Positions 1 through 64,000 of a stretch of DNA of 64,000 nt are shown here, piece after piece. This DNA is from an uncultured Candidatus Saccharibacteria bacterium. Lineage in GTDB: Bacteria > Patescibacteriota > Minisyncoccia > Phycocordibacterales > UBA2100. The translations under genes were made by a program, and so were the position numbers. Location of the stretch: contig CAYIDY010000001.1 in the NCBI GenBank assembly GCA_964362305.1, positions 1,526 through 65,525 on the forward strand. Reading direction: 5' to 3'. Each line of letters starts with the position of its first letter. Positions within the stretch are counted from its first letter, which is position 1. The notes beneath the pieces were generated by a model. It saw only the letters and a list, made by a program, of their open reading frames with translations, made no database searches and was not told where the DNA came from.

Positions 1-624
1 GCGGTACTGTCTCGCTATAAACAGAAAGAGAAGAACAATTCCGACACCTGCTTCCCAGAAATATGCGGCAACGAGTGGGTCTACTTCTCGAGAAAGGAGG
101 CTCAAGAAGTAAAAAGAGTGGGCTACGATTACTCCAGCAAGAAGTGCGAGACCGACGCCGCGCATCACGAGGCGCGGGTCAAGATGGTCATGATCGACTC
201 GGGCGAGGATGAGCGAAATGCCAGAAAACATGATGAGGGCGAGAAGAAGCAACTGTGACGGTGACAACAATTCAGAAAAAAACAATGCGCCGAGTGCAAC
301 TGCGGTAACGGTGTGTGCGACCTGTCTGAGCGCCGTGCCGAAACCTATCGGCAAGTAATGCGCCGAGGAAAACGAGCACCACAATCCAAGCGCGCCAATG
401 GTGGAAGCGAGAAAAAGCGTGCCGAGATGTTCGCTAATGCGCAAGATGTCTGCGGCAGGTACCAAAAACAAGATAGGAAGCATCGTAACGCTCAGCGAGA
501 TGTTTCGATAGACGCCGACAGTCAAAGCGTCGTACTTCCTAATATATTTTGCCTGCAATGCCCCCTGCAGTCCGTATGCCAACACCATGAGTGCGGAGAG
601 TGCAAAGAAGGTAAAAGAAAGCAT
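1..624 (-). CDS. partial polytopic membrane protein (runs off window edge)
   Basis: Manual minus-strand translation gives an uninterrupted hydrophobic ORF from ATG at 622-624 to position 1 (MLSFTFFALSALMVLAYGLQG...ILARVDHDHLDPRLVMRGVGLALLAGVIVAHSFYFLS...). It is absent from the ORF track only because it is truncated. The overlapping plus ORF 313..687 is Arg/Lys-rich and looks like antisense noise. Confidence 0.45.
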   Translation of the reverse strand, partial: MLSFTFFALSALMVLAYGLQGALQAKYIRKYDALTVGVYRNISLSVTMLPILFLVPAADILRISEHLGTLFLASTIGALGLWCSFSSAHYLPIGFGTALRQVAHTVTAVALGALFFSELLSPSQLLLLALIMFSGISLILARVDHDHLDPRLVMRGVGLALLAGVIVAHSFYFLSLLSREVDPLVAAYFWEAGVGIVLLFLFIARQYR

Positions 625-676
625 CGCATATTAAAGCATGTTCACAGCACCCACGAATTCGTGACAGCTGTGGAAT

Positions 677-1144
677 ATGCGCTATAGTTACGCAATGCTT
701 GTAACTCAAATCAAATCTGACATGGTCACCGCAATGAAAGCGAAAGACCAGTTGCGCGTGCAATGTTTGCGTATGGCGATGGCCGCGTTTACGAATGAAC
801 TTGTTGCAAAAGGCATGAAGCCAACCGAGGTTTTGGACGACACTGCAACACTCGCGGTCTTAAAGCGACTAGCGAAACAGCGAAAAGAGGCCGCCGAACA
901 GTTTGAGAAAGGTGACCGTGCCGATATGGCCGCGAATGAGCGCGCCGAGCTCGCAATTATCGAGAGCTATCTTCCAAAAATGGTAGGTCGAGACGAAATC
1001 GAAAAAATTGCACGTGCCAAGAAGGAAGAACTTGGTGTAACTGATGCAGCGGGCATCGGCAAACTAACAGGGGCTGTCATGAAAGAGCTCGCTGGCTCGG
1101 CCGACGGAAACGACGTCAAAGAGGTGGTTGCCAGTCTGTTCTAG
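677..1144 (+). CDS. yqeY: GatB/YqeY domain protein
   Basis: 155 aa with full-length YqeY-like composition (MLVTQIKSDMVTAMKAKD..., ERAELAIIESYLP, IGKLTGAVMKEL). The true start may be ATG 695. Confidence 0.8.
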   Translation: MRYSYAMLVTQIKSDMVTAMKAKDQLRVQCLRMAMAAFTNELVAKGMKPTEVLDDTATLAVLKRLAKQRKEAAEQFEKGDRADMAANERAELAIIESYLPKMVGRDEIEKIARAKKEELGVTDAAGIGKLTGAVMKELAGSADGNDVKEVVASLF

Positions 1145-1146
1145 CG

Positions 1147-2367
1147 CTACTCAGTTCGCGCAAAGTACTGTGCACCGGCAGCCAGACTTGCGATGATAAT
1201 CAGGGTGACGGTGAGCGCTGCAAGCGGTGTTGTAAAGAACAAGAGCAAAACGACCAAAACACACGCAAAGACTCTTCCAAGACTTGCACCCATTTCCTTG
1301 AGAGCGGTAAATTCGTCAATGTAATGTGCGCTGTCGGCTGCTTGCTCCATGGCAACCGGGTCAATTCCTATGCGACGCGCCGGAACTCCAATGTGATGCA
1401 GGACGTCGCCCAGGACAATCGTAATTGGGGAAAATACGGCGAGTCGCATGACCCATGAAGTGCCTACCAACGCGGATAGAAAACGCGGATTATTGTGAAG
1501 CTCGTTGCGGCGAAGCATCGCTTGCAGACCGCGGCGCAGCAAAAGCACCAAGAGAAGTGTTATCGAAAGAATTAGTCCGAGCGTAAAGTAGGAGCCAAAT
1601 GCAAGAAAGATAGTGAGTGGCCACAATAATAACAATGACGCGCCCTGCACACCTTCGCGCACTGATGTATGAAATGTTTCTCGGTGATGCGCACTAAAAA
1701 GAAAATGTATCGTCTCTGCATAACCCCACGAGAATCGTTCATACGAATCAGGAGCGCGTATAAGCGTTAACGCAGCAACAAATGCCGCAACGGACGACAG
1801 AATCAACATGAGCCAAACACCACCTTCGCGGCTTTCTATAAGAAGCGCAGAAACAGCAGGCATGAGTGCAAGCAGGACCTCGAGGAGAAAACGCACGCGA
1901 GGTGACCAGTTGCCGCGGCTCGCATATCCGACAGCGCTATACGGGACCCAGTAAAATGCTCGGTATAGCCCAATCAAAACTACGAACCCGCCGACGCCCC
2001 ACCATAGATTCAGTGCGCTTCCTGCGAAGATTCCTTGTGAAGCTGCAGCAAGCCACAAAAATGCAGCGGAAAGTGCGAGCGTCGCGCACAACATGGGGCG
2101 CATCGTGCCATGCGGCATATTACCGCTCGAAAGTGGCGTCAAAAAGAAAACAAGGAGTTGAAGAAAGGCATATGCAGCAAGCGTTAAAAAGAGTGCGCCT
2201 GCGAGCGTCTCTCCACTGCCGTAAAACGCATGCAAAATCAGCGTCCACGCGAATATGCCACCTATCGCGAGACTCGCGCGCAGAAAGAAGCGGTGTATAG
2301 AGAGCGTTTGCATACGAACTTCTATTTGAATAATCATACTCTTTAAAGATTGTAAAAGTGACCGCAA
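1147..2367 (-). CDS. polytopic membrane protein, unknown family
   Basis: 406 aa with about 10 hydrophobic segments and no recognisable catalytic motif. Confidence 0.6.
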   Translation of the reverse strand: MRSLLQSLKSMIIQIEVRMQTLSIHRFFLRASLAIGGIFAWTLILHAFYGSGETLAGALFLTLAAYAFLQLLVFFLTPLSSGNMPHGTMRPMLCATLALSAAFLWLAAASQGIFAGSALNLWWGVGGFVVLIGLYRAFYWVPYSAVGYASRGNWSPRVRFLLEVLLALMPAVSALLIESREGGVWLMLILSSVAAFVAALTLIRAPDSYERFSWGYAETIHFLFSAHHRETFHTSVREGVQGASLLLLWPLTIFLAFGSYFTLGLILSITLLLVLLLRRGLQAMLRRNELHNNPRFLSALVGTSWVMRLAVFSPITIVLGDVLHHIGVPARRIGIDPVAMEQAADSAHYIDEFTALKEMGASLGRVFACVLVVLLLFFTTPLAALTVTLIIIASLAAGAQYFARTE

Positions 2368-2390
2368 TCTAAAACTAATGTTGATAAGTA

Positions 2391-2432
2391 CAAACGGAAA
2401 ACCCCCGGCGTAAAGCCGGGGGTTTTGGTGTT
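2391..2432 (-). terminator. rho-independent terminator of the RRM protein gene
   Basis: CCCCCGGC-GTAAA-GCCGGGGG stem at 2402-2422, flanked by an A-run and a T-run. On the minus strand the stem is followed by TTTTCCGTTT. Confidence 0.7.
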
Positions 2433-2448
2433 CTGAAAGAAACTGATA

Positions 2449-2829
2449 TTACCAGCGACCTCCACCGCCACCATTTCCTCCTCCACGATTGCCACCTCCG
2501 TAGCCACCGCCACCTCCTCCTCCGCGGAAATCGCGGCGAGGGCGGTCCTCCATCGGACGTGCCTCGTTGACAGTGATCGAACGACCACCGAAATCCTTGC
2601 CATTGAACTGGTCAATAGCCTTCTGTGCATCCTCGTCGGCTGCAAATTCAACGAAACCGAAACCTTTCGAACGACCTGTCATCTTATCCATGATGACCAC
2701 TGCCGATGAAACAGCTCCTGCTGCTGAGAAAGCATCCTTGAGTTCTGCGTCTGTGGTGCTGTAAGGCAACCCACCGACATATAGCTTTTTAGCCATGATA
2801 CTCTGTGCGTTTTCTTCTTGATAAACCAT
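2449..2829 (-). CDS. RRM-type RNA-binding protein with Gly-rich C-terminal tail
   Basis: RNP-2 KLYVGGL and RNP-1 KGFGFVEF motifs, with a C-terminal GGGGGGYGGGNRGGGNGGGGG tail. Confidence 0.9.
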   Translation of the reverse strand: MVYQEENAQSIMAKKLYVGGLPYSTTDAELKDAFSAAGAVSSAVVIMDKMTGRSKGFGFVEFAADEDAQKAIDQFNGKDFGGRSITVNEARPMEDRPRRDFRGGGGGGGYGGGNRGGGNGGGGGRW

Positions 2830-3099
2830 ATTGCGTCTTCGCTCGGACGAAATGAAAACAAGTTTTCGTTTCGGTCCTCACTAGCCGCAATAAACCATGT
2901 AAATCGCCTCTCCACTTCCCTGGCTTGGCTTATCACCGCACTTGGGCTTGGACACTTACATTCACGGCAACTGTAGCAGGTTGCCGGATGAAATCAATGG
3001 GAGAACTAGTATGTGTGGATTACTGGTGTGGCACCGCCGGTGCTTACGCACAGGCGGTGCCACATTACAAAGTATCGGCGGTGGCCGATTCCTAATCCA

Positions 3100-3170
3100 G
3101 CAAAAAAGCCTGGTTCAGCCCACTGACAGTGAGTTAAATACGCCTTGTCGGTGGGCTGACTTTTTTACCA
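3100..3170. terminator. bidirectional terminator-like hairpin
   Basis: CAGCCCAC (3116-3123) pairs with GTGGGCTG (3151-3158), bounded by an A6 run upstream and a T6 run downstream. It sits immediately 3' of the stop of minus gene 3165..3554. Confidence 0.55.
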
Positions 3171-3554
3171 CATTCCAAAGCCCTTCCCTGTCAGATATGC
3201 GCCCATGATAATCGACAGAAGTCCGCCGCTCGTAAACCATGTGGGCGTGCTAAACATTTTCACAAATTTAACCAGTCGCGTGTACGGCATCGTGAGATAG
3301 AAGATAGCCTCCACCATTATCCAGATGCCAATGAGTGTGATGAGGCCTTGCCACGTAGCGGTAAAGATAGGATGCGAAATAACTAAAGCAATACCAGCGA
3401 ACAACTGACAGAGAGCCACTACCATGAGAAATCCTCGACTCCCAAGCATGTCGGTCATTATGTGCATGAACGACTTCTGACGAAACATCACAATGACGCC
3501 AGCAATAAGAAAGTACAAACCGAACAATTGTGCTAAGAAAATCGACAATTCCAT
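3165..3554 (-). CDS. small 4-TM membrane protein, unknown function
   Basis: 129 aa with four hydrophobic helices. Confidence 0.55.
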   Translation of the reverse strand: MELSIFLAQLFGLYFLIAGVIVMFRQKSFMHIMTDMLGSRGFLMVVALCQLFAGIALVISHPIFTATWQGLITLIGIWIMVEAIFYLTMPYTRLVKFVKMFSTPTWFTSGGLLSIIMGAYLTGKGFGMW

Positions 3555-3637
3555 AATATAAGTTTCCCTACAATAATGAAGCTATTGTACCGTGCCGTGC
3601 AGAATATCTAGCAGTCTTCCTATTGTTTCGTGGATAA

Positions 3638-4417
3638 CTAACGGAGGACGCATTCGGCGGTAATCGCACGATGATCTGTTATGTATGGATACATGCGCAC
3701 GTCATGTGTATCGAGGCCGCGAACCAGAAACCAGTCGAGCTTGAGACTAAACAATTCCCAGTCGAATGGATAGACGCGCCAGGTGGCTTGCGAAATATCT
3801 GTCACTTCGCGAAAACCTCTCCTTTCGGCAACTTTGACTATTGCATAGCGTTCGTCGTGGTCAAACGTTTTACCTCCAACATTCATTTTCTGTTCAGGCT
3901 GAAGATGAAAAAGTTGAACCAACTTTCTTCGTAGTCCTTTGCGAGGGATCGTGGTGTTCAAATCCCCGCACACAATGACGGGTCCTTTGTGTGATTCGGC
4001 ATGGTCGCAAATGAAGTCCAATTGCTGTTCTCGAGATGAAGGGCCAGCACCCACGATGCCGAAATGACAGTTGTATACACGCACTACGGTACCGGCAACA
4101 GCGATGTCGGCCCACAAAGCGTTTTCGAGCCAGGTATTAACCAGTTTTGGAAAGACAACATCGCCATGTGCAAGTACCGGAAATCTACTCAAAATAACAT
4201 TCTGATTGTATCCGCGTGAGGGAAACACCTGCTCAAATCCCCAGAGTGCGCGAATTTTGTGCAGCCGGTCACGCGCCTCTTGAGCTTCCTGTAGACAAAG
4301 AATGTCCGTACGAAGACTCTCGAGAGCGGGAACAACCTTCGCAAAATTTGTTTTAGTTATGTGTCTTTTTCCGTGGATGTTCCACGTGAGGACTGAAAAC
4401 TGCATACATTTAGTCAA
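3638..4417 (-). CDS. endonuclease/exonuclease/phosphatase (EEP) family protein
   Basis: WNIHG, DILCLQE, CGDLN and TDH motifs typical of the EEP fold. Confidence 0.8.
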   Translation of the reverse strand: MTKCMQFSVLTWNIHGKRHITKTNFAKVVPALESLRTDILCLQEAQEARDRLHKIRALWGFEQVFPSRGYNQNVILSRFPVLAHGDVVFPKLVNTWLENALWADIAVAGTVVRVYNCHFGIVGAGPSSREQQLDFICDHAESHKGPVIVCGDLNTTIPRKGLRRKLVQLFHLQPEQKMNVGGKTFDHDERYAIVKVAERRGFREVTDISQATWRVYPFDWELFSLKLDWFLVRGLDTHDVRMYPYITDHRAITAECVLR

Positions 4418-4929
4418 GTATATCCGAGAAGTGACAAGAGGATGAGTGTTGTCCCCACCCCAAGGGCATAGCCCGCGAGAATATCCGATAAGAAGTGTAT
4501 ACCTGCGAGGACACGCGCGATGCAGAGTACCGCTGTAGCAACGAAAATCGAAAGCGCAAATGGTGTATCCAGAAGAATGAGAGCGGTCGCAATAGCGCTA
4601 AAGAAGGCCGCGTGCCCGGAGGGAAAAGAGGGATTAGCACTTACAAACAATGGTTCGATATTGTCGCTCTTAGACGGGCGGGGGCGTTTGTAAACATAAT
4701 AGATTGCCTCGACCAGAATGCGTGACAGCGTCGCCGCCGCGAATGCTGCGAATACTGACGTGATAAACTCAGTTTTCGGCACGCCGATATAGAGAGACAA
4801 AACTCCAAACGCAACGAGTGCATACGCCAACGTGGAAGCAAGCGCGTATGTGATGGCACGGGTCAGACTCGATGATAATGCGAGCTGATTGAGTCGTGTA
4901 TGCAATGTCGCGAACATAGATATCATCAC
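4414..4929 (-). CDS. PAP2 family membrane phosphatase
   Basis: KxxxxxxRP (YKRPRP), PSGH and SRxxxxxHxxxD (ARVLAGIHFLSD) motifs. It overlaps the upstream gene by 4 nt. Confidence 0.75.
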   Translation of the reverse strand: MMISMFATLHTRLNQLALSSSLTRAITYALASTLAYALVAFGVLSLYIGVPKTEFITSVFAAFAAATLSRILVEAIYYVYKRPRPSKSDNIEPLFVSANPSFPSGHAAFFSAIATALILLDTPFALSIFVATAVLCIARVLAGIHFLSDILAGYALGVGTTLILLSLLGYT

Positions 4930-5156
4930 TTCAAGCGCCAGTATATGCCGAAGTCACGACAATGTATGTAGATGAGATGATTTTGGCGCGCTCTTACAGG
5001 CTATTGTCTGTGGACAGTTTAATAAGTGAGAAGGAAGGTGGTATTCAGCACTGAATTGAGGTGCTCTTACAGATGGATTAACGGCCCATCGGCGGTATTA
5101 CGCCGCCTTTAAACCTGCCTTGCAACCGGCCTATCGAGAAAGTCAGATGCTCCGCA

Positions 5157-8100
5157 TCAACCGGCTAAGAAGCATGCGCCACCTGGGTTGTAATTACACG
5201 TCACGATGAAAGATGCTGGGTCCGAGCATCGAGAGATCTGTGTTCCTTCCTTTCGGCATACTATAACCGTATGCGTTGCACCATTGTCGGGAAATAGTAA
5301 TTGCCATCCGAGCCAACCAGACTTGAAGCTCGATATCCCCGGAGGCAAAATCTCCGCATTCGTCGTGGAGCCATCATAACGCACGACATGTTCATACCCT
5401 GCGCCATCTGAATCGAGGAATTCGAGCGAAGGCGTATTGGTGGGTACGGAGCCCTGACCTTTGATAAGAATTTTGTGTCCACTGATTCCAACGACTGCAT
5501 CGCTCCAATTTGGAACGCCGCTACAATAAAGAGCAAATTCAGACGGCGCCGTAAAGCTCGTTGTCCACGAACCCGTTCCACTCACCGGATTCTGCGGGTA
5601 TACGCTCTGAAATACATTAGGCAGCGCTGTCCAGAGCCGAGTGCGCACCGCGCACGACTTCCCACGCGTATCCCAGGTTGCCGTCGCGCTGCCTCCGGAG
5701 GTGATTACTTTCGGTGATGAAGTGATTATTGCGTGGCTCGCGAGCGGCCCGGCAGGTTTGACGTCAACATAGACTGCCTCCCTGATGCTTCCAGAATTGT
5801 TTGCAAGGCAGTTGAGCTCGTATCTCGTATCAGCTCCCGGCTTATGTGTGTGACTTCCCTGGAGCGGCAGGTTATTTGCTACTAGCATTGTGTCAGTTCC
5901 GCCGCCTGCCCAGAGTTTGCATGATGTCATACCACTCTGTGTTGCATTCCAAGACAGAGTTACTGATTCCACCAATACGGGATAAGCGGCAGTAATCGAC
6001 GATGGCGAAACCGTAAGTTTGAGTTGTGGCGTCGGTGGGTATGTACCGGCTACCGGCGAGACGGTGACAGTCGCCGTTCCTACTGTTTGTAAGACCGTCG
6101 AACAATTAGTGCCCGCGGCGCACGTCGGAGCGAATAGAAGTACTGCATTGTAAGTACCGGCTGAAGAATACGTGTGCGAGCCTGACCAGTCTGTGCCGCA
6201 GCGCCCTACTCCCGAGACGTCCTGGTTGCAGATGAGCGCTTCTTGTCCGTTGCCATATTGCAGATAGTATTTGCCACTCGTTCCGACATTGATTGCCTTT
6301 AGATTGACGAGAAGAGGCGCCTGGCCTTGCGTAGGTGTGGCTTCAAGCCGGGTCATTGCGCCTCCAACGGTAACGGTGCGCGTTTCCGTCGCATACCCGC
6401 CACTGTTCATCTGGCAGCTTGCCACATATGTCGTAGTGACCTGCGGTGCATGGGTGGTCGTGACGATGTTCCCGCCTGCATCAATCGTGAGCGTGGAGAG
6501 TGGCACACCATTTGCGGTAAACGAACATGACGGAATGTGGACATCATTCTTCGTCGTGTCCTTGGACACGCGAAGTGTCACTGTCTGACCGGCAGTGACC
6601 GATGACGGAAGCGCGGTGAAGTTGAATGACGTGTATGGATCCACTCCTCCCGTGACACCCACTGTCGCCGAAGCGGTGAACGCTGTCGATCCAAACGGAC
6701 CAGATCCGGTGCATTGAATGCCATACGTGGTGAAGGATGTAGGAGTATGCGTCATCGTTCCTGGCATTTCTTTGCTACTCGCTATGGTCGTGCCGTTTGC
6801 GGTGATCGAGCATAGGCCAATAGACCAGTTGGCAGTCCAATTGGAAACATTACTTCGTGCCCAAGAGAGCGTGACCATCTGACCTGATGCGACAGAAGAC
6901 GGCGTCGCGGTGAGTTGAATCGTTGGCAGGTTGCCCACAGTCGGCGTCACCGTGACATATCTGGTACCGGTGTACGAGATCAATAAGCCCTCGCCGCATA
7001 CAATCTTGTAGTTTGTCGAACCTGAAGGAGAGTGTGTATACGAGGTTTGAGTGGTGAATGTTCCTCCAATCTGAACTTCATTTGCGTAGAGCTTGCATGA
7101 GGCGGTGCCTGCGGTGAATCGTGGTACAACCCACGAGAGCGTGACCGATTGGCCAGCGGTGATGGATGAAGGTGATGCGGTGAGAGTAATTGTTCCGCCA
7201 CCACTTCCACCCGGACATCCTGCGAATTCACAGCTTGGCGCTACTCTTCCTACATAGCTACCGTTAGGACACTGCTTCGCGTCTTGTGGGCATACGATAC
7301 TCCCTGTCACCGGCCCCACCCCAACATATGTATACGCAGAAGCCGCTTTAGAGTCGACAAGACTTCGGCAGTCCATGCGATAGGTTGTGCTCACAGTCGG
7401 CGTGTGCGTGCGGGTTCCGGGCACTTCGAGCGACGTCGCAATCTGCGAATTGTTTGCATACAGTGTGCAGACGAGGCGTTGGAACGCCGAATTCGTTGAG
7501 CTCCACGAAAGTGTCACCGACTGCCCCGGTGTCACACTGGATGGCGTAGCGGAAAGCGTAAGATTGAAATCACCAGGCGGAAGTTCCGGTTGCGTCCTCA
7601 CATACACAATCTTCACATCCTCTTTTGAAGTGCCATTGCCGAATTTCGTGGTGGCGGTAACCGGAAACACACCAATAGAGGAATAACTGTGCCAGTAGGT
7701 GGTGGTGTTTGCATATTCTGATGCAGAGTTGTCTCCCCAATCCATTTTGTACGTCGCGGTAGTGTCACCTGACGGCGTCAATGTCCACGTGTTGACCTGG
7801 TTCACCACAACGTTGTCAGGACCATTTATTTTTGCCGCATCACTTGGACCCAGTGGCGGTGGAGTATTGCCGCCATTGACGCAGCGCGAGAAGAGGAGCG
7901 AACGAGTGCGCGGACCTACCATACCGTAGCCGGTGGTGTCAGGGCTGCCCGTGCAGCTGATGCCTTCTGCACACTGGAATGCCTTAACGGCTGTTTCAGT
8001 CGCAGCATCAAATGTTCCGTTCACTGCTCCGGTATAGCGTCCAATCTTTGTGAGCATGCGCTGGAGCTTGGATACCTCACCGTTGGTATCAGCATCCGTG

Positions 8101-8774
8101 TGACCGAGGTAGAGAGTACGGGAGAGAGGAGCGCATTGCACTGCTTCGTTGTTGGGGGTGACGGTGACGTATGCGGTAGCAGTCGCGGGGGCACCTTGCG
8201 CGAAAGGACGACAGGAAATCTGATACGTAGTGTTTACCGTGGGGTTGTGCGTGAAAGTGCTTGTCGTAGGTTGATTCTGTGCTATCGAAGTCCCATTGGC
8301 GGTGAGAGAGCATGTGTCGAATTGTGTTCCAGAAGCCCATCGAAGGGTGACGGTGCCACCGGATGCGACCGACGTGGGTGACGCGGTTAGGGTGACGCCA
8401 CCACTTCCCCCCACCTGACAGCGCATCGCAGCACGTGTGCGCGGACCAACAACACCGTAGCCAGTTTCCCTGGGAGTACCACTGCAGGCGATGCCTTTGG
8501 CACATTGATATTTCTTGAGCGCAGCCTCCGTTGCAGGCCCGAAGTATCCGGTGATGCTTCCGTACGTGTAGTCACCAGTCTCCGTCAAGAACTGTTGCAG
8601 CTTCGAGACTTCCCCATTTGTCGTCGCATCACTCGAACCCAATTGGAGCAAGCGCGTGAGGTTCACACACGCATTTGTCTGTGCTTCAGTTGAAATTGGC
8701 GCACTCACAAGAACAAACGCCGAAATAGTGATGCCGGTGATGATAATGGCGAAGCCACGAATCGCTGGTGACAT
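5157..8774 (-). CDS. large secreted repeat protein: 2 N-terminal peptidoglycan-binding domains plus about 7 Ig-like repeats
   Basis: Signal peptide MSPAIRGFAIIITGITISAFVLVSAPISTEA. Duplicated PG_binding_1-like segments (GEVSKLQQFLTETGDYTYGSITGYFGPATEAALKKYQ and GEVSKLQRMLTKIGRYTGAVNGTFDAATETAVKAFQ). Repeated LTASPSSxxxGQxVTLSW...C...ANG...TTYxxxC modules. Confidence 0.8.
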   Translation of the reverse strand: MSPAIRGFAIIITGITISAFVLVSAPISTEAQTNACVNLTRLLQLGSSDATTNGEVSKLQQFLTETGDYTYGSITGYFGPATEAALKKYQCAKGIACSGTPRETGYGVVGPRTRAAMRCQVGGSGGVTLTASPTSVASGGTVTLRWASGTQFDTCSLTANGTSIAQNQPTTSTFTHNPTVNTTYQISCRPFAQGAPATATAYVTVTPNNEAVQCAPLSRTLYLGHTDADTNGEVSKLQRMLTKIGRYTGAVNGTFDAATETAVKAFQCAEGISCTGSPDTTGYGMVGPRTRSLLFSRCVNGGNTPPPLGPSDAAKINGPDNVVVNQVNTWTLTPSGDTTATYKMDWGDNSASEYANTTTYWHSYSSIGVFPVTATTKFGNGTSKEDVKIVYVRTQPELPPGDFNLTLSATPSSVTPGQSVTLSWSSTNSAFQRLVCTLYANNSQIATSLEVPGTRTHTPTVSTTYRMDCRSLVDSKAASAYTYVGVGPVTGSIVCPQDAKQCPNGSYVGRVAPSCEFAGCPGGSGGGTITLTASPSSITAGQSVTLSWVVPRFTAGTASCKLYANEVQIGGTFTTQTSYTHSPSGSTNYKIVCGEGLLISYTGTRYVTVTPTVGNLPTIQLTATPSSVASGQMVTLSWARSNVSNWTANWSIGLCSITANGTTIASSKEMPGTMTHTPTSFTTYGIQCTGSGPFGSTAFTASATVGVTGGVDPYTSFNFTALPSSVTAGQTVTLRVSKDTTKNDVHIPSCSFTANGVPLSTLTIDAGGNIVTTTHAPQVTTTYVASCQMNSGGYATETRTVTVGGAMTRLEATPTQGQAPLLVNLKAINVGTSGKYYLQYGNGQEALICNQDVSGVGRCGTDWSGSHTYSSAGTYNAVLLFAPTCAAGTNCSTVLQTVGTATVTVSPVAGTYPPTPQLKLTVSPSSITAAYPVLVESVTLSWNATQSGMTSCKLWAGGGTDTMLVANNLPLQGSHTHKPGADTRYELNCLANNSGSIREAVYVDVKPAGPLASHAIITSSPKVITSGGSATATWDTRGKSCAVRTRLWTALPNVFQSVYPQNPVSGTGSWTTSFTAPSEFALYCSGVPNWSDAVVGISGHKILIKGQGSVPTNTPSLEFLDSDGAGYEHVVRYDGSTTNAEILPPGISSFKSGWLGWQLLFPDNGATHTVIVCRKEGTQISRCSDPASFIVTCNYNPGGACFLAG

Positions 8775-8867
8775 ATGGGAGAGTATTAATGCTATGAATG
8801 GATGGTATCACTGGCAAAAACGCGGTGGGGGTGTTGTCCACATGGTCTTGGCCGTATATCCTGAGTC

Positions 8868-9293
8868 ATGACCAAATACGTACTCGGATTCATTTTTGAC
8901 GCCTCGGCAGAGAGAGTGCTTCTCATTGAAAAGCAACGCCCCGCATGGCAGGCGGGAAAACTCAATGGAATTGGCGGGAAGATTGAACCCCGCGAAAAGC
9001 CGGTAGCGGCGATGCTACGCGAGGCGTATGAAGAGTGTCATCTCTTAAGCAAGGTAAGCGACTGGCTTCCCGCTGCGACTTTACGTCACGCCGAATGGCA
9101 TATTGAAGTATTTACGACCGTGCACACACAGAATCCGCACTTGCTGCGGACCAAAACGGATGAATTCGTGTCGTGGGTCGACATCAAGAAGCTTCCTCCA
9201 AATATTCTACCGAATCTTTCGTGGCTGATTCCCCTTTCGAAAGACATTTTGCAGAATCGAGAGGTTAAGAAAGTTGTGGTGGGGTATAGGTAG
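8868..9293 (+). CDS. NUDIX hydrolase
   Basis: Nudix box GGKIEPREKPVAAMLREAYEECHL. Confidence 0.75.
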   Translation: MTKYVLGFIFDASAERVLLIEKQRPAWQAGKLNGIGGKIEPREKPVAAMLREAYEECHLLSKVSDWLPAATLRHAEWHIEVFTTVHTQNPHLLRTKTDEFVSWVDIKKLPPNILPNLSWLIPLSKDILQNREVKKVVVGYR

Positions 9294-9496
9294 TGTGTTG
9301 TGGTCACAGATAACTTTTGTCCCGTCGGACGAAAATTTCCGCGACCCCACCTCGCGGTTTTGCGTACTCGCAAAACATCGCTCCGGCTTACACGTGTGGC
9401 CCGCAGATATTTTTTTGCGCCGTCGCGGAAAAATTCCGCAGGCCCCGGCGCACGGTCGTGCCAGCTGGCACGACATCGTTTGCGCCCTCCACATAG

Positions 9497-9530
9497 CGAA
9501 AAAACCTGCCGCAGGGCAGGTTTGTTTCGT
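9497..9530 (-). terminator. terminator 3' of tRNA-Ala
   Basis: AACCTGCC-GCAG-GGCAGGTT stem at 9503-9522 between an A-run and a T-run, read on the minus strand directly after the tRNA 3' end. Confidence 0.6.
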
Positions 9531-9535
9531 CTATG

Positions 9536-9608
9536 TGGACCCTACAGGACTCGAACCTGCCACCCCCTCATTGCAAATGAGGTGCTCTACCAGATGAGCT
9601 AAGGGCCC
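9536..9608 (-). tRNA. tRNA-Ala (anticodon TGC)
   Basis: Reverse complement is GGGCCCTTAGCTCATCTGGTAGAGCACCTCATTTGCAATGAGGGGGTGGCAGGTTCGAGTCCTGTAGGGTCCA. It folds as a cloverleaf with a G3:U70 Ala identity pair, D-arm GCTC/GAGC, anticodon loop TTTGCAA, T-loop TTCGAGT and discriminator A. CCA is not encoded. Confidence 0.9.
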
Positions 9609-9637
9609 AATACCTACAGCGACAATCTACCATTTGT

Positions 9638-10654
9638 TTATCGTCTCGCCAACTGGATAATGTGCTCAAGGAGCTCTCGGAGAGACGAGCCAACGGCTTC
9701 AAGTTTGTGATGGAATGCAGAGCCTTCATACAAATGCGGCAGGGCGTCGACTTCCAAGAGATAGGGTCCGCGGCGGGTGAGTATAAAATCGGCGCGGGAA
9801 TAGTGTGATAGCCCAAGCGCCTTATGCGCCGCACGGGCTGCATCCATAAGTGCCGCTTTTTCCACGTCCGAAAACGAGGCAGGAATCAAATGTCTCAGCT
9901 CCCCACTTGTATGATGGTGAAAATGAAGAAAAGGCGATTCTTCAGGATACAGAACATGTGCGGGCGGAAGAACATACAGCTCTTCTCCACGAAAACCTTC
10001 GACGACGCCGACGCTCGCCTCTTCCCCGGTGACGTACTCTTCGACGATGGCAGAACCATATTCATCCAAGACATCGCCGACAACATCGGGTAATTCAATA
10101 ATCGTGAATGCCATGCGAATACCTTCGGAGGCTCCGAGCGTCGCTGGCTTTACAATGTACGGCGGTGCAAACTTTGAAAAAATAAAGCGTGCTATCTCAC
10201 CGGTGTCTCTATACTGACCATGGTTAAAGCCATATCCGCGCGGTATTTGTATGTTGTTGTCAGTAAAAATTGCGCGAGCTCGAGCCTTATTAAGTGCGAG
10301 TGCCAATGAAAGTGGCCGCGACCCGGTGTATGGAACACCTGCACGCTCAAGTATGCGTGTCACCGTTCCGTCTTCACCAATGCCTCCATGCAGTGCGTTC
10401 AATGCAACGTCGATGTTTGAAAGAGCTCGTGCAGGCTCTACCGGCATGCCACGTGAATGCCATACACCTTGTTTATCGATAAAAATATCGCGGACGTCGA
10501 ATTTGTCTTCGGGTAAAGCGCGTAACATCGCGGTTCCAGTTTTAAGCGAGATGTCGTACTCGGGTGACGTTCCACCACGAAGCACGCCGACGACAGAGCG
10601 GGACATGCTGAGAAGTATACCTTCACTATCGTCGCGTTTATGCGACTTGTTCAC
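9638..10654 (-). CDS. ddl: D-alanine--D-alanine ligase
   Basis: ATP-grasp Ddl signature regions (GGTSPEYDISL, HGGIGEDG, LEVDALPHLYEGSAF). It lies 3 nt downstream of uvrC. Confidence 0.9.
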   Translation of the reverse strand: MNKSHKRDDSEGILLSMSRSVVGVLRGGTSPEYDISLKTGTAMLRALPEDKFDVRDIFIDKQGVWHSRGMPVEPARALSNIDVALNALHGGIGEDGTVTRILERAGVPYTGSRPLSLALALNKARARAIFTDNNIQIPRGYGFNHGQYRDTGEIARFIFSKFAPPYIVKPATLGASEGIRMAFTIIELPDVVGDVLDEYGSAIVEEYVTGEEASVGVVEGFRGEELYVLPPAHVLYPEESPFLHFHHHTSGELRHLIPASFSDVEKAALMDAARAAHKALGLSHYSRADFILTRRGPYLLEVDALPHLYEGSAFHHKLEAVGSSLRELLEHIIQLARR

Positions 10655-10657
10655 ACC

Positions 10658-11869
10658 TCAAAACATTCGATTGCGCTGTCTATTTCGATGCCATCCGATT
10701 GCGTACCGATGTGCCTCGCTGTTTGCGAGAAGAATTTCCTTTTCATATGCGCGTACCAATTTTTCATCACCCGCGAGACGAACCGGGCGATGAAATTCAT
10801 CTTTGACGACGCCGATTACAGGAATGGCTACGCCGGCCTTCTTTAATACGCGTTCCGCCGAGCGAATCTGCGCAGTCGAGCCATCAACGATAATAATTCG
10901 AGGCATGTGCCATTCCGAATGAGCGAGGCGGCGCTCCAAAATTTCCGCGAGCGCGGCAACATCATTATTCGTTACCGTGCGGATTTTAAATTTACGATAT
11001 TCTTCTTTACGCGCTTCCCCACCTAAAACGACCGTCATAACTCCGACGGTTTCGGAGCCAGCGGTATGCGCAACGTCGTACGCTTCAATACGAAACGCCC
11101 CGCCCGCAGAGACGCGGTACTCGTCCTTGATTAACGAGACATCGCGTATATGTGTGAGCGCACTCACTTTCTTGCGCAATTTTTCTGCCCTCTCAAAGTG
11201 TTCGCCCTTTGAAGCAATTTTCATTTCACTTTCGAGTCGTCGGCGCAAAGAGCCCATTTTTCCGCTAAATAGCTCGACAATGTTCTTTACCGTCTGTGCG
11301 TACTCTTTTTGTGTCACCGCTTGAGAACAAACACCGGGGCACAATCCTAGTTGCGCGTTGAAACATGGTTTCCCCGACTCCGGAGTGCATTTGTCGCGAT
11401 AGGGGAAAATTTTTCGAATGAGTTTTAGCGCTTCTTTGAGTGCTCCTCCTTGAGGAAATGGCCCAAAGAGCCGCTTGATATCGGCGTCGTTCCAGGATTG
11501 AAATAGCTCACGTCCTCGCACGGGAAGTATGCGTGGGTACGGTTCTTTCGTGACGACAAGATAGTTAAAACTTTTGTTGTCTTTCTGGTCGACATTGTAA
11601 AAAGGTTGGTGTTTTTTAATTAAGTTCGCCTCCAAAATCAGGGCCTCAAGAACAGATTCAGTCGTTTCCCATTCGATGGACGTGGCCTTCTCTACCATTC
11701 CTCGTATTGCACTCGAGCGGGTCTCCGCGAGGTCATGAGCGAAATAACTGCGCACGCGGTCTCTCAAACTCGCCGCTTTTCCTATGTACAGAATTTTCCC
11801 CGCATCCATGAATTTGTAGACGCCAGGATTGTCCGGGAGCGCAATTTTTTTCAAATCTTCACGAATCAT
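10658..11869 (-). CDS. uvrC: excinuclease ABC subunit C, compact form lacking the C-terminal (HhH)2 domain
   Basis: N-terminal GIY-YIG (PGVYKFMDAGKILYIGKA...R...YF), a Cys-rich region, a UvrB-interaction region and an RNase H-like endonuclease domain (IEAYDVAHTAG). The ORF ends at 403 aa with no HhH tail. Confidence 0.85.
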   Translation of the reverse strand: MIREDLKKIALPDNPGVYKFMDAGKILYIGKAASLRDRVRSYFAHDLAETRSSAIRGMVEKATSIEWETTESVLEALILEANLIKKHQPFYNVDQKDNKSFNYLVVTKEPYPRILPVRGRELFQSWNDADIKRLFGPFPQGGALKEALKLIRKIFPYRDKCTPESGKPCFNAQLGLCPGVCSQAVTQKEYAQTVKNIVELFSGKMGSLRRRLESEMKIASKGEHFERAEKLRKKVSALTHIRDVSLIKDEYRVSAGGAFRIEAYDVAHTAGSETVGVMTVVLGGEARKEEYRKFKIRTVTNNDVAALAEILERRLAHSEWHMPRIIIVDGSTAQIRSAERVLKKAGVAIPVIGVVKDEFHRPVRLAGDEKLVRAYEKEILLANSEAHRYAIGWHRNRQRNRMF

Positions 11870-11917
11870 CCGAATACACTACACGACGTGTGACGGTTAT
11901 GCACACCTACAAATTTT

Positions 11918-11945
11918 TTGACTCGGAGCGCGCTTCGTGTATACT
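11918..11945 (+). promoter_or_regulatory. sigma70-like promoter for carAB, with -10 box abutting the start codon
   Basis: TTGACT (11918-11923), a 16-nt spacer, then TATACT (11940-11945). The -10 overlaps the annotated GTG (11937). The conserved CarA N-terminus aligns from ATG 11955, implying a leaderless or near-leaderless mRNA. Confidence 0.5.
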
Positions 11946-12980
11946 GCTATTTTAATGTATCTCCATCTCAAGGACGGCACAAAATTCCTTGGAAAATCAT
12001 TTGGTTCTGATAATGCGGCCTCGGGAGAGGTCGTTTTTAGTACTGGGATGGTGGGCTACGTCGAGAGTCTTACCGACCCTTCATACGCAGGGCAAATTTT
12101 GGTCTGCACCTTCCCTCTTGTCGGCAATTATGGGGTTCCCGAGGAGAAGTTTTTTGAATCAAACAAAATTCAAGTAGCGGGGCTCGTAGTTTCTGAGTAT
12201 GGCGACGCGTATTCACACGCGGATGCGAAACTCTCGCTGAGTACCTGGCTGAAACGCTCCGGAGTTCCCGCCATTACCGGCGTAGACACACGTGCACTCA
12301 CGAAGAAATTGCGCGAACACGGCGTGATGCTCGGCGCGCTTTCTGACAAACGACCAAAGAAATTCGTTGATCCCAATAAAGAAAATTTGGTTGCAAATGT
12401 CTCGCCTACAGAAGTCCAAACGTATGGCACGGGCACCAAAAAAATCGTTCTTGTCGACTGCGGCGCCAAAGAAAACATTGTGCGCTCGCTTGTCGCACGA
12501 GGCGCCACAGTCATTCGTGTACCGTGGGACTACGACTTCACAAAACTTGATTATGACGGCCTCCTTCTTTCTAATGGCCCCGGCGACCCGACGCGCTGTG
12601 GCATCACGATTGCGCACATTAAAAAAGCAATGGCGCAAAAGAAACCGATTTTGGGAATTTGCCTGGGCAATCAATTGCTGGCACTCGCTGCCGGTGCAAA
12701 GACGTACAAACTCAAGTACGGTCACCGTTCACACAATCAGCCATGCATCGATGCACTGACCGGTCGTTGTTACATCACTTCGCAAAATCATGGATTTGCT
12801 GTGAATGAGAAAACATTGCCACGGGACTGGAGTCCTTGGTTTACGAACGCCAACGACAATTCGAACGAAGGAATACGACATAAAAAAATGCCTTGGCGCT
12901 CCGCCCAATTTCATCCCGAAGCAACTCCAGGCCCTACCGACACCGCGTGGCTGTTTGATGAATTCATTGCTTCACTATGA
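11937..12980 (+). CDS. carA: carbamoyl-phosphate synthase small (glutaminase) subunit
   Basis: Class-I GATase motif GICLGNQLLALAAG and a CarA N-domain. The stop overlaps the carB start (ATGA). The true start is probably ATG 11955. Confidence 0.95.
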   Translation: MYTAILMYLHLKDGTKFLGKSFGSDNAASGEVVFSTGMVGYVESLTDPSYAGQILVCTFPLVGNYGVPEEKFFESNKIQVAGLVVSEYGDAYSHADAKLSLSTWLKRSGVPAITGVDTRALTKKLREHGVMLGALSDKRPKKFVDPNKENLVANVSPTEVQTYGTGTKKIVLVDCGAKENIVRSLVARGATVIRVPWDYDFTKLDYDGLLLSNGPGDPTRCGITIAHIKKAMAQKKPILGICLGNQLLALAAGAKTYKLKYGHRSHNQPCIDALTGRCYITSQNHGFAVNEKTLPRDWSPWFTNANDNSNEGIRHKKMPWRSAQFHPEATPGPTDTAWLFDEFIASL

Positions 12981-15900
12981 AAAAACTAAAAAAAGTTCTT
13001 ATTCTTGGTTCCGGCGGCCTCAAGATTGGCCAGGCCGGTGAGTTTGATTATTCGGGTTCGCAAGCAATCAAGGCGTTGAAAGAAGAAGGAATCAAAACAG
13101 TGCTCATCAATCCAAATATTGCGACGGTGCAAACAGACAAAAAATTGGCAGACGAGGTGTACTTTCTTCCACTTACCGAGCATTTCGCAGAGCAGGTCAT
13201 CATCAAGGAAAAGCCGGATGCTATTTTGCTGGGCTTTGGTGGACAAACAGCTCTCAATTTGGGATTAGCGCTTGAAAAAAGCGGCATACTCAAAAAGCAC
13301 AAGGTGGAAGTCCTTGGCACCCCCGTTTCGACAATACGGGACACCGAAGACCGAGACCTTTTCATTAAGCGGTTAAATGAAATCGGCGTTAACACAGCGC
13401 GCAGTCAGGCTGTTACGACTATCGAGGAGGCAAAAAGAGTTGCGGAGGCTATCGGGTACCCGCTTATGATGCGTTCAGCATTCGCGCTCGGGGGGCAGGG
13501 TTCGGGGGTCGTTTCTACAGAAGAGGCTCTCGAGAAGAAATTATCAGAAGCTTTTTCTACAAGCCCACAAGTCTTAATCGAAGAAAACTTGACGGGTTGG
13601 AAGGAGGTGGAATACGAGGTTGTGCGTGACAGAGCAGACAACTGCATCACGGTGTGCAACATGGAGAACATCGACCCCATGGGCGTACATACGGGCGAAA
13701 GTATCGTCATAGCACCATCACAGACGCTCAATAACGAAGAATATCATCGCCTCCGAGAAGTCGCGATAAAGACCATTCGCCATCTCGGCGTTGTTGGCGA
13801 ATGCAACATTCAATACGCATTAAATCCGGAGAACGGTGATTATCGGGTAATTGAAGTCAATGCACGCCTCTCTCGTTCGTCGGCTCTTGCGTCAAAAGCG
13901 ACAGGCTACCCGCTTGCATTCGTCGCTGCGAAATTAGCGCTTGGGTACACTCTTCCGGAATTGAAAAACTCGATTACAAAAACAACAACTGCCTGTTTTG
14001 AACCAGCGCTCGATTACGTTGTTTTGAAAATGCCGCGCTGGGACCTCAATAAGTTTGAAAATGCAACGACGAATATCGGGACGGAAATGAAGAGTGTCGG
14101 CGAAGTTATGGCAATCGGGCGCTCGTTTGAGGAAGTTTTGCAAAAGGCGATGCGCATGCTTTCTATCGGTGCGCACGGATTTACCGCAAATAACGCACTT
14201 TTCAAAAGGTCGAACTACCGGCATGAAATTGAACACCCGACAACAACGCGTATTTTCGCGCTTGCGCACGCGCTCCGAGAGGGCGTAACGATAGAAGAGC
14301 TGCACGCTCTGTCAAAAATCGACAAATGGTTCCTTGAGAAGATGAGCAACATAGTTGCGTGCGAACAGTCATTAATGAAAACCAAACTGGATGCAGACAC
14401 TATGCTTGCTGTTAAAAAATTAGGATTTTCTGATGCGCAGATTGCCTCAATCACGAAAAGTACCGACGAAAAAGTGCGTGCACTGCGAAAGAAACTTAAA
14501 GTGCTCCCCTTCATCAAACAGATAGACACGCTTGCGGGTGAATTCCCCGCAAAAACCAACTACCTCTACATGACCTATCACGGGCTCGAACACGACGTGC
14601 GACCCGGTAAACGCGGCACCTTGGTATTGGGAAGCGGCCCCTACTGCATAGGTTCATCGGTTGAATTCGATTGGTGCAATGTCCAAGCACTGAAACGTCT
14701 TCGCGCAGAGAAAATTGAAACAATCATGCTGAACTGCAACCCGGAGACTGTTTCTACGGACTACGACGAATCCGACCGACTGTACTTTGATGAGTTGTCT
14801 CTTGAGCGAGTGATGGATATCGTTGAATTCGAGAAAACAAGAGGAGTCATTGTTTCCATGGGCGGCCAAATCCCGAATAATCTTGCATTAAAATTGCACA
14901 AACGCGGCGTAAAAATCCTCGGCACGCACCCCGATAACATTGATCGCGCAGAAGACCGCCATCTTTTTTCGAAGCTTTTGGACAAGATTGGAGTGCATCA
15001 ACCACTGTGGACGGAAGTTACGTCTCCAGAGCAGGCAGCAAAAATCGCCAAAGAAATGGAGTACCCGGTTTTGGTGCGCCCTTCATATGTACTTTCGGGA
15101 GCGGCGATGAATGTCGCCTTCGACGAAGAAGCGCTCTTGAAATTCCTCGGTCGAGCTACACAAGTATCAAGCGATCACCCGGTCGTCATTTCAAAATTCA
15201 TGGAGAACGCACGAGAAATAGAAATTGACGGTGTCGCACAAAACGGAGAGCTCGCGCTGTATGCTATTTCCGAACACGTTGAAAATGCGGGAACGCACTC
15301 GGGCGATGCGACAGTAGTTCTTCCTCCGCAGCGTACCTACTTAGAAACTATTCGTAGAGCAAAAAGTATCACAAAAAAAGTAGTGAAGGAGTTGGAAATC
15401 TCTGGCCCGTTTAACATGCAGTTTCTCGCAAAAGAGAATCAGCTTATGGTCATTGAGTGCAATGTGCGCGCATCACGCAGCTTTCCTTTTGTCTCTAAGG
15501 TCACCGGCTACAACTTTGCGGAAAAAGCGACAGAAGTGCTGTTGGGTAAAGATATTAAGGCGGAGTACCGCACTGTTGAATTAGATTGGGTTGGCGTAAA
15601 GTCGCCGCAGTTTTCGTACGGCCGCATTAAAGGAGCGGACCCTATTTCATACGTTGAAATGACGGCAACGGGAGAAGTGGCGTGTTTTGGAGATTCGTAC
15701 GCAGAGGCACTTCTCAAATCAATGCTCGCGGCAAACTTCAGGATACCTAAGAAGAATATCCTTGTATCTTTGGGTGGCGATGAACACAAAGTAAAACTGC
15801 TTCCCGCGCTTCAAAAAATGCACGAGATGAACTACAAGCTCTTTGGCACACTACACACCGCCGAATTCTTGAAAGAAAACGGTATCCCGTGTGTACTTTT

Positions 15901-16153
15901 GTACAAAATATCCGACAAACAAGAACCAAGCACTATCTCTGCGGTTGAGAGCGGGAACATTGACCTTATCATCAACGTTCCGGTAAAAGCACTCGCTCGA
16001 GATAGTGCGGATGGCTTTGACATACGTCGCAAAGCAGTAGACCTTAATATTCCCCTCATCACGAACCGCCAGCTCGCCGAAGGTTTTATGTTTGCGCTGT
16101 GGGAAATGCGAAACGATGAGCTCGATTCGAAGTCTTGGAATGAGTATCGATAG
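12977..16153 (+). CDS. carB: carbamoyl-phosphate synthase large subunit
   Basis: 1058 aa with duplicated ATP-grasp halves and a C-terminal MGS-like domain (e.g. GGQTALNLGLALEKSGILKK, repeated VEFDWCNVQA). Confidence 0.95.
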   Translation: MKKLKKVLILGSGGLKIGQAGEFDYSGSQAIKALKEEGIKTVLINPNIATVQTDKKLADEVYFLPLTEHFAEQVIIKEKPDAILLGFGGQTALNLGLALEKSGILKKHKVEVLGTPVSTIRDTEDRDLFIKRLNEIGVNTARSQAVTTIEEAKRVAEAIGYPLMMRSAFALGGQGSGVVSTEEALEKKLSEAFSTSPQVLIEENLTGWKEVEYEVVRDRADNCITVCNMENIDPMGVHTGESIVIAPSQTLNNEEYHRLREVAIKTIRHLGVVGECNIQYALNPENGDYRVIEVNARLSRSSALASKATGYPLAFVAAKLALGYTLPELKNSITKTTTACFEPALDYVVLKMPRWDLNKFENATTNIGTEMKSVGEVMAIGRSFEEVLQKAMRMLSIGAHGFTANNALFKRSNYRHEIEHPTTTRIFALAHALREGVTIEELHALSKIDKWFLEKMSNIVACEQSLMKTKLDADTMLAVKKLGFSDAQIASITKSTDEKVRALRKKLKVLPFIKQIDTLAGEFPAKTNYLYMTYHGLEHDVRPGKRGTLVLGSGPYCIGSSVEFDWCNVQALKRLRAEKIETIMLNCNPETVSTDYDESDRLYFDELSLERVMDIVEFEKTRGVIVSMGGQIPNNLALKLHKRGVKILGTHPDNIDRAEDRHLFSKLLDKIGVHQPLWTEVTSPEQAAKIAKEMEYPVLVRPSYVLSGAAMNVAFDEEALLKFLGRATQVSSDHPVVISKFMENAREIEIDGVAQNGELALYAISEHVENAGTHSGDATVVLPPQRTYLETIRRAKSITKKVVKELEISGPFNMQFLAKENQLMVIECNVRASRSFPFVSKVTGYNFAEKATEVLLGKDIKAEYRTVELDWVGVKSPQFSYGRIKGADPISYVEMTATGEVACFGDSYAEALLKSMLAANFRIPKKNILVSLGGDEHKVKLLPALQKMHEMNYKLFGTLHTAEFLKENGIPCVLLYKISDKQEPSTISAVESGNIDLIINVPVKALARDSADGFDIRRKAVDLNIPLITNRQLAEGFMFALWEMRNDELDSKSWNEYR

Positions 16154-16170
16154 CGTGTAGACTTGGCCCC

Positions 16171-17799
16171 ATGAAAGCCTCAAAATTATTCGTTAAGTGT
16201 TTGGAGGCCGCCGGAGTAAAGCGCATGTTTGGAGTACCGGGCGAAGAAAACCTTGCTTTTTTAGATGCGGTTCGTGATTCTAAGATAGAGTTTATAACTA
16301 CGCGTGACGAACAGTCCGCCGTTTTTATGGCTGCGACAGTGGGTCGTTTGACGGGGCGCGTTGGGGTTGCGCTCTCTACTCTTGGTCCCGGTGCGACAAA
16401 TTTGGTAACGGGCGTTGCGTATGCCAACCTCGGCGCCATGCCAGTTCTTGTGATAACGGGACAGAAACCTATCCGCGCAAGTAAACAAGGTCAGTTTCAG
16501 ATTATTGACGTTGTGCGCATGATGGAGCCGATAACGAAATATGCGCGAACCATTCCGAGCGCCTCTCGCATTCCGAGCATGGTGTATGAAGCGATAAAAA
16601 TGGCGGAATCTGAACGCCCGGGCGCGGTGCATCTTGAATTTCCCGAAGATATTGCAGAAGAAGAATCCCGAGAACAGCCAATGGAATGGAAAAAGGTTCG
16701 TCGTCCTAACCCGGATGACAAGTCCATTGAAATGGCAGCGACAATGCTCAAAAAAGCAAAGCGCCCAATAATCGTCATTGGTACCGGCGCAAATCGAAAA
16801 CTCATTAGAAACCAGCTTCGTAATTTTATTAGTAGTACCGGCATCCCGTTTGTTACAACGCAAATGGGTAAAGGCGTTGAAGATGAGAGCGACGAACGAT
16901 ATTTGGGAACCACAGCACTTTCTTCCGGCGATTTCATGCACCGTGCGCTTGAGAAGTCAGATTGTCTGTTGATGGTGGGGCACGATATCGTGGAGAAACC
17001 GCCTGTTCTGACTCATTCAAAAACAACCATCATTCACGTCAACTTTTCACCTGCCTCAGTTGATGCCGTGTACAACCCGACACTCGAGGTCATCGGTGAC
17101 ATTTCACACGCTCTGTGGGTACTTTCAGAAAAATTGAGCGGTACCATATGGGACACAAAAATATTTTCGAAATACAAGAAAGCGCTTGCGAAGGACATTG
17201 AAGATAAGGCAAAAGACGACGCATGCCCTTTAAAACCGCAGCGTATCGTTTCAGATTTGCGCGCGTCTATCCCGCGAGACGGCGTACTATCGCTCGACAA
17301 CGGGATGTATAAAATCTGGATAGCTCGCAACTACCCAGCGTATGAACAAAATTCCGTTCTCTTAGATAATGCACTAGCGAGTATGGGTGCGGGGCTTCCC
17401 GTTGGTATCGCCACAAAAATGCTTTTCCCAAAAAAGCCTGTCGTTGTGCTTGCGGGTGATGGCGGTTTTATGATGAATGTAGCGGAACTTGAAACCGCAG
17501 TGCGCCTCAAGCAAGAACTTGTTATTGTCATACTGAATGATAACGGCTATGGCATGATTAAATGGAAACAGTCAGCAATGAAGTTGAAGAACTTTGGGCT
17601 TACTTTTACCAATCCTGACTTCGTAAAACTTGCCGAGGCGTTTGGCGCGCGAGGAGTGCGCATTACGAAAGCGGTACAATTTAAAACGGAGGTTGAAAAA
17701 GCACTAAAAAGTGGCGGCGTGCATGTTATTGACGTGCCAATTGACTACAGTGAAAACGCGTCTCTGAACTCACTTTCCAAACGAACAGCATCACTATAA
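16171..17799 (+). CDS. thiamine-diphosphate enzyme of the acetolactate synthase / 2-ketoacid decarboxylase family
   Basis: N-terminal TPP pyrimidine-binding domain (GVPGEENLAFLDA...TLGPGATNL), a central domain and a C-terminal TPP-binding GDGGF motif (LAGDGGFMMNVAELET). Confidence 0.85.
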   Translation: MKASKLFVKCLEAAGVKRMFGVPGEENLAFLDAVRDSKIEFITTRDEQSAVFMAATVGRLTGRVGVALSTLGPGATNLVTGVAYANLGAMPVLVITGQKPIRASKQGQFQIIDVVRMMEPITKYARTIPSASRIPSMVYEAIKMAESERPGAVHLEFPEDIAEEESREQPMEWKKVRRPNPDDKSIEMAATMLKKAKRPIIVIGTGANRKLIRNQLRNFISSTGIPFVTTQMGKGVEDESDERYLGTTALSSGDFMHRALEKSDCLLMVGHDIVEKPPVLTHSKTTIIHVNFSPASVDAVYNPTLEVIGDISHALWVLSEKLSGTIWDTKIFSKYKKALAKDIEDKAKDDACPLKPQRIVSDLRASIPRDGVLSLDNGMYKIWIARNYPAYEQNSVLLDNALASMGAGLPVGIATKMLFPKKPVVVLAGDGGFMMNVAELETAVRLKQELVIVILNDNGYGMIKWKQSAMKLKNFGLTFTNPDFVKLAEAFGARGVRITKAVQFKTEVEKALKSGGVHVIDVPIDYSENASLNSLSKRTASL

Positions 17800-17808
17800 T
17801 CTGTCCGT

Positions 17809-19188
17809 ATGTTTAAACCGCTCATTTCAATAAATCCCGCAACGGGCGCAGTGTTTGCCGAAACAGATCAAATGAGCGAGGTGGCGCTAAGACAAGCGCT
17901 TGAGCGCGCTTTCACTACTCAAACAGAATGGCGTAGCACGTCGTTTGAAAAGCGAGTTCGCATGATGAAAAAACTGGCCACACTGCTCCGAAAACAGAAG
18001 AAAGCTCTCGCAGAAACAATTACTAAAGAAATGGGTAAGACGCTCGCAGCAGCTGAAGGCGAGATTGAAAAATGCGCGCTGGTATGCGAGTTTTATGCGC
18101 TGAATGCTAAAAAAATACTTACTCCCGAGCGCGCAAAATCAGACGCTAAAAAAAGTTACGTGCGCTTCGATCCATTAGGTGTAGTGCTTGCCGTCATGCC
18201 GTGGAACTTCCCTTTCTGGCAGGTATTTCGATTCGCTGCTCCTGCGCTAATGGCTGGCAATGTCGGACTTCTCAAGCACGCGTCAAACGTACAGCGTAGC
18301 TCAGCATGTATACAAAAACTGTTTACCGACGCCGGCTTCCCATCAGGCGCGTTCACAAATCTCGCAATTTCATCTGACCGCGTTGAGGGCGTCATTCGTG
18401 ACCCACGCGTTGCGGCTGTAACACTTACGGGAAGCGAGAGGGCGGGGGCACATGTAGCGCGTGTCGCCGGTGAGGAATTGAAGAAAACAGTACTTGAGCT
18501 TGGCGGCTCTGACCCTTTTATTGTCCTTAAAGATGCGGATATTGAAAAGGCCACGACCGCCGCTGTTACAGCGCGCATGCAGAATAATGCCGGGCAAAGC
18601 TGTATTTCCGCGAAGCGCTTTATTGTGGACAAAAAAATTGAAGAAAAGTTTACTGCCGTGCTCGTCGCGAAAGTAAAGGCATTACACGTCGGCGACCCGA
18701 CAAAGCCAGAGACACATGTCGGTCCTTTGGCAAGCGAACAGATGCTGCTCGATATCGAACGTCAGGTGAACGAAAGTGTGACAAAAGGTGCGAAAATTCT
18801 GGCAGGTGGTGCGCGCGTTGGGACTCGGGGGTTCTTTTTTGCACCAACGGTGCTCTCTGGCGTTCAAAAAGGTGTCCCCGCCTTCGACGAAGAGCTTTTT
18901 GGTCCTGTCTTGCCGATTATCACATTTGCAACTGAGGACGAGGCGATTGCGCTCGCAAATGACACGCCGTATGGTCTTGGTGCAACGATATTTACAAAGA
19001 ATACTGCGAAAGCTGAAAAGCTCGCCGCGCGCATTGATTCCGGTTGCGTATTCATTAATTCGCCGGTCAAAAGCGACCCTCGACTCCCCTTCGGCGGGGT
19101 AAAGAAAAGCGGGTACGGCCGCGAGCTTTCGCACTATGGCATTAAGGAGTTTGTGAATATTAAAACAATTTCTATTAGTAGGGTATGA
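17809..19188 (+). CDS. NAD(P)-dependent aldehyde dehydrogenase (GabD-like)
   Basis: ALDH family motifs including the glutamate active site region LELGGSDP and the catalytic Cys region (NAGQSCISAKRF). Confidence 0.9.
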   Translation: MFKPLISINPATGAVFAETDQMSEVALRQALERAFTTQTEWRSTSFEKRVRMMKKLATLLRKQKKALAETITKEMGKTLAAAEGEIEKCALVCEFYALNAKKILTPERAKSDAKKSYVRFDPLGVVLAVMPWNFPFWQVFRFAAPALMAGNVGLLKHASNVQRSSACIQKLFTDAGFPSGAFTNLAISSDRVEGVIRDPRVAAVTLTGSERAGAHVARVAGEELKKTVLELGGSDPFIVLKDADIEKATTAAVTARMQNNAGQSCISAKRFIVDKKIEEKFTAVLVAKVKALHVGDPTKPETHVGPLASEQMLLDIERQVNESVTKGAKILAGGARVGTRGFFFAPTVLSGVQKGVPAFDEELFGPVLPIITFATEDEAIALANDTPYGLGATIFTKNTAKAEKLAARIDSGCVFINSPVKSDPRLPFGGVKKSGYGRELSHYGIKEFVNIKTISISRV

Positions 19189-19643
19189 ACGAAGAGCTAA
19201 ATGAACAGCCTCGCGATGGGATCTTTAAACGCGTTGCAAAGCTCGAGCCGAATTGGGACAAGCTTCCGCGAGTCGGATTTGGCGACCTGGTTCTCGATAC
19301 GGAAACATTGCTGGTTGTCTTAAAAGAAGGGCCGGATACAGGGACTGACAGACTTCAGAGTGTGGCGCTTACACAGAGCGAAATGGAGATACTGAGACTT
19401 CTCATCATCCTCAGCGATGTGCAGTCTACCTTCGGTGCTGTAGTAAGTACTCCCGAATTTCAAGAGTGGCTCGATTACAGAGTTCGAATACCCAAAGGTG
19501 GTGTGAATGCTATTGGGAACAGCACGCGTGTTGAAGATAATATGCTGATAAGTTTGAGGAAGAAATTGCGTTCGCTACCTGGGAATCGTGTTACCCTTGT
19601 CAACACATATAAGTCTCGATGGCATTTAGAACGAAGTTCCTAG
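19185..19643 (+). CDS. hypothetical protein, possible LuxR-like HTH
   Basis: 152 aa, overlaps the ALDH stop by 4 nt. The segment ALTQSEMEILRLL...STRVEDNMLISLRKKL weakly resembles a LuxR-type HTH. Confidence 0.4.
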   Translation: MNEELNEQPRDGIFKRVAKLEPNWDKLPRVGFGDLVLDTETLLVVLKEGPDTGTDRLQSVALTQSEMEILRLLIILSDVQSTFGAVVSTPEFQEWLDYRVRIPKGGVNAIGNSTRVEDNMLISLRKKLRSLPGNRVTLVNTYKSRWHLERSS

Positions 19644-22258
19644 GCTTTCTTTGCCTTCTTAAGAACTCGTTTCAAATAATATCCCGTATGCGAGCCATCG
19701 GTCTTTGATACTTCTTCAGGCGTTCCTTTTGCGACGATTTTTCCGCCGCCACTCCCGCCTTCCGGTCCCATATCTATAAGATAATCCGCGCATTTCAACA
19801 CATCGAGATTGTGTTCAATAACGACGACGGTGTTTCCGCGTTCAACCAGTTTTTGCAAAATATCGATGAGTTTTGCAACGTCGTCATAGTGCAACCCGAC
19901 GGTCGGTTCGTCTAGAAGGTATATGGATTTGGTGATATGCGGACGATACAGTTCTGACGCGATTTTCACGCGCTGCGCTTCCCCGCCTGACAGTGTCGTC
20001 GCGCTCTGCCCTAGTTCTAAGTATCCAAGCCCGACGTCATCGAGTGTCTTCAGACGATCATGGACTGCGGGAATGTCTTCAAAAAATACCAAGCCTTCCT
20101 CTACTGTCATTTTGAGGACGTCATGAATGCTCTTCTTTTTAAACTTTACATCGAGCGTTTCTTTCATGAATCTTTTTCCGGCACAGACGTCGCACGTCAC
20201 GTATACCGTTGGCAAGAAATGCATTTCAACAGCGACCATGCCGTTCCCCTCGCAGCTTTCGCAGCGACCACCTTTGACGTTAAAACTGAAACGCCCCGGA
20301 CCCCATCCGCGTGCCTTTGACTCTTCACTCATCGCAAACATGTCGCGAATGTGTGTCCACGCGCCAGTGTACGTAGCAGGGTTTGAGCGTGGGGTGCGAC
20401 CAATCGGTGATTGATCAATGAGAATGGAGCGTCCGAGGTACTCTGTGCCAGAGAATTCGGACACATTGTAAATTTTTGCGGTTCTAAATCGTTTATCAAA
20501 TCGTGCCAAAAGGTTGCGATGCAAAATGTCGTACATAAACGTCGATTTGCCCGAACCGGATACACCAGTGATGCACACCAATTTCGACAATGGAATGTCT
20601 ACGTTTACTTTGTTTAAACTGTACTTTGAGGCTCCACGAATTTTTATTTTCCCACGGTCCGCAGTTCGGCGTTTCTCGGGAATTTCGATACGCGCCTCAT
20701 CGCGCAAGTATGCGAGTGTTCGTGAGCCGGACTTGTTCGTTTTTGCCATGAGGAGGTCCTCGAGCCATCCCGACGCGACAATATTGCCTCCATGCACTCC
20801 TGCTCCTGGCCCCAAATCGATTATGTAGTCTGCCGCGTAAATAGTGTCCTCGTCGTGCTCGACAACAAGTACGGTATTTCCCAGCTCGCGAAGGTGTTTC
20901 AACGTCTCTATCAACCGGTCATTGTCCTTTTGGTGCAATCCAATTGTCGGCTCGTCTAACACATAGAGCGCGCCCACGAGGCCGCTTCCCAACTGTGATG
21001 CGAGGCGAATTCTTTGGGCCTCGCCTCCTGAAAGTGTGTTCGCTCGTCGATCGAGCGTCAGATACTCAATCCCGACATCAAGCATGAACTGGAGTCTCGA
21101 AACGATTTCTTTGATAATCACTTTCGAGATTTCTTTTTCGGTATCGGTCATATCCAAATTATCGAAGAACTCCCGAGCTGCAGCGATTGAGAGTGATGTT
21201 ACTTCGACCACATTGTTGCGCTTTTTCCCGCCCTTCTGCTTAAGAAAAACATTCAGTGCCTCTGGGCGCAGGCGTGCACCACTACATGCGTCACATACCT
21301 CGTCGCCGAACAGATACTTCGTGCCAAGTCCGTTACAGGTCGGGCACGCACCATACGGTGAGTTAAACGAGAAGAGTCGCGGCTCGACCTCGGGAAATGA
21401 AAATCCATCATACGCGCACATAAATTTTGCCGACACAATACGCGACTCGCCTTTTGGGTCAACAATCCTAACCAGTCCATCAGCTTCATGAAGAGCACGT
21501 TCAATTGCTTCAGAAGCCCGCTCGCGCGTTCCTTTTGGATCGTCCGAAAACTCGCTGACAAAGATTTCATCGACGATAACATCAATATCGTGTTTGAAGT
21601 GCTTTTTGAGTTCGATGCGCTCTCGCAGCGACTTTTCTTCACCGTCGACAATCACTTTTTCAAACCCTTTGTTCAACATGTCGTAGAGCAGCTGGTAGTA
21701 CTCACCTTTCCGCCCTACAACCACCGGCGCCGTAATGCGTACTTTTTCTTTCGAAACACTTGCTGTAAGTTTGCCCTCGCCTTTTTTGGGTTTGCCATAC
21801 CCTTCGACTGTCTGAAGTACGGTGTTCAAAATTTCCTCGTTCGAAAGTTTGCGCACCTCGCGGTCACAGGTGGGACAGTGCGGATGTCCAACGCGTGAAT
21901 ACAGCACGCGCAGGTAATCATAAATTTCCGTGATAGTTGCAACTGTAGAGCGCGGGTTGTTGGAGCGACTTTTTTGATCGATTGAAATAGCTGGTGATAG
22001 GCCCGAAATCTCATCAACGTCGGGTTTTTGCATTTGTCGCAAAAATTGTCGCGCGTAGGCAGACAGTGACTCGACGTACTTTCGCTGCCCTTCTGCGAAA
22101 ATCGTGTCGAACGCGAGGGATGACTTGCCACTTCCGGAAAGACCCGTAAACACAATCATTTTCCCGCGCGGCATCTCAACCGAGACGTTCTTGAGATTGT
22201 GCGTGCGGGCACCTTTTACGATGATTTTTCCTTCATTGAAGTCTTTTGATTGAGCCAT
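19640..22258 (-). CDS. uvrA: excinuclease ABC subunit A
   Basis: Two ABC ATPase modules (GLSGSGKSS ... GVSGSGKST), zinc-finger Cys clusters and LSGGEAQR signature motifs. 872 aa. Confidence 0.95.
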   Translation of the reverse strand: MAQSKDFNEGKIIVKGARTHNLKNVSVEMPRGKMIVFTGLSGSGKSSLAFDTIFAEGQRKYVESLSAYARQFLRQMQKPDVDEISGLSPAISIDQKSRSNNPRSTVATITEIYDYLRVLYSRVGHPHCPTCDREVRKLSNEEILNTVLQTVEGYGKPKKGEGKLTASVSKEKVRITAPVVVGRKGEYYQLLYDMLNKGFEKVIVDGEEKSLRERIELKKHFKHDIDVIVDEIFVSEFSDDPKGTRERASEAIERALHEADGLVRIVDPKGESRIVSAKFMCAYDGFSFPEVEPRLFSFNSPYGACPTCNGLGTKYLFGDEVCDACSGARLRPEALNVFLKQKGGKKRNNVVEVTSLSIAAAREFFDNLDMTDTEKEISKVIIKEIVSRLQFMLDVGIEYLTLDRRANTLSGGEAQRIRLASQLGSGLVGALYVLDEPTIGLHQKDNDRLIETLKHLRELGNTVLVVEHDEDTIYAADYIIDLGPGAGVHGGNIVASGWLEDLLMAKTNKSGSRTLAYLRDEARIEIPEKRRTADRGKIKIRGASKYSLNKVNVDIPLSKLVCITGVSGSGKSTFMYDILHRNLLARFDKRFRTAKIYNVSEFSGTEYLGRSILIDQSPIGRTPRSNPATYTGAWTHIRDMFAMSEESKARGWGPGRFSFNVKGGRCESCEGNGMVAVEMHFLPTVYVTCDVCAGKRFMKETLDVKFKKKSIHDVLKMTVEEGLVFFEDIPAVHDRLKTLDDVGLGYLELGQSATTLSGGEAQRVKIASELYRPHITKSIYLLDEPTVGLHYDDVAKLIDILQKLVERGNTVVVIEHNLDVLKCADYLIDMGPEGGSGGGKIVAKGTPEEVSKTDGSHTGYYLKRVLKKAKKA

Positions 22259-22551
22259 ATGGGTTCGCCCCCCGCTTTACGCTAAGGGGTAGGTGGCGCG
22301 AGTATACCACAGACGGTATGATTACTCACATGGTTGAGGGACTGCCCGTACTATGGATTTGGGAGTGGGAGCTACAGACACAGCTCTGGTTTCTGGGCGG
22401 CGTAGTCGTCTACTTTATTCCGGCAATCGTCGCCTTTATTTTACGACGCAAGGATTGGCCGGGAATGCTTTTGTTCAATCTGCTCATCGGCTGGACAGTG
22501 ATGGGTTGGTTTCTTGTATTAAATTGGGTTGTTGGGAACTCGTCTTCGTAG
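22246..22551 (+). CDS. superinfection-immunity-like small membrane protein (Imm_superinfect / PF14373-like)
   Basis: YFIPAIVAFILRRKDWPGMLLFNLLIGWTVMGWFLVLNWVV matches the family hallmark (YF.P.I.A..R.K......LNL.LGWT..GW..AL.W). The likely start is ATG 22318. Confidence 0.5.
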   Translation: MIEPYGFAPRFTLRGRWREYTTDGMITHMVEGLPVLWIWEWELQTQLWFLGGVVVYFIPAIVAFILRRKDWPGMLLFNLLIGWTVMGWFLVLNWVVGNSSS

Positions 22552-22554
22552 TGC

Positions 22555-23484
22555 TCAAAAAATAACAGCTTCTTCTGAAAGCTCGATTCCAAACTCCCGG
22601 CGAACAGCTTGTTTAATGTTCTCCGCAAGCTCTTTCACGTCGCGTGCTGTAGCGTTGCCCGCATTCATCAAATAATTTGGATGTTGCTCGCTGGCCATCG
22701 CGTCTCCGACGCGAGCCCCTTTCATGCCTGCTTTTTCGATGAGCCAGCCTGCTGGCACCCTCCCTTCGCGCGATTGAACACCTTTTTCCTTCTCAAACAT
22801 TTCGCGCACAGCGCTCGGCGCTACCGGATTCATGAAGTACGAGCCTGCAGCCCGTACATTTTGGATGTGTCGACGTTCTCGCTCCCTGATGGTTTCTTCT
22901 ATTGACGCCACCGCTTTTTCATTTTCTACGCGTGCAAGTCTCACTTGCACAAAGGTGATGACCCACTCAGGATTCTTTTTGAAAAAACTGTTGCGATAGG
23001 CAAACTCACATTCGTTCATTTGAAACTCGCGCACTTCGAAGGTGTGTATATTGAGCGCCTTTGCATACAAGAGCACATCTTTAATTTCAGTTCCAAAAGC
23101 ACCGGCATTGCCGCGCACCGCGCCGCCAATCGTGCCTGGAATGCCGGCCAGTTTTTCCCATCCACCTATTCCAAGTACTGCAGTTTTTTTAATGAGTTCA
23201 AGCAAGTTGCACCCGCTTTCTGCCTCTAGGTCGTTGCCCGACACGCTCCATTTATTCATGGCAACGTCAATGACAAGTGCCTCAAGAGTATTATCCGGAA
23301 TCAATACATTGCTTCCGCCAGCCAATATGACATGAGGCACTCCTTTGGAGCGTGCCCAAAGGAGTGCCTCACGAAGTTCGCCTTCATTTTTAATTTCGAC
23401 AAAATACCGTGCATCACCACCAATCTCAAAAGTGGTGCGTGGGGCAAGTGGAATTTTTTCTTGAATGTTTAACATGGTTGACAA
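22555..23484 (-). CDS. murB: UDP-N-acetylenolpyruvoylglucosamine reductase
   Basis: FAD-binding PCMH domain (LAPRTTFEIGG, ILAGGSNVL) and MurB C-terminal motifs (GWLIEKAGMKG, RDV). Confidence 0.9.
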   Translation of the reverse strand: MSTMLNIQEKIPLAPRTTFEIGGDARYFVEIKNEGELREALLWARSKGVPHVILAGGSNVLIPDNTLEALVIDVAMNKWSVSGNDLEAESGCNLLELIKKTAVLGIGGWEKLAGIPGTIGGAVRGNAGAFGTEIKDVLLYAKALNIHTFEVREFQMNECEFAYRNSFFKKNPEWVITFVQVRLARVENEKAVASIEETIRERERRHIQNVRAAGSYFMNPVAPSAVREMFEKEKGVQSREGRVPAGWLIEKAGMKGARVGDAMASEQHPNYLMNAGNATARDVKELAENIKQAVRREFGIELSEEAVIF

Positions 23485-23755
23485 ATCCCTTCCTCATGGC
23501 ATCATGCGATGCGGACTCTGGTTGGGGGCAGGTATGTATCTTCGCATATTCGCGCTTGTACTGCATTTCTACCCTCAACCAGAGGAGAGTCAGATGACAG
23601 TAGATCTGATAGCAAATCTCGCTATCGTTGCGTCAGTCATTGCAGCATGTTTCTCAGTGGCAGGATTATTAAAAGGAGATCTCTTCGGAGCATTGCTTTT
23701 GATTACATCCGCCTACGGGTTCGTCAGTTTGGCTGAAGCGATTTGCACGGTATAG
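23465..23755 (+). CDS. possible small membrane protein (start likely internal at MTVDL...)
   Basis: The C-terminal 53 aa form two hydrophobic helices (LIANLAIVASVIAACFSVAGLL...ALLLITSAYGFVSLA). It overlaps the murB start. Confidence 0.25.
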   Translation: MFNMVDKSLPHGIMRCGLWLGAGMYLRIFALVLHFYPQPEESQMTVDLIANLAIVASVIAACFSVAGLLKGDLFGALLLITSAYGFVSLAEAICTV

Positions 23756-23826
23756 CGGTTGGGGCCGGCATCCGAAAGGAGGTAACGCCGGCTCTCCTCA
23801 TTTCTCACTTTCCACCATACGCAATC

Positions 23827-23847
23827 ATGCAAGGCTAAGCCTTGCAT
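23827..23847. repeat. palindromic element copy 1 (ATGCAAGGCT-A-AGCCTTGCAT)
   Basis: Perfect 10-bp inverted repeat with a 1-nt spacer, followed by TAGGGCTTGGTGGCG. It lies between the uvrB stop and the upstream region of small ORF 23465..23755 and murB. Confidence 0.6.
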
Positions 23848-23885
23848 TAGGGCTTGGTGGCGAATCGATTTAAGTCGTATTTTTG

Positions 23886-25982
23886 CTATTTGCGGGATTT
23901 TCGCCCTTTGAGCGGGACTGTGCTACTCAGTATCTTCTCGTCTTTATTCGCCTTCTTTGGTCTGTCACTTTTGTCGGCCTTCTCTTCCTCAAGTTTTCGA
24001 ATCTCATCGCGCAAAAGTGCTGCGGTTTCAAAATCCAATCGGTCAGCTGCCTCATGCATCTGTCTTCGTTTCTCTTTCAGAAGCTTTGCGATGTCTCCAC
24101 CAAACGCGGCGCGGTCCAAACTGGTAAGTTCTTGAATCGCTCGGTTTCTCGCTCGTTGGATGTCGCCGACAATGTCGTGAATACGCTTCTTAACAGTCGT
24201 CGGAGTAATTCCATGCTTCGTGTTATAAGCAACTTGCTTCTCGCGACGACGATTTGTTTCCCCTATTGCGCGCTCCATCGAGCCCGTCATACCATCCGCA
24301 TACAGAATCACACGACCATTCACATTTCGCGCAGCGCGCCCAATGGTTTGAATCAGCGAGGTCTGACTGCGTAGGAACCCTTCTTTGTCTGCATCAAGAA
24401 TTCCTACGAGCTCTACTTCAGGTAAGTCCAATCCTTCTCGGAGCAAGTTAACGCCCACTAACACATCAAATGTTCCTTTACGGAAATCAGTAAGAATTTC
24501 AATTCGCTCGATAGTTTTGATATCGCTATGTATGTACCGAGCTTTAATACCCTTCTCAATCAAAAACTGCGCTAAGTCTTCCGCCATCTTTTTTGTGAGA
24601 ACGGTCACCATTGAGCGAGCGTCTTTCTTCGTGACAATCTCCGCTTCACGTATGAAGTCTTTGACTTGTCCGACATACTCATCTTTCGCCACTATTGGCC
24701 GTACTATGATTTCAGGGTCAATAAGTCCCGTCGGACGAATAATCATTTCTACTGGCTTTCCACCCTTCACTAGCTCGTATTCCGCTGGTGTCGCACTGGT
24801 ATAAATCGTCTGTCCAGTATTCTGAACAAATTCCTCAAATTTTAAAGGACGGTTGTCCACGCAGCTGGGAAGACGAAAACCGTGTTCGGTCAGTGTCAGT
24901 TTGCGTGAGCGGTCTCCCGAATACATTGCGCCAATCTGCGACACGGTCACGTGCGATTCATCGATAATGGTGAGGAAATCTGGCGTGCCGTCCGGCTTGT
25001 GCGGAAAATAGCTGAGAAGCGTGTACGGCGGCTCTCCCGGCGCGCGTCGGTCAAAGTGGCGCGAGTAGTTTTCAATTCCGTTGCAGTAGCCAAATTCGCG
25101 AATCATCGAAATATCCTGGCGCGTGCGCCGCTTGAGGCGCTCGTGCTCCAATATCTTCCCTTCTGCCTGGAGCTCCTTCAATCTCTCTGCCAATTCTGCT
25201 TCCATATCGGCGAGCGCAGCGTCGGTGACGTCTTGTGGCGTCACGTAATGGCGTGCAGGAAAGATGAAGACACCATGTTCTTCTTTTTTAATAACGCGCG
25301 TAATCGGATCCATTTCCTCTATTTTGCTTATTGCACCACCGCCAAGATGAATGCGATACACAATACGCTCGTTTGCCGGCATGACTTCCACGCGCTCGCC
25401 AAGAGCGCGAAAGGTTCCGGGCGACAAATCGCCGGGCGTTCGTTCAAAATGCATGGCGACCAATTTTCGTGTGAGGGATGCGCGCGTCATCGTTTCCCCA
25501 ACATTCAATTTAAGATTCACTTTTTCGTATTCTATCGGCGAGCCCAAGCCGTAAATACAAGACACTGATGCGACAATGATGACGTCGTCGCGGGTAAGAA
25601 GCGCCTGCGTCGCGGCGTGACGCAACCGCTCGATATCCTCGTTAATCATGGCCTCTTTCTCGATGTACGTGTCGGAAACCGGCACGTACGCTTCCGGTTG
25701 GTAGTAGTCGTAATACGAGACGAAATAATGCACAGCGTTGTTCGGGAAAAATTCGCGATATTCCGCCGCCAATTGAGCGGCGAGTGTTTTGTTGTGCGCT
25801 ATGACGAGTGTTGGCTTCCCCCATTCGTGAATGATATTTGCCATGGTGTACGTCTTGCCGGAGCCGGTGACACCAAGAAGTGTCTGGTCGCGTTTGCCTT
25901 CCCGCAAGCCATCCATAAGTGCAGTAATGGCGTGTGGCTGGTCTCCGGAAGGTGTGTACGCGCTTTCTAGTTGGAATGACAT
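23886..25982 (-). CDS. uvrB: excinuclease ABC subunit B
   Basis: Helicase motifs (GVTGSGKT, DESH), a beta-hairpin region and a C-terminal UVR domain (FETAALLRDEIRKLE). Confidence 0.95.
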   Translation of the reverse strand: MSFQLESAYTPSGDQPHAITALMDGLREGKRDQTLLGVTGSGKTYTMANIIHEWGKPTLVIAHNKTLAAQLAAEYREFFPNNAVHYFVSYYDYYQPEAYVPVSDTYIEKEAMINEDIERLRHAATQALLTRDDVIIVASVSCIYGLGSPIEYEKVNLKLNVGETMTRASLTRKLVAMHFERTPGDLSPGTFRALGERVEVMPANERIVYRIHLGGGAISKIEEMDPITRVIKKEEHGVFIFPARHYVTPQDVTDAALADMEAELAERLKELQAEGKILEHERLKRRTRQDISMIREFGYCNGIENYSRHFDRRAPGEPPYTLLSYFPHKPDGTPDFLTIIDESHVTVSQIGAMYSGDRSRKLTLTEHGFRLPSCVDNRPLKFEEFVQNTGQTIYTSATPAEYELVKGGKPVEMIIRPTGLIDPEIIVRPIVAKDEYVGQVKDFIREAEIVTKKDARSMVTVLTKKMAEDLAQFLIEKGIKARYIHSDIKTIERIEILTDFRKGTFDVLVGVNLLREGLDLPEVELVGILDADKEGFLRSQTSLIQTIGRAARNVNGRVILYADGMTGSMERAIGETNRRREKQVAYNTKHGITPTTVKKRIHDIVGDIQRARNRAIQELTSLDRAAFGGDIAKLLKEKRRQMHEAADRLDFETAALLRDEIRKLEEEKADKSDRPKKANKDEKILSSTVPLKGRKSRK

Positions 25983-26056
25983 CGCATGAGTGTGCCGTAT
26001 CTACGCGAACTCCGCAATCACGTTGCGTAATAAACTATGTATGTAACTATAGTGAC

Positions 26057-26332
26057 ATGAATAAAGAAAGGTACTCGTTCCCGGAACCCGAAGGTGTGGA
26101 GCATCACCGAATGATGCCTGGAGAATCAATTACTCCGTATGAGAAGCAAGAGCGTGATAAGTCTGCGAAGCATGCAGACACACTTGTAAAAAAAGCCGAT
26201 GAGTCTGCCCTGAAGAATGGACGTGCACTCAATGAGGAAGAGAAGAAAGCCATTTGGCAGGAGGCATTTCTGAAAGCCGAAAAAGCGCGTCTCGTCAGAG
26301 AAAAAAAGCCCGACACGAGTCGTGACTATTAG
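26057..26332 (+). CDS. hypothetical small charged protein
   Basis: 91 aa, Lys/Glu-rich, no domain recognised. Starts at ATG 26057 inside track ORF 25934..26332. Confidence 0.3.
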   Translation: MNKERYSFPEPEGVEHHRMMPGESITPYEKQERDKSAKHADTLVKKADESALKNGRALNEEEKKAIWQEAFLKAEKARLVREKKPDTSRDY

Positions 26333-26338
26333 CGCTGA

Positions 26339-27613
26339 TTACGCAAGGGTGAGTACACTCACGGTGCGCTTCCCTCGCTTAAGAAGCGCTACAGAAGCAC
26401 TCTCAAAATCTTCTTTCATGACCAGGCGATTTGTATCTGACACCTTCGCTCCGTTCAAGGTAATTGCCCCATCTTCGGTAAATTGACGCGCTTCGCGTTT
26501 CGATGATGCAAGATTCGCGCGAACTAGAACATCTGCCAACAATTCCCCTAGTTTTACCTCGCAGGACGGAGCCTCTTGTTTCAAAAGTTCAATGTCTTTT
26601 TTAGTTAGATTTTCAACCGCGTTCACATCACCAACAAAAAGAACCGATGATATTTTGCCTACAGCTACCGCTGTTTCCGTACCATGAACGAGCTCTGTAA
26701 CGCTATGAGCAAGTGCTCTTTGCGCATTGCGACGTTCGGGATGCTCTCGATGATCATTTAACCATCTCTCGATTTCGGATTTCGGAAGCAATGTCATCTT
26801 GAACAAGAGCTCCTCAACCATCTCGTCGTCGACATTAAGCCAAAATTGATAGAACTGAAACGGCGACGTCTTTTTTGCATCAAGCCACACCGCATTTCCT
26901 TCCGATTTTCCAAATTTCTTGCCGGCTTTATCCACAAGCAGTGGCCACGACAGCGCGTACGCTTTGTTTCCCATCTTGCGTCGAATAAGCTCTACTCCTG
27001 AAATAATATTTCCCCACTGGTCGGAGCCGCCGACTTGTAAGTCGCATCCATAACGCTTGTTCAATTCAAGGAAGTCGTATGCCTGCAGGAGCATGTATGA
27101 GAATTCGGTGTACGAGATACTTTGGTCGGGCGTCTCGAGGCGTGGACGAACGGTGTCGCGTTTTATCATTTCATTGACGGTGAAATGCTTGCCGATATCG
27201 CGCAAAAACTCCATGTAGTTAATCTTATGAAGCCATTCAGCATTGTTAACCATTTCAAACTCGACGCCGCCGAGAAGCTGTGAAAATTGTGCGCGCAGCG
27301 CCATTGCATTTGCAGCGACGGTTTCTTCTGAGAGTAGGTTGCGCTCAGCGCTTTTGCCGCCAGGGTCTCCTACCATTCCCGTTCCTCCTCCAACGATAAC
27401 TATAAGCATATGCCCGGCATCGACGAATCGGCGAAGGACGAGCATGCCCATCAATTGGCCGGCGTGCATAGAATCTGCCGTAGGGTCAACACCTAAATAG
27501 AGCGTACGCTTCTCGCCATCTACTATCTCCTCCAAGCTCTCTGCCGAGAACTGATACACGTACCCCCGTTCCTTTAGTACCTCTGACAGCTTCATGGCGG
27601 AAATATAGCACAA
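26339..27613 (-). CDS. tyrS: tyrosine--tRNA ligase
   Basis: Class I HIGH-like region (DPTADSMHAGQL), KMSKS-like KFGKS, and a C-terminal S4 domain. The likely start is MKLSEV at 27595. Confidence 0.9.
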   Translation of the reverse strand: MCYISAMKLSEVLKERGYVYQFSAESLEEIVDGEKRTLYLGVDPTADSMHAGQLMGMLVLRRFVDAGHMLIVIVGGGTGMVGDPGGKSAERNLLSEETVAANAMALRAQFSQLLGGVEFEMVNNAEWLHKINYMEFLRDIGKHFTVNEMIKRDTVRPRLETPDQSISYTEFSYMLLQAYDFLELNKRYGCDLQVGGSDQWGNIISGVELIRRKMGNKAYALSWPLLVDKAGKKFGKSEGNAVWLDAKKTSPFQFYQFWLNVDDEMVEELLFKMTLLPKSEIERWLNDHREHPERRNAQRALAHSVTELVHGTETAVAVGKISSVLFVGDVNAVENLTKKDIELLKQEAPSCEVKLGELLADVLVRANLASSKREARQFTEDGAITLNGAKVSDTNRLVMKEDFESASVALLKRGKRTVSVLTLA

Positions 27614-27650
27614 AAAAGTGGCGCTCGACCTACAGAAGGGAGCGCCAAGT
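27610..27650 (-). terminator. rho-independent terminator after gene 27728..28177
   Basis: TGGCGCTC (27619-26) pairs with GAGCGCCA (27640-47). On the minus strand the stem is followed by CTTTTTTGTG. Confidence 0.55.
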
Positions 27651-27727
27651 GTGCCTCAGGAACGGAGGGGTATCCTGAGGGTGTCGGTAGACTATTCCGA
27701 ATGTAGAAATAGACAATATGGACACGG

Positions 27728-28177
27728 CTAACTATCTGTGTCGCGTAGGTGTTCTCGAAATCGGACCTCGTCCTCATCCATCCCGAAATGGTGCGCGTAT
27801 TCATGCCAAATAGTCTCGGCAACGACCTCTCGTACATCTTTACCATCTTCTTCCGCGGCTTCTAAAATTGGCTTTATATACAGCGTAATAGTGTCCGGCA
27901 TTGTTACGCCAACACCATACATTTCCCCTCTTTCTGAAAGTGGAATTCCTTGATAGTAACCGAGCAGTGTCTCATCCACGCCCAAATTTTCACGCTTTCG
28001 AACCTCCTCAGTCGGCTCGTCTTCAACTAAAAGTGCAACGTTCTTAATCTTCGCTTGCACCCACTCGGGCAGGCGCGAATACCCTTCCTCTGCCAGTTTC
28101 TCAAATTCTTCGCGAGTCATTTGGCGATTATGCTTCAAGATTAACCAATTGCGCAAATCGCTTCCGTACCTTCTCAA
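27728..28177 (-). CDS. zincin-like metallopeptidase-family protein (DUF1025-like)
   Basis: HExxH-type motif IWHEYAHHFG near the C-terminus and an acidic N-region. The likely start is MTREEF at 28117, which leaves an 11-nt gap to msrA. Confidence 0.6.
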   Translation of the reverse strand: MRRYGSDLRNWLILKHNRQMTREEFEKLAEEGYSRLPEWVQAKIKNVALLVEDEPTEEVRKRENLGVDETLLGYYQGIPLSERGEMYGVGVTMPDTITLYIKPILEAAEEDGKDVREVVAETIWHEYAHHFGMDEDEVRFREHLRDTDS

Positions 28178-28667
28178 TCTTTGGCTCGATAATTACTTGG
28201 CAATACGGTGCCGATGTATTGCTTTTGAAGTAATCCTGGTGGTAACTTTCGGCCGCGTAAAACGCCTCAAACGGAACGAGTTGTGTAACGACGCGCGTGC
28301 CATCTTTCAGTGATTCATTTACTTCGTGAATGATTTTCTCGGCGACTCGTTTTTCGTCCTCGTTGTTGTAAAATATGACGGAGCGATATTGCTCGCCAAC
28401 GTCGGCGCCTTGCCTATTGGGCGTCGTTGGATCATGGGAGCCGAAAAATACCGTCAGCAGATCTTCGTAAGAAATTTGTGCGGGGTCATAAGTAACACGA
28501 ATCACCTCGGCATGCCCTGTCGCCCCACCCGAGACTTGCTCATACGAAGGATTTTCTTTAGCGCCGCCGGCGTATCCTGACTCGACATTTGAAACGCCGC
28601 GCAACATACGAAAAACCGCCTCCGTACACCAAAAACATCCACCACCAAATACCACCTGCTTGTTCAT
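28128..28667 (-). CDS. msrA: peptide-methionine (S)-S-oxide reductase
   Basis: Catalytic GCFWC motif (FGGGCFWCTEAVF). Confidence 0.9.
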   Translation of the reverse strand: MNKQVVFGGGCFWCTEAVFRMLRGVSNVESGYAGGAKENPSYEQVSGGATGHAEVIRVTYDPAQISYEDLLTVFFGSHDPTTPNRQGADVGEQYRSVIFYNNEDEKRVAEKIIHEVNESLKDGTRVVTQLVPFEAFYAAESYHQDYFKSNTSAPYCQVIIEPKIEKVRKRFAQLVNLEA

Positions 28668-28727
28668 AAAGAAAAGTATATACCCATATCGCTAATTCTC
28701 TATACAACGACATGATAAACTTTATTC

Positions 28728-30320
28728 GTGTCATTCTTTAAAACGTATTCATACGCTGCGCTCGCAGTCGCGTGTGTCCTCCTCATTATTCTGTGGCAAT
28801 TTTTGAATTCAACAGAAAATCCTGAAAATACGTATACCGTGACGGAGCAGCCATTACAGCGACTTATTGCATTCTCGGGAACTGTCGTACCGCATCAAAG
28901 TGTTGAATTAGCCTTCGAAGTATCCGGGCGCATAAACACCATTGCGGTTGATGTGGGAGACCGTGTTGAACGCGGAACGCTCTTGGCCCAGCTGGATACC
29001 ACGAGCATCGATGCTGCCCTCGCTGGCGAAAAGGCGGCTCTCGATTCTCAAAAGGCGAGCCTTGCTGCGCTCGAACGCGGTACGCGACCAGAAGAGAAGG
29101 CCGTTGCTCAAGCGGAGCTTGACCGCGCTGAATCGGCCGCGAGGGAATCTCGCCAGTCGCTCACCAATGCGCTTACCGAGGCGTATGCGACCGCAGATAC
29201 CGCCGTTCACAAGACGGCCGACCAGCTCTTTGACCAACCAAAAACATTGCCGCGTCTTTTGTATTATGGCAAAGACGCCGGCAGCATTCCCCGAATTGAA
29301 AGCTCGAGACTTACTATAGAAATAATGTTAAACGCGTGGTACTCGGACATTCGCGCACTCATTGGAAATGCTTTCACCTCGCCATTAGTTGCATTGGTCG
29401 CGACGACATTTACATCTGACTCCTCTCTGGAAGTAGGAATTGAATCTGCTCGCAAGAATCTCCTTGCGACCAACTACTTCCTGAACGAACTGATTGCGTA
29501 CGCACGCTCGATTATTCCTGGAGCAAACATCACACAGGCAGAAATTGACGCTTATGTTACGGCGCTTACCTTAGAACGTACGGCGATTCTGACTGAACTC
29601 ACGCAACTTAACGCAGCGGTTGAAGCGCTTTCCGATGCAGTGCAGGCCGAATCACTCGCTCAAGCGCGCTTTCAACTTTCCGAGGCTGGTAACGCTTCTG
29701 AAGAGCTCGACGGTGCGCGAGCACGGGTGAATGCTCAGGATGCGCGCGTTCGGGAGTTCGTGAGCAATCGTGACGCCTACATAGTTCGCAGCCCTTTTTC
29801 CGCTGTCGTGACGACGCGACAGGCAGAAGTGGGCGAACTCGCAACGGCAGGAACTCCTGTTTTTTCACTCGATGGCGACGGCGAATTGGAAATAGACGCG
29901 CGTATTTCTGAATTAGATGTCGTCGCGCTGCGTGTAGGAGATACGGCGGAAGTCGTCTTTGACGCACTGGAACAACGTGTGCCTACGTACGCTACGGTTG
30001 CTCATATTGACCCTGCCGAAACAGTGCTTGATGGAATTGCGGGGTATGGCGTAACGCTGACATTCAACGAGTTGCCACAGGGTGCGCGCGCGGGCATGTC
30101 TGTAGACGTCATAGTCAGTAAAATTGAAAGGGAACGGGCCCTAGCCGCGCAAATGGGTTTTATTCGAAAAGACAATGGAATTGCATACGTGCAGGTATTG
30201 GAAAATGGCAGAATTTCCGAGCGCGTAGTGACTCTGGGAATCACCATCCCCGGTAGTTTTGTTGAGCTTCTTAATGATGTGCGCCCCGGCGATGTATTAG
30301 TGCCGTATGTCGCACGCTAA
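28728..30320 (+). CDS. HlyD-family periplasmic adaptor (membrane fusion protein) of a tripartite ABC efflux pump
   Basis: N-terminal TM anchor, a long coiled-coil (Ala/Glu/Leu heptads) and a C-terminal beta-barrel/biotinyl-like region. It overlaps the permease gene by 14 nt. Confidence 0.75.
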   Translation: MSFFKTYSYAALAVACVLLIILWQFLNSTENPENTYTVTEQPLQRLIAFSGTVVPHQSVELAFEVSGRINTIAVDVGDRVERGTLLAQLDTTSIDAALAGEKAALDSQKASLAALERGTRPEEKAVAQAELDRAESAARESRQSLTNALTEAYATADTAVHKTADQLFDQPKTLPRLLYYGKDAGSIPRIESSRLTIEIMLNAWYSDIRALIGNAFTSPLVALVATTFTSDSSLEVGIESARKNLLATNYFLNELIAYARSIIPGANITQAEIDAYVTALTLERTAILTELTQLNAAVEALSDAVQAESLAQARFQLSEAGNASEELDGARARVNAQDARVREFVSNRDAYIVRSPFSAVVTTRQAEVGELATAGTPVFSLDGDGELEIDARISELDVVALRVGDTAEVVFDALEQRVPTYATVAHIDPAETVLDGIAGYGVTLTFNELPQGARAGMSVDVIVSKIERERALAAQMGFIRKDNGIAYVQVLENGRISERVVTLGITIPGSFVELLNDVRPGDVLVPYVAR

Positions 30321-31587
30321 ATTCGAGTCTCCGAAAATGCTCGTCACGCTGCGCGTGGCGCTCTTTCTTGCACGACGCTACATTGTTCGCACAAATCCAT
30401 GGCAGACGATTCTCGTCGTTTTTGTCATGATGCTGACATTCTTGAACCTTGTAGTTGTAAACGGCATTCTCGTTGGACTCATAGACGGTGCCGTTTTTGG
30501 ATACAAGAAGAACTATGCAGGCGACTTGTTGATTCAAAAAATGCCTGAAAAAGATCAAATTGACCATGCGTCCGCGATTCTTGCAGCGCTTGAAAGCGAG
30601 CCAGGCATTCTTGCTTATTCTCCACGAATAGTTGAAGCGGGAACGATAGAAGCACATTTTAGAGAGTCAGTGGCATTTCCTGACGAGGTTCGAGACCGCG
30701 TTGGTGTAGCAGTTGTTGGGCTCGATATTGGCAAAGAAGCATCCGTCACTTCACTCACGACATCCGTCGTGGAAGGTGAGTTTCTTACTGAAACGGATGA
30801 TGATTATGTTGTGATTGGTGGCAATCTTATTGACCGATATTTCCCCGCTGCCATCGGTTTACAAACACTCTCCAATGTTTTTCCCGGCGACCGTGTTCGC
30901 ATAGAAGTAGGTTCTGTTGCTCGTGAATTCAAAATTAAGGGCATTGTCCGCACAAAAGCAGACAATGCTGATCTCCGCGTGTACATGCTTGCGTCGCAGC
31001 TCAAAAAGATGCGAAATGGGCTCGATTCTTCCCCGCTTGATGAGTTTGCAATAAAAATTGCACCGAATACATCTCTTGAAACGGTGCGCGCGCGCATACT
31101 GTCCTATGGAATAGGGGCACTCGCACTTGTGCAAACGAGCGAAGAGGCTATTGGAGAATTTATTGATGAAATAAAGGACACGTTCGCAATTCTTGGCAAC
31201 ATTATTGGAAGTATTTCGGTTATCGTCGCGTCTATCACGATCTTTATCATCATTTTCATCACCGCAATCACACGACAAAAGTACATTGGCATTCTAAAAG
31301 GAATTGGCATATCTGGCCTTACCATTGAGTTCTCATATGTCTTTCTCTCCCTGTTCTACTCACTTCTTGGAATCACGGGAGGCGTTCTTATTCTCTACGG
31401 CGTACTTGTCCCCTATTTCGAGGCACACCCCATCGACTTCCCCTTTAGCTGGGGCGTTTTGAGTGTGACCGAACTTGGCGTCGTTGTGCGCAGTTCAATT
31501 CTCGCCATCACTACTATCATTGCAGGTTACATCCCGGCACGGCTCATTGTTAAACGCAATACCTTAGACTCTATTCTCGGACGATAA
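30307..31587 (+). CDS. ABC transporter permease, MacB/FtsX-like
   Basis: N-terminal TM, a large extracytoplasmic MacB-like domain, and a C-terminal FtsX 3-TM bundle. Confidence 0.8.
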   Translation: MSHAKFESPKMLVTLRVALFLARRYIVRTNPWQTILVVFVMMLTFLNLVVVNGILVGLIDGAVFGYKKNYAGDLLIQKMPEKDQIDHASAILAALESEPGILAYSPRIVEAGTIEAHFRESVAFPDEVRDRVGVAVVGLDIGKEASVTSLTTSVVEGEFLTETDDDYVVIGGNLIDRYFPAAIGLQTLSNVFPGDRVRIEVGSVAREFKIKGIVRTKADNADLRVYMLASQLKKMRNGLDSSPLDEFAIKIAPNTSLETVRARILSYGIGALALVQTSEEAIGEFIDEIKDTFAILGNIIGSISVIVASITIFIIIFITAITRQKYIGILKGIGISGLTIEFSYVFLSLFYSLLGITGGVLILYGVLVPYFEAHPIDFPFSWGVLSVTELGVVVRSSILAITTIIAGYIPARLIVKRNTLDSILGR

Positions 31588-31588
31588 T

Positions 31589-32308
31589 ATGGCACTCATT
31601 AAAGCAACTGGCGTTAAGAGAATTTTTAAAGTCGGCAGCATTGAAGTGCATGCGCTTCGCGGTGTTGATATTGAAATTGAGCAAGGAGAGTTCGTCGCCA
31701 TTATCGGCAAATCAGGTGCAGGAAAAAGTACTCTGATGTATCAGCTCTCAATTCTTGACCACCCGACCGAGGGCACGATTGAAATAGATGGCCACATTAC
31801 CGAGCGTATGTCATCAGCAGAACGCACGAGTTTTCGCCTCAATAAGCTCGGGTACGTCTTTCAGGATTACGCGCTCGTTCCTGAATTAACTGCTGAAGAG
31901 AACGTGATGCTCCCTCTCTTAATGCGCGGCGACGGCGCAATAAGCGCTCGACTAAAGGCTCGTGCAGTTCTCGATAGGCTCGGGCTTGAAGACCGCGTTG
32001 ACAGACGCCCGGGAAGGTTGTCCGGCGGCGAACAGCAGAGGGTCTCTATTGCGCGCGCTATAGCTCATGACCCCGTTATTCTATTCGCTGATGAGCCGAC
32101 GGCCAATCTCGACACTGAAACATCAGCGCAACTGCTGCAGTATATGCAAGACTTACACCGCGCTGGTCAAACTATTGTCATGGTCACGCATGAACTTGAG
32201 TACGCTGCTAAAGCGCAGCGCGTTATTGTAGTTGAGGATGGAAGAATAAAGAAAGCTGGTACCCCAAAAGAATTGGAGCTCCATCAACGAAGAGTGCATC
32301 AGTCTTAG
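31589..32308 (+). CDS. ABC transporter ATP-binding protein (MacB/LolD-type)
   Basis: Walker A GKSGAGKST, signature LSGGEQQR, Walker B ILFADEPT. Confidence 0.9.
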   Translation: MALIKATGVKRIFKVGSIEVHALRGVDIEIEQGEFVAIIGKSGAGKSTLMYQLSILDHPTEGTIEIDGHITERMSSAERTSFRLNKLGYVFQDYALVPELTAEENVMLPLLMRGDGAISARLKARAVLDRLGLEDRVDRRPGRLSGGEQQRVSIARAIAHDPVILFADEPTANLDTETSAQLLQYMQDLHRAGQTIVMVTHELEYAAKAQRVIVVEDGRIKKAGTPKELELHQRRVHQS

Positions 32309-34086
32309 CGTCTCGACTTCGAGCGATCGGTTGATGACAGTGCTTGTTTTCTCAAGCGCGTGCTAACGGGGGTTATTTCCAAATACTCGTCTTCACCCAT
32401 AACTTCAAGTCCACGCTCGATCGTGAGACTGAATGGCGGAACAAGATTGATAGCGTCGTCAGTACCGGAAGAGCGCACGTTGGTGAGATTCTTTCCTTTT
32501 GTCGGATTTACTTCCATCTCGTCACCCTTTGATGTATTACCAATCACCATACCTTCGTACACTTCAACACCGTGACCGATATATAGAAGTCCGCGCTCCT
32601 GTAAATTCCACAGCGCGTAGCCTGCCGCTTTACCGCTCACCATTGAAATCATCGAGCCGGTGTGGCGCTTGGTGATGGTTCCTTCAAAGTGTTTGAAGCC
32701 AGTAACGCGACTGGAGAGAATACCCTCGCCTTTTGTATCAATCACGAATTGGTTTCGATAGCCCAGAAGCCCACGCGTTGGTCCTTCAAATGTGAGGCGC
32801 ACTGTTTCGTGCTGCACTAGATTTTGGAGCACAAATCCTCGTTGACCTAATCGTTCAATGATTGCGCCCTGATATTCCGATGGTGTATCTACAATGACTT
32901 CTTCAAACGGCTCGACTTTCTTGCCGTTCTCTTCGCGCGTAATAACTTGAGGTTGAGAGACTTGGATTTCGTATCCTTCACGACGCATGTTTTCGAGGAG
33001 GATGGCGACGTGCAATTCACCACGGCCGGATACTTTAAAGACATCCGTTCCGGAGAAGTCGATACGGAGTCCGACATTCACTTCGAGTTCGTGCTCAAGT
33101 CGTTCACGAATTTGACGAGTAGTAACGAACTTCCCTTCGCGACCGCCAAACGGCGAATTATTCACAAGGAAGTTCAAGGTAATCGTCGGTTCATCGACTG
33201 CGATAGCTGGAAGCGGCTCAACGCTTTGGTCGGTTGTCACTGTTTCTCCAATTTCAATATCTGGAATACCCGCAATCATCACAATGTCTCCCGCGGAGGC
33301 GCTTTTGGTTTCTACGCGGCGCAAACCTTCGAATGTGAACATTTTGGTGAGCTTGCCTGCGCGCGATGTGCCGTCCGGCTTTTTCGCAAACACAGCCGCA
33401 GTATCAGTAATCACGCCTTCATACACACGGCAAATCGCCATGCGACCGAGAAAGTTGTCGTATGCCAAATTGAAGGGCTGCATTCGCAAAGACTTGTCTG
33501 CCGCCCCTTCCGTGCTCGCGACAGTCACCTTTTCCAAAATAACATCAAGAAGCGGGGTGAGGTCATTTGAATCGTCTTGAAGTTTGCGCTTTGCAATTCC
33601 TTGTTTGCCGATTGCATAGACAACAGTGAATTCGCACTGTTCGTCGTTTGCGCCGAGCTCAAGAAAAAGTTCCAGCACCTGCTCCTCTGCACGTGCAGGG
33701 TCTGCTGCAGGCTTGTCAATTTTATTGATTACAACAATCGGCTTAAGGCCAAGTTCAAGAGATTTCTTTAGAACGAAACGTGTCTGTGGCATCGGGCCTT
33801 CCTGGGCGTCTACCACAAGAAGAACAGAGTCAATTGAGCGCAAAACACGTTCGACTTCTGAACCAAAGTCCGCGTGCCCTGGCGTGTCCACAATGTTTAT
33901 CTTCGTGCCCTTATACATCACGGCGGCATTCTTCGCATAAATAGTGATGCCACGCTCACGTTCGAGCTTATTTGAGTCCATCGTGACCCCCTCTTCTGCA
34001 GCCCCAGTCTGACGCAAAATAGCGTCCGTCAGGGTGGTTTTCCCGTGGTCAACGTGGGCAATTATGGCTATATTTCGTATTTCCAT
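32305..34086 (-). CDS. typA: translational GTPase TypA/BipA
   Basis: G-domain [24 protein letters not shown]-like domains are spread across the 593-aa ORF. Confidence 0.95.
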
Positions 34087-34092
34087 AGTATT

Positions 34093-34125
34093 TCAAAAAA
34101 AATTGCCCCCGCTTGCAGGGCAAGT
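34093..34125 (-). terminator. rho-independent terminator after gene 34191..34559
   Basis: TTGCCC (34103-08) pairs with GGGCAA (34118-23), with an A8 run on the plus strand (T8 on minus) directly after the stem. Confidence 0.6.
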
Positions 34126-34190
34126 TGCACCATAGTACAGGAGAACCGTCAAAAATCAAAGCATTCTGTGAATCGTGCGAAAGGACATTG

Positions 34191-34559
34191 TTAGGCTAGT
34201 GTATCCCCCAACTGCACAGAGTCCTTCTTTGGTGCAATTAAGACCCACCCATCTCCCTCGGTATTCTTGAAACCAAGCGTTAGAACTTCTGATGTGAATC
34301 CAGCAACTTTCTTTGGCGCAAAATTTACGACGCAGCATACGAGAGAGCCAAGAAGCTCTTCTTTCGTGTGCGCGCCAACCGCTTGTGCACTCGATGACTT
34401 GATGCCAATTTCCGGCCCAAAATCGATTTTGAATTTGAAAGCAGGTTTTCGCGCTTCGGGAAAGTCGGAAATATCAATAATTTTTCCGACTCGGATATCC
34501 ACTTTGTGGAAATCATCGTATGCAATCTTCGGCAGCAACTCCGTCATGATTACGAGCAC
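34191..34559 (-). CDS. tRNA-binding domain protein (CsaA/EMAP-like)
   Basis: OB-fold tRNA-binding signature (HKVDIRVGKIIDI...VNFAPKK..GF.SEVL). Confidence 0.8.
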   Translation of the reverse strand: MLVIMTELLPKIAYDDFHKVDIRVGKIIDISDFPEARKPAFKFKIDFGPEIGIKSSSAQAVGAHTKEELLGSLVCCVVNFAPKKVAGFTSEVLTLGFKNTEGDGWVLIAPKKDSVQLGDTLA

Positions 34560-35323
34560 GTAAGTTCTACTACGTGTGCATCGTGCTCAGATAGTTTGAC
34601 CTCTGTAGCTTTCCCAAGGAGTGACGCCCCATTGAGTGTCACGTTTTTGACGTTTGACGGAAGCTGAATTGATATTGAGTACGTCAGTAACTTCATCGAA
34701 AGTACCCCTTTCGATGTGCCATCAACATGCAGCGACACCCCTGGAAGTGTAATGCTCGACGAGCCCCCACTTTCGAGAGGCTCGCTCGGGAGCTTCAGCC
34801 CCGGAATGGTGATGGGAATCGAGTTTGCTGGATACAGTGTCTGGCACCCATTATTTTTTATAGTGATGTCCACTGCAGTTTGCTGCATCACGACAACGCC
34901 AACAGCAAGCACTGTGACGAAACCAAGCGGGCCTTTTGCGTGTCGGAAAACGCGCCCCCAATGCGAGACTTTGTCAGATGAACCGCCTTTTTCTGCGACA
35001 CTCATTTCAACGCGCACGCGCTCGACCTCGGTACCTAACTGCTTCCAAGTCGAAATAAATAACAATAGCCATTTCTTTCTCCCTTTCTCTTCTTCTGTGT
35101 TTTCAGGCAAACGTTCGGCAGAGAGACTTACCACGTCACCGTCTACCATCTTGTCCCAGGTCGAAAGATGCCGGTCAAGACTCGATAGATGTTGATCTAT
35201 GGCTGGATTTACTCCTTGAATTAGTGTGCGTATCTGTGAAAATGCTTGTCGAGATGTGAGTGGTTCGAGTAGCAATGCTTGCGCAGCTGCAATTTTTCGA
35301 TGGGCCTCATTCTTTTGTGGCAT
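34550..35323 (-). CDS. hypothetical single-pass membrane protein with beta-rich extracytoplasmic domain
   Basis: 257 aa: a roughly 125-aa cytoplasmic N-region, a TM helix GPLGFVTVLAVGVVVM, then a Ser/Thr/Leu-rich ectodomain. It overlaps the downstream CsaA-like gene by 10 nt. Confidence 0.55.
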   Translation of the reverse strand: MPQKNEAHRKIAAAQALLLEPLTSRQAFSQIRTLIQGVNPAIDQHLSSLDRHLSTWDKMVDGDVVSLSAERLPENTEEEKGRKKWLLLFISTWKQLGTEVERVRVEMSVAEKGGSSDKVSHWGRVFRHAKGPLGFVTVLAVGVVVMQQTAVDITIKNNGCQTLYPANSIPITIPGLKLPSEPLESGGSSSITLPGVSLHVDGTSKGVLSMKLLTYSISIQLPSNVKNVTLNGASLLGKATEVKLSEHDAHVVELTCS

Positions 35324-35389
35324 ACCACGAATATAGCGCGAGACTAACTACGTGTCAGGTGCACTCGGTGCGCAAGCAATCACACAGAT

Positions 35390-35431
35390 ATCCTGCAAGG
35401 CTAGACCCTTCAGAATATAGCCTTGCAGGAT
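35390..35431. repeat. palindromic element copy 2 (ATCCTGCAAGGCTA-N14-TAGCCTTGCAGGAT)
   Basis: Perfect 14-bp inverted repeat sharing the TGCAAGGCT core, followed by TTGACCTTTTTTTG. It lies in the divergent intergenic region between 34550..35323 and 35459..36742. Confidence 0.6.
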
Positions 35432-35458
35432 TGACCTTTTTTTGTGTAGACTTCAGCC

Positions 35459-36742
35459 ATGAGTCCAGAGGGTTCCGAATCCCAGCGCAACTCTCAAGGC
35501 AAAGAAGGTCTCGCTATTCGAGCATCGTGGGGAAAGGATCCAGTAATAAGCCATGTTGTATGTTCGTTGCTGGAACGCGAGGATGTAACACCACAGCAAA
35601 TTGTCTCTATTGTCTCCCGAATCAAAAAAGACGATCAGGCTCTTAGTGTAGATATGCTGAAGCAATTTGTGGTGCGTGCAGGCAGCAGAAAAACTGCAGT
35701 GACAGTTCTAAAAGGGCTTCAGTCTGGCCCCGCAACGGATGACGCAAGACTTTTGCCAGAGCGTCTCAATGATTTGTTGAGACTTACCCCGCAGAAAAAT
35801 ATGTCACCGTGGCTGCACTATAATCGAGCAAGAACGCTGGGCGCACTCCTCCTTGCTAATCCGTCGGTCTCAAAGGATTTGATTGTTAAAGCATTACGAG
35901 AACATTGCAATATCCCAACACTACAGGTTTCTGCATTGAATAAACCTCTTGCGCGCTGGAAAAATACATCCGCCGATCGTTCACAAGATCCTCGCCAGTC
36001 ATTCGCTGCCGCCTTATGTAAGGATTGTCAAATATTTGACCCTAAATTATACGGTGAAATGATACCGCTCGCGAGGAAAATTGCAGAACAAATGTCAGAA
36101 ATTTCTAAGGAAGTTCATATTCGACGTTCTGAAGGAACTAAGGAAGGACTCAGCCCTGGTCGAATTGAGCGCTTGCAAACTCGGATTCGTTCAGCGATTA
36201 AAAGCCTGCGCTCCCCTGAATTCACATTGCCCGCCCTCTCGGAAGCAGCTCAACATCGGCTCGAATACGCACCTTATGCGTCCTTTGTAGAAAGCTTGCG
36301 CTCCGAAGACTCGTTCTCTACACCTCACATCCGGGCGTATCTTACTAAACAAGCGTATCCCGTACGCGGCTTTGTTGCTCGCGAAGTACTGGTTACAGCA
36401 CTTACAATCGACTTTAACCTTGAAGGAGGAACGGGACCTTCGCGCGAAATTGCACGAAGGATACTTGCGCTACTAAAAGAGGAAATGCGTGAGCAGCAAA
36501 ACACCGACTCCTCGCCTTTTTCAACATGTCTCGTTCATTCGATGTTGAAACGGGATTCCAATCGGGAACCGATCTTGAGCTGTGAATGGAGGGATACAAG
36601 GGCTCAATGGATACGTTGGAGTAAGGAACGCAGGATGTCTGCTTCTCAAATAGGCGCACGAAAATTCCAAGTTGACATAAATGCAATTGAAAGATTGGCT
36701 TCAGAATCATCTGTTGCTTCCGTGAAGAAGCGGAATGAATGA
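35459..36742 (+). CDS. hypothetical cytoplasmic protein (427 aa), no recognisable domain
   Basis: Long ORF with balanced composition and no TM segment. No catalytic motif identified by eye. Confidence 0.6.
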   Translation: MSPEGSESQRNSQGKEGLAIRASWGKDPVISHVVCSLLEREDVTPQQIVSIVSRIKKDDQALSVDMLKQFVVRAGSRKTAVTVLKGLQSGPATDDARLLPERLNDLLRLTPQKNMSPWLHYNRARTLGALLLANPSVSKDLIVKALREHCNIPTLQVSALNKPLARWKNTSADRSQDPRQSFAAALCKDCQIFDPKLYGEMIPLARKIAEQMSEISKEVHIRRSEGTKEGLSPGRIERLQTRIRSAIKSLRSPEFTLPALSEAAQHRLEYAPYASFVESLRSEDSFSTPHIRAYLTKQAYPVRGFVAREVLVTALTIDFNLEGGTGPSREIARRILALLKEEMREQQNTDSSPFSTCLVHSMLKRDSNREPILSCEWRDTRAQWIRWSKERRMSASQIGARKFQVDINAIERLASESSVASVKKRNE

Positions 36743-36768
36743 GTCTCGAGTCTTTTTATTCTCGCAGT

Positions 36769-38028
36769 CTACTCTACGAAGGTCAGAGCCTTCCCTACTT
36801 GGCCAGCGCGTCCGGTACGGCCAATGCGGTGAATGTAGTCTTCGTAGCTACCTGGTTGATCAAAGTTAATGACGTGAGACACTTTTGGAATATCGAGTCC
36901 GCGAGCGGCGACATCAGTAGCTACAAGAATGTGCACTTTCTCGTCCTTGAAGAGCTTAAGGGCACGTTGACGCTGATTGTGTGATTTGTTTCCGTGTATT
37001 GACTCACTGTTGAAGCCTTTTTGTTTTAGAGCCGCAGACAATTTTTCAACACCATGCTTTGTGCGGCCGAACACAATAACTTTTGTGAAGTCGCGATCTT
37101 CTAAGAGCTCAGCAAGATGGTCGATTTTTGTTTTGCCTGGCAGAACGCGCACGATGTCTTGGTCGACATTGCGTGAGGTATCTTGCTTTTTTACCGAGAT
37201 TCTCTCTGGTTCGTTGAGAAATTCATGAATCAGATTTTCGATTTCTCGCGAGAGAGTTGCGGAGAAAAACAGCGTGTGACGCTCTTTTGGCATTGTGCCC
37301 AAGATGTCCCGAACACTATCGATGAATCCCATGTCGAGCATGCGGTCTGCTTCGTCTAGCACCACATTGCTGCATTTTGCGAGATTAATTTCCTTGCGCT
37401 CCATCAGATCCATGATGCGCCCAGGCGTTCCGATAAGAAACTGCGCGCCCTGGCGAAGTGAGCGAATTTGAGAACTCATGCTCGCACCGCCAATGACGAG
37501 TGCTGAATACAATGGTAGTCCTGCAGCAAACATACGGAACTCGTCTGCAATTTGAACTGCAAGCTCTCGTGTAGGTGCCAAAATAAGGACATTCTGTCCT
37601 GGATTCTTGAGCACTTTATCAAGTAGAGGAATAAGAAACGCTCCCGTTTTGCCGGTCCCTGTTTCTGCAAGTCCCACTACGTCACGTCCTGTGAGCGCGA
37701 GCGGAATTGCGGCGTCTTGAATAGGTGTTGGGGTCGTATAGCCTTTCTTGGCGATGTTTGATTTCAAACGCTCATCAATAGCAAAGTCGCTAAATGTGTG
37801 TTTTGAAACAAAAGGAGTCGACTCTTCGCGCACCTCTGCTTTTTGAATAAATTTTGAGTGATGGATACTCGAACCTCGATTTCGGTTATTTTGAGGACGT
37901 CGAAAAGCGCCACCGCGTGATGTGCTCTGCGGGCGACGCGAAAATCCGCCACCGCGGCTTCCGCGAGCGCTCTGTGAACTTGACCGGCTAAATGAACGTC
38001 CAGAGGACGTGTTACTTCTTTGATACAT
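36769..38028 (-). CDS. DEAD-box ATP-dependent RNA helicase with N-terminal RG/S-rich region
   Basis: Q-motif, GTGKT, DEAD (VLDEADRMLDMGF), SAT and HRIGRTGR motifs. The N-terminal 70 aa are Arg/Gly/Ser-rich. Confidence 0.9.
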   Translation of the reverse strand: MYQRSNTSSGRSFSRSSSQSARGSRGGGFSRRPQSTSRGGAFRRPQNNRNRGSSIHHSKFIQKAEVREESTPFVSKHTFSDFAIDERLKSNIAKKGYTTPTPIQDAAIPLALTGRDVVGLAETGTGKTGAFLIPLLDKVLKNPGQNVLILAPTRELAVQIADEFRMFAAGLPLYSALVIGGASMSSQIRSLRQGAQFLIGTPGRIMDLMERKEINLAKCSNVVLDEADRMLDMGFIDSVRDILGTMPKERHTLFFSATLSREIENLIHEFLNEPERISVKKQDTSRNVDQDIVRVLPGKTKIDHLAELLEDRDFTKVIVFGRTKHGVEKLSAALKQKGFNSESIHGNKSHNQRQRALKLFKDEKVHILVATDVAARGLDIPKVSHVINFDQPGSYEDYIHRIGRTGRAGQVGKALTFVE

Positions 38029-38190
38029 ACGTATTCGTGCGGCAGTGCCGCTTAATGATTATTTCAACAATCTTGAGCGAGTTTCAGCCTAGGAGATACA
38101 GGCCGGTCTCGAGAGATAGCTCAAGACGATAAACTAGAGAAAGTTGACTTGGCAACTCTACAATACCCTTAATCATCCGTCAATGGCCTG

Positions 38191-38209
38191 ATGCAAGGCT
38201 TAGCCTTGC
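38191..38209. repeat. palindromic element copy 3 (ATGCAAGGCT-T-AGCCTTGC)
   Basis: Same core as copy 1 with a similar downstream flank GGGTTTGTTAGCGGCG. It lies between the DEAD-box helicase start and the stop of 38217..38426. Confidence 0.55.
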
Positions 38210-38216
38210 GGGTTTG

Positions 38217-38426
38217 TTAGCGGCGGGCGAGCATTTGCTCCTTCACGCAGTCCAGGCAGGTCTTCTGGCGAGGTCGGGTCGAAATGTACTTATTGCCACA
38301 ATCGCACTCCAGAATCTTGCTTTTCAGGGGCTTATATACGTAAACGCCCGGTGTCGGCTTCTTTGCCTCGACCTTCAGAGAGGCTTTTGGTGCCGGAGTC
38401 TTCTTTTGTTTCTTTTTGGTAGCCAT
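38217..38426 (-). CDS. small basic zinc-ribbon protein
   Basis: 69 aa with a Lys-rich N-terminus, then CDCG...C..C (ECDCGNKYISTRPRQKTCLDC). Confidence 0.45.
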   Translation of the reverse strand: MATKKKQKKTPAPKASLKVEAKKPTPGVYVYKPLKSKILECDCGNKYISTRPRQKTCLDCVKEQMLARR

Positions 38427-38434
38427 GCAGTAAA

Positions 38435-38458
38435 AAATCGCACCCTTCTTGGTGCGAT
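38435..38458 (-). terminator. terminator-like hairpin in the leader of the zinc-ribbon gene
   Basis: AATCGCACC (38435-43) pairs with GGTGCGATT (38450-58). On the minus strand the stem is followed by TTTTT and then ACTGC-ATG. It is preceded by TTGACA (38499-38494), 17 nt, then CATTAT. Confidence 0.55.
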
Positions 38459-38556
38459 TCCTTCAGGCGCATAATGACAGAAATTCGATAGAATGTCAAT
38501 TTTTTAGAGAAAGGGCCGCCGATTATTCATCAAACGGCCCTGACCCAGCGCGAGAT

Positions 38557-38853
38557 TTACTCCCGCTTGACGAAGTGTGATGCGGCACCAAGAAAGCTGT
38601 CTATACTTCGGAGACCCGGAGTCGGTTCGGGCTTTATTCCGAGCCATTCCTCCAAATCACCCTGAGGTTGCTCGAGAGTGAGCTGCCTCAGAACTTCAAT
38701 TTCATTGATACCGAGAACCTTCGCCATTTCAGAAATATCAATCACGATTCGCATCGTGGGTCCTTTCTCTTGCTGGGGTGGCATAGTTGCCACCCGCACT
38801 AGACCAAAAAAGATTTCATTCTGCAAGTTTTTAGCGAATCGAGAAATCAGCAC
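38557..38853 (-). CDS. hypothetical protein
   Basis: 98 aa. Possible internal start at MPPQQEK... No domain recognised. Confidence 0.4.
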   Translation of the reverse strand: MLISRFAKNLQNEIFFGLVRVATMPPQQEKGPTMRIVIDISEMAKVLGINEIEVLRQLTLEQPQGDLEEWLGIKPEPTPGLRSIDSFLGAASHFVKRE

Positions 38854-39574
38854 GAACCGTTACCATCACCTCTTTCTTTTTGCTTTGTGTATCATACGAA
38901 CCGTAGTCTGAGACATCGATGCCGCCTTGAGAGAGGACTTGGACAACGCCGCCTGAAGCTGATCGAAGTGTTCCGACTGAACGCCCTGTCTCTTTTGCGA
39001 TTGCTTCAGCGCGCGCTTGTGCGTCAGCAATAGCTGCAGTCAAAAGTTTGACGCGCATCTCCGGAAGTTTCTGGTAAGTAAGTTCAACGCCGCCGGTCGA
39101 GACGGTGTATGTGGGGCCCGTAAGCGGCTGAATGTTGTTCGCGAGGTCGGAAAGTTTGTCGATATCAGAACTTCGCACAATTATTTGTCGATTAGCAGTA
39201 TACCCTGTCATCACCGGCTCAGAATTTTGCGGGTAGTAATGCGTTGGGTTTACATTTGCGACTGGTGCCTCTACGTCGGTGAATCCCTGTTTCTCAAGCA
39301 GTGTCACTATCTTATCTTTCGCAGACTCAAGATGGTTGAGCGCGAGCTGCTGCTCGCCTATTCCTACTTTCGTCTCTAGAGAAATAGTCCATCTTCCGAA
39401 ATCAGCTGTTACGGCTTCTTTTGCCGAGCCCGTTACAGTAATGGTGTCATCAGCTGTTCGAATCTGATAAAACGTGTAGCCTGCGAGACCAACAGCAACG
39501 ATGCCTGCAACGCCTAATACAGTTGCTGCGGCGACGAGCGGTTGAGAATAGTCAGCGAGTTTGCGAATGTTCAT
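38831..39574 (-). CDS. SIMPL-domain (DUF541, BP26-like) protein
   Basis: N-terminal TM anchor and SIMPL-like core (TVTGSAKEAVTADFGRWTISLETK ... MVTVRADFSIR). Confidence 0.8.
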   Translation of the reverse strand: MNIRKLADYSQPLVAAATVLGVAGIVAVGLAGYTFYQIRTADDTITVTGSAKEAVTADFGRWTISLETKVGIGEQQLALNHLESAKDKIVTLLEKQGFTDVEAPVANVNPTHYYPQNSEPVMTGYTANRQIIVRSSDIDKLSDLANNIQPLTGPTYTVSTGGVELTYQKLPEMRVKLLTAAIADAQARAEAIAKETGRSVGTLRSASGGVVQVLSQGGIDVSDYGSYDTQSKKKEVMVTVRADFSIR

Positions 39575-39590
39575 AAAAATTAATCAACTT

Positions 39591-39968
39591 TTAATTATGT
39601 CCGTTAAACCAAGAATGTGCCCAATCATGCATCATGTTAACTTCTCTCGTTTGCGCCGCGATAATATCTTCTGCCAGTTTTTTCAATTCAGGTCGCGATG
39701 TGTTTGCAAGAAGTGACTGGGCCATTTCTATTGCGCCCAAATGGTGGATGGTCATCTCTTCGAGAAACGCTTGCTCAAATGCCTCGCCGGTCTTCCCTTC
39801 AAGTCCTGAGGTCATATCATGCATTACATTCTCAATTTGAGAATCATGAGAGACGGGTTCTGGGACCTCTTTTTTAATGGTTTGCATCGCTAAAAGATAG
39901 CCAGCGATTATACCCAAAACGAGCATGCCAATCGGCACGAGTGTGTCCTTATACATACCGTGTAGCAT
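39591..39968 (-). CDS. DUF305 family protein
   Basis: Four-helix DUF305 signature (FEQAFLEEMTIHHLGAIEMAQ). Confidence 0.7.
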   Translation of the reverse strand: MLHGMYKDTLVPIGMLVLGIIAGYLLAMQTIKKEVPEPVSHDSQIENVMHDMTSGLEGKTGEAFEQAFLEEMTIHHLGAIEMAQSLLANTSRPELKKLAEDIIAAQTREVNMMHDWAHSWFNGHN

Positions 39969-41787
39969 AAATGAAATAAATAGAGTGTACAGCGTGTATT
40001 ATAGAGCAATGCCAAGTACATCTATTGTTCAGGCCGTAACCTCTGCGCCTCTGAAGCTTCTCGCTTTTATGAGGGCCCGCCCTCTAGTCGCTGGAGTCAT
40101 TGCAATCGCTCTCGCTGGGAGTGGATACTATATTTACAATTCTTATACATCAACCGACGGAGAAACAAGATATGTCTTTGGTGAAGTAGAGCGCGGTACA
40201 CTACGAATCACGGTGTCAGGTTCCGGCCAAGTTTCCGCAGAGAGTCAACTTGAACTGACCGCAAAAGCATCCGGCGACATCACTTCGATATCGGTAAAGA
40301 ATGGCGATGCGGTTAAACGCGGGGCGCTTATTGCATCCATAGATTCGCGTGATGCTCAAAAAGCAGTACGAGATGCACAGGTCAACCTCGAAAGTGCACA
40401 GCTTGCTCTCCAAAAACTAGAACAACCGGCGACGACGCTTACTCTTACGCAAGCAAGAAACGCTCTGACTGACGCCGAGAATTCGCTCGAGAGCAATTAT
40501 GACGACGGGTTCAATGAGGTCTCGGACACATTTCTTGCACTACCTGCCGTTATGTCAGGTGTTGATGCCATCTTGTATGACAACACCGTGAATGCTTCTC
40601 AGGATAATGTGTTCGCCTACGCTGACATGATAGATGACGTCGAGCCTCGCGTGAATATGTTTCGCGATGATGCAGCTAGAAAATATATAGATGCGCGTGC
40701 AGAGTACGACGCACTTCTCGTTACTTACAAAGCGACATCACGCTTTTCTGATAAGGCCGCGTTAGAAAAGCTTATTCTTGAGACGTACGACATGACAAAA
40801 ACCGTCGCCGAAGCAACGAAGAGCCTTTCGGATTTTCTCAATCTCGTGAATGACAGTCTTGTCTTGCGCGACCGCACCATTCCGACGATTCTTACGACGC
40901 ATCGCGATTCCCTTTCTGGGTACATTACAACCGGAAACACCCAGCTCGTTGCTCTTCTTTCTATTAAGGATGGCATCATTTCTGCTAAGCAATCAATTGA
41001 AGAGAAGACCGAAGCGTTGCGTGATTTGGAAGACGGTACCGACAAGATTGATTTAGATTCGCAAAAGCTGGTTGTGAAGCAACGCGAAAATGCACTACGT
41101 GACGCTCAGGAAGATTTAGCTGATTATTCGCTTCGCGCGCCGTTTGATGGAACCGTGGCAAAGCTGAATGTTAAGCGCGCAGACCGTGTTTCTAGCGGCA
41201 CGTCGGTTGCCACTTTCATCACAGCAAACGCTGTTGCCGAAATTTCGTTGAACGAAATCGACGCAGCAAATGTAGCTGTTGGTCAAAAGGCAGAGCTCAC
41301 GTTTGATGCTGTTGAAGGATTAACTATTGAAGGCATGGTTGTCGAGATTGATACAGTGGGGACTGTGCAATCAGGCGTTGTTACCTACACAGTAACGATT
41401 GGTTTTGAGACCGACCCGCGTGTAAAGCCCGGCATGACAGTCAACGCAGAAATCATCACAAAGACGCTCGCTGATATCATTCTCTTGCCATCAGCAGCCG
41501 TCAAAACCGAAGGCGATGAATCGTATGTAGAAACCATTCCAGGCGCGAAACTAGAGCGCGAATCTGTTACTTCTCCACTCTCCCCAGTACAAATTCCCGT
41601 CGTCATTGGAACCTCAAATGATACGCGTGTAGAAGTTCTTTCGGGACTGAATGAGGGCGACGTAATTATCGTGAGGACAATAACAGGAGAAGCTGCTCAA
41701 CAAGCACCCAATATCTTCCAGGCGACAGGTGCTCGACCGCCGGGCGGCGGAGGTGCGAGCGGCGGTACGCGTACGCAGGTGAGATAG
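39925..41787 (+). CDS. HlyD-family periplasmic adaptor, unusually long (about 600 aa)
   Basis: N-terminal TM (LVAGVIAIALAGSGYYIY), an extended coiled-coil, a beta-barrel region, and a C-terminal Gly-rich tail. The probable true start is ATG 39999, since the track start overlaps the DUF305 gene. Confidence 0.75.
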   Translation: MPIGTSVSLYIPCSINEINRVYSVYYRAMPSTSIVQAVTSAPLKLLAFMRARPLVAGVIAIALAGSGYYIYNSYTSTDGETRYVFGEVERGTLRITVSGSGQVSAESQLELTAKASGDITSISVKNGDAVKRGALIASIDSRDAQKAVRDAQVNLESAQLALQKLEQPATTLTLTQARNALTDAENSLESNYDDGFNEVSDTFLALPAVMSGVDAILYDNTVNASQDNVFAYADMIDDVEPRVNMFRDDAARKYIDARAEYDALLVTYKATSRFSDKAALEKLILETYDMTKTVAEATKSLSDFLNLVNDSLVLRDRTIPTILTTHRDSLSGYITTGNTQLVALLSIKDGIISAKQSIEEKTEALRDLEDGTDKIDLDSQKLVVKQRENALRDAQEDLADYSLRAPFDGTVAKLNVKRADRVSSGTSVATFITANAVAEISLNEIDAANVAVGQKAELTFDAVEGLTIEGMVVEIDTVGTVQSGVVTYTVTIGFETDPRVKPGMTVNAEIITKTLADIILLPSAAVKTEGDESYVETIPGAKLERESVTSPLSPVQIPVVIGTSNDTRVEVLSGLNEGDVIIVRTITGEAAQQAPNIFQATGARPPGGGGASGGTRTQVR

Positions 41788-41794
41788 ACTGCGT

Positions 41795-42493
41795 ATGATT
41801 GAAATTAAAGACGTCACAAAAACATACAAAACAGGCGACATCGAATTCACAGCACTTCACGGCGTGTCATTCACGATACATGCTGGTGAGTTTGTGGCTA
41901 TCATGGGCCCGTCTGGTTCTGGTAAATCGACGCTAATGCACATTTTAGGATGCCTCGACACGCCCACAACGGGTTCGTATTTCCTTAACGGAAAAGACGT
42001 ATCCAGACTGAAGGACGACGAACTTGCTGATATTCGCAGCCACAACATTGGGTTTGTTTTTCAATCATTCAACCTTCTTCCTCGCACAACGGTGATAAAA
42101 AATACAATGCTCCCTCTCGTGTATGCCGGAGTCGAAGAGCGCGAACGGGTCACACGTGCGGAACAAGCACTCACTTCTGCCGGACTTGATCAGACACACT
42201 TCTTTCATAAATCAAATCAGCTTTCAGGCGGGCAAATTCAACGCGTCGCGATTGCACGTGCACTCGTGAACGACCCTGCAATGATTCTTGCTGACGAGCC
42301 GACAGGTAACCTCGACACAAAAACCGGAGAGATTGTGCTCGGCACGTTTGAGCGACTGAATCGTGAACATGGCCGAACCGTGGTTCTCATTACTCACGAA
42401 CAAGATGTGGCAAGACATGCAGAGAGAATCATCTTCATTCGTGACGGTGTTATAGAAAAAGACAACGGCACACACGCACGGCATAAAAAATAG
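41795..42493 (+). CDS. ABC transporter ATP-binding protein (MacB-type)
   Basis: Walker [10 protein letters not shown], signature LSGGQIQR, Walker B ILADEPT. Confidence 0.9.
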
Positions 42494-42494
42494 T

Positions 42495-43706
42495 ATGACA
42501 CTACGAGATCTAGCGCATGAGACGTTCGAATCACTCTCTTCAAACAAAGTGAGGAGTGGTCTTACTATGCTCGGTATCGTGATTGGCATTATGTCGGTCG
42601 TCGCGATGATATCTATCGGGCAGGGTGCAAAAGATTCTATTCAGGGTTCCATCGAGGGACTAGGTTCGAATCTTCTCACTGTGCTGCCGGGCGTGGTACA
42701 ACCGGGGCGAGGCATTGTTTCTGCCGGGAGAGGTACCGCAGAGGTGTTGGACGAAGACGATGTAGAAGCAATCCGCGAAATCGAGGGCGTCACCTTTGTA
42801 TCACCTGAAGTTGCGCGCCGATTTCAAATAGTCTCCCCTACCGGTAACAATACCAACACGACTGTAAACGGTGTGATGCCAGAGTATCTTCAAGTACGAA
42901 ATTTAGCTCTTGCCAATGGAAATTTTATCTCAGCTGCACACGTCCGCAGTCTTGGTCGACAAACAGTGTTAGGAGCGACTGTCGCCAAAGACCTATTTGG
43001 TGTACAAGACCCAATTGGCCAAAAAATTCGTATCGACGGCTCAAATTATACGGTTATTGGGGTTTTGAAATCGAAAGGCGGCATCGGATTTTCTGGACCG
43101 GATGATGCTGTCATAATTCCCGTGACTACGATGCAGAAAGTACTCGCTGGCACAGACTTTTTTTCGCAGATTGCGGTAAACGTCTCTGACAAGAACCTCA
43201 TGAGCGCCGTACAAGCTGAATTGACGGCCACGCTGTTACGCTCTCACAATATCGACGAGCCGGATTTTTCGGTTATCTCACAGGAAGATATTTTAGGCAC
43301 ACTTACTTCGGTTATTGATACCTTTACACTGTTCCTCGCCGCAATCGCTTCAATTTCTCTTTTGGTTGGCGGAATCGGCATTATGAACATGATGCTCACC
43401 ACTGTCACAGAGCGCACGAAAGAAATTGGACTCCGAAAAGCCATAGGCGCAAAAAGTCGCGATATTACGGAGCAATTTTTGGCCGAGGCTGTCACTCTTA
43501 CGTTCGTCGGTGGGGCGATTGGTGTATTTCTTGGGTGGCTCCTCTGCTTCATCATTACGCAAACAGGCCTCATTCAAACGAGCGTGTCTTTGATGTCGGT
43601 TCTTCTCGGCTTTGGCGTATCCGCGCTCATCGGTATTGTGTTTGGATACTACCCGGCTCGTCGTGCTTCACGCCTGAACCCCATCGACGCCTTGCGATAC
43701 GAGTGA
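42495..43706 (+). CDS. ABC transporter permease, MacB/FtsX-like
   Basis: N-terminal TM, a periplasmic MacB domain, and a C-terminal FtsX bundle ending ...YYPARRASRLNPIDALRYE. Confidence 0.85.
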   Translation: MTLRDLAHETFESLSSNKVRSGLTMLGIVIGIMSVVAMISIGQGAKDSIQGSIEGLGSNLLTVLPGVVQPGRGIVSAGRGTAEVLDEDDVEAIREIEGVTFVSPEVARRFQIVSPTGNNTNTTVNGVMPEYLQVRNLALANGNFISAAHVRSLGRQTVLGATVAKDLFGVQDPIGQKIRIDGSNYTVIGVLKSKGGIGFSGPDDAVIIPVTTMQKVLAGTDFFSQIAVNVSDKNLMSAVQAELTATLLRSHNIDEPDFSVISQEDILGTLTSVIDTFTLFLAAIASISLLVGGIGIMNMMLTTVTERTKEIGLRKAIGAKSRDITEQFLAEAVTLTFVGGAIGVFLGWLLCFIITQTGLIQTSVSLMSVLLGFGVSALIGIVFGYYPARRASRLNPIDALRYE

Positions 43707-43709
43707 TTA

Positions 43710-44129
43710 TTACGCGTCCCAATAGTTGCGCCCCGTTTTGTAGGCTTCGATATACGTTGGGAGCGTCGCAAATACAGGCGAAGGCAGATTATCCATATCG
43801 CACCAACTCCATCCGTCAATTTTTTCAGGTTCAAGTATTTGCGGCTCCCCACTCTTCCAATCGGCAACCATACCAATGTCGACGTAGTGTTTTGGGGCAT
43901 ATGCCTTCAGATTCAACAATCTCAGAAATCGAACATTCTCAATTTCGATACCAGTTTCTTCGCGCACTTCCCTTCTCGCACACTCTTCAAACGATTCCAT
44001 GTATTCCATATGTCCACCCGGCCATGCGTATTCACCCGCCCCGTGCGACGCTTTTCTTTTTCCTAATAAGACCTTTCCGTTTTTAATAACCATTACTCCG
44101 ATGCCAACGCGAGGACGCTCCTCGCTCAT
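43710..44129 (-). CDS. NUDIX hydrolase
   Basis: Nudix box GGHMEYMESFEECARREVREETGIEI. Confidence 0.8.
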   Translation of the reverse strand: MSEERPRVGIGVMVIKNGKVLLGKRKASHGAGEYAWPGGHMEYMESFEECARREVREETGIEIENVRFLRLLNLKAYAPKHYVDIGMVADWKSGEPQILEPEKIDGWSWCDMDNLPSPVFATLPTYIEAYKTGRNYWDA

Positions 44130-45016
44130 ACGGAATCCTGCTTGGAACCAATACGGTACATTGCAAAAAGTAGAACGGCCGCGGCTAGGTATTGGCTTAT
44201 ATGTAAGACAACTCCATAAAGGAAGTAGTCAATAACTACCGCCGTCATAGGAAATGCAAGTTCGACTATTGCAGCGATGCGCACAGGCGTAGTGCGAAGA
44301 CCTTTGTAATATATCCAAAGTGCCGCCATGCCAGTAGAAAATGCAATGAGCGCAAGGTATCCGAATTGAGAAAGTGTCACTGCCCCCACGGAGTCACTGG
44401 CACCGAGTGCGAATACAAACAAGAGCGCAATTGGCACGGTCAAGAGAAAGCGCATTCCTGTAATAAATGTGTTCGAGTGATTGAGAAGTGTGAGGCGCGA
44501 AAGCGCAGTTGAGGAACCCCAGGCAATGGCTGCGAGAAGCGCAAACATAGCGGCTGTCACGTGTGCACCACCTTCTGCAAAATTCACTACGCCCATGGGG
44601 AACGTCACGAAATACCCGGCAACAAGCGCTAGCACGGCCCACGCCCAATACTGTTTTGTCGGTGTTTCTTTAAGAACCAGCCACGCCATTGTGATAGCAA
44701 ATATTGGCTGCAACTTTTGAATGAGAAAGACAACAGAAAATGGAATGAAATTTACTTTGAGAAGAGCAGTGGTGAAGAAAAGTGTTCCCAATACTCCGGA
44801 AAGAAGCGCGACTACCCCGAGCGCGTACCACTCTTTCTTTTCCAATCGTTCACTCTTCCATGCTTTCCACAAAAAAGGCGCAAGAATAACGAGGCCAATC
44901 AGGTGTTCAAAAAAGACGATAGAAATCGGAGGAAGCCCATAGAGACTACGACGCAAAATTCCGTCGAGCCCCCACAAAATTGCCGCTATGAATATGAGAA
45001 TTGGTCCGTATGTCAT
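44126..45016 (-). CDS. EamA/DMT-family transporter
   Basis: 10-TM protein with two EamA-like halves. Confidence 0.8.
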   Translation of the reverse strand: MTYGPILIFIAAILWGLDGILRRSLYGLPPISIVFFEHLIGLVILAPFLWKAWKSERLEKKEWYALGVVALLSGVLGTLFFTTALLKVNFIPFSVVFLIQKLQPIFAITMAWLVLKETPTKQYWAWAVLALVAGYFVTFPMGVVNFAEGGAHVTAAMFALLAAIAWGSSTALSRLTLLNHSNTFITGMRFLLTVPIALLFVFALGASDSVGAVTLSQFGYLALIAFSTGMAALWIYYKGLRTTPVRIAAIVELAFPMTAVVIDYFLYGVVLHISQYLAAAVLLFAMYRIGSKQDSV

Positions 45017-45017
45017 G

Positions 45018-45269
45018 TTAAAAACCCGTTTTTGGGGAGTCAGCCCAATATTTCTTTAACAGCGCAATACGTTTCGGTGTGTCATCTGCACTATCCTCGA
45101 GCGCTTTCACTTCAGACTGAGTTATAACTCGACTGCCCAGCACACCGTCATGGGTAATCTCGATCTTGTAACAATTCTCCCCGCCAATCTGATGACTTAA
45201 CGGAGTGAAGTCGAGAAAATACTTTATTTCTTTCTGCTCTTCCGGTTGTTCAGATTGAAATTCTTTCAT
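45018..45269 (-). CDS. small hypothetical protein in the lysS operon
   Basis: 83 aa. Overlaps the lysS stop by 4 nt and lies 1 nt from the EamA start, suggesting a translationally coupled operon. Confidence 0.45.
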   Translation of the reverse strand: MKEFQSEQPEEQKEIKYFLDFTPLSHQIGGENCYKIEITHDGVLGSRVITQSEVKALEDSADDTPKRIALLKKYWADSPKTGF

Positions 45270-46732
45270 AGATTCTCTTTTTTAGGTCTTAGTAATGGAA
45301 AAAGCTGCGCTTCGTGAGCGGGGCGGTTTTCAAGAAAGGCAAAGAGTCTCTCTGAAAGACCGAAACCAAAGGCGGGAGGCATGCCGTATTCCATCGCTTT
45401 TACATAGTCTTCGTCAAGACGCTGTGCTTCGTCGTCACCCGCGTCACGCATCATTTGCTGCTCTTCAAATCGTGCGCGCTGGTCCAGGGGGTCGTTTAGT
45501 TCACTAAATCCTTTGCTCATTTCGGAGCCGGCAAGTAGCACCTGCATACGTTCTACAATTTCCGGATTCGACGAGCGTTTTGCCAAAGGCTCCAAATATG
45601 CAGGTTGATTCACTAAAAATGCAGGGCCCTGGATTGACTTGCGTACGGATTTCCATAGGTGATCAATGGCTCGCGCTTTGTTCAATTCTTCCCCAACATT
45701 GATTTGCGCATCGCGGACGGCTTGTATTGCCTCGTCTTCCGAGCAGGAAATAGGGTCGACGCCGAAACGCTTTTGAATTTCTCCACAATAATCAATAGTT
45801 CCCCATTCATCGGCCAAATCGACGGTAAAATCTCCTATTTCAAACGTATATTTTCCGTACACCTCTTTCGCGATGTGGCGATAGAGGTCTTTGGTGAATT
45901 CCATTCCTTTTTCCATATCACTAAACGCCTCATACGTTTCAAGCTGTGTGTAGTCTTGCAAATGTTCGCGTGACTGTCCTTCGTTTCTAAAAATGCGCCC
46001 GATTTCGAACACCTTTGGAAACCCTGCAATGAGCAAGCGTTTCTGCCACAATTCGCCTGCTGAAATACGAAGATACACATCGATGTCGAGTGCGTTGTGG
46101 TGTGTAATAAACGGCCGCGCATCTGCTCCACCAGGAGATGATTCCAGAACGGGCGTTTCTACTTCAAGAAAATTGCGCGCGAGCAAGAATTCACGAATCG
46201 CCTGCCAGAATTTCGAGCGACGCTCAAACATAGCGCGCGTCTCAGGGTTCAAAAGAATATCAAGGTATCGCTGTCGGAGCGTAGTCTCTTCATCTTTAAT
46301 ACCAAACCATTCGCTTGGAATTGGCGAGAGTGACTTCGCGAGCATCTTCCAGCTCCCTACGTGCATCGACAAAACGCCGCGCTTGGTGCGATATGCCGTT
46401 CCCGATACTTCTACAAAGTCGCCAATGTCGACAGCTTTTTCGAATAGCTGAAACATCTGCTCGTCTGCGCCTTCTTTTTGATAGACCAATTGCATCTTGG
46501 TAGTCCCATCAAATACATCGGCAAACACAATGCCGCCCTGGCCACGAAGCGACATCACGCGACCCGCGATTATTTTTGTTCCCCCACTCTTTTCCAATTC
46601 TTCAAACTGCCCAAGAAATTCAGAAACTGATGTGTCACGTGCAGTGTGCGAGGGGTACGCTTCCATTCCCGCATCCTTCAGGAGCTCTAGCTTCTTTATT
46701 CGCTCGTTGCGAATTTCATCTCCGCTCGACAT
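45266..46732 (-). CDS. lysS: lysine--tRNA ligase (class II)
   Basis: N-terminal OB anticodon-binding domain, class II motifs 1-3 (FLEVETPVL, FEIGRIFRNEG, GFGLSERL). Confidence 0.95.
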   Translation of the reverse strand: MSSGDEIRNERIKKLELLKDAGMEAYPSHTARDTSVSEFLGQFEELEKSGGTKIIAGRVMSLRGQGGIVFADVFDGTTKMQLVYQKEGADEQMFQLFEKAVDIGDFVEVSGTAYRTKRGVLSMHVGSWKMLAKSLSPIPSEWFGIKDEETTLRQRYLDILLNPETRAMFERRSKFWQAIREFLLARNFLEVETPVLESSPGGADARPFITHHNALDIDVYLRISAGELWQKRLLIAGFPKVFEIGRIFRNEGQSREHLQDYTQLETYEAFSDMEKGMEFTKDLYRHIAKEVYGKYTFEIGDFTVDLADEWGTIDYCGEIQKRFGVDPISCSEDEAIQAVRDAQINVGEELNKARAIDHLWKSVRKSIQGPAFLVNQPAYLEPLAKRSSNPEIVERMQVLLAGSEMSKGFSELNDPLDQRARFEEQQMMRDAGDDEAQRLDEDYVKAMEYGMPPAFGFGLSERLFAFLENRPAHEAQLFPLLRPKKENL

Positions 46733-46759
46733 GCTGAATACTATAGCACCCCTCTACAC

Positions 46760-47278
46760 TTACCAGAACTTAAAGATGCTAAAGATGTTTTTAATCGCCA
46801 AGGTGATGCGCGCTCCGAGTGAGACAAAGACATTACTGCTCTCTTCCTCGCCCCCGACACGCGCAACAGTTTCCGCAGTGACTGTTGCAGCTGACGTCGC
46901 AGCCAACTCTTCATTGTTTACTTTGACAGAAGTTTCGGCTTTCTTACCTGAAACGGCTTTCGAGTTGACCTCAACAGACACTGGTTCACCAGCCTTCAGT
47001 TTTTTTTCTATTGTTTGCGTTTTCGTTTCTCCGTTTACTGTTGTTGACGTCTCAATATGTACGTCGGTGCCTTCTCCGTGGGAGGATACTTCGCTTTTTG
47101 ATGAAGCACTCGCGTCGCCGGTAATGATGGCGTGTCCATGATCCACCGAATTCCCTCCGGATGAGGCTGATGAATGAGTGTCGCTCTGTATTGAGCCACT
47201 GTTCGAGATAACTATTTCTGCAGACGAGAGTGCAGGAAGAGCAAGTGTGATTCCAAGTACAAGTGCGAAATATTTCAT
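46760..47278 (-). CDS. small secreted Ser/Gly/Thr-rich protein, paralog-family member
   Basis: Signal peptide MKYFALVLGITLALPALSSA, then IVISNSGSIQSDTHSSASSGGNS...ITGDASASSKSEV, which resembles the module in 50279..51313. Confidence 0.6.
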   Translation of the reverse strand: MKYFALVLGITLALPALSSAEIVISNSGSIQSDTHSSASSGGNSVDHGHAIITGDASASSKSEVSSHGEGTDVHIETSTTVNGETKTQTIEKKLKAGEPVSVEVNSKAVSGKKAETSVKVNNEELAATSAATVTAETVARVGGEEESSNVFVSLGARITLAIKNIFSIFKFW

Positions 47279-47345
47279 ATTAGACTTTGGCGACCGCGCG
47301 CTTTTAAGTGCGCGGTCGCCCTTTGAAACTACTTTACTCTAGATC

Positions 47346-50090
47346 TTACCGAATCTCAAACGCGTCAACGAATGGGAAGAATAGCTTGTACCAGTTTGGC
47401 TCAGATGAGCTGACGGTATCGTTTTTCTTCTTGTTCGAAGTTGCCTTGAAGATTGGCGCTGGTGCGTTCACGTCTTTGAGAAGAACCTGTGTGCCACTCT
47501 TTTTGCCGGTGAGCGCTTTGCCAGGGAACGACTTCGGCAGGTTTGTTCCGACTTCTTCGTACGCAGGGTTGACGGTGCCTGGTGACGCTTGGTAGCGACT
47601 CTTGAAGGCATTGATTTCACCGAGCTGTTGTTCTGAGAGTCCGAATGAATCTCCGTTTACACAGTAGAGGTCGTTTATTTTGCGCTGCGTCGTGTAGTAC
47701 ACGTGCCCTGTTGGCTCTTCAATTCCCCACGGAGTGAGAACTTCGCTTGAGTACTTTGCCTGGAAGCGTTTGACCGCAGCGACCGTGATGTAGTCGTAGA
47801 TGCCAGTGACATCGAGTGCCTCACCTTCCCATGCGTTCAGGAAGCCTTGCAAATCTTTCACATCATCCATGTCCACTGGCTTTCCGACCTTCATGTAGCT
47901 CTGAAGCAGAGGCACACACTGAGGGCCATCGTTCACTGCTACCACGTCCGACTTTTCATCGACAGAGACATCAACCGAGTCCGTCGCGGGGTCGAGCGGT
48001 TGTGGGTATATGTAGATTGATTCGTTCTTGAAGCCGGTGAGTTTTGCTGTGTTGTTGTACACGCCGTATGGAATGCCGGTGTTGTATTCAACGGTGTAGT
48101 TTACGGTAATTTCTTCCCCATCTTTAATCGTGTTCAAGACCCAGTGACGAGCAAACACGCGGTTGCCATCCGGCCCCTTCAAGGTGTCTGCAAGCTTTGC
48201 GCGATAGATTGCACCACCACCTTTGTTATTCTTCACAACGATTTTGTAATCAACTTTTGCTGGAGCCGATGCCTTCACAATACTTGCTGTCTTTTCAATC
48301 GTGACATTTGGATTTGAGATATAGCCTCCAGGAGCGCCTCCTCCAGCCTCCGCTGTGCCTACGAGAATCTGTCCAGCGATTTGCGTCAATGGATCCGAGC
48401 CGGAGCCTGCAGGGTCTGGACCGAAGACGAGGTTTCCTTTCCAGTCACCCGAAACGGTGAAGAGGGCAAAAATCCAGTCTTGACCAATAATCGTTTGATT
48501 TAGAACGTTGAGAATCTGCACAAATGCATTTGCGTCTCCCGTTTTAATCTTTGCTGCTGCGCCCGCAGCTGCGTTGTTGCCTGTTGTTGCTTCAACAATC
48601 GCATTGTTCAAGACCTTCGCGTAGTTGGTCGTTGATGCATGAACTCCGCGTACTCCCGCGCGACTTTCATTCGTTCCCGCGCCACAGATAATTTCTCCAT
48701 AGCTTGTCTTTTCGCGAGAGAATCCATCAGGAAGACGCACAACATTACCCTGCCATGCACCTCCTACGTTCACTATGAAGCACACTGGTGCACCAATTTG
48801 GTTTACGAAGTTCATCGCGACGGAGTCAGAGTTTGCCTGGCCTGTTTGAATCTGTGCCTGCTCTTGTGTTGAAGATGCCGATGCGGTATTCGAGCCAGAG
48901 AGTGCATTTGCAGTTCCGTTGTTTGTTACATCAGCGGTGTTGTCCGCATTAAGCGAGCTTCGAGGGCCAAACTTCGAACCGGTTGAAAGCGTTCTGAAGA
49001 AGTTTGCGTCAGGAAGCACGATGTTTCCGTCCAAGTTCCCTTGATTCGCCATAAGAATAATCATGTAGCGCGAATCAACAATCTGTAGGTTTCCGAAGTT
49101 TACGATTCCACCAAACGCACTCGCGTTACCGGTGTCCACTGAGGCAACGCCTGAATCAGATGTAGATGTGTTTGTCCCTGTGCCCGCACGCACAACAAGA
49201 TCATTTGTTACTTCTGCACTCTGATCGGTGATGATGTTTAGGACTGCATCGGCTAGAGAACAACCAGAAAGTGAACATCCTCCCACGTCGCTCGCGAGGT
49301 TGTTGAACATGTTCATAATGCGGTCGGTAAAGTCGAGTTCTGTCGAGAGTGGGTTCTTCAAAAAGAGGAGTGAGCCTTGAGAATTTGTGACGGCCACGTT
49401 GAAGAGTGAGATGAGGTACCCGAATGCATCTGCATTTCCTGTTTTAACCGATGCGCCACTGTCCTGACTTTGCGCTTCGTTTTCGCCAGTTTCAGCTACA
49501 GATTCGCCTTCGTTCTCCATCACCAAGTCCTGTGTCGTTTGAACGACGACTGGCGGGGGCTTCACGATGTATTTGTCACAATGCGGCTGCCAGCTTTTTT
49601 GACACAAGAGGATGTACCATGTTGGCGGTTTGCCAAACGGATACGTTGTTCCAACCGGCATGATGTCAGAGCTTGTTGTGTTTGCACTGTTGGTAGCTGT
49701 CGTGTCAGACGATGCGTTGCCTGTCACAACTTCTGCCGGAGCCGGGTCAGTTACTGCCGGCGGGTCTTCTGTAGCATTTGAACTGTCACCGTTCTCGCCT
49801 GTTCCCGCAGGCTCTGTTGAAGTCTGTGAGTCTCCATTTTCGCCGTCTTGTGGCGCGGTGTCGGGAGCAGGGCTTCCATCGTTTCCATCAGTACCGTCGG
49901 TTGCATTCGTATTCTCTGTAGGTGTCGGTTCCGGCGTTGGCGTCGTTTCTACAACGGGTGCTGGTTCACTCGCCTCTTGAGCATACGAAGCGGCAACCGG
50001 CCAGAGTGGACTTATTGCGAGATGCACTGCAAGTGCTATCGCGAAATTCCGAAGCCAAAATGTTTTTAAATCTTTTGTCATAATGCGCAC
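47346..50090 (-). CDS. large secreted low-complexity surface protein with C-terminal peptidoglycan-binding domain
   Basis: Signal peptide, a Thr/Pro/Glu/Asp-rich N-region, four (V/I)xTG(N/D/Q)AxxF..(I/L).N..N repeats, a DUF11-like segment and a PG_binding_1-like segment (DDVKDLQGFLNAWEGEALDVTGIYDYITVAAVKRFQ). Confidence 0.8.
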   Translation of the reverse strand: MRIMTKDLKTFWLRNFAIALAVHLAISPLWPVAASYAQEASEPAPVVETTPTPEPTPTENTNATDGTDGNDGSPAPDTAPQDGENGDSQTSTEPAGTGENGDSSNATEDPPAVTDPAPAEVVTGNASSDTTATNSANTTSSDIMPVGTTYPFGKPPTWYILLCQKSWQPHCDKYIVKPPPVVVQTTQDLVMENEGESVAETGENEAQSQDSGASVKTGNADAFGYLISLFNVAVTNSQGSLLFLKNPLSTELDFTDRIMNMFNNLASDVGGCSLSGCSLADAVLNIITDQSAEVTNDLVVRAGTGTNTSTSDSGVASVDTGNASAFGGIVNFGNLQIVDSRYMIILMANQGNLDGNIVLPDANFFRTLSTGSKFGPRSSLNADNTADVTNNGTANALSGSNTASASSTQEQAQIQTGQANSDSVAMNFVNQIGAPVCFIVNVGGAWQGNVVRLPDGFSREKTSYGEIICGAGTNESRAGVRGVHASTTNYAKVLNNAIVEATTGNNAAAGAAAKIKTGDANAFVQILNVLNQTIIGQDWIFALFTVSGDWKGNLVFGPDPAGSGSDPLTQIAGQILVGTAEAGGGAPGGYISNPNVTIEKTASIVKASAPAKVDYKIVVKNNKGGGAIYRAKLADTLKGPDGNRVFARHWVLNTIKDGEEITVNYTVEYNTGIPYGVYNNTAKLTGFKNESIYIYPQPLDPATDSVDVSVDEKSDVVAVNDGPQCVPLLQSYMKVGKPVDMDDVKDLQGFLNAWEGEALDVTGIYDYITVAAVKRFQAKYSSEVLTPWGIEEPTGHVYYTTQRKINDLYCVNGDSFGLSEQQLGEINAFKSRYQASPGTVNPAYEEVGTNLPKSFPGKALTGKKSGTQVLLKDVNAPAPIFKATSNKKKNDTVSSSEPNWYKLFFPFVDAFEIR

Positions 50091-50278
50091 GTTTAATTTG
50101 TTTTACTCTTTATCCCTAATAAATACTTTGTAATCTCACTTTCCCTCCTAATGAGACCCCGCGTTTGAATTTAATCGGAGACTCATGAGAGGGAGGAAGC
50201 GCCGTGCGGCTCTTCCTCACCGTCTCAATTCTTTTTTTTCGCTTTCGCGTCGAAAAGAACATCACTCGAGCGAGTGAA

Positions 50279-51313
50279 CTATCGAGTTACGCGGACCATC
50301 GTCGTGTTCATGACGTTGATCGAGCCTGACTCTGAGTGAGCAGCACCTGTGCGAACTTCGCCTCCGAGAGCACCTGCTCCACCGTCTGCGCTTCCGCCCT
50401 GACCTGCGTCACCACCAACTGCTTCGCCGTTGGAACCGAGGTCCCATTCACAGCCACAGCGTTCTTCGTCGTCGCTTCCGACTTCTGCAGAACCGCCTCG
50501 GCCGCCGTCGCCAGCTGTACCACCGTTGCCACCTTCGCTGCCCTTAGCTTTGTTGTCGCCAGTGTCAGCCTTAGCTTCGGTTTCGTTCTCGATTTCACCT
50601 GAGTTGTACACTTTGATGGTGACAGAGTTGTCAACATCGCGGCGGAACCAAGGTGGAATACAAGCACAGTCGTTCTCGTCTTCTTCACAGCCACAGCCTT
50701 CTACTACGATATCAACGTTGTTGAGCTCGTTTGCAGAACCTGCCTCTGCTGTTGCGTTGCCCGTTACAACGTAGCCGCCGTTTCCAGCGTCGCCGCCGTG
50801 TGCGCTGCCACCTGTACCGCCATTGCCTCCTTCTGCTGACGAGTCAGTGCTTGAACCACACTCACCACACCAGCTCATACCACCGTCAACCTCAGCGCGA
50901 CCGCCTTTTCCGCCGTCGCCTGCTGTGCCGCCGTTGCCGCCGTAGCTTCCGCCAGCGTAGTTGTCGCCAGTGTCAGCCTTTGCTGTCGTCGTGTTCGAAA
51001 TCGAACCCGAGTTTGATACTTTGATGTATACCGAGTTGTCCTCTTCAGAACCTCCCCAGTCGCCACCACATTCGTTCTCACATGCGCTAGCTGTGCCAGC
51101 GAATGCAAATGCCAATGCAGAAACCGCGAGGGTTGCTACACCGAATTTCATTGAGTTTGTCATATATTTTAATGTGTTTAACATTTTTTTAAGTTCTGAT
51201 AACCTCCCGATTTTCATTGTGCCTCCGTACGGACGGCGCAATGTAATTTCAGAGCTTCGACCTTTTGTGAACATGCCTCCCGAGCGATTGAGCTCGTTTC
51301 GCCTGCAGTCCAC
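50279..51313 (-). CDS. secreted Gly/Cys-rich repeat protein, paralog-family member
   Basis: The probable true start is 51163 or 51151 (MTNSMKFGVATLAVSALAFAFAGTASA signal peptide). Two copies of DNSVxIKVxNSGxIxNxTxAKADTGDNxAxGSxGGNGGTAGDGGxGGxAEV occur. Cys pairs (CENEC, CGEC, CGCEEDENDCAC, CGCEWD) suggest disulfides. Confidence 0.7.
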   Translation of the reverse strand: MDCRRNELNRSGGMFTKGRSSEITLRRPYGGTMKIGRLSELKKMLNTLKYMTNSMKFGVATLAVSALAFAFAGTASACENECGGDWGGSEEDNSVYIKVSNSGSISNTTTAKADTGDNYAGGSYGGNGGTAGDGGKGGRAEVDGGMSWCGECGSSTDSSAEGGNGGTGGSAHGGDAGNGGYVVTGNATAEAGSANELNNVDIVVEGCGCEEDENDCACIPPWFRRDVDNSVTIKVYNSGEIENETEAKADTGDNKAKGSEGGNGGTAGDGGRGGSAEVGSDDEERCGCEWDLGSNGEAVGGDAGQGGSADGGAGALGGEVRTGAAHSESGSINVMNTTMVRVTR

Positions 51314-51965
51314 GGCGCGGTCCCTCGGGAGGAGGGATCGCGCCGTATACTTCAGCGCTCGCCTCCCAAAGAACTCGTAACAAAACAGCAGACCGCCTTA
51401 AAGACGTTCTGCTTTCCAACACGAATAAATACGTTTGTAGATGCGGTCATGAAATAACCGCTGGTTTCCCTTGGTGCATCGAGCCGTAAGGCGCCGATGT
51501 CTTTACTGGTTTCCCTTGTGCTGGAGTCTTTGGCTCAAACATCAACCGCAACAACGTGATGAGAGCCCTGACTTTAACCAAAACTACTTCAAACAAAGAA
51601 GTCCGCTGATTTCCCTACACACAATCGCGAGAGCGTTTGTGTGAATTCGTTTTCCGCGGCGCACGCGACTAAACGATGGAGGAATTATCTCGCACGAATC
51701 AAGAGTGTCAATGAATATACCTGTGAATTGCGCATTGCAATTCTCGTGTGACAACTTGTCAATCATGTGTCGGAAATTTCTTGACACCGAAATTCTTCAC
51801 TTTATCGAAAAAGAGGAAAGAGGTTTGGTATACTTGCCTTTCATTGACGTATACGGACTTCAGGTGGGCCCGAAACCTAGGGAAACCAGCGTAAAGCTGA
51901 TGGCTTTGGGCCCGCCTGACATCCTTATTACTTTTACAAAAGAACTGCGAGCAAGGTTTTCTATC

Positions 51966-51999
51966 ACACGTCGCGGGCATGTCTACCCGCGACGTGTGT
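51966..51999. terminator. perfect 13-bp hairpin (terminator-like) adjacent to the stop of 52007..53200
   Basis: CACACGTCGCGGG (51966-78) pairs with CCCGCGACGTGTG (51987-99) across an 8-nt loop. On the plus strand it is followed by TTGTAATACTATCTT. Confidence 0.5.
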
Positions 52000-52006
52000 T
52001 GTAATA

Positions 52007-53200
52007 CTATCTTCCGAACACGCGCCTGAAGAAAGTGGTCACTGGTTCCCACAATCGGTTAAGAGAGCGCGTCGCTGTCTCTCCTGCAGCCGCCGTCTGA
52101 GTCTCTTTCGATGCACTTCCAACTTCCTTCTCATCAACTTTCTTATTCTTATCCGGAATCGAAGGTGTCGCTGGTACGCCGGGACGAGACGGTGTCGAGG
52201 GTGCAGTTATTTCAACCTTTGTCTTGGCAATCGTCTCCGCTTCTTCGCTTGTAAGAGGGAATTCTTTGGTCAATTTGCAGTAAATCTCATTTGCTTTTTT
52301 ACGCGTAGTTAGATACACGAAGCCAGTAGACTTTGTTACCCCCCAGGGCGCAAGAATATCTGCCGCATACTTTGTCTGGAACACGTGCACAGCAGCAATT
52401 GTTTGCGCACCGTATATACCATCAACTTCAAGAGCTGCGCCTTCAGACTCATTGAGAAGACTCTGCAAACGCTTAACCTGTTCCGCGTCGTTATTCGCGC
52501 CTGGCTTTATGAACGCTGTGAGGTACATGTCGCACGATGCAACCATTTCGAGCGTTGAGCTAGCCGACGTTGTCTCTGTAGTCGTCGCTGCTGTAGAACT
52601 TGCTGAACCACCGCCACCGCCTCCTCCTCCACCTGATGCTGAGTTTGTTTCGTCATTATCAGACGCGCTCGAACAGCCGGGGTCATTCATGTCTTTCAAA
52701 CCGTCACCATCATTGTCGACACTGTCTTCACATGCCGGTGCTGGCCCGCCACTGTTTCCACCTGAGCCTCCTCCAGAACCGCCACCGTTGTCTCCTCCTC
52801 CGTTTCCACCTCCTCCTGTAGTGTTTGATTCATCGTTGTCGGTAGAACCAGAACATCCTGGGTCCGCGCTATCTACAAGTCCATCACTATCGTTATCAAT
52901 TCCATCTGCACACGCTGGAGTTGAACCACCTCCACCGCCGCCGCCTCCACCTTCACATCCCGAGGCGTCAAAGCCTTGCGGAATCGGGAGACCATTTGCC
53001 ATTAATTGAGCAAAAATCTCACAATTTATTTCAGAAGCCGAAGGAGTGTCTGGACTAACATTCACATCAACTTCAGGCATTGGGACGTCAACATTGACGT
53101 CCGGAACCTGCGCGTAGGCAAGTCCAGTCCCAAACAAAACACTTGCACCAACGAGAAGTCCGATTGAAGCAAGTTGCGCACGTCTTACAAACATAAGCAA
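52007..53200 (-). CDS. secreted Gly-rich protein with two Cys-bracketed TSP3-like Ca-binding motifs and C-terminal peptidoglycan-binding domain
   Basis: Signal peptide. CADGIDNDSDGLVDSADPGC and CEDSVDNDGDGLKDMNDPGC both match DxDxDGxxDxxD. Poly-Gly linkers and a PG_binding_1-like segment (VKRLQSLLNESEGAALEVDGIYGAQTIAAVHVFQ). Confidence 0.75.
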   Translation of the reverse strand: MLMFVRRAQLASIGLLVGASVLFGTGLAYAQVPDVNVDVPMPEVDVNVSPDTPSASEINCEIFAQLMANGLPIPQGFDASGCEGGGGGGGGGSTPACADGIDNDSDGLVDSADPGCSGSTDNDESNTTGGGGNGGGDNGGGSGGGSGGNSGGPAPACEDSVDNDGDGLKDMNDPGCSSASDNDETNSASGGGGGGGGGSASSTAATTTETTSASSTLEMVASCDMYLTAFIKPGANNDAEQVKRLQSLLNESEGAALEVDGIYGAQTIAAVHVFQTKYAADILAPWGVTKSTGFVYLTTRKKANEIYCKLTKEFPLTSEEAETIAKTKVEITAPSTPSRPGVPATPSIPDKNKKVDEKEVGSASKETQTAAAGETATRSLNRLWEPVTTFFRRVFGR

Positions 53201-53392
53201 TTTAATATTTAATAACTAAATAAAAAGACCATTCCGTCCGTAAGAGTATTCCGACTGAGGTTCATGTCAACAAGAATCCGACCAATTTCGCGGATTTAAC
53301 ACGTGTGAACTATATGTCAAACTTACTTTCACACACTGAGGAATGGCATGATGGCACTGTCCTTTAACGATACCATTCCGTCGTAATGTCCA

Positions 53393-54613
53393 TTACGTGT
53401 GATTATGGTGGTGCCTGTCGCGACTTGTCCAATTGATATTTTCTCCCTTCCCACCTTCCGAAGTCTGTTGTCCTTTATCAGACAGAACATGTTCGTCCTT
53501 TACAAGCATAAGGACAGCTATTGCCGTGGTTATAGGTACTACCAATATCACTCCTATTGAACCCACAAGTATGCGCACAATCTCAGCCGCGAAGATTTCC
53601 CTGTTCAGCATCTCAATGACATCAAGGCTCGCGGTGCCGTAGAAAAGAAGGAGTAGTGGAAGGGCAGCGCCAACATAGGCAATGGCAAGTGTATTCACCA
53701 ATGCGCCAATATGTTCTCTTCCCATTCGCAGCGCCCTAACGTAAATTGCTTTTCGAGTCATCGTTTTTCCTGCTCGTTGAAGCTCCTCCACCGCGACGGA
53801 CTGTCCAATCGCGGCATCATAGAGAACGCCAAGTAGACCGATGATGATGCCGCCAAGGAGGAGGCCTGCTAGGTCAATCTTGCCCCTAGAATTAAAGTGC
53901 AAATACGTCGCTTCTTCAGCTGAAAATCCACTTAACTTTGTCCAGTGTATTGAGAGGTACGCAAGAATTCCCGTAAACATAATTGTTGCGACCATCCCAA
54001 GAACTGCCGTAGTGGTCATGCGGCTCACACCATGCGTAACGTACGCCCCAACGAGCACGATGAACGAGGCAGTTCCAACCGCAATAAGTACCGGCGAGTA
54101 ACCCGCAAGTACACCGGGAAGTAGTACGAAAACGATCACAAAAAGACTGAGAATGAGCGACAGAAGCCCTCGAATCCCTTGTATTCCGCCCAAAATGAGT
54201 GTGATGGCCACGAAGAGCCCGAGAAGGATTAGGAGTGCTGGGATTCGGTAGGGCTCTTTTACCGTGTAGTAGTCCACGTTATCAAGCTCGTTGACAGTAT
54301 GCCCTAGATAAAATACATCACCCGTTTCAAGAGAAAGATAGTCATTTTCGACAAGAATTTCTTTTCCTGCCTCTTCCCCATCCAGAACCTCTACACGAAT
54401 CGTCTGGTATTGCGTGGGCGTATCCGTTCCTGGAATAAGCGCCGTTTCTTCGCTCTCTATACTGATGACCCGAGCCTTCATTACGGAGACCGCATCCTCG
54501 ACTAATGCCTGGGCTGAAGTACTGATCGGAACTAGGAGGAGAAGCGCCAGCAGCACATTAGATAAACGCATAGTGACACTATACGACACGCGAACAGGTG
54601 TGGCATGATCCAA
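53393..54613 (-). CDS. YibE/F-family membrane protein
   Basis: Signal/anchor, an extracytoplasmic domain, then a YibE/F-like polytopic C-half. The real start is probably MRLSNVLL at about 54571, 8 nt after the Fur-family stop. Confidence 0.8.
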   Translation of the reverse strand: MDHATPVRVSYSVTMRLSNVLLALLLLVPISTSAQALVEDAVSVMKARVISIESEETALIPGTDTPTQYQTIRVEVLDGEEAGKEILVENDYLSLETGDVFYLGHTVNELDNVDYYTVKEPYRIPALLILLGLFVAITLILGGIQGIRGLLSLILSLFVIVFVLLPGVLAGYSPVLIAVGTASFIVLVGAYVTHGVSRMTTTAVLGMVATIMFTGILAYLSIHWTKLSGFSAEEATYLHFNSRGKIDLAGLLLGGIIIGLLGVLYDAAIGQSVAVEELQRAGKTMTRKAIYVRALRMGREHIGALVNTLAIAYVGAALPLLLLFYGTASLDVIEMLNREIFAAEIVRILVGSIGVILVVPITTAIAVLMLVKDEHVLSDKGQQTSEGGKGENINWTSRDRHHHNHT

Positions 54614-54989
54614 AAAACTCGAGTGTGTGCTCAGAAATTGTTGCGAAGTGCGTCGATTTACTTAATGCAAGAGTCTCTGCTGCGGAAAAATCGCATCCGG
54701 GTAATTCGTCTATAAGACCGCATTGCGTGCACACGACATGGTGATGATGCGTACCCTCTGCCGATTCATATCGTGTGGGACCATTCTTCAAATGAACCTC
54801 GCGCGCGAGTCCGTGTTCTATAAATGACTGCAGTCCTCTGTATACGGTCACCAAGTCAGTAGCATTTATATCATTGTGAAGTTCTTCAACCGTCATAGGG
54901 CCTTCTCCTTTTCGTAGTGCGTTGAGAAGTGCAATACGCGACGGAGTCGCCTTTAATGAGGCATTTTTAAGAGTCTCTTTGGTTGACAT
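54579..54989 (-). CDS. Fur-family metalloregulator (Zur/Fur-like)
   Basis: Winged-helix N-domain, HHHH and CxxC (HHHHVVCTQCG ... CHTC) metal sites. Confidence 0.85.
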   Translation of the reverse strand: MSTKETLKNASLKATPSRIALLNALRKGEGPMTVEELHNDINATDLVTVYRGLQSFIEHGLAREVHLKNGPTRYESAEGTHHHHVVCTQCGLIDELPGCDFSAAETLALSKSTHFATISEHTLEFFGSCHTCSRVV

Positions 54990-55009
54990 AGCTTATCCAC
55001 TGTATACCA

Positions 55010-55028
55010 AATGCAAATCGTTTGCAAT
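55010..55028. promoter_or_regulatory. putative Fur-family operator (TGCAAA-TCG-TTTGCA) in divergent promoter region
   Basis: AATGCAAATCGTTTGCAATT palindrome with 6-bp arms and a 3-nt spacer. It lies between an extended -10 on the minus strand (TGgTATACA, 55009-55001) and TATAGT (55044-49) on the plus strand. Confidence 0.5.
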
Positions 55029-55040
55029 TAGAACCTGGCT

Positions 55041-55886
55041 GTGTATAGTGTTCATATGGAATCGCTCGTCGCTCCGCTTGTTGCAGCACTTGCAATTATG
55101 CTTGTGTCACTCTCCGGCGTTATATTCGCCTCGAAAGCGTTGAGCCAGTGGATGCGCTCGAATCTGACGTACCTCGCTACTTTTTCTGCGGGCGTTTTTG
55201 TCATTGTTATCTATCATCTTCTTGAGGAAACTTTGCACGAAAGCGGCTCCTTTGCATTAGCTGCAGGTGCGGTTCTTTTTGGCGCAGCGCTGATGGAAGC
55301 ATTGCACCACCTCCTCCCCGCCGAACACCATCACCATAACGTAGAGCATACGCACGCGCATACCCCCGTAGACGGTCGCCGCGTTCTCTTGAGTGATGCG
55401 CTTCATAATGTGGGCGATGGTGTACTTCTTGTTGCTGCATTTGCAACAGGCTGGGCGATTGGTCTTACGGCGGCAGTCGGCATTCTCATACACGAACTCG
55501 TGCAGGAAATTTCTGAATTCTTCGTACTCAAAGAGGCGGGCTACTCGAACGGCGAAGCTCTTGGGAGAAACCTACTTTCTTCATCGACAATTCTTATAGG
55601 CGTCGGAATAGCTACATACCTCTCGTCCGCCAACGAAATCGCAGTCCTTTTTGGCGGCTTGGCTGCGGGTGGATTCATTGCGGTCTTACTTCGTGACCTT
55701 ATGCCTCACGCAATCGAATCCATTAAAACGCATGGCGGAGCAGCGAAACATGCGACAGCACTTGTACTTGGCGTGACGCTCATGCTTGGCGTGCAAACGT
55801 ACTTTGGACACGAGGAGGGTGCCGACGAAGCTCGAGGTGGAGAAATTACTTCTTTTCCTCTTCAAATCCCAAACATACGGAGTTAA
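55041..55886 (+). CDS. zupT: ZIP-family divalent metal transporter (ZupT-like)
   Basis: ZIP signature helices with His-rich loop HHHNVEHTHAH and HELVQE-type motif (IHELVQEISEF). The real start is probably ATG 55056. Confidence 0.85.
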   Translation: MYSVHMESLVAPLVAALAIMLVSLSGVIFASKALSQWMRSNLTYLATFSAGVFVIVIYHLLEETLHESGSFALAAGAVLFGAALMEALHHLLPAEHHHHNVEHTHAHTPVDGRRVLLSDALHNVGDGVLLVAAFATGWAIGLTAAVGILIHELVQEISEFFVLKEAGYSNGEALGRNLLSSSTILIGVGIATYLSSANEIAVLFGGLAAGGFIAVLLRDLMPHAIESIKTHGGAAKHATALVLGVTLMLGVQTYFGHEEGADEARGGEITSFPLQIPNIRS

Positions 55887-56235
55887 TACAGTAGCGTTTA
55901 CCACTTTCGGTAGGTCCATCGTCAAACACGTGGCCGAGGTGAGATTTACAGTGCGAGCACACTGCCTCTGTACGCTCCATCCCATGACTTGCATCACGGA
56001 TGTAATCTATGGCGCCGGGTATAGCTTGGTCAAAGGAAGGCCAACCGGTGCCGGAATCAAATTTTGCACCGGAGCCGAAAAGTCGCTGTCCGCACGCTGC
56101 ACAGTTGAACATTCCGTCTCGTTTTTCATTCAGCAACTCCCCCGTAAATGGTGCCTCGGTTCCCTTCTCGCGTAACACATGAAATTGCTCGGGTGTGAGC
56201 TTTTTCTTCAGGTCGTCGTTGGTGATTGCATTCAT
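55846..56235 (-). CDS. msrB: peptide-methionine (R)-S-oxide reductase
   Basis: Two CxxC zinc motifs (CAACGQRLF ... CSHCKSHLGHVF) and the catalytic RYCINS. Confidence 0.9.
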   Translation of the reverse strand: MNAITNDDLKKKLTPEQFHVLREKGTEAPFTGELLNEKRDGMFNCAACGQRLFGSGAKFDSGTGWPSFDQAIPGAIDYIRDASHGMERTEAVCSHCKSHLGHVFDDGPTESGKRYCINSVCLGFEEEKK

Positions 56236-56294
56236 GCCTCAAGTGTATCAAGAAATTTTGAGAGTGCGCTCCTTCATGCTTAAATGGAGCCATT

Positions 56295-57686
56295 ATGGTC
56301 TTGGTTGAAGGAGTTATTGCTTCCCATGACAAAAAGCCGTTTCGAGGGGTTATAGAAATTGATTCCTCCGGCCTCATCAAATCGCTTTCTAAGCCGAGTA
56401 AATCAAAAAAAGCCGACCACGTGTTTGGACCAGAGTGTCTAATATTTCCTGGCTTCGGTGACGTGCATATCCACGCGCGTGAAGATGAAACTGGTAAGCA
56501 GGTCTATAAAGAGGAATACAAAACTGCAGCGGATGCAGCACTGCATGGCGGGGTTGTACACGTATGTGCGATGCCGAACACTCCGAATCCAGTTGTTAGC
56601 AAGGAGCGTTTCGACTGGCATCGAAAGCGCATCGCCGAGCTTGCTCACGACGTTTCAATACTCAATTATGTTGGCATTGATTCGAGCACGACACCTCTTG
56701 GAAAACCGGGCGAGCATTTTTACAAGCTCTACTTCGGAAAGTCAGTGGGCGACCTCACCGTGACCTACGGAAGCGAACTCGATGTGATTCTTTCACGCTA
56801 CAAAGGTCACAACATATCGTTCCACGTTGAATATGAACCAATTATCCTAGCGAGCGCAGGCGGAAAAACGCATAGCGATCGTAGACCGGTCGAGGCAGTG
56901 AATGAAGGGCTCCGCATTCTTCTTCCGCTGATCGAGAAGTACAAAATACGCGCTAAATTATGCCACTGGTCTACTGGCGGCGAGAGTTTTGAAATGATAC
57001 GTGAATACCGAAAGCGGGGGTGCGACATTGTTCTTGAAGTGTCTCCACTTCATCTTCTCTTCGATACAGCAATGACTGACATAAATCCCGAACTCTGGAC
57101 GAAAATTCAGATGAATCCAGCAATCCAAGCACCCGAACACCGCGCCGCTCTCATCAAAGGCTTAAGAGAAGGGTTCATACAGTTTCTTGCCACCGACCAT
57201 GCCCCTCACACGGAAGAAGAGAAGTTTTCCGCCTTTGCGAAGTTTAAGAGCGATTTTACGGGAAAGACTAACAAAGAGATTGCTCAGATTGTTCGAGAAA
57301 GCGACAAAGACACCTATTTAAATACATGCACAGAAAACAATCACAGCGGGGCGCCATGGCTCGACACCTATGCACTCGTTTGCACGTGGCTCATCAGCGA
57401 ATACGGATTTACTACACAAGACATTGCTCGTGTCGCAGCGTATTACCCAGGAACGTTTGTAAACACGCATCTCAAACGCCAGTTTCCGAGACAAAACTTC
57501 GGCAAAGGCTTTGGCGAAATCAAGAAAGGCTTTGTTGGTTCACTGACGGTCTTGAATCTAAAACAAAAAACAATTGTTATTCGTGAAGAACTGAAATCAA
57601 AATGCGGCTGGTCTGCGCTCGAAGAGCGCACTATGCCCGGCGCCGTGGAAGCCGTCTTTGTAAGAGGAAAACTACTCACCCACTAA
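56295..57686 (+). CDS. pyrC: dihydroorotase-like amidohydrolase
   Basis: Metal-binding HxH (FGDVHIHARED) in an amidohydrolase fold. Convergent with pyrB, with a 4-nt overlap. Confidence 0.8.
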   Translation: MVLVEGVIASHDKKPFRGVIEIDSSGLIKSLSKPSKSKKADHVFGPECLIFPGFGDVHIHAREDETGKQVYKEEYKTAADAALHGGVVHVCAMPNTPNPVVSKERFDWHRKRIAELAHDVSILNYVGIDSSTTPLGKPGEHFYKLYFGKSVGDLTVTYGSELDVILSRYKGHNISFHVEYEPIILASAGGKTHSDRRPVEAVNEGLRILLPLIEKYKIRAKLCHWSTGGESFEMIREYRKRGCDIVLEVSPLHLLFDTAMTDINPELWTKIQMNPAIQAPEHRAALIKGLREGFIQFLATDHAPHTEEEKFSAFAKFKSDFTGKTNKEIAQIVRESDKDTYLNTCTENNHSGAPWLDTYALVCTWLISEYGFTTQDIARVAAYYPGTFVNTHLKRQFPRQNFGKGFGEIKKGFVGSLTVLNLKQKTIVIREELKSKCGWSALEERTMPGAVEAVFVRGKLLTH

Positions 57687-58585
57687 TTCGCAAAGAGAGA
57701 CTTCAACAGTGCCATGCGGATGAGAACTCCGTAACCTGCTTGCTTGAAATACACGGCATGCGGTGAATCATCAACCTCAGGCTCAATTTCTCCTGCACGT
57801 GGAAGCGGGTGAATCAAAATTGAACCCTCTTTCATCGAATCGGTCATAGAGCGAGTGATTGTGTACTGTCCACTGAGTTGCTTAAACTCGTCTTCACTCA
57901 TCCATTCCTTTTGCATGCGCGTTTGATAGACCACATCCGCCTTCTTCATTGCGCCGACAAGGTCAGTAGTTTCTTCAAATCTTACGTTATTCTCGTTTAA
58001 GTGCGATTTAATATCGTCTTTTATAGCGAGCTCTGGCGCTGACACAAATGTCATGTGTATGTTGTTATACTTTGACAAGAGGTACGCGAGCGAGCGAGCC
58101 GAACGATAGTATTTGAGGTTCCCAACAAATGCTATCTCGAAATCATCGGTTCGACCTATCTCACGTTGAATCGTGTACAAGTCCAGAAACGCCTGCGTCG
58201 GGTGCTGTCCTGTCCCATCCCCTGCATTTATCACCGGCACATCAGATACTTTTGCTGCACGCACCGCCGCACCGGCCTCTGGGTGGCGCAGTACAATCAA
58301 ATCGGCATAGTTGTCGACTATCCTAATCGTGTCTTCAATCGTCTCACCTTTTGTTGCCGAAGATGACTCGCTGGCGTTTTCCATCGAGATTACATTTCCA
58401 CCGAGACGCATCATTGCTGACTCAAAAGAAAGGCGCGTGCGCGTAGATGGTTCAAAAAAAAGCGAGGCCAAAATCTTTCCTCGCAACGATTCATCGCGCT
58501 TCCCTTCAAGAGAAGTCGCTAATTCAAACAGCTTTTGGAGTCGCTCTCGGTCAAACTGCTGCGTTTCGTAAAGATGCTGGAGCAT
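57683..58585 (-). CDS. pyrB: aspartate carbamoyltransferase catalytic subunit
   Basis: STRTR carbamoyl-phosphate motif (FFEPSTRTRLSFE), HPTQ, HPLP-like motifs. Confidence 0.95.
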   Translation of the reverse strand: MLQHLYETQQFDRERLQKLFELATSLEGKRDESLRGKILASLFFEPSTRTRLSFESAMMRLGGNVISMENASESSSATKGETIEDTIRIVDNYADLIVLRHPEAGAAVRAAKVSDVPVINAGDGTGQHPTQAFLDLYTIQREIGRTDDFEIAFVGNLKYYRSARSLAYLLSKYNNIHMTFVSAPELAIKDDIKSHLNENNVRFEETTDLVGAMKKADVVYQTRMQKEWMSEDEFKQLSGQYTITRSMTDSMKEGSILIHPLPRAGEIEPEVDDSPHAVYFKQAGYGVLIRMALLKSLFAN

Positions 58586-58756
58586 TAAAAGTATAGTGTA
58601 TATGAGACCATAATATACGCAATGGGCACTATTGACGTTATTCTGTAGTTCGATAAATTGCTTGCGGTCTAGGCTCTTCTTCCCACCGCAGCGCGTAATG
58701 CCGAGATGGTAGCGCAGGGGAGAAGAGTCTAGGCTTTTTCTTTTCTAGCTATCGTC

Positions 58757-59398
58757 TTAGCCCAAATGAGCGTGGTCGTTCCAGGTCTCAAGTCTCCATG
58801 GAGCATGAGTGTCCGATGGTACGTGAGTGACCATGGTCAATCCGGTGTTCATGGTTCTCATGCGACGATCGAGAGATTCAAGCAGTCGCGGACTAAAGTT
58901 ATCACCAAGAATCATGTCTGCAATGAATATTCTCAAAAAGAACCCGTGTGTTACTACGAGAATGTTCGATTCTGAGCGCGACTCTAAAAATTCCCTCGCG
59001 GCTCGCGAGCGTAATCGAATCTCAGAAAACGTCTCACCATCCTCGATACGAGTATCCGTATAAAAGGAACGCTCCCATGAACGTTGGATTTTCTGCACTT
59101 GGGGATCGTCCCACAATTGACCTACTAATCTTGTCGGCCCTTGTCGTTCTACAAAAAGGTCTGAGTACTCGACCGGCTCTTTAACACGCTTTCCGATAAT
59201 TTCCGTGGTTTGAACAGTCCGTTTAAATGGACTCGAAATAATGACCTGCGTTGGAACATGGGAGACTCGTTCTGCAATCATTTCTGCCTGTTTAATCCCG
59301 TGCTCGGTCAAGGGCGCCTCACTTCCGTAGCAAATCGAGCCTGGCGGAGGGGCGTTATTCACTGCTTGCCCGTGGCGCACGAAGTAGACAGTCTTCAT
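58757..59398 (-). CDS. histidine phosphatase (phosphoglycerate mutase-like) family protein
   Basis: RHG catalytic motif (VRHGQA) and a downstream His in THGFF. Confidence 0.8.
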   Translation of the reverse strand: MKTVYFVRHGQAVNNAPPPGSICYGSEAPLTEHGIKQAEMIAERVSHVPTQVIISSPFKRTVQTTEIIGKRVKEPVEYSDLFVERQGPTRLVGQLWDDPQVQKIQRSWERSFYTDTRIEDGETFSEIRLRSRAAREFLESRSESNILVVTHGFFLRIFIADMILGDNFSPRLLESLDRRMRTMNTGLTMVTHVPSDTHAPWRLETWNDHAHLG

Positions 59399-59407
59399 GC
59401 GACCAGT

Positions 59408-60646
59408 TTACAGTACAAACTGACCGTTGTCGTAAATGACTTTTTGAGTTCCGTTTTTGAGATGCGCGGTAACAGTGCGGCGAGTGGTCGAAATGATGTC
59501 GGTGTGAACTGATGAGTCATTAAACCCGAGTTTTTTCGCCTGTGAATCAGATAATTTCGATACATCGCCTGCGAATGTATCGCGGTATGACATGCCAACC
59601 GCGAGGTGTGTATTGCCTTGTGGGCCACCAACGTTTTCATCGTACAATGTTTCTGCCATGAATTTCGTGATGCGTGAGTGACGACTGTCAGTGAGTGAAT
59701 ATTCGCCTATCTTGTCTGCGCCTTCGGTGGCAATCATCTGTTTTAGGAATTTCTCGCCTGTCTTTGCCGTCGCTTTTACCACGCGGCCATTCTTGAACCA
59801 CAATTGAATGCCCGTCATCATAGTGCCGTAGCGATAGAGTGGCTGATTAAAGCGAATCCAACCGTTTGTTCCACGCCAGTCTGGTGAAGTAAAAATCTCG
59901 AAGGATGGCATGTTGTAGCCGCGTCCTGCGAGCCATTGGCGCTTTTCTCCAAGAGTAATCCAAAGGTCGGCATCAAGGCCTTTCACATGAAGCTTATCAA
60001 TCAGTGGCGAAAGCTTATTGAGAGCCTGCTTGTAGTATTCAATTTCTTTGTACACCTTTTTCCATGTCGCAATCGGGTCTTTCTTGTCGAGGAAGCACGC
60101 TTTGATTATCTGGTTCCAATATTCTTTCTCGCTCAAACCTGCCTCTTTCGCCATTCCCGGCGTGCCGTACATGCAAATAGACCATGTCAGCTTGTTCTTC
60201 CATTCTTTTTCATGGCGCCAGTCCATAAACGGCTTCATTACCTTGCCTCGCGACATGATTTTCTTCGCATCAACGCCATCCATCGCGTGCGGGTCTTTTT
60301 CCGCGAGAATAAAAAGCGAGTGGTCCATCTCGTCGACAACACCCTTCAGGTATTTGCCTGGAAAAAATTTGAGCTGCTCGTCAGATGCGTTTTCGTAGAA
60401 ATAACGCGTGTAGTTCATGTTGCGGCGTCGGTCGCCTTTCTCTTCATCCGGCCCGTAATGGGAAATCACATGCCCGCCGGCATCAATAATTGCGTTGTGT
60501 ATTGCTAAAAAGAGAGGCCGGCACGATTCGCTTCCTGAAAGACGTACCACGTCCCCCTTTTTAATCCCCTGCCCTTTTCCAAGCGCGAAGTTGACCATCA
60601 CGTCTGCATATTTTCTTAATATTTTTTCGTTTGGTGTGTATGCCAT
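59408..60646 (-). CDS. M29-family aminopeptidase (AmpS/PepS-like)
   Basis: 412 aa with the thermophilic metalloprotease M29 architecture. Conserved segments GTNGWIRFNQP, HLAVG. Confidence 0.85.
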   Translation of the reverse strand: MAYTPNEKILRKYADVMVNFALGKGQGIKKGDVVRLSGSESCRPLFLAIHNAIIDAGGHVISHYGPDEEKGDRRRNMNYTRYFYENASDEQLKFFPGKYLKGVVDEMDHSLFILAEKDPHAMDGVDAKKIMSRGKVMKPFMDWRHEKEWKNKLTWSICMYGTPGMAKEAGLSEKEYWNQIIKACFLDKKDPIATWKKVYKEIEYYKQALNKLSPLIDKLHVKGLDADLWITLGEKRQWLAGRGYNMPSFEIFTSPDWRGTNGWIRFNQPLYRYGTMMTGIQLWFKNGRVVKATAKTGEKFLKQMIATEGADKIGEYSLTDSRHSRITKFMAETLYDENVGGPQGNTHLAVGMSYRDTFAGDVSKLSDSQAKKLGFNDSSVHTDIISTTRRTVTAHLKNGTQKVIYDNGQFVL

Positions 60647-60696
60647 AGACGCTCAGAGTACTCGCTTCGCGCGTGATTGTCGAGATGTGTTAAACT

Positions 60697-61890
60697 ATGC
60701 ATGAAATGTCGAACGACCTCACGCACGTTGCCATAGTTCTCTTCGTTGCATTTGCGGGAGGGCTCCTCCTCCAGTATTTCCGCCAACCACGCCTCATCGG
60801 CTACATTCTTGCTGGGGCATTTCTTGGCCCCAGCGTACTTGGACTTCAGGCGAATGACCCGACCATTCATTGGCTTTCCGAGCTTGGCATTATCCTCCTG
60901 ATGTTCATGTTGGGGCTTGAGCTCGATATTAGCCGATTTAGAAAAGCTTTAAAACCGGCACTCTTGGTCGCCGGTTTGCAGATTATTGCTGCGCTCGGGA
61001 CCATGTTTGCACTTGGTTTTTGGCTTGAGTGGCCATGGGAGCGAGCGATTATCCTAGGATTCGCGGCAGCTCTCTCATCAACTGCCGTCGCAATGACGAC
61101 ACTTCGCGACCTCGGCGAGCTGAATTCTTCGGCAGGACGCCTTTCGACGGCCATTCTCATCGCGCAAGATTTAGCGGTCATTCCCATGCTTCTTAGCATC
61201 GGCGTTTTGCAGGACGGCGCACTTTCCGTAAACGACATCACGCAGACAGCGCTCGCGCTCACCGTTATTGCACTCAGTCTGTTTGGCATCTTTGAATTGC
61301 ACACGCATCCTCAGTGGCTCAGTCGCATTGAAGGTATTTTGACCGTAGGAAAACGGCAGCCAGTCATAGCAGGACTTGCCCTCTGCTTTGGTGCTGCAGC
61401 GCTTTCAGGGTCGTTAGGGCTTTCGACGGCGTATGGCGCCTTCGCCCTCGGCCTCTTAATCGGCAATATCGGCGAAATCGGTGCATCGTACCGCCACGCT
61501 ATTACCTCTTTGCACGACCTACTTCTAATGGTGTTCTTTCTTTCGGTCGGACTCCTTCTTGATTTAGCGTTTGTTTTGGAAAATGCACTCCTTATCGCAT
61601 TAATTCTGGTCGCCGTTGTTCTTCTCAAGACGGCGGGAAATTATTTTATTCTCAGACTCTTAGATATTCCACAGCGCTCGGCCATGATTATCGGAGCGAC
61701 ACTCGGGCAAATTGGTGAATTTTCATTTGTGATTATTGCTCTTGGCCTTTCAAGTGGATTCATATCAGGCGAGAGTTACCAAATCACACTGGCCGTCATC
61801 GCACTCTCCCTTGCGCTTTCTCCTGCATGGCTCTCCTTGGTGCGTGCTCGATTGCACATTCCCGAGCACTATCCGAAAGTAAATGTGTAG
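60697..61890 (+). CDS. cation:proton antiporter (CPA family)
   Basis: 12-13 TM Na+/H+-exchanger fold without a C-terminal regulatory domain. Confidence 0.85.
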   Translation: MHEMSNDLTHVAIVLFVAFAGGLLLQYFRQPRLIGYILAGAFLGPSVLGLQANDPTIHWLSELGIILLMFMLGLELDISRFRKALKPALLVAGLQIIAALGTMFALGFWLEWPWERAIILGFAAALSSTAVAMTTLRDLGELNSSAGRLSTAILIAQDLAVIPMLLSIGVLQDGALSVNDITQTALALTVIALSLFGIFELHTHPQWLSRIEGILTVGKRQPVIAGLALCFGAAALSGSLGLSTAYGAFALGLLIGNIGEIGASYRHAITSLHDLLLMVFFLSVGLLLDLAFVLENALLIALILVAVVLLKTAGNYFILRLLDIPQRSAMIIGATLGQIGEFSFVIIALGLSSGFISGESYQITLAVIALSLALSPAWLSLVRARLHIPEHYPKVNV

Positions 61891-63644
61891 GCTTTAAGTC
61901 CGGGTCCTTCCACTTGGATTTCAAGTGTGTGCTCACCGGGAACATCGTCATGAATAAGTTTGTAGAGTCGATTTTCTTTCACGGTACCTGACGAGGAAAC
62001 TGCGTCGATATCTTCACCGGCGAATTGACCGACAGGCTTGCCGTCGCGAAGAATTCGGATTTTGACTCCCGCAAGCGAGCTCGCCACCATATACACATCT
62101 TTTGCGCTGTACCGAAATACGATTGAGGCGGCTTCCTTATTCTCGGAATACTCATCCGTGATGTTCCAGCGGCCCTCGAAATACAGTTTATTTTGCTGTG
62201 GGTTTTGTGGAGCAGAAAAATTTTGCTCGCCCTCCTGATACGGCGCCCCATTTGCCAAAAGCTCGTTTCGATGTGCGCCGAAATACACCTCGGGGCTTCG
62301 CACGCCAACTCTCTGGTACGCGGGAATATTTGACGCGACGATACTGGTGTCGACGGCCCCGTTCCCAACTATCATCGAGCGCTCCATTAGTGCACGCTGT
62401 ATCGCTGCTTCGGTTTCCTCGTAACTTGCCTCGCCAATGTGGTCATAGACGATGAAGCCATCGACGTCAACGAGATATTTGCGAGGCCAATAATTGTTGC
62501 CAAGCTCTTTCCAGGTTGCGTATTCATTGTCTAAGATGCTGGGATACTTAATCTTAAATTGCTGCACCGCCCATTCCACATTCTCGATATCTTTCTCGAA
62601 AGCAAACTCAGGTGTGTGAATGCCGATAATCTGCAGTCCGTCTTTCGCATACTTGTCATGCCACGCATTCAAATACGGAATCGTTCGCTGGCAGTTAATA
62701 CAGCTGTACGTCCATATGTCGAGAAGAACTACACTCTTACCCCGAAATTCTCCGACCGTGATAGGTTTCCCTTCGGTATTAACGTATCCTGCAGGCTTCA
62801 TAATTTCCGGTGCTCGCTTATAGAGCTGCTCCTTGCGTGCAATCCGCATATTCTCGTCAAGCGTTAGGAGATTCTCTGTAACTTGTGGCAGCGCTGATTC
62901 TGGCGAGTCTTCCGTCACCCGCAGCAGCCATTGCTCAATTTTGGTGACATCGAAAAATCCGGCATCGAGGATTTGTATCTGCAGTTGTTTATCTTGACCC
63001 GAAATAATAAAGAACGCGACAGCGATAAAGAGAAAGCCTAATGCGCGCTTGAAAAGCCCACGCGGGTCCGCTGCGAATCCAAGACCGTCAGCAAGACGTT
63101 GCCCAATGTAGCCCACGAGGAGAAGCATGAGGCATAGGCCGAGTGTGTAGGCAGACAAATAGACGAGTCCGAGTCCGAAATTCTCTGGAAGCACTGTGGC
63201 TAGAACGACAAAATATGTTGGACTGCATGTCGAGAATACTGGCCCGAGTGCTGCACCCATGAGCACATCTCCCGCAAAACTCTTCTTTTGATTTCCCTCG
63301 CCGAGGAGCTTGTTTGAGCTAATGCTGAGCTTTCCGACAAGCGGCAAATGTTCCCATAGTCCTGGAAATAGAAGTGTCAGCCCAAAAAATCCAACTATGC
63401 TTCCGGATAGCCACGTCCACACATACGGCGGAATACCGATGAGTGCAGTCGACGCTTTTAGGAGCAGTGTAAAGAGTACGACCGATGCACCAAGAGAGGC
63501 GACGATGGTGTACATCCGACGCCTGCTCCCAGAATCTCCTGCTGCTTCGAGCGATCCGCCTACAATGACCGGAAGCAGCGGCAAAATGCACGGCGCAAGC
63601 GCCGTTAACACTCCTGCTAAAAATGAAATAATGAGCAGAATCAT
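61869..63644 (-). CDS. DipZ-like fusion: CcdA/DsbD membrane domain + thioredoxin-like (TlpA/ResA) domain + C-terminal extension
   Basis: N-terminal 6-8 TM with the paired Cys of the CcdA channel, then a thioredoxin fold with CINC (TYSCINCQRTIPYL), then about 230 aa more. Confidence 0.8.
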   Translation of the reverse strand: MILLIISFLAGVLTALAPCILPLLPVIVGGSLEAAGDSGSRRRMYTIVASLGASVVLFTLLLKASTALIGIPPYVWTWLSGSIVGFFGLTLLFPGLWEHLPLVGKLSISSNKLLGEGNQKKSFAGDVLMGAALGPVFSTCSPTYFVVLATVLPENFGLGLVYLSAYTLGLCLMLLLVGYIGQRLADGLGFAADPRGLFKRALGFLFIAVAFFIISGQDKQLQIQILDAGFFDVTKIEQWLLRVTEDSPESALPQVTENLLTLDENMRIARKEQLYKRAPEIMKPAGYVNTEGKPITVGEFRGKSVVLLDIWTYSCINCQRTIPYLNAWHDKYAKDGLQIIGIHTPEFAFEKDIENVEWAVQQFKIKYPSILDNEYATWKELGNNYWPRKYLVDVDGFIVYDHIGEASYEETEAAIQRALMERSMIVGNGAVDTSIVASNIPAYQRVGVRSPEVYFGAHRNELLANGAPYQEGEQNFSAPQNPQQNKLYFEGRWNITDEYSENKEAASIVFRYSAKDVYMVASSLAGVKIRILRDGKPVGQFAGEDIDAVSSSGTVKENRLYKLIHDDVPGEHTLEIQVEGPGLKAYTFTFG

Positions 63645-63650
63645 GCACCT

Positions 63651-63986
63651 TTATTGTACACGCGAAAATACGGTCGCGTATTTGGATGCATCACTGAATT
63701 TCTTGACGAGCGCTCCTGATGCATCGACTTGTACAAATGTGTGTTGAACCGTCACACCATATTTTTGTCGCAGTTCCGTGGCGTTGTCGAAGTCTACTTT
63801 CATGATCGTAATGCCGTCCGGAACGATGTTCGGATTTGCCGCTGCCTCGGCGTCGAGCTGACGACAAATAGGACACCACGCCGCGTGAAAGAACAACAAT
63901 ACCTTTCCGTGTTCTGCGAGTGTAAGCTTGTCCGGACTGTATGTCTGAATCGAGCCTTTCATCATCATTGAATCGTGGTCGGTCAT
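63651..63986 (-). CDS. thioredoxin-like protein
   Basis: WCPIC active site (FFHAAWCPICRQL). It lies 6 nt upstream of the DipZ-like gene. Confidence 0.7.
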   Translation of the reverse strand: MTDHDSMMMKGSIQTYSPDKLTLAEHGKVLLFFHAAWCPICRQLDAEAAANPNIVPDGITIMKVDFDNATELRQKYGVTVQHTFVQVDASGALVKKFSDASKYATVFSRVQ

Positions 63987-64000
63987 CGCATCGTCTTTCA

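Follow-up and report, generated by a model that had tools for sequence, protein, structure and literature searches.

REP sequences are short palindromes that form stem-loops of about 20-40 nt. They are paired with a RAYT, a domesticated transposase of the Y1 HUH type. Three features define a REP/RAYT system: a transposase gene flanked by the repeat, one hairpin type for each transposase, and the HUH and tyrosine motifs of the protein (PMC3337134, PMC8266576). In E. coli, Stenotrophomonas and Marinomonas, the RAYT binds the single-stranded form of the hairpin, and cutting and rejoining of DNA take place next to it (PMC3333891, PMC3479197, PMC8266576). In the case of REPINs, each RAYT is specific to one REP type (PMC3337134). 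REPs can also influence mRNA stability and termination (PMC3337134, PMC3733652).

The group 3 REP of Stenotrophomonas maltophilia is an 8-bp perfect palindrome with a 3-nt loop (PMC8266576, PMC3479197, PMC3333891, PMC3337134). A GTAG tag is present in the proteobacterial REPs that have been studied experimentally (PMC8266576), and a GTAG or CGTC tag defines the proteobacterial super-families (PMC3733652, PMC8266576). The tag does not define the REP/RAYT mechanism as such.

Nearly all that has been characterised of REP/RAYT systems comes from Proteobacteria. The kind of system is well known, and the host group considered here is under-studied. Full-text literature searches returned no paper that links REP, REPIN or RAYT with Patescibacteria and none that contains the core sequence described below, and these phyla go unmentioned in a large phylogenomic survey of Y1 HUH enzymes from 2018.

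A different kind of dispersed palindrome is found in Rickettsia. The Rickettsia palindromic elements (RPEs), reportedly described by Ogata et al. in Science in 2000, are about 100-150 bp long and are restricted to that genus. To our knowledge, no transposase is associated with them.

The DNA analysed here, called the window, is a stretch of 64,000 nt from a Patescibacteria genome. Its patescibacterial affinity can be seen in UvrB, whose nearest named homologues (76-81% identity) come from Candidatus Parcubacteria, Kaiserbacteria, Paceibacterota and Minisyncoccia; relatives at 90-92% identity are P0125-P0127. An identical uvrB gene lies on a 4.5-kb contig of a groundwater assembly from the Hainich aquifer (0.1-um filter fraction). 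The window contains three palindromes with a common core. They are probably REP sequences of a REP/RAYT system in this genome, and a cognate RAYT is proposed to be encoded elsewhere in it.

The first-pass annotation had placed three palindromes at the window positions listed in Table 1, and all three are present there with the sequences it had read. They share the core pattern GCAAGGCT-N-AGCCTTGC, in which the spacer is 1 nt in copies 1 and 3 and 16 nt in copy 2. Short GC-rich hairpins are common after genes, and the three copies could be imagined to be a product of chance, or independent terminator hairpins that have converged on one stem. Against this, the window has three matches to the pattern GCAAGGCT-N(0-20)-AGCCTTGC, and 100 dinucleotide-preserving shuffles have none. 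Reading by eye had yielded no more copies in the 64 kb, and scans of the window agree, with no further copy at up to 3 mismatches, and none when the spacer may vary and up to 2 mismatches are allowed. Three copies in 64 kb amount to a modest density.

The exact 9-mer TGCAAGGCT occurs six times when both strands are counted. Five of these occurrences are arms of the three palindromes, and the sixth is a lone copy at 47843, within coding sequence. One extra 9-mer compares with about 0.5 estimated by chance (128,000 positions on both strands / 4^9), so lone arms are not enriched. A DNA-uptake sequence was considered as well, and was ruled out by this lack of enrichment outside the palindromes.

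Table 1. Coordinates of the palindromes, cores and related features, in the window or in the locus named.
Feature	Locus	Position	Sequence or form	Remark
Palindrome copy 1 (probable REP)	window	23827-23847	ATGCAAGGCT-A-AGCCTTGCAT	core 23829-23845
Palindrome copy 2 (probable REP)	window	35390-35431	ATCCTGCAAGGCTA-N14-TAGCCTTGCAGGAT	core 35395-35426; 14-bp perfect inverted repeat, 14-nt loop
Palindrome copy 3 (probable REP)	window	38191-38209 (38210 with trailing G)	ATGCAAGGCT-T-AGCCTTGC(G)	core 38193-38209
Copy orthologous to copy 2	L163	1299-1317	CTGCAAGGCT-A-AGCCTTGCAG	simple 1-nt-spacer form
Copy orthologous to copy 3	L164	4711-4731		degenerate copy
Copies after other minus-strand genes	L164	1122-1145, 1515-1537		none there in the window
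Canonical intrinsic terminator	window	34103-34123 (minus strand)	hairpin plus T8	17 nt before the bipA start codon
Bidirectional terminator hairpin	window	2398-2426	AAAACCCCCGGC...GCCGGGGGTTTT	
Cores at predicted RAYT gene	L181	7766, 8472		gene 7727-8446
Cores at predicted RAYT gene	L232	884, 1590		gene 933-1646
Cores flanked by presumed DnaA box	L181	7274-8665		
Cores flanked by presumed DnaA box	L232	660-3460		
Cores flanked by presumed DnaA box	L168, L174, L195, L198, L199, L203, L209, L212-L214, L216			Ga0209542 contigs
In-frame cores	L184	1965-2014		UvrD/AddA-type helicase
In-frame core	L213	1881		PMT
In-frame cores	L214	2630, 3142		Lnt
In-frame core	L212	1276		ComEC
In-frame core	L195	5263		IleRS
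Predicted RAYT with own hairpin	L222	930-1820		
Predicted RAYT with own hairpin	L228	9880-10720		
Predicted RAYT with own hairpin	L230	9900-10700		
Predicted RAYT with own hairpin	L234	9500-10330		
Predicted RAYT with own hairpin	L235	9900-10720		
Predicted RAYT with own hairpin	L233	5560-5670		
Same 9-nt arms outside Patescibacteria	L047, L048, L051, L056, L060, L061, L066, L067, L074, L089, L091, L111, L113, L120, L123, L124, L134, L135, L146, L158; L058, L068, L082, L084, L104, L110, L148, L152, L161; L065, L070, L105			

Every copy can fold into a hairpin as single-stranded DNA. The stems of copies 1 and 3 are 7-9 bp long with a 3-nt loop (DNA parameters; RNA was also folded), which resembles the perfect 8-9 bp stem and 3-nt loop of proteobacterial REPs. 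Copy 1, with a 9-bp stem, has a folding energy of -9.3 kcal/mol (z = -4.6), copy 2, with a 14-bp stem, -14.8 kcal/mol (z = -7.1), and copy 3 -7.6 kcal/mol; z lies between -2.9 and -7.1 over the three copies. Their lengths (17-21 nt, and 42 nt in copy 2) fit a short REP-type stem-loop. An outer pairing of CCACCA with TGGTGG round copy 1 is at chance level.

Two features of the proteobacterial systems, which are also called REPtrons and include E. coli TnpA-REP (4ER8) and S. maltophilia group 3, are missing. None of the three hairpins of the window has a GTAG or CGTC tag at its foot. There are also no REPIN or BIME doublets, in which two inverted REPs are separated by a short spacer: all three copies are singletons, and copy 2 has a duplicated arm rather than a second REP.

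A perfect palindrome over 17-21 bp is also what would be expected of a double-stranded operator for a dimeric transcription factor at neighbouring promoters, one of the options that the first-pass annotation had raised. The half-site spacing, however, differs by 15 bp between copies. Such a difference is incompatible with one dimer geometry and harmless for a hairpin.

All three copies are intergenic. The non-coding share of the window is about 5% under a generous ORF model, and the chance of this placement is therefore about 1e-4. The gene contexts had been given correctly from the start, as the uvrB 3' end, the region upstream of a DEAD-box helicase gene, and a gap between divergent unknown genes. 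Copy 1 separates two convergent genes: uvrB, which ends (stop at 23886) 38 bp before the copy, and a small plus-strand ORF with a stop at 23755. Copy 2 lies between divergent genes at 34550-35323 (minus) and 35459-36742 (plus), neither of which has a Pfam match. Copy 3 follows a conserved 69-aa minus-strand ORF (38217-38426), whose stop is 7 bp away, and precedes the helicase start (38028) by about 165 bp. Copies 1 and 3 had also been said to share similar downstream flanks. This likeness does not hold up, as 84% of shuffled flanks reach the same local alignment score.

These contexts bear on the operator in different ways. Copy 2 sits in a divergent promoter region, where it is retained in the related contig L163, and copy 3 is upstream of the helicase gene, as an operator might be. 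Copy 1, on the other hand, lies between two gene ends and has no promoter to control.

Some other features of these gene regions are recorded here in their own right. Inside murB, at 23333-23371, there is a 16-bp perfect inverted repeat, TGAGGCACTCCTTTGG-7 nt-CCAAAGGAGTGCCTCA. It encodes EALLWARSKGVPH, which aligns gap-free to solved MurB structures, so it is a coding palindrome and not an insertion. No second copy of it occurs in the window.

The minus-strand leader of the DEAD-box helicase gene contains conserved blocks (window 38071-38166; L164 4560-4650). They comprise the inverted repeat TCTTGAGCG...GCTCAAGA (38071-38079 and 38119-38127) and AAACTAGAGAA(A)GTTGAC. The leader region has no Rfam match. 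It may be a regulatory 5' leader.

The 427-aa gene beside copy 2 starts without a Shine-Dalgarno sequence. The motif TGTAGACTT-(5-6 nt)-ATG lies just before its start and is kept in the window (35441-35461) and in L164 (1949-1966). The TAGACT found 6 nt before the ATG looks like the -10 box of a leaderless mRNA.

The same 427-aa protein identifies the closest relatives of the window. It has only two homologues in 5.8 billion proteins, and their contigs are L163 and L164. Both are syntenic with the window; the DEAD-box helicase is 96% identical in L163 and 82% in L164, and the small ORF by copy 3 shows homology of 63% over 83 aa.

Together the two contigs carry four more copies of the palindrome in 8.6 kb. 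Two are at sites orthologous to window copies, and two are elsewhere. L164 has no copy at the copy-2 site. It does have one after a tRNA-binding-domain gene, a site at which the window has an ordinary terminator. This mixture of orthologous and non-orthologous sites, with the copy-2 site empty in L164, points to gain and loss of copies between close relatives. The lineage thus provides seven copies, all of them intergenic, and five of the seven lie 7-40 bp after the stop of a minus-strand gene.

The comparison also suggests how copy 2 may have acquired its unusual form. Its loop reads GACCCTTCAGAAT, where L163 reads AGCCTTGCAGAAT. The 14-nt loop may be what is left of an inner right arm that has decayed, with a second arm, still intact, behind it as the product of a partial duplication; similar partial duplicates in L180, L197 and L221 support this. 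A local function is another possible reason why copy 2 has been kept at the orthologous site in L163. A tblastn search found no RAYT homologue in the 64-kb window, in L163 or in L164.

Since so many copies follow a stop codon, the hairpins could instead be primarily RNA elements. They would then terminate the transcripts of the upstream minus-strand genes or stabilise their 3' ends, copies would have a common stem-loop through a host RNA-binding protein or RNase, and no transposition would be involved. The RNA folds of the palindromes are stable, and a simple scan calls copy 3 terminator-like on the plus strand. In the AT-rich relatives L170, L189 and L190, runs of A and T surround the core as in a bidirectional terminator. 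Known effects of REPs on mRNA stability and termination point in the same direction (PMC3337134, PMC3733652).

Like an intrinsic terminator, the typical copy is a GC-rich hairpin shortly after a stop codon. Unlike such terminators, neither copy 1 nor copy 3 has a U-tract on the strand of the gene that precedes it; the first-pass annotation had noted this, and no T-run is seen at either. Copy 2 follows no gene, and the T7 that lies 5 nt past its stem has no upstream gene on that strand. One stem is also reused in unrelated loci and genomes. Taken together, these points rule out plain terminators. The genome does possess U-tract terminators, and they are unrelated in sequence (Table 1), which means that the T-less copies are not its standard terminators.

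Nor does Rfam recognise the palindromes. Only a tRNA reaches gathering score in the window, E-value searches round the three copies give noise, and none of the three regions belongs to an Rfam family. Elsewhere, the core occurs on both sides of transposase genes and in-frame in coding regions of a sister lineage, positions that a terminator would not tolerate. An RNA function as the primary role is therefore unlikely. A secondary one is compatible with the evidence; by itself it would leave the origin of the repeat unexplained.

A scan of metagenomes for the 19-nt palindrome TGCAAGGCT-N-AGCCTTGCA found 57 loci, eight of which have two or three exact copies. The sample Ga0209542 alone accounts for fourteen of the contigs; others are from Ga0180007/9 and from Hainich wells, the source contig among them. 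For a contig of about 10 kb that already has one exact match to the 18 specified bases, the expectation of a second is roughly 1e-7. About 41 single matches to the variable-spacer pattern were found in a collection of viral contigs. These are at background level. With an identical core in relatives and several copies on individual metagenome contigs, in addition to the shuffles, coincidence or convergence is effectively refuted, and its probability is negligible.

Outside the core, the sequence of the metagenome copies is usually self-complementary as well, and it differs between lineages and from site to site. Structure rather than sequence is thus conserved beyond the core, contrary to what an operator would require.

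The ORFs of all metagenome loci were clustered, which yielded one recurrent protein of about 235 aa adjoining the repeat. In four loci from three lineages (L181, L173, L187 and L232), two cores in inverted orientation directly flank its gene. In L181, L173 and L187, the gene start is preceded by one core at a distance of about 26-31 bp, and the last codons are overlapped by the other. L232, which was reached through the RAYT gene (P0006) and not through the repeat, has five cores in 11.6 kb.

Several lines of evidence identify this protein as a predicted RAYT. It matches the Pfam family Y1_Tnp (E = 4e-10). Its best NCBIfam match is NF047646, 'REP-associated tyrosine transposase', at 30-47 bits, which is below the curated cutoff of 80. 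The NCBIfam scan took in four proteins, all from loci other than L232. NF047646 is the only match for three of the four and the best for the fourth, that of L187, which also has the single IS200 match, a weak one of 16 bits. The HUH motif NHFHLL and the tyrosine motif YIHLNP are invariant as full strings in four aligned proteins, and the H-x-H of the former and the tyrosine of the latter are invariant over 29-30 homologues.

The predicted fold agrees with this assignment. An AlphaFold2 model of P0006 (pLDDT 88, pTM 0.85) has as its top Foldseek match 4ER8, the E. coli TnpA-REP bound to a REP hairpin (E = 1.3e-6); matches to the IS608 and ISDra2 transposases have E values of 4e-4 or weaker. A phmmer search against PDB sequences returned nothing, so the match was given by fold comparison only. 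The patescibacterial proteins are also longer than the 4ER8 chain, at about 235 aa against 165 aa.

The family is large: at E <= 1e-10, public data contain over 7,900 homologues. All homologues that carry an organism name are from Patescibacteria, apart from two labelled only '[bacterium]'. One homologue is labelled by JGI as 'REP element-mobilizing transposase RayT'. The RAYTs of L181 and L173 are only 39% identical and have nevertheless kept the same core.

The first-pass annotation had put forward three options: an operator, a REP-like repeat and an RNA-stability hairpin, the last of which may apply as a secondary effect. A REP-like repeat is supported by the same core at RAYT-type genes in other Patescibacteria and by multiple copies in several lineages. 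The operator fared badly. Neither an association with a transposase nor copies inside genes, as in the coding regions of the sister lineage, would be expected of one, and the unequal spacing and the position of copies after stops add to this. An operator is now a highly improbable explanation.

IS200/IS605 elements such as IS608 and ISDra2 offer another comparison. Their subterminal hairpins act as single-stranded DNA substrates of a Y1 HUH transposase, as is proposed for those here, and hairpins bracket the gene in both cases. The patescibacterial hairpins differ in being far more numerous than the transposase gene and in occurring by themselves. By NCBIfam score the protein is also nearer to the REP-associated family than to IS200, and by fold it is nearer to 4ER8 than to IS608.

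Each of six further RAYT homologues has its own, different hairpin on its flanks (Table 1). Their hosts are Saccharibacteria, Minisyncoccia, Niyogibacteria, Paceibacterota, Taylorbacteria and an unclassified Patescibacterium. Examples of these hairpins are TTTCAAGGCCATTCCTTGAAA, GGAGGTTTAACCTCC, TGTGCGTGACTCGGTGACGCACA, TGTGCACCACTCGGTGGTGCACA and TGTGCAACACCGAGTGTTGCACA; the Taylorbacteria unit is TTATCCACAT-CCCAGGTCCAACCTTGC-ATGTGGATAA. The middle of the stem varies and the outer bases are kept, and several of the hairpins share an outer TGTGCA...TGCACA with the unit of the L173 type. The core of the window flanks only the L181/L232 and L173/L187 clades of RAYT genes. One hairpin for each RAYT homologue matches the specificity described for REPINs, in which one RAYT serves one REP type (PMC3337134).

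A repeat-flanked Y1/HUH gene, a separate hairpin for each clade, and the HUH and tyrosine motifs are the features by which REP/RAYT systems are defined. Their presence in related Patescibacteria is why the palindromes of the window are read as REP sequences. The likeness to proteobacterial systems extends, for the seven copies of the window and its two relatives, to dispersed extragenic hairpins that usually lie just after genes, and also to a predicted fold nearest to 4ER8. Differences lie in the genome-reduced host, in a core common to RAYTs that are only distantly related, and in the frequent intragenic copies of one sister lineage.

The arms alone are less informative than the complete unit. 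In a genome collection, the matches listed for the variable-spacer pattern are mainly unrelated single hairpins and multi-copy families with longer loops (Chitinophagaceae, Ca. Avichristensenella, Porphyromonas). Among the matches listed, the 9-nt arms TGCAAGGCT/AGCCTTGCA occur as multi-copy families outside Patescibacteria (loci in Table 1), each with its own conserved flanks. Loops of 3 nt are found in Chitinophagaceae (Flavihumibacter, Pinibacter and strain 26-R-25) and in a Porphyromonas MAG, and, again among the matches listed, loops of 7-8 nt in Ca. Avichristensenella. No RAYT was seen in the fetched stretches of the Chitinophagaceae and of some Clostridia families that share the arms. 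Because of this, the arm sequence alone does not prove membership in the system.

The way in which the copies may have arisen can be outlined by analogy with the work in E. coli, Stenotrophomonas and Marinomonas, from which we infer the mechanism. Each copy would fold into a short hairpin on single-stranded DNA. A RAYT, putatively encoded elsewhere in the source genome, would recognise the hairpin and cut and rejoin the single-stranded DNA beside it. Repeated cutting and rejoining would spread copies between genes and maintain them there. Once in place, the hairpins would be co-transcribed with the neighbouring genes and might acquire a secondary role at RNA 3' ends or in RNA stability, an effect that is plausible for REPs in general.

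A variant of the same unit is found in the sister lineage formed by L181, L232 and the Ga0209542 contigs. There the unit is asymmetric and reads CTC-core-TGTGGATAAC. The flank contains TGTGGATAA (TTATCCACA on the other strand), which is the exact DnaA-box consensus. Many copies have the box on both sides (GTTATCCACA-core-TGTGGATAAC). The box side faces the RAYT gene, and the non-box side reads CTC/GAG. Most TTATCCACA sites in the contigs of this lineage adjoin a REP core. The three copies of the window lack the flank; a lone TTATCCACA at 26928 is unrelated to the repeats.

Most copies in the sister lineage lie inside long ORFs, where they are in-frame and within or between conserved domains. 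An example can be found in the helicase of L184. Compared with PcrA (1PJR), it has about 28 extra amino acids exactly at its two cores, between motifs V and VI. In-frame cores are also found in the PMT, Lnt, ComEC and IleRS genes of other contigs.

These insertions resemble RPEs, in that a palindrome lies in-frame in conserved genes and leaves the reading frame intact. Unlike RPEs, the patescibacterial element is only 19-40 bp long and is associated with a RAYT, and the copies of the window are all extragenic.

For the window itself, three REP sequences after or between genes would be an ordinary finding. The specialist interest lies in the DnaA-box flank and the in-frame insertions of the sister lineage. 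A wider reading, offered tentatively and with more doubt than conviction, is that the system to which the core belongs has spread through much of the genome-reduced Patescibacteria, which might be expected to purge selfish repeats. At least one lineage would then combine perfect DnaA-box units, which might be bound by DnaA, titrate it or link the activity of the RAYT with replication, with routine in-frame insertions of the RPE kind, and the window would represent a 'classical', strictly extragenic branch.

A REP family in ultra-small, streamlined groundwater bacteria, together with the thousands of RAYT-like homologues, would indicate that pairs of repeat and transposase persist in very small genomes. 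It would also give annotators a simple explanation for intergenic hairpins that recur in CPR MAGs.

IleRS, one of the proteins with an in-frame core, has a further peculiarity in Patescibacteria. The protein is about 1190 aa long and has a His_Phos_1 domain inserted in the middle of its catalytic domain, as seen in L195 (2643-6209) and in L230 (20075-20651, where the gene runs off the locus).

Follow-up and report, generated by a model that had tools for sequence, protein, structure and literature searches.

Results

Genomic setting and extent of the non-coding region

In the 64,000-nucleotide stretch of DNA that we analyzed (the window), which comes from an uncultivated Parcubacteria genome, two minus-strand genes flank a long non-coding region. 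The upstream gene (52007..53200) encodes a secreted protein composed of acidic double-disulfide repeats (NF033662), a PG-binding domain, and long Gly runs. The downstream gene (50279..51163) encodes a Gly-rich secreted protein without a known family and is followed by the gene of a 914-aa PG-binding protein, with which it forms the operon. Profile searches with the operon proteins against NCBIfam and PDB gave no useful information, and the AlphaFold2 model of the 290-aa protein (pLDDT 52) was unusable. The whole neighborhood between 47346 and 53200 codes for uncharacterized secreted or envelope proteins.

The longest open reading frame (ORF) of the Gly-rich protein gene starts at 51313 and the database protein (P0001) at 51217, and both appear too long. 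The family alignment begins with MTK or MTN. L004 has ATA in place of the ATG at 51217 used by the database entry, and in L001 this ATG is not in frame. These observations place the gene start at 51163 and extend the non-coding stretch to 51164..52006. A start near 51163 had been proposed in the first-pass annotation, made from the sequence alone, and is now backed by the protein family alignment as well as by the DNA alignment. The same annotation had judged two ORFs inside the region to be non-coding. We likewise rejected 51705..52004 (plus strand) and 51584..51787 (minus strand), together with 51759..52052 (minus strand), as coding sequences because they have no Pfam match and are not conserved in relatives; of the ORFs in the region, L003 keeps only the part overlapping the hairpin H1 described below, and L001 has no equivalent ORF.

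Rfam 15 at gathering thresholds returned one tRNA only from the whole window. A permissive scan of 51100–52100 gave a best score of 19 bits against thresholds of 40–60 (E of at least 0.7), and 11 related loci gave no matches. Folded in both orientations, the region outperformed shuffled sequences on the plus strand (z = −10.4) and on the minus strand (z = −7.1), so the strand is not given by folding alone. The comparisons below place all elements on the minus strand, arranged from upstream to downstream in three modules: the hairpin RNA H1, a leader with promoters, a sequence motif, and terminators, and a structured 5′ UTR (module C). The minus-strand orientation of every element and the two to three conserved promoters inside the region had escaped the first-pass annotation.

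Conservation among Parcubacteria

Homologs of the Gly-rich protein are found among Parcubacteria, namely Kaiserbacteria, Nomurabacteria, and "Minisyncoccia". Sequence comparison establishes that the arrangement is conserved: in about 40 Parcubacteria loci, a 580–865-bp gap with the same modules lies upstream of the Gly-rich protein homologs. It precedes the homologous gene in every protein-recovered locus, even where the upstream neighbor is a different one (YibE/F with a 420-aa protein, a divergent glycosyltransferase/deacetylase, an LTD protein, or a peptidase S8). The alignment of the five closest loci (A1) consists of near-identical blocks with variable DNA between them. A metagenome scan with a pattern from one conserved block gave 46 contigs, about 36 of them genuine, and these loci are biased towards an intact H1. 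A contig from Hainich groundwater, ERZ1292629...-19200 (L061), matches the region of the window without a difference over the compared stretch. Related loci were also searched for with a narrow alignment (A3; six loci).

A Gly-rich homolog lies 440–830 nt downstream of H1, on the same strand, in 27 of the 38 unique loci, most of the remaining loci being too short to show the downstream gene. L025 and L033 carry H1, the motif, and the leader hairpin H2b directly upstream of a polysaccharide deacetylase-type or GT2 glycosyltransferase gene, without module C. The H1/motif pair is therefore modular and not bound to one gene family. A contig labeled Saccharibacteria (L016, 1700–2500) carries a distant Gly-rich homolog without H1 and the motif and keeps AAGGTCGATG upstream of it, so part of module C may predate the H1/motif pair.

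The region had been proposed to be a structured non-coding RNA or a complex regulatory leader. The paired segments are kept in about 40 related loci, with covariation, and both halves of that proposal apply, as the region combines an apparently independent hairpin RNA (H1) with a promoter-proximal leader carrying terminators.

The H1 hairpin RNA

The first module comprises the following features.

51965..51998, minus strand: perfect 13-bp hairpin, 8 nt past the stop codon of 52007..53200
51853..51925, minus strand: H1, a 73-nt extended hairpin RNA, identified by covariance model and covariation
51879..51891, minus strand: anti-motif CGCUGGUUUCCCU in H1, made up of the apical stem's 3′ arm and the 3′ strand of the internal loop

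H1 is built from an outer stem, a conserved mismatch, an invariant GGGCCC stem, a middle stem, an internal loop, and an apical CAGC/GCUG stem. Two copies of GGGCCCG had been noted in the first pass. They exist, at 51866–51872 and 51908–51914 (two and one nt from the positions given then), and turn out to be the two arms of this one hairpin, where they form the invariant GGGCCC stem. The covariance model R1 recognizes H1 in the window with 83 bits (E = 1e-20) on the minus strand as the sole copy, and exactly one H1 is found per locus. In the alignment of 40 distinct H1 sequences (A4), 93.2% of the cells pair and both sides change in 13 of the 26 pairs. The covariation score of this alignment is 0.361, compared with 0.186 ± 0.010 in shuffles, and sliding the partners lowers pairing to 24–58%.

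The minus-strand reading of H1 contains 70 G·U pairs and 71 mismatches, the plus-strand reading 29 and 112. This G·U excess indicates an RNA read from the minus strand of the window. The aligned sequences thus establish both the structure and the strand of H1. A plus-strand RNA was considered and rejected: the wobbles in H1 (two positions) and in the downstream hairpin H3 favor the plus strand in this window, whereas the family-wide G·U counts and the promoters favor the minus strand. No Rfam family matches H1 and our literature searches found no description of these RNAs; H1 is a previously undescribed hairpin RNA family. The first-pass annotation had described the region as the largest intergenic gap of the window. 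Two other stretches of the window, 2368–3637 and 38029–38830 (at least 800 bp each), likewise have no ORF of at least 150 aa and only ORFs of 77–129 aa, and whole-window scans found neither an H1 copy nor an Rfam match in them.

Of 38 loci, 28 have a P0-like promoter 65–160 nt before H1, and the promoter scan calls P0 as TTGACA-N17/18-TAGTAT in L024 and L035. A terminator stands between H1 and the next promoter in L035 (a scan call), L001, L025, and L026. In this window, neither a good P0 promoter nor a clear terminator flanks H1, which may belong here to the 3′ UTR of the upstream gene, by read-through, or to one long transcript. The perfect 13-bp terminator-like hairpin reported in the first pass is present one nt away from the place reported, with arms at 51965–51977 and 51986–51998. 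L003 retains this hairpin with both arms altered (CACACGTCGCGGG to CACATGCCGCGAG). In the window, the hairpin overlaps with the weak P0-like promoter TAGACA-N16-TAGAAA. It may act as a non-canonical terminator, with no U-tract following on the minus strand. In four loci (L029, L043, L050, and L057), tandem, partly degenerate extra copies of the H1 3′ half, e.g., CUGCUGGUUUCCCCAGGUUUUGGGCCCGCUUUGCAAUCUCA, lie downstream of H1 and amount to multiple anti-motifs.

Promoters, motif copies, and terminators of the leader

The second module extends from the promoters to the last terminator.

51734..51762, minus strand: P1, promoter-like site TTGACA-N17-TGCAAT, with the -35 invariant in A1
51684..51711, minus strand: P2, promoter TTGACA-N16-GATAAT, matching 11 of 12 consensus positions, with both hexamers invariant in A1
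51618..51643, minus strand: 5′ hairpin of the leader (H2a-type), CACACAAACGC/GCGATTGTGTG, an inverted repeat
51604..51616, minus strand: motif copy A, AGGGAAAUCAGCG, forming a 14-nt duplex with H1 that includes one G·U
51578..51602, minus strand: T1, immediately downstream of copy A, small hairpin ACUUC/GAAGU and then AGUUUUGG
51504..51516, minus strand: motif copy B, AGGGAAACCAGUA, identified by motif search
51459..51471, minus strand: motif copy C, AGGGAAACCAGCG, the exact complement of the H1 anti-motif
51443..51461, minus strand: H2b, hairpin GCGGU...ACCGC, with the 3′ end of motif copy C as its 5′ arm
51379..51412, minus strand: T2, intrinsic-terminator-like sequence folding as a hairpin, GCAGAACGUC/GGCGGUCUGC followed by UGUUUUGUU

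Transcription from P2 would start near 51677. The family-wide comparison establishes P2-type promoters before the motif: TTGAC-N17-19-GATAAT is found upstream of it in 29 of 38 unique loci and TTGACA-N17-TATAGT in three more. The TTGACA of P1 lies about 50 nt upstream of P2, and a comparable upstream TTGACA exists in other clades. A combined promoter and terminator scan called P0, P2, and T2 in L024; P0, a terminator between H1 and P2, and P2 in L035; and P2 only in L005.

The motif, GGGAAACCAGCG, follows the -10 of P2 at a distance of 9–71 nt. Its copy number ranges from one to four, with one in most genomes, two to three in L015, three in the window, and four in L003. All four matches to AGGGAAACCAGCG with at most two mismatches in the 64-kb window fall within the region (three on the minus and one on the plus strand), with 1.35 expected window-wide. 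Two of these copies had been seen in the first pass as direct repeats. The repeats are real and their coordinates had to be corrected to 51459–51473 and 51504–51518, with a third copy at 51603–51616. A 12/13 match to the motif, TGGGAAACCAGCG, occurs in L001 (3953–3965) and L002 (3982–3994), some 75 nt into the 5′ part of the coding sequence for the ~420-aa upstream protein, where it could be a second target of H1 or a chance match; a match of this type is absent from the equivalent upstream gene in the window.

The hairpin H2b is present in almost every locus, and its arm sequences differ between clades yet stay complementary, which establishes it as an RNA structure of the minus strand. T1 takes the form of a canonical terminator in L003 and L004. 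The position of T2 is conserved with differing stem sequences, and the scan calls the L024 equivalent as a 13-bp terminator. Long leaders have T2 as a separate strong terminator 60–100 nt beyond the motif and H2b. As in an attenuator, T2 is found between P2 and the gene, and the ~20–40 nt from T2 to module C contain no promoter-like site. Since there is no promoter-like site between T2 and the gene, the operon must be transcribed by read-through.

In a minimal clade (L005, L018, L020, L038, and L045), transcription reaches the motif at about +2, and H2b and then a U-tract follow. Because H2b stands there directly before the U-tract, H2b is the terminator. Forcing the motif to be unpaired abolishes the terminator hairpin in the predicted fold of L005 and L038, the two that we folded. 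By contrast, the same constraint in minimum-free-energy folding leaves the predicted T2 unchanged in the long-leader clades, including this window, so an effect on termination is evident only in the minimal clade.

Complementarity between H1 and the leader motif

The leader motif is perfectly complementary to the inner strand of H1, CGCUGGUUUCCC. A complementarity of 11 nt at a distance of 410 nt had been noticed in the first pass. It is real and longer than claimed, as 17 nt at 51459–51475 match 51875–51891 with 94% complementarity. What had gone unnoticed is that the direct repeats and this distant complementarity are two sides of one motif/anti-motif pair, which covaries across genomes. A contiguous H1–motif duplex of 12–14 nt can be formed in 37 of 39 loci, which is the conserved, covarying complementarity to a target that is expected of an sRNA, and which the alignments establish at the sequence level.

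Compensatory changes are found in several loci. L008 has CGCUGACUUUCCC opposite GGGAAAGUCAGCG, including an inserted base pair; G-C is replaced by A-U in L062 and C-G by G-C in L025; and position 13 is either C-G or U-A. The changed motif base of L025 fits H1 as well as the H2b 3′ arm. The single differences found in single-copy loci are all C-to-U opposite G or A-to-G opposite U, which give G·U pairs on the sense strand and A·C mismatches on the opposite strand. This combination of wobble and compensatory changes is predicted by RNA–RNA pairing and not by two copies of a DNA site, with the argument from wobble direction resting on about five independent events. RNAcofold and duplexfold of H1 with the leaders gave no gain over the separate folds (z from 0 to −2.3); this result is not informative because a contact between the internal loop and the linker is not nested and lies beyond the method.

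The apical loop of H3 has (A)GGGAAA(U/G) in single-motif clades (L005, L018, L020, L038, L045, L007, L017, and L052), with a near-full motif in L052. This loop could provide a second contact for the UUUCCC of H1.

A structured 5′ UTR precedes the Gly-rich protein gene

Module C, the third module, lies between T2 and the gene start.

51303..51355, minus strand: H3, long hairpin with 24-nt arms, showing covariation at no fewer than nine pairs in 19 sequences, with U·G pairs on the minus strand
51267..51296, minus strand: H4, variable hairpin CGAGC/GCUCG, followed by conserved GUUCAC
51215..51262, minus strand: conserved GGUCGA, then hairpin P5 (51243..51215), CAUUGCGCC...GGCACAAUG around CCGUACGGAGGC with an SD-like GGAGG
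51161..51163, minus strand: probable true start codon of the Gly-rich protein gene, where the family alignment begins MTK/MTN

The 13-bp stem reported at 51315..51345 in the first pass does exist. Its G·U pair on the plus strand is an A·C mismatch on the minus strand, and the stem is the tip of the longer H3, whose 24-nt arms (51303–51326 and 51332–51355) are 83% complementary. GUUCAC and GGUCGA sit between H4 and P5, and 24 nt of the GGUCGA/P5 block are invariant in the window and six loci of the clade to which it belongs. The box in P5 differs in other clades (CCTTAAGGAGGC, CCGTACGGAAGC), with CCUUAAGGAGGC as the enclosed sequence in another clade, and the P5 stem covaries, e.g., as CAUUG/CAAUG, CAUCG/CGAUG, CUUCG/CGAGG, and CUA/UAG in 19 sequences. 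Covariation thereby establishes H3 and P5 as structures of the minus-strand RNA.

The GGAGG lies 50–60 nt before the start codon. Given this distance and the lack of a conserved leader ORF, it is not the ribosome-binding site of the gene. A leader peptide after GGAGG was rejected, as neither L004 nor L021 has the ATG and frame and length vary. GGAGG may have a role in mRNA stabilization or processing. No known riboswitch aptamer matched the conserved, structured module C in Rfam scans of the window and 11 loci. The tip of H3, CCUCCCGAGGGA, is complementary to UCGCUCGGGAGG about 35 nt downstream (51276–51287 with 51321–51332; 12 nt, 92%), and the H3 tip found in another clade, GCAUCGA, complements the conserved GGUCGAUGCC. 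These complementarities may reflect a pseudoknot or an alternative fold in module C.

Discussion

Proposed mechanism

We consider it on balance probable that this conserved region serves a cell-surface protein operon as its minus-strand regulatory RNA locus, in which H1 would pair with the leader, displace H2b, and thereby control read-through or mRNA stability. The pairing in vivo, whether it takes place in trans with H1 as a separate sRNA or in cis within one long transcript, and its regulatory outcome are what we infer from the sequences. In the proposed mechanism, an upstream transcript would carry the stable H1, with GUUUCCC exposed in the internal loop beside the apical CAGC/GCUG stem. 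P2, together with P1, would start the leader, which would present a single-stranded GGGAAAC fused to H2b with its 5′ arm CAGCG(G). The GUUUCCC of H1 could then seed on GGGAAAC and displace the H2b 3′ arm from CAGCG(G), resulting in the 12–14-bp duplex. Strand displacement of this kind is the most economical reading of the mechanism.

In the simplest relatives, where H2b itself is the intrinsic terminator, pairing would act as an antiterminator. In the window and the larger versions with extra motifs, T1, and T2, it would tune the production of a short RNA versus read-through via H3, H4, and P5 into the operon, and it might also alter processing or stability. For the window, the outcome could lie in read-through, in processing, or in two short RNAs titrating each other.

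A more far-reaching proposal, which we put forward tentatively as a possibility, is that of a self-contained RNA-only switch in Parcubacteria. H1 would be an sRNA adjacent to its single target on the same strand, where it would open the leader hairpin or terminator by strand displacement. The motif copies would serve as decoys, the short leader RNA would titrate H1, and the resulting two-promoter circuit would determine how strongly the major surface-protein or envelope genes are expressed.

Alternative explanations

Several of the features would equally suit a passive long 5′ UTR, i.e., tandem promoters and the structured leader of an abundant surface-protein mRNA, whose hairpins and GGAGG would mainly stabilize the message and whose complementarity would either lack a regulatory function or only give rise to a long-range helix within a single transcript. 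Three tandem sigma-70-like promoters, the stable H3 and P5 with an SD-like GGAGG 50–60 nt before the start and no conserved leader ORF, and downstream proteins that are secreted and Gly-rich, or PG-binding, would all be at home in such a leader. We nevertheless regard this explanation as rather unlikely because it accounts neither for a 12–14-nt complementarity upheld by compensatory and wobble changes across clades, nor for conserved intrinsic terminators between P2 and the gene, nor for H1 and the motif standing before unrelated genes without module C.

The most serious structural look-alike is an invertible promoter, in which anti-motif and motif would be inverted DNA repeats around a 150–500-bp segment with P1 and P2, flipped by a site-specific recombinase. 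Inverted repeats of 12–17 bp indeed flank a promoter-bearing segment before surface or envelope genes, and inverted copies of a recombinase site would co-vary, too. However, a single orientation is seen in all nine protein-recovered loci, which are unbiased (the metagenome-scan loci, being biased to intact H1, are not counted on this question), and one population is represented by at least 10 independent assemblies that all have the identical upstream region in one orientation. The left repeat lies inside a hairpin with RNA-type covariation and a one-strand G·U excess, the differences between the repeats are all G·U-compatible on the sense strand, multiple direct copies of either repeat occur, and the called neighbors with Pfam matches include no recombinase, all of which makes inversion very improbable. 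An operator, with GGGAAACCAGCG as the DNA or RNA site of a regulator such as a DNA-looping repressor or the GGA-binding CsrA, would agree with the position of the motif 9–71 nt after the P2 -10, with its several copies in some genomes, and with the GGGAAA in the H3 loop in some clades. Such a protein site is scarcely credible for a sequence that is not palindromic, whose copies are spaced by ~140–540 bp without phasing, whose upstream copy lies within a covarying RNA hairpin, and whose variation obeys base-pairing, as shown by the wobbles and, for L025, by a three-way match that includes the H2b arm.

Implications

If true, an RNA-only switch would represent a new class of adjacent sRNA/attenuator module in reduced-genome uncultivated bacteria. 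RNA-based regulation in the Candidate Phyla Radiation is almost unknown, and its members cannot be grown alone. The locus provides a new and well-defined RNA family (H1), a covarying partner motif, and testable RNAs, and its conserved promoter, terminator, and 5′ UTR architecture precedes what are probably major cell-surface proteins. It also illustrates that "gaps" in tiny genomes can be dense in regulatory RNA, and the start of the downstream gene could be corrected.

Comparison with known regulatory systems

The leaders of the highly expressed cryIIIA (STAB-SD) and S-layer genes are long, structured, and stabilizing, with an SD-like GGAGG far upstream of the start and tandem promoters. The region described here resembles them in its long structured leader, distant GGAGG, tandem promoters, and secreted protein gene. 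It differs in that the GGAGG is sequestered in a covarying hairpin and is preceded by terminators and an antisense pair, and stabilization is a putative function here. Invertible switches such as fimS, cwpV of Clostridioides difficile, and the invertons of Bacteroides have short inverted repeats around a promoter or attenuator upstream of surface-structure genes. Short inverted repeats around a promoter segment are likewise found in our region, which in contrast occurs in one orientation (in the unbiased loci and at least 10 assemblies), has its repeat in a covarying RNA hairpin, and shows no recombinase among the called neighbors.

In the plasmids pT181, pIP501, and pAMbeta1, a small hairpin antisense RNA pairs with the nascent leader by loop contact and then strand displacement, and decides over an intrinsic terminator. 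The arrangement proposed here is alike in its hairpin RNA, leader, and terminator upstream of the regulated gene. The plasmid antisense RNAs arise from the DNA strand opposite their targets, to which they are complementary over the full length, and they induce termination, whereas H1 is a separate element on the same strand with only 12–14 nt of complementarity and would prevent termination in the minimal clade.

The closest characterized analog is the StsR sRNA of Rhodobacter sphaeroides with UpsM and the dcw 5′ UTR (PMC8266604). The dcw system has a long envelope-cluster leader with a terminator, where partial termination produces the abundant short RNA UpsM (PMC8266604). StsR pairs with both UpsM and the leader, which changes the leader structure and the amount of read-through mRNA; it is encoded elsewhere and acts via RNase E cleavage (PMC8266604). 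H1 shares no sequence or structure similarity with StsR and comes from a different phylum. Unlike StsR, H1 is encoded directly upstream of its proposed target on the same strand, its motif can be repeated, and in one clade the terminator stem itself would be the target.
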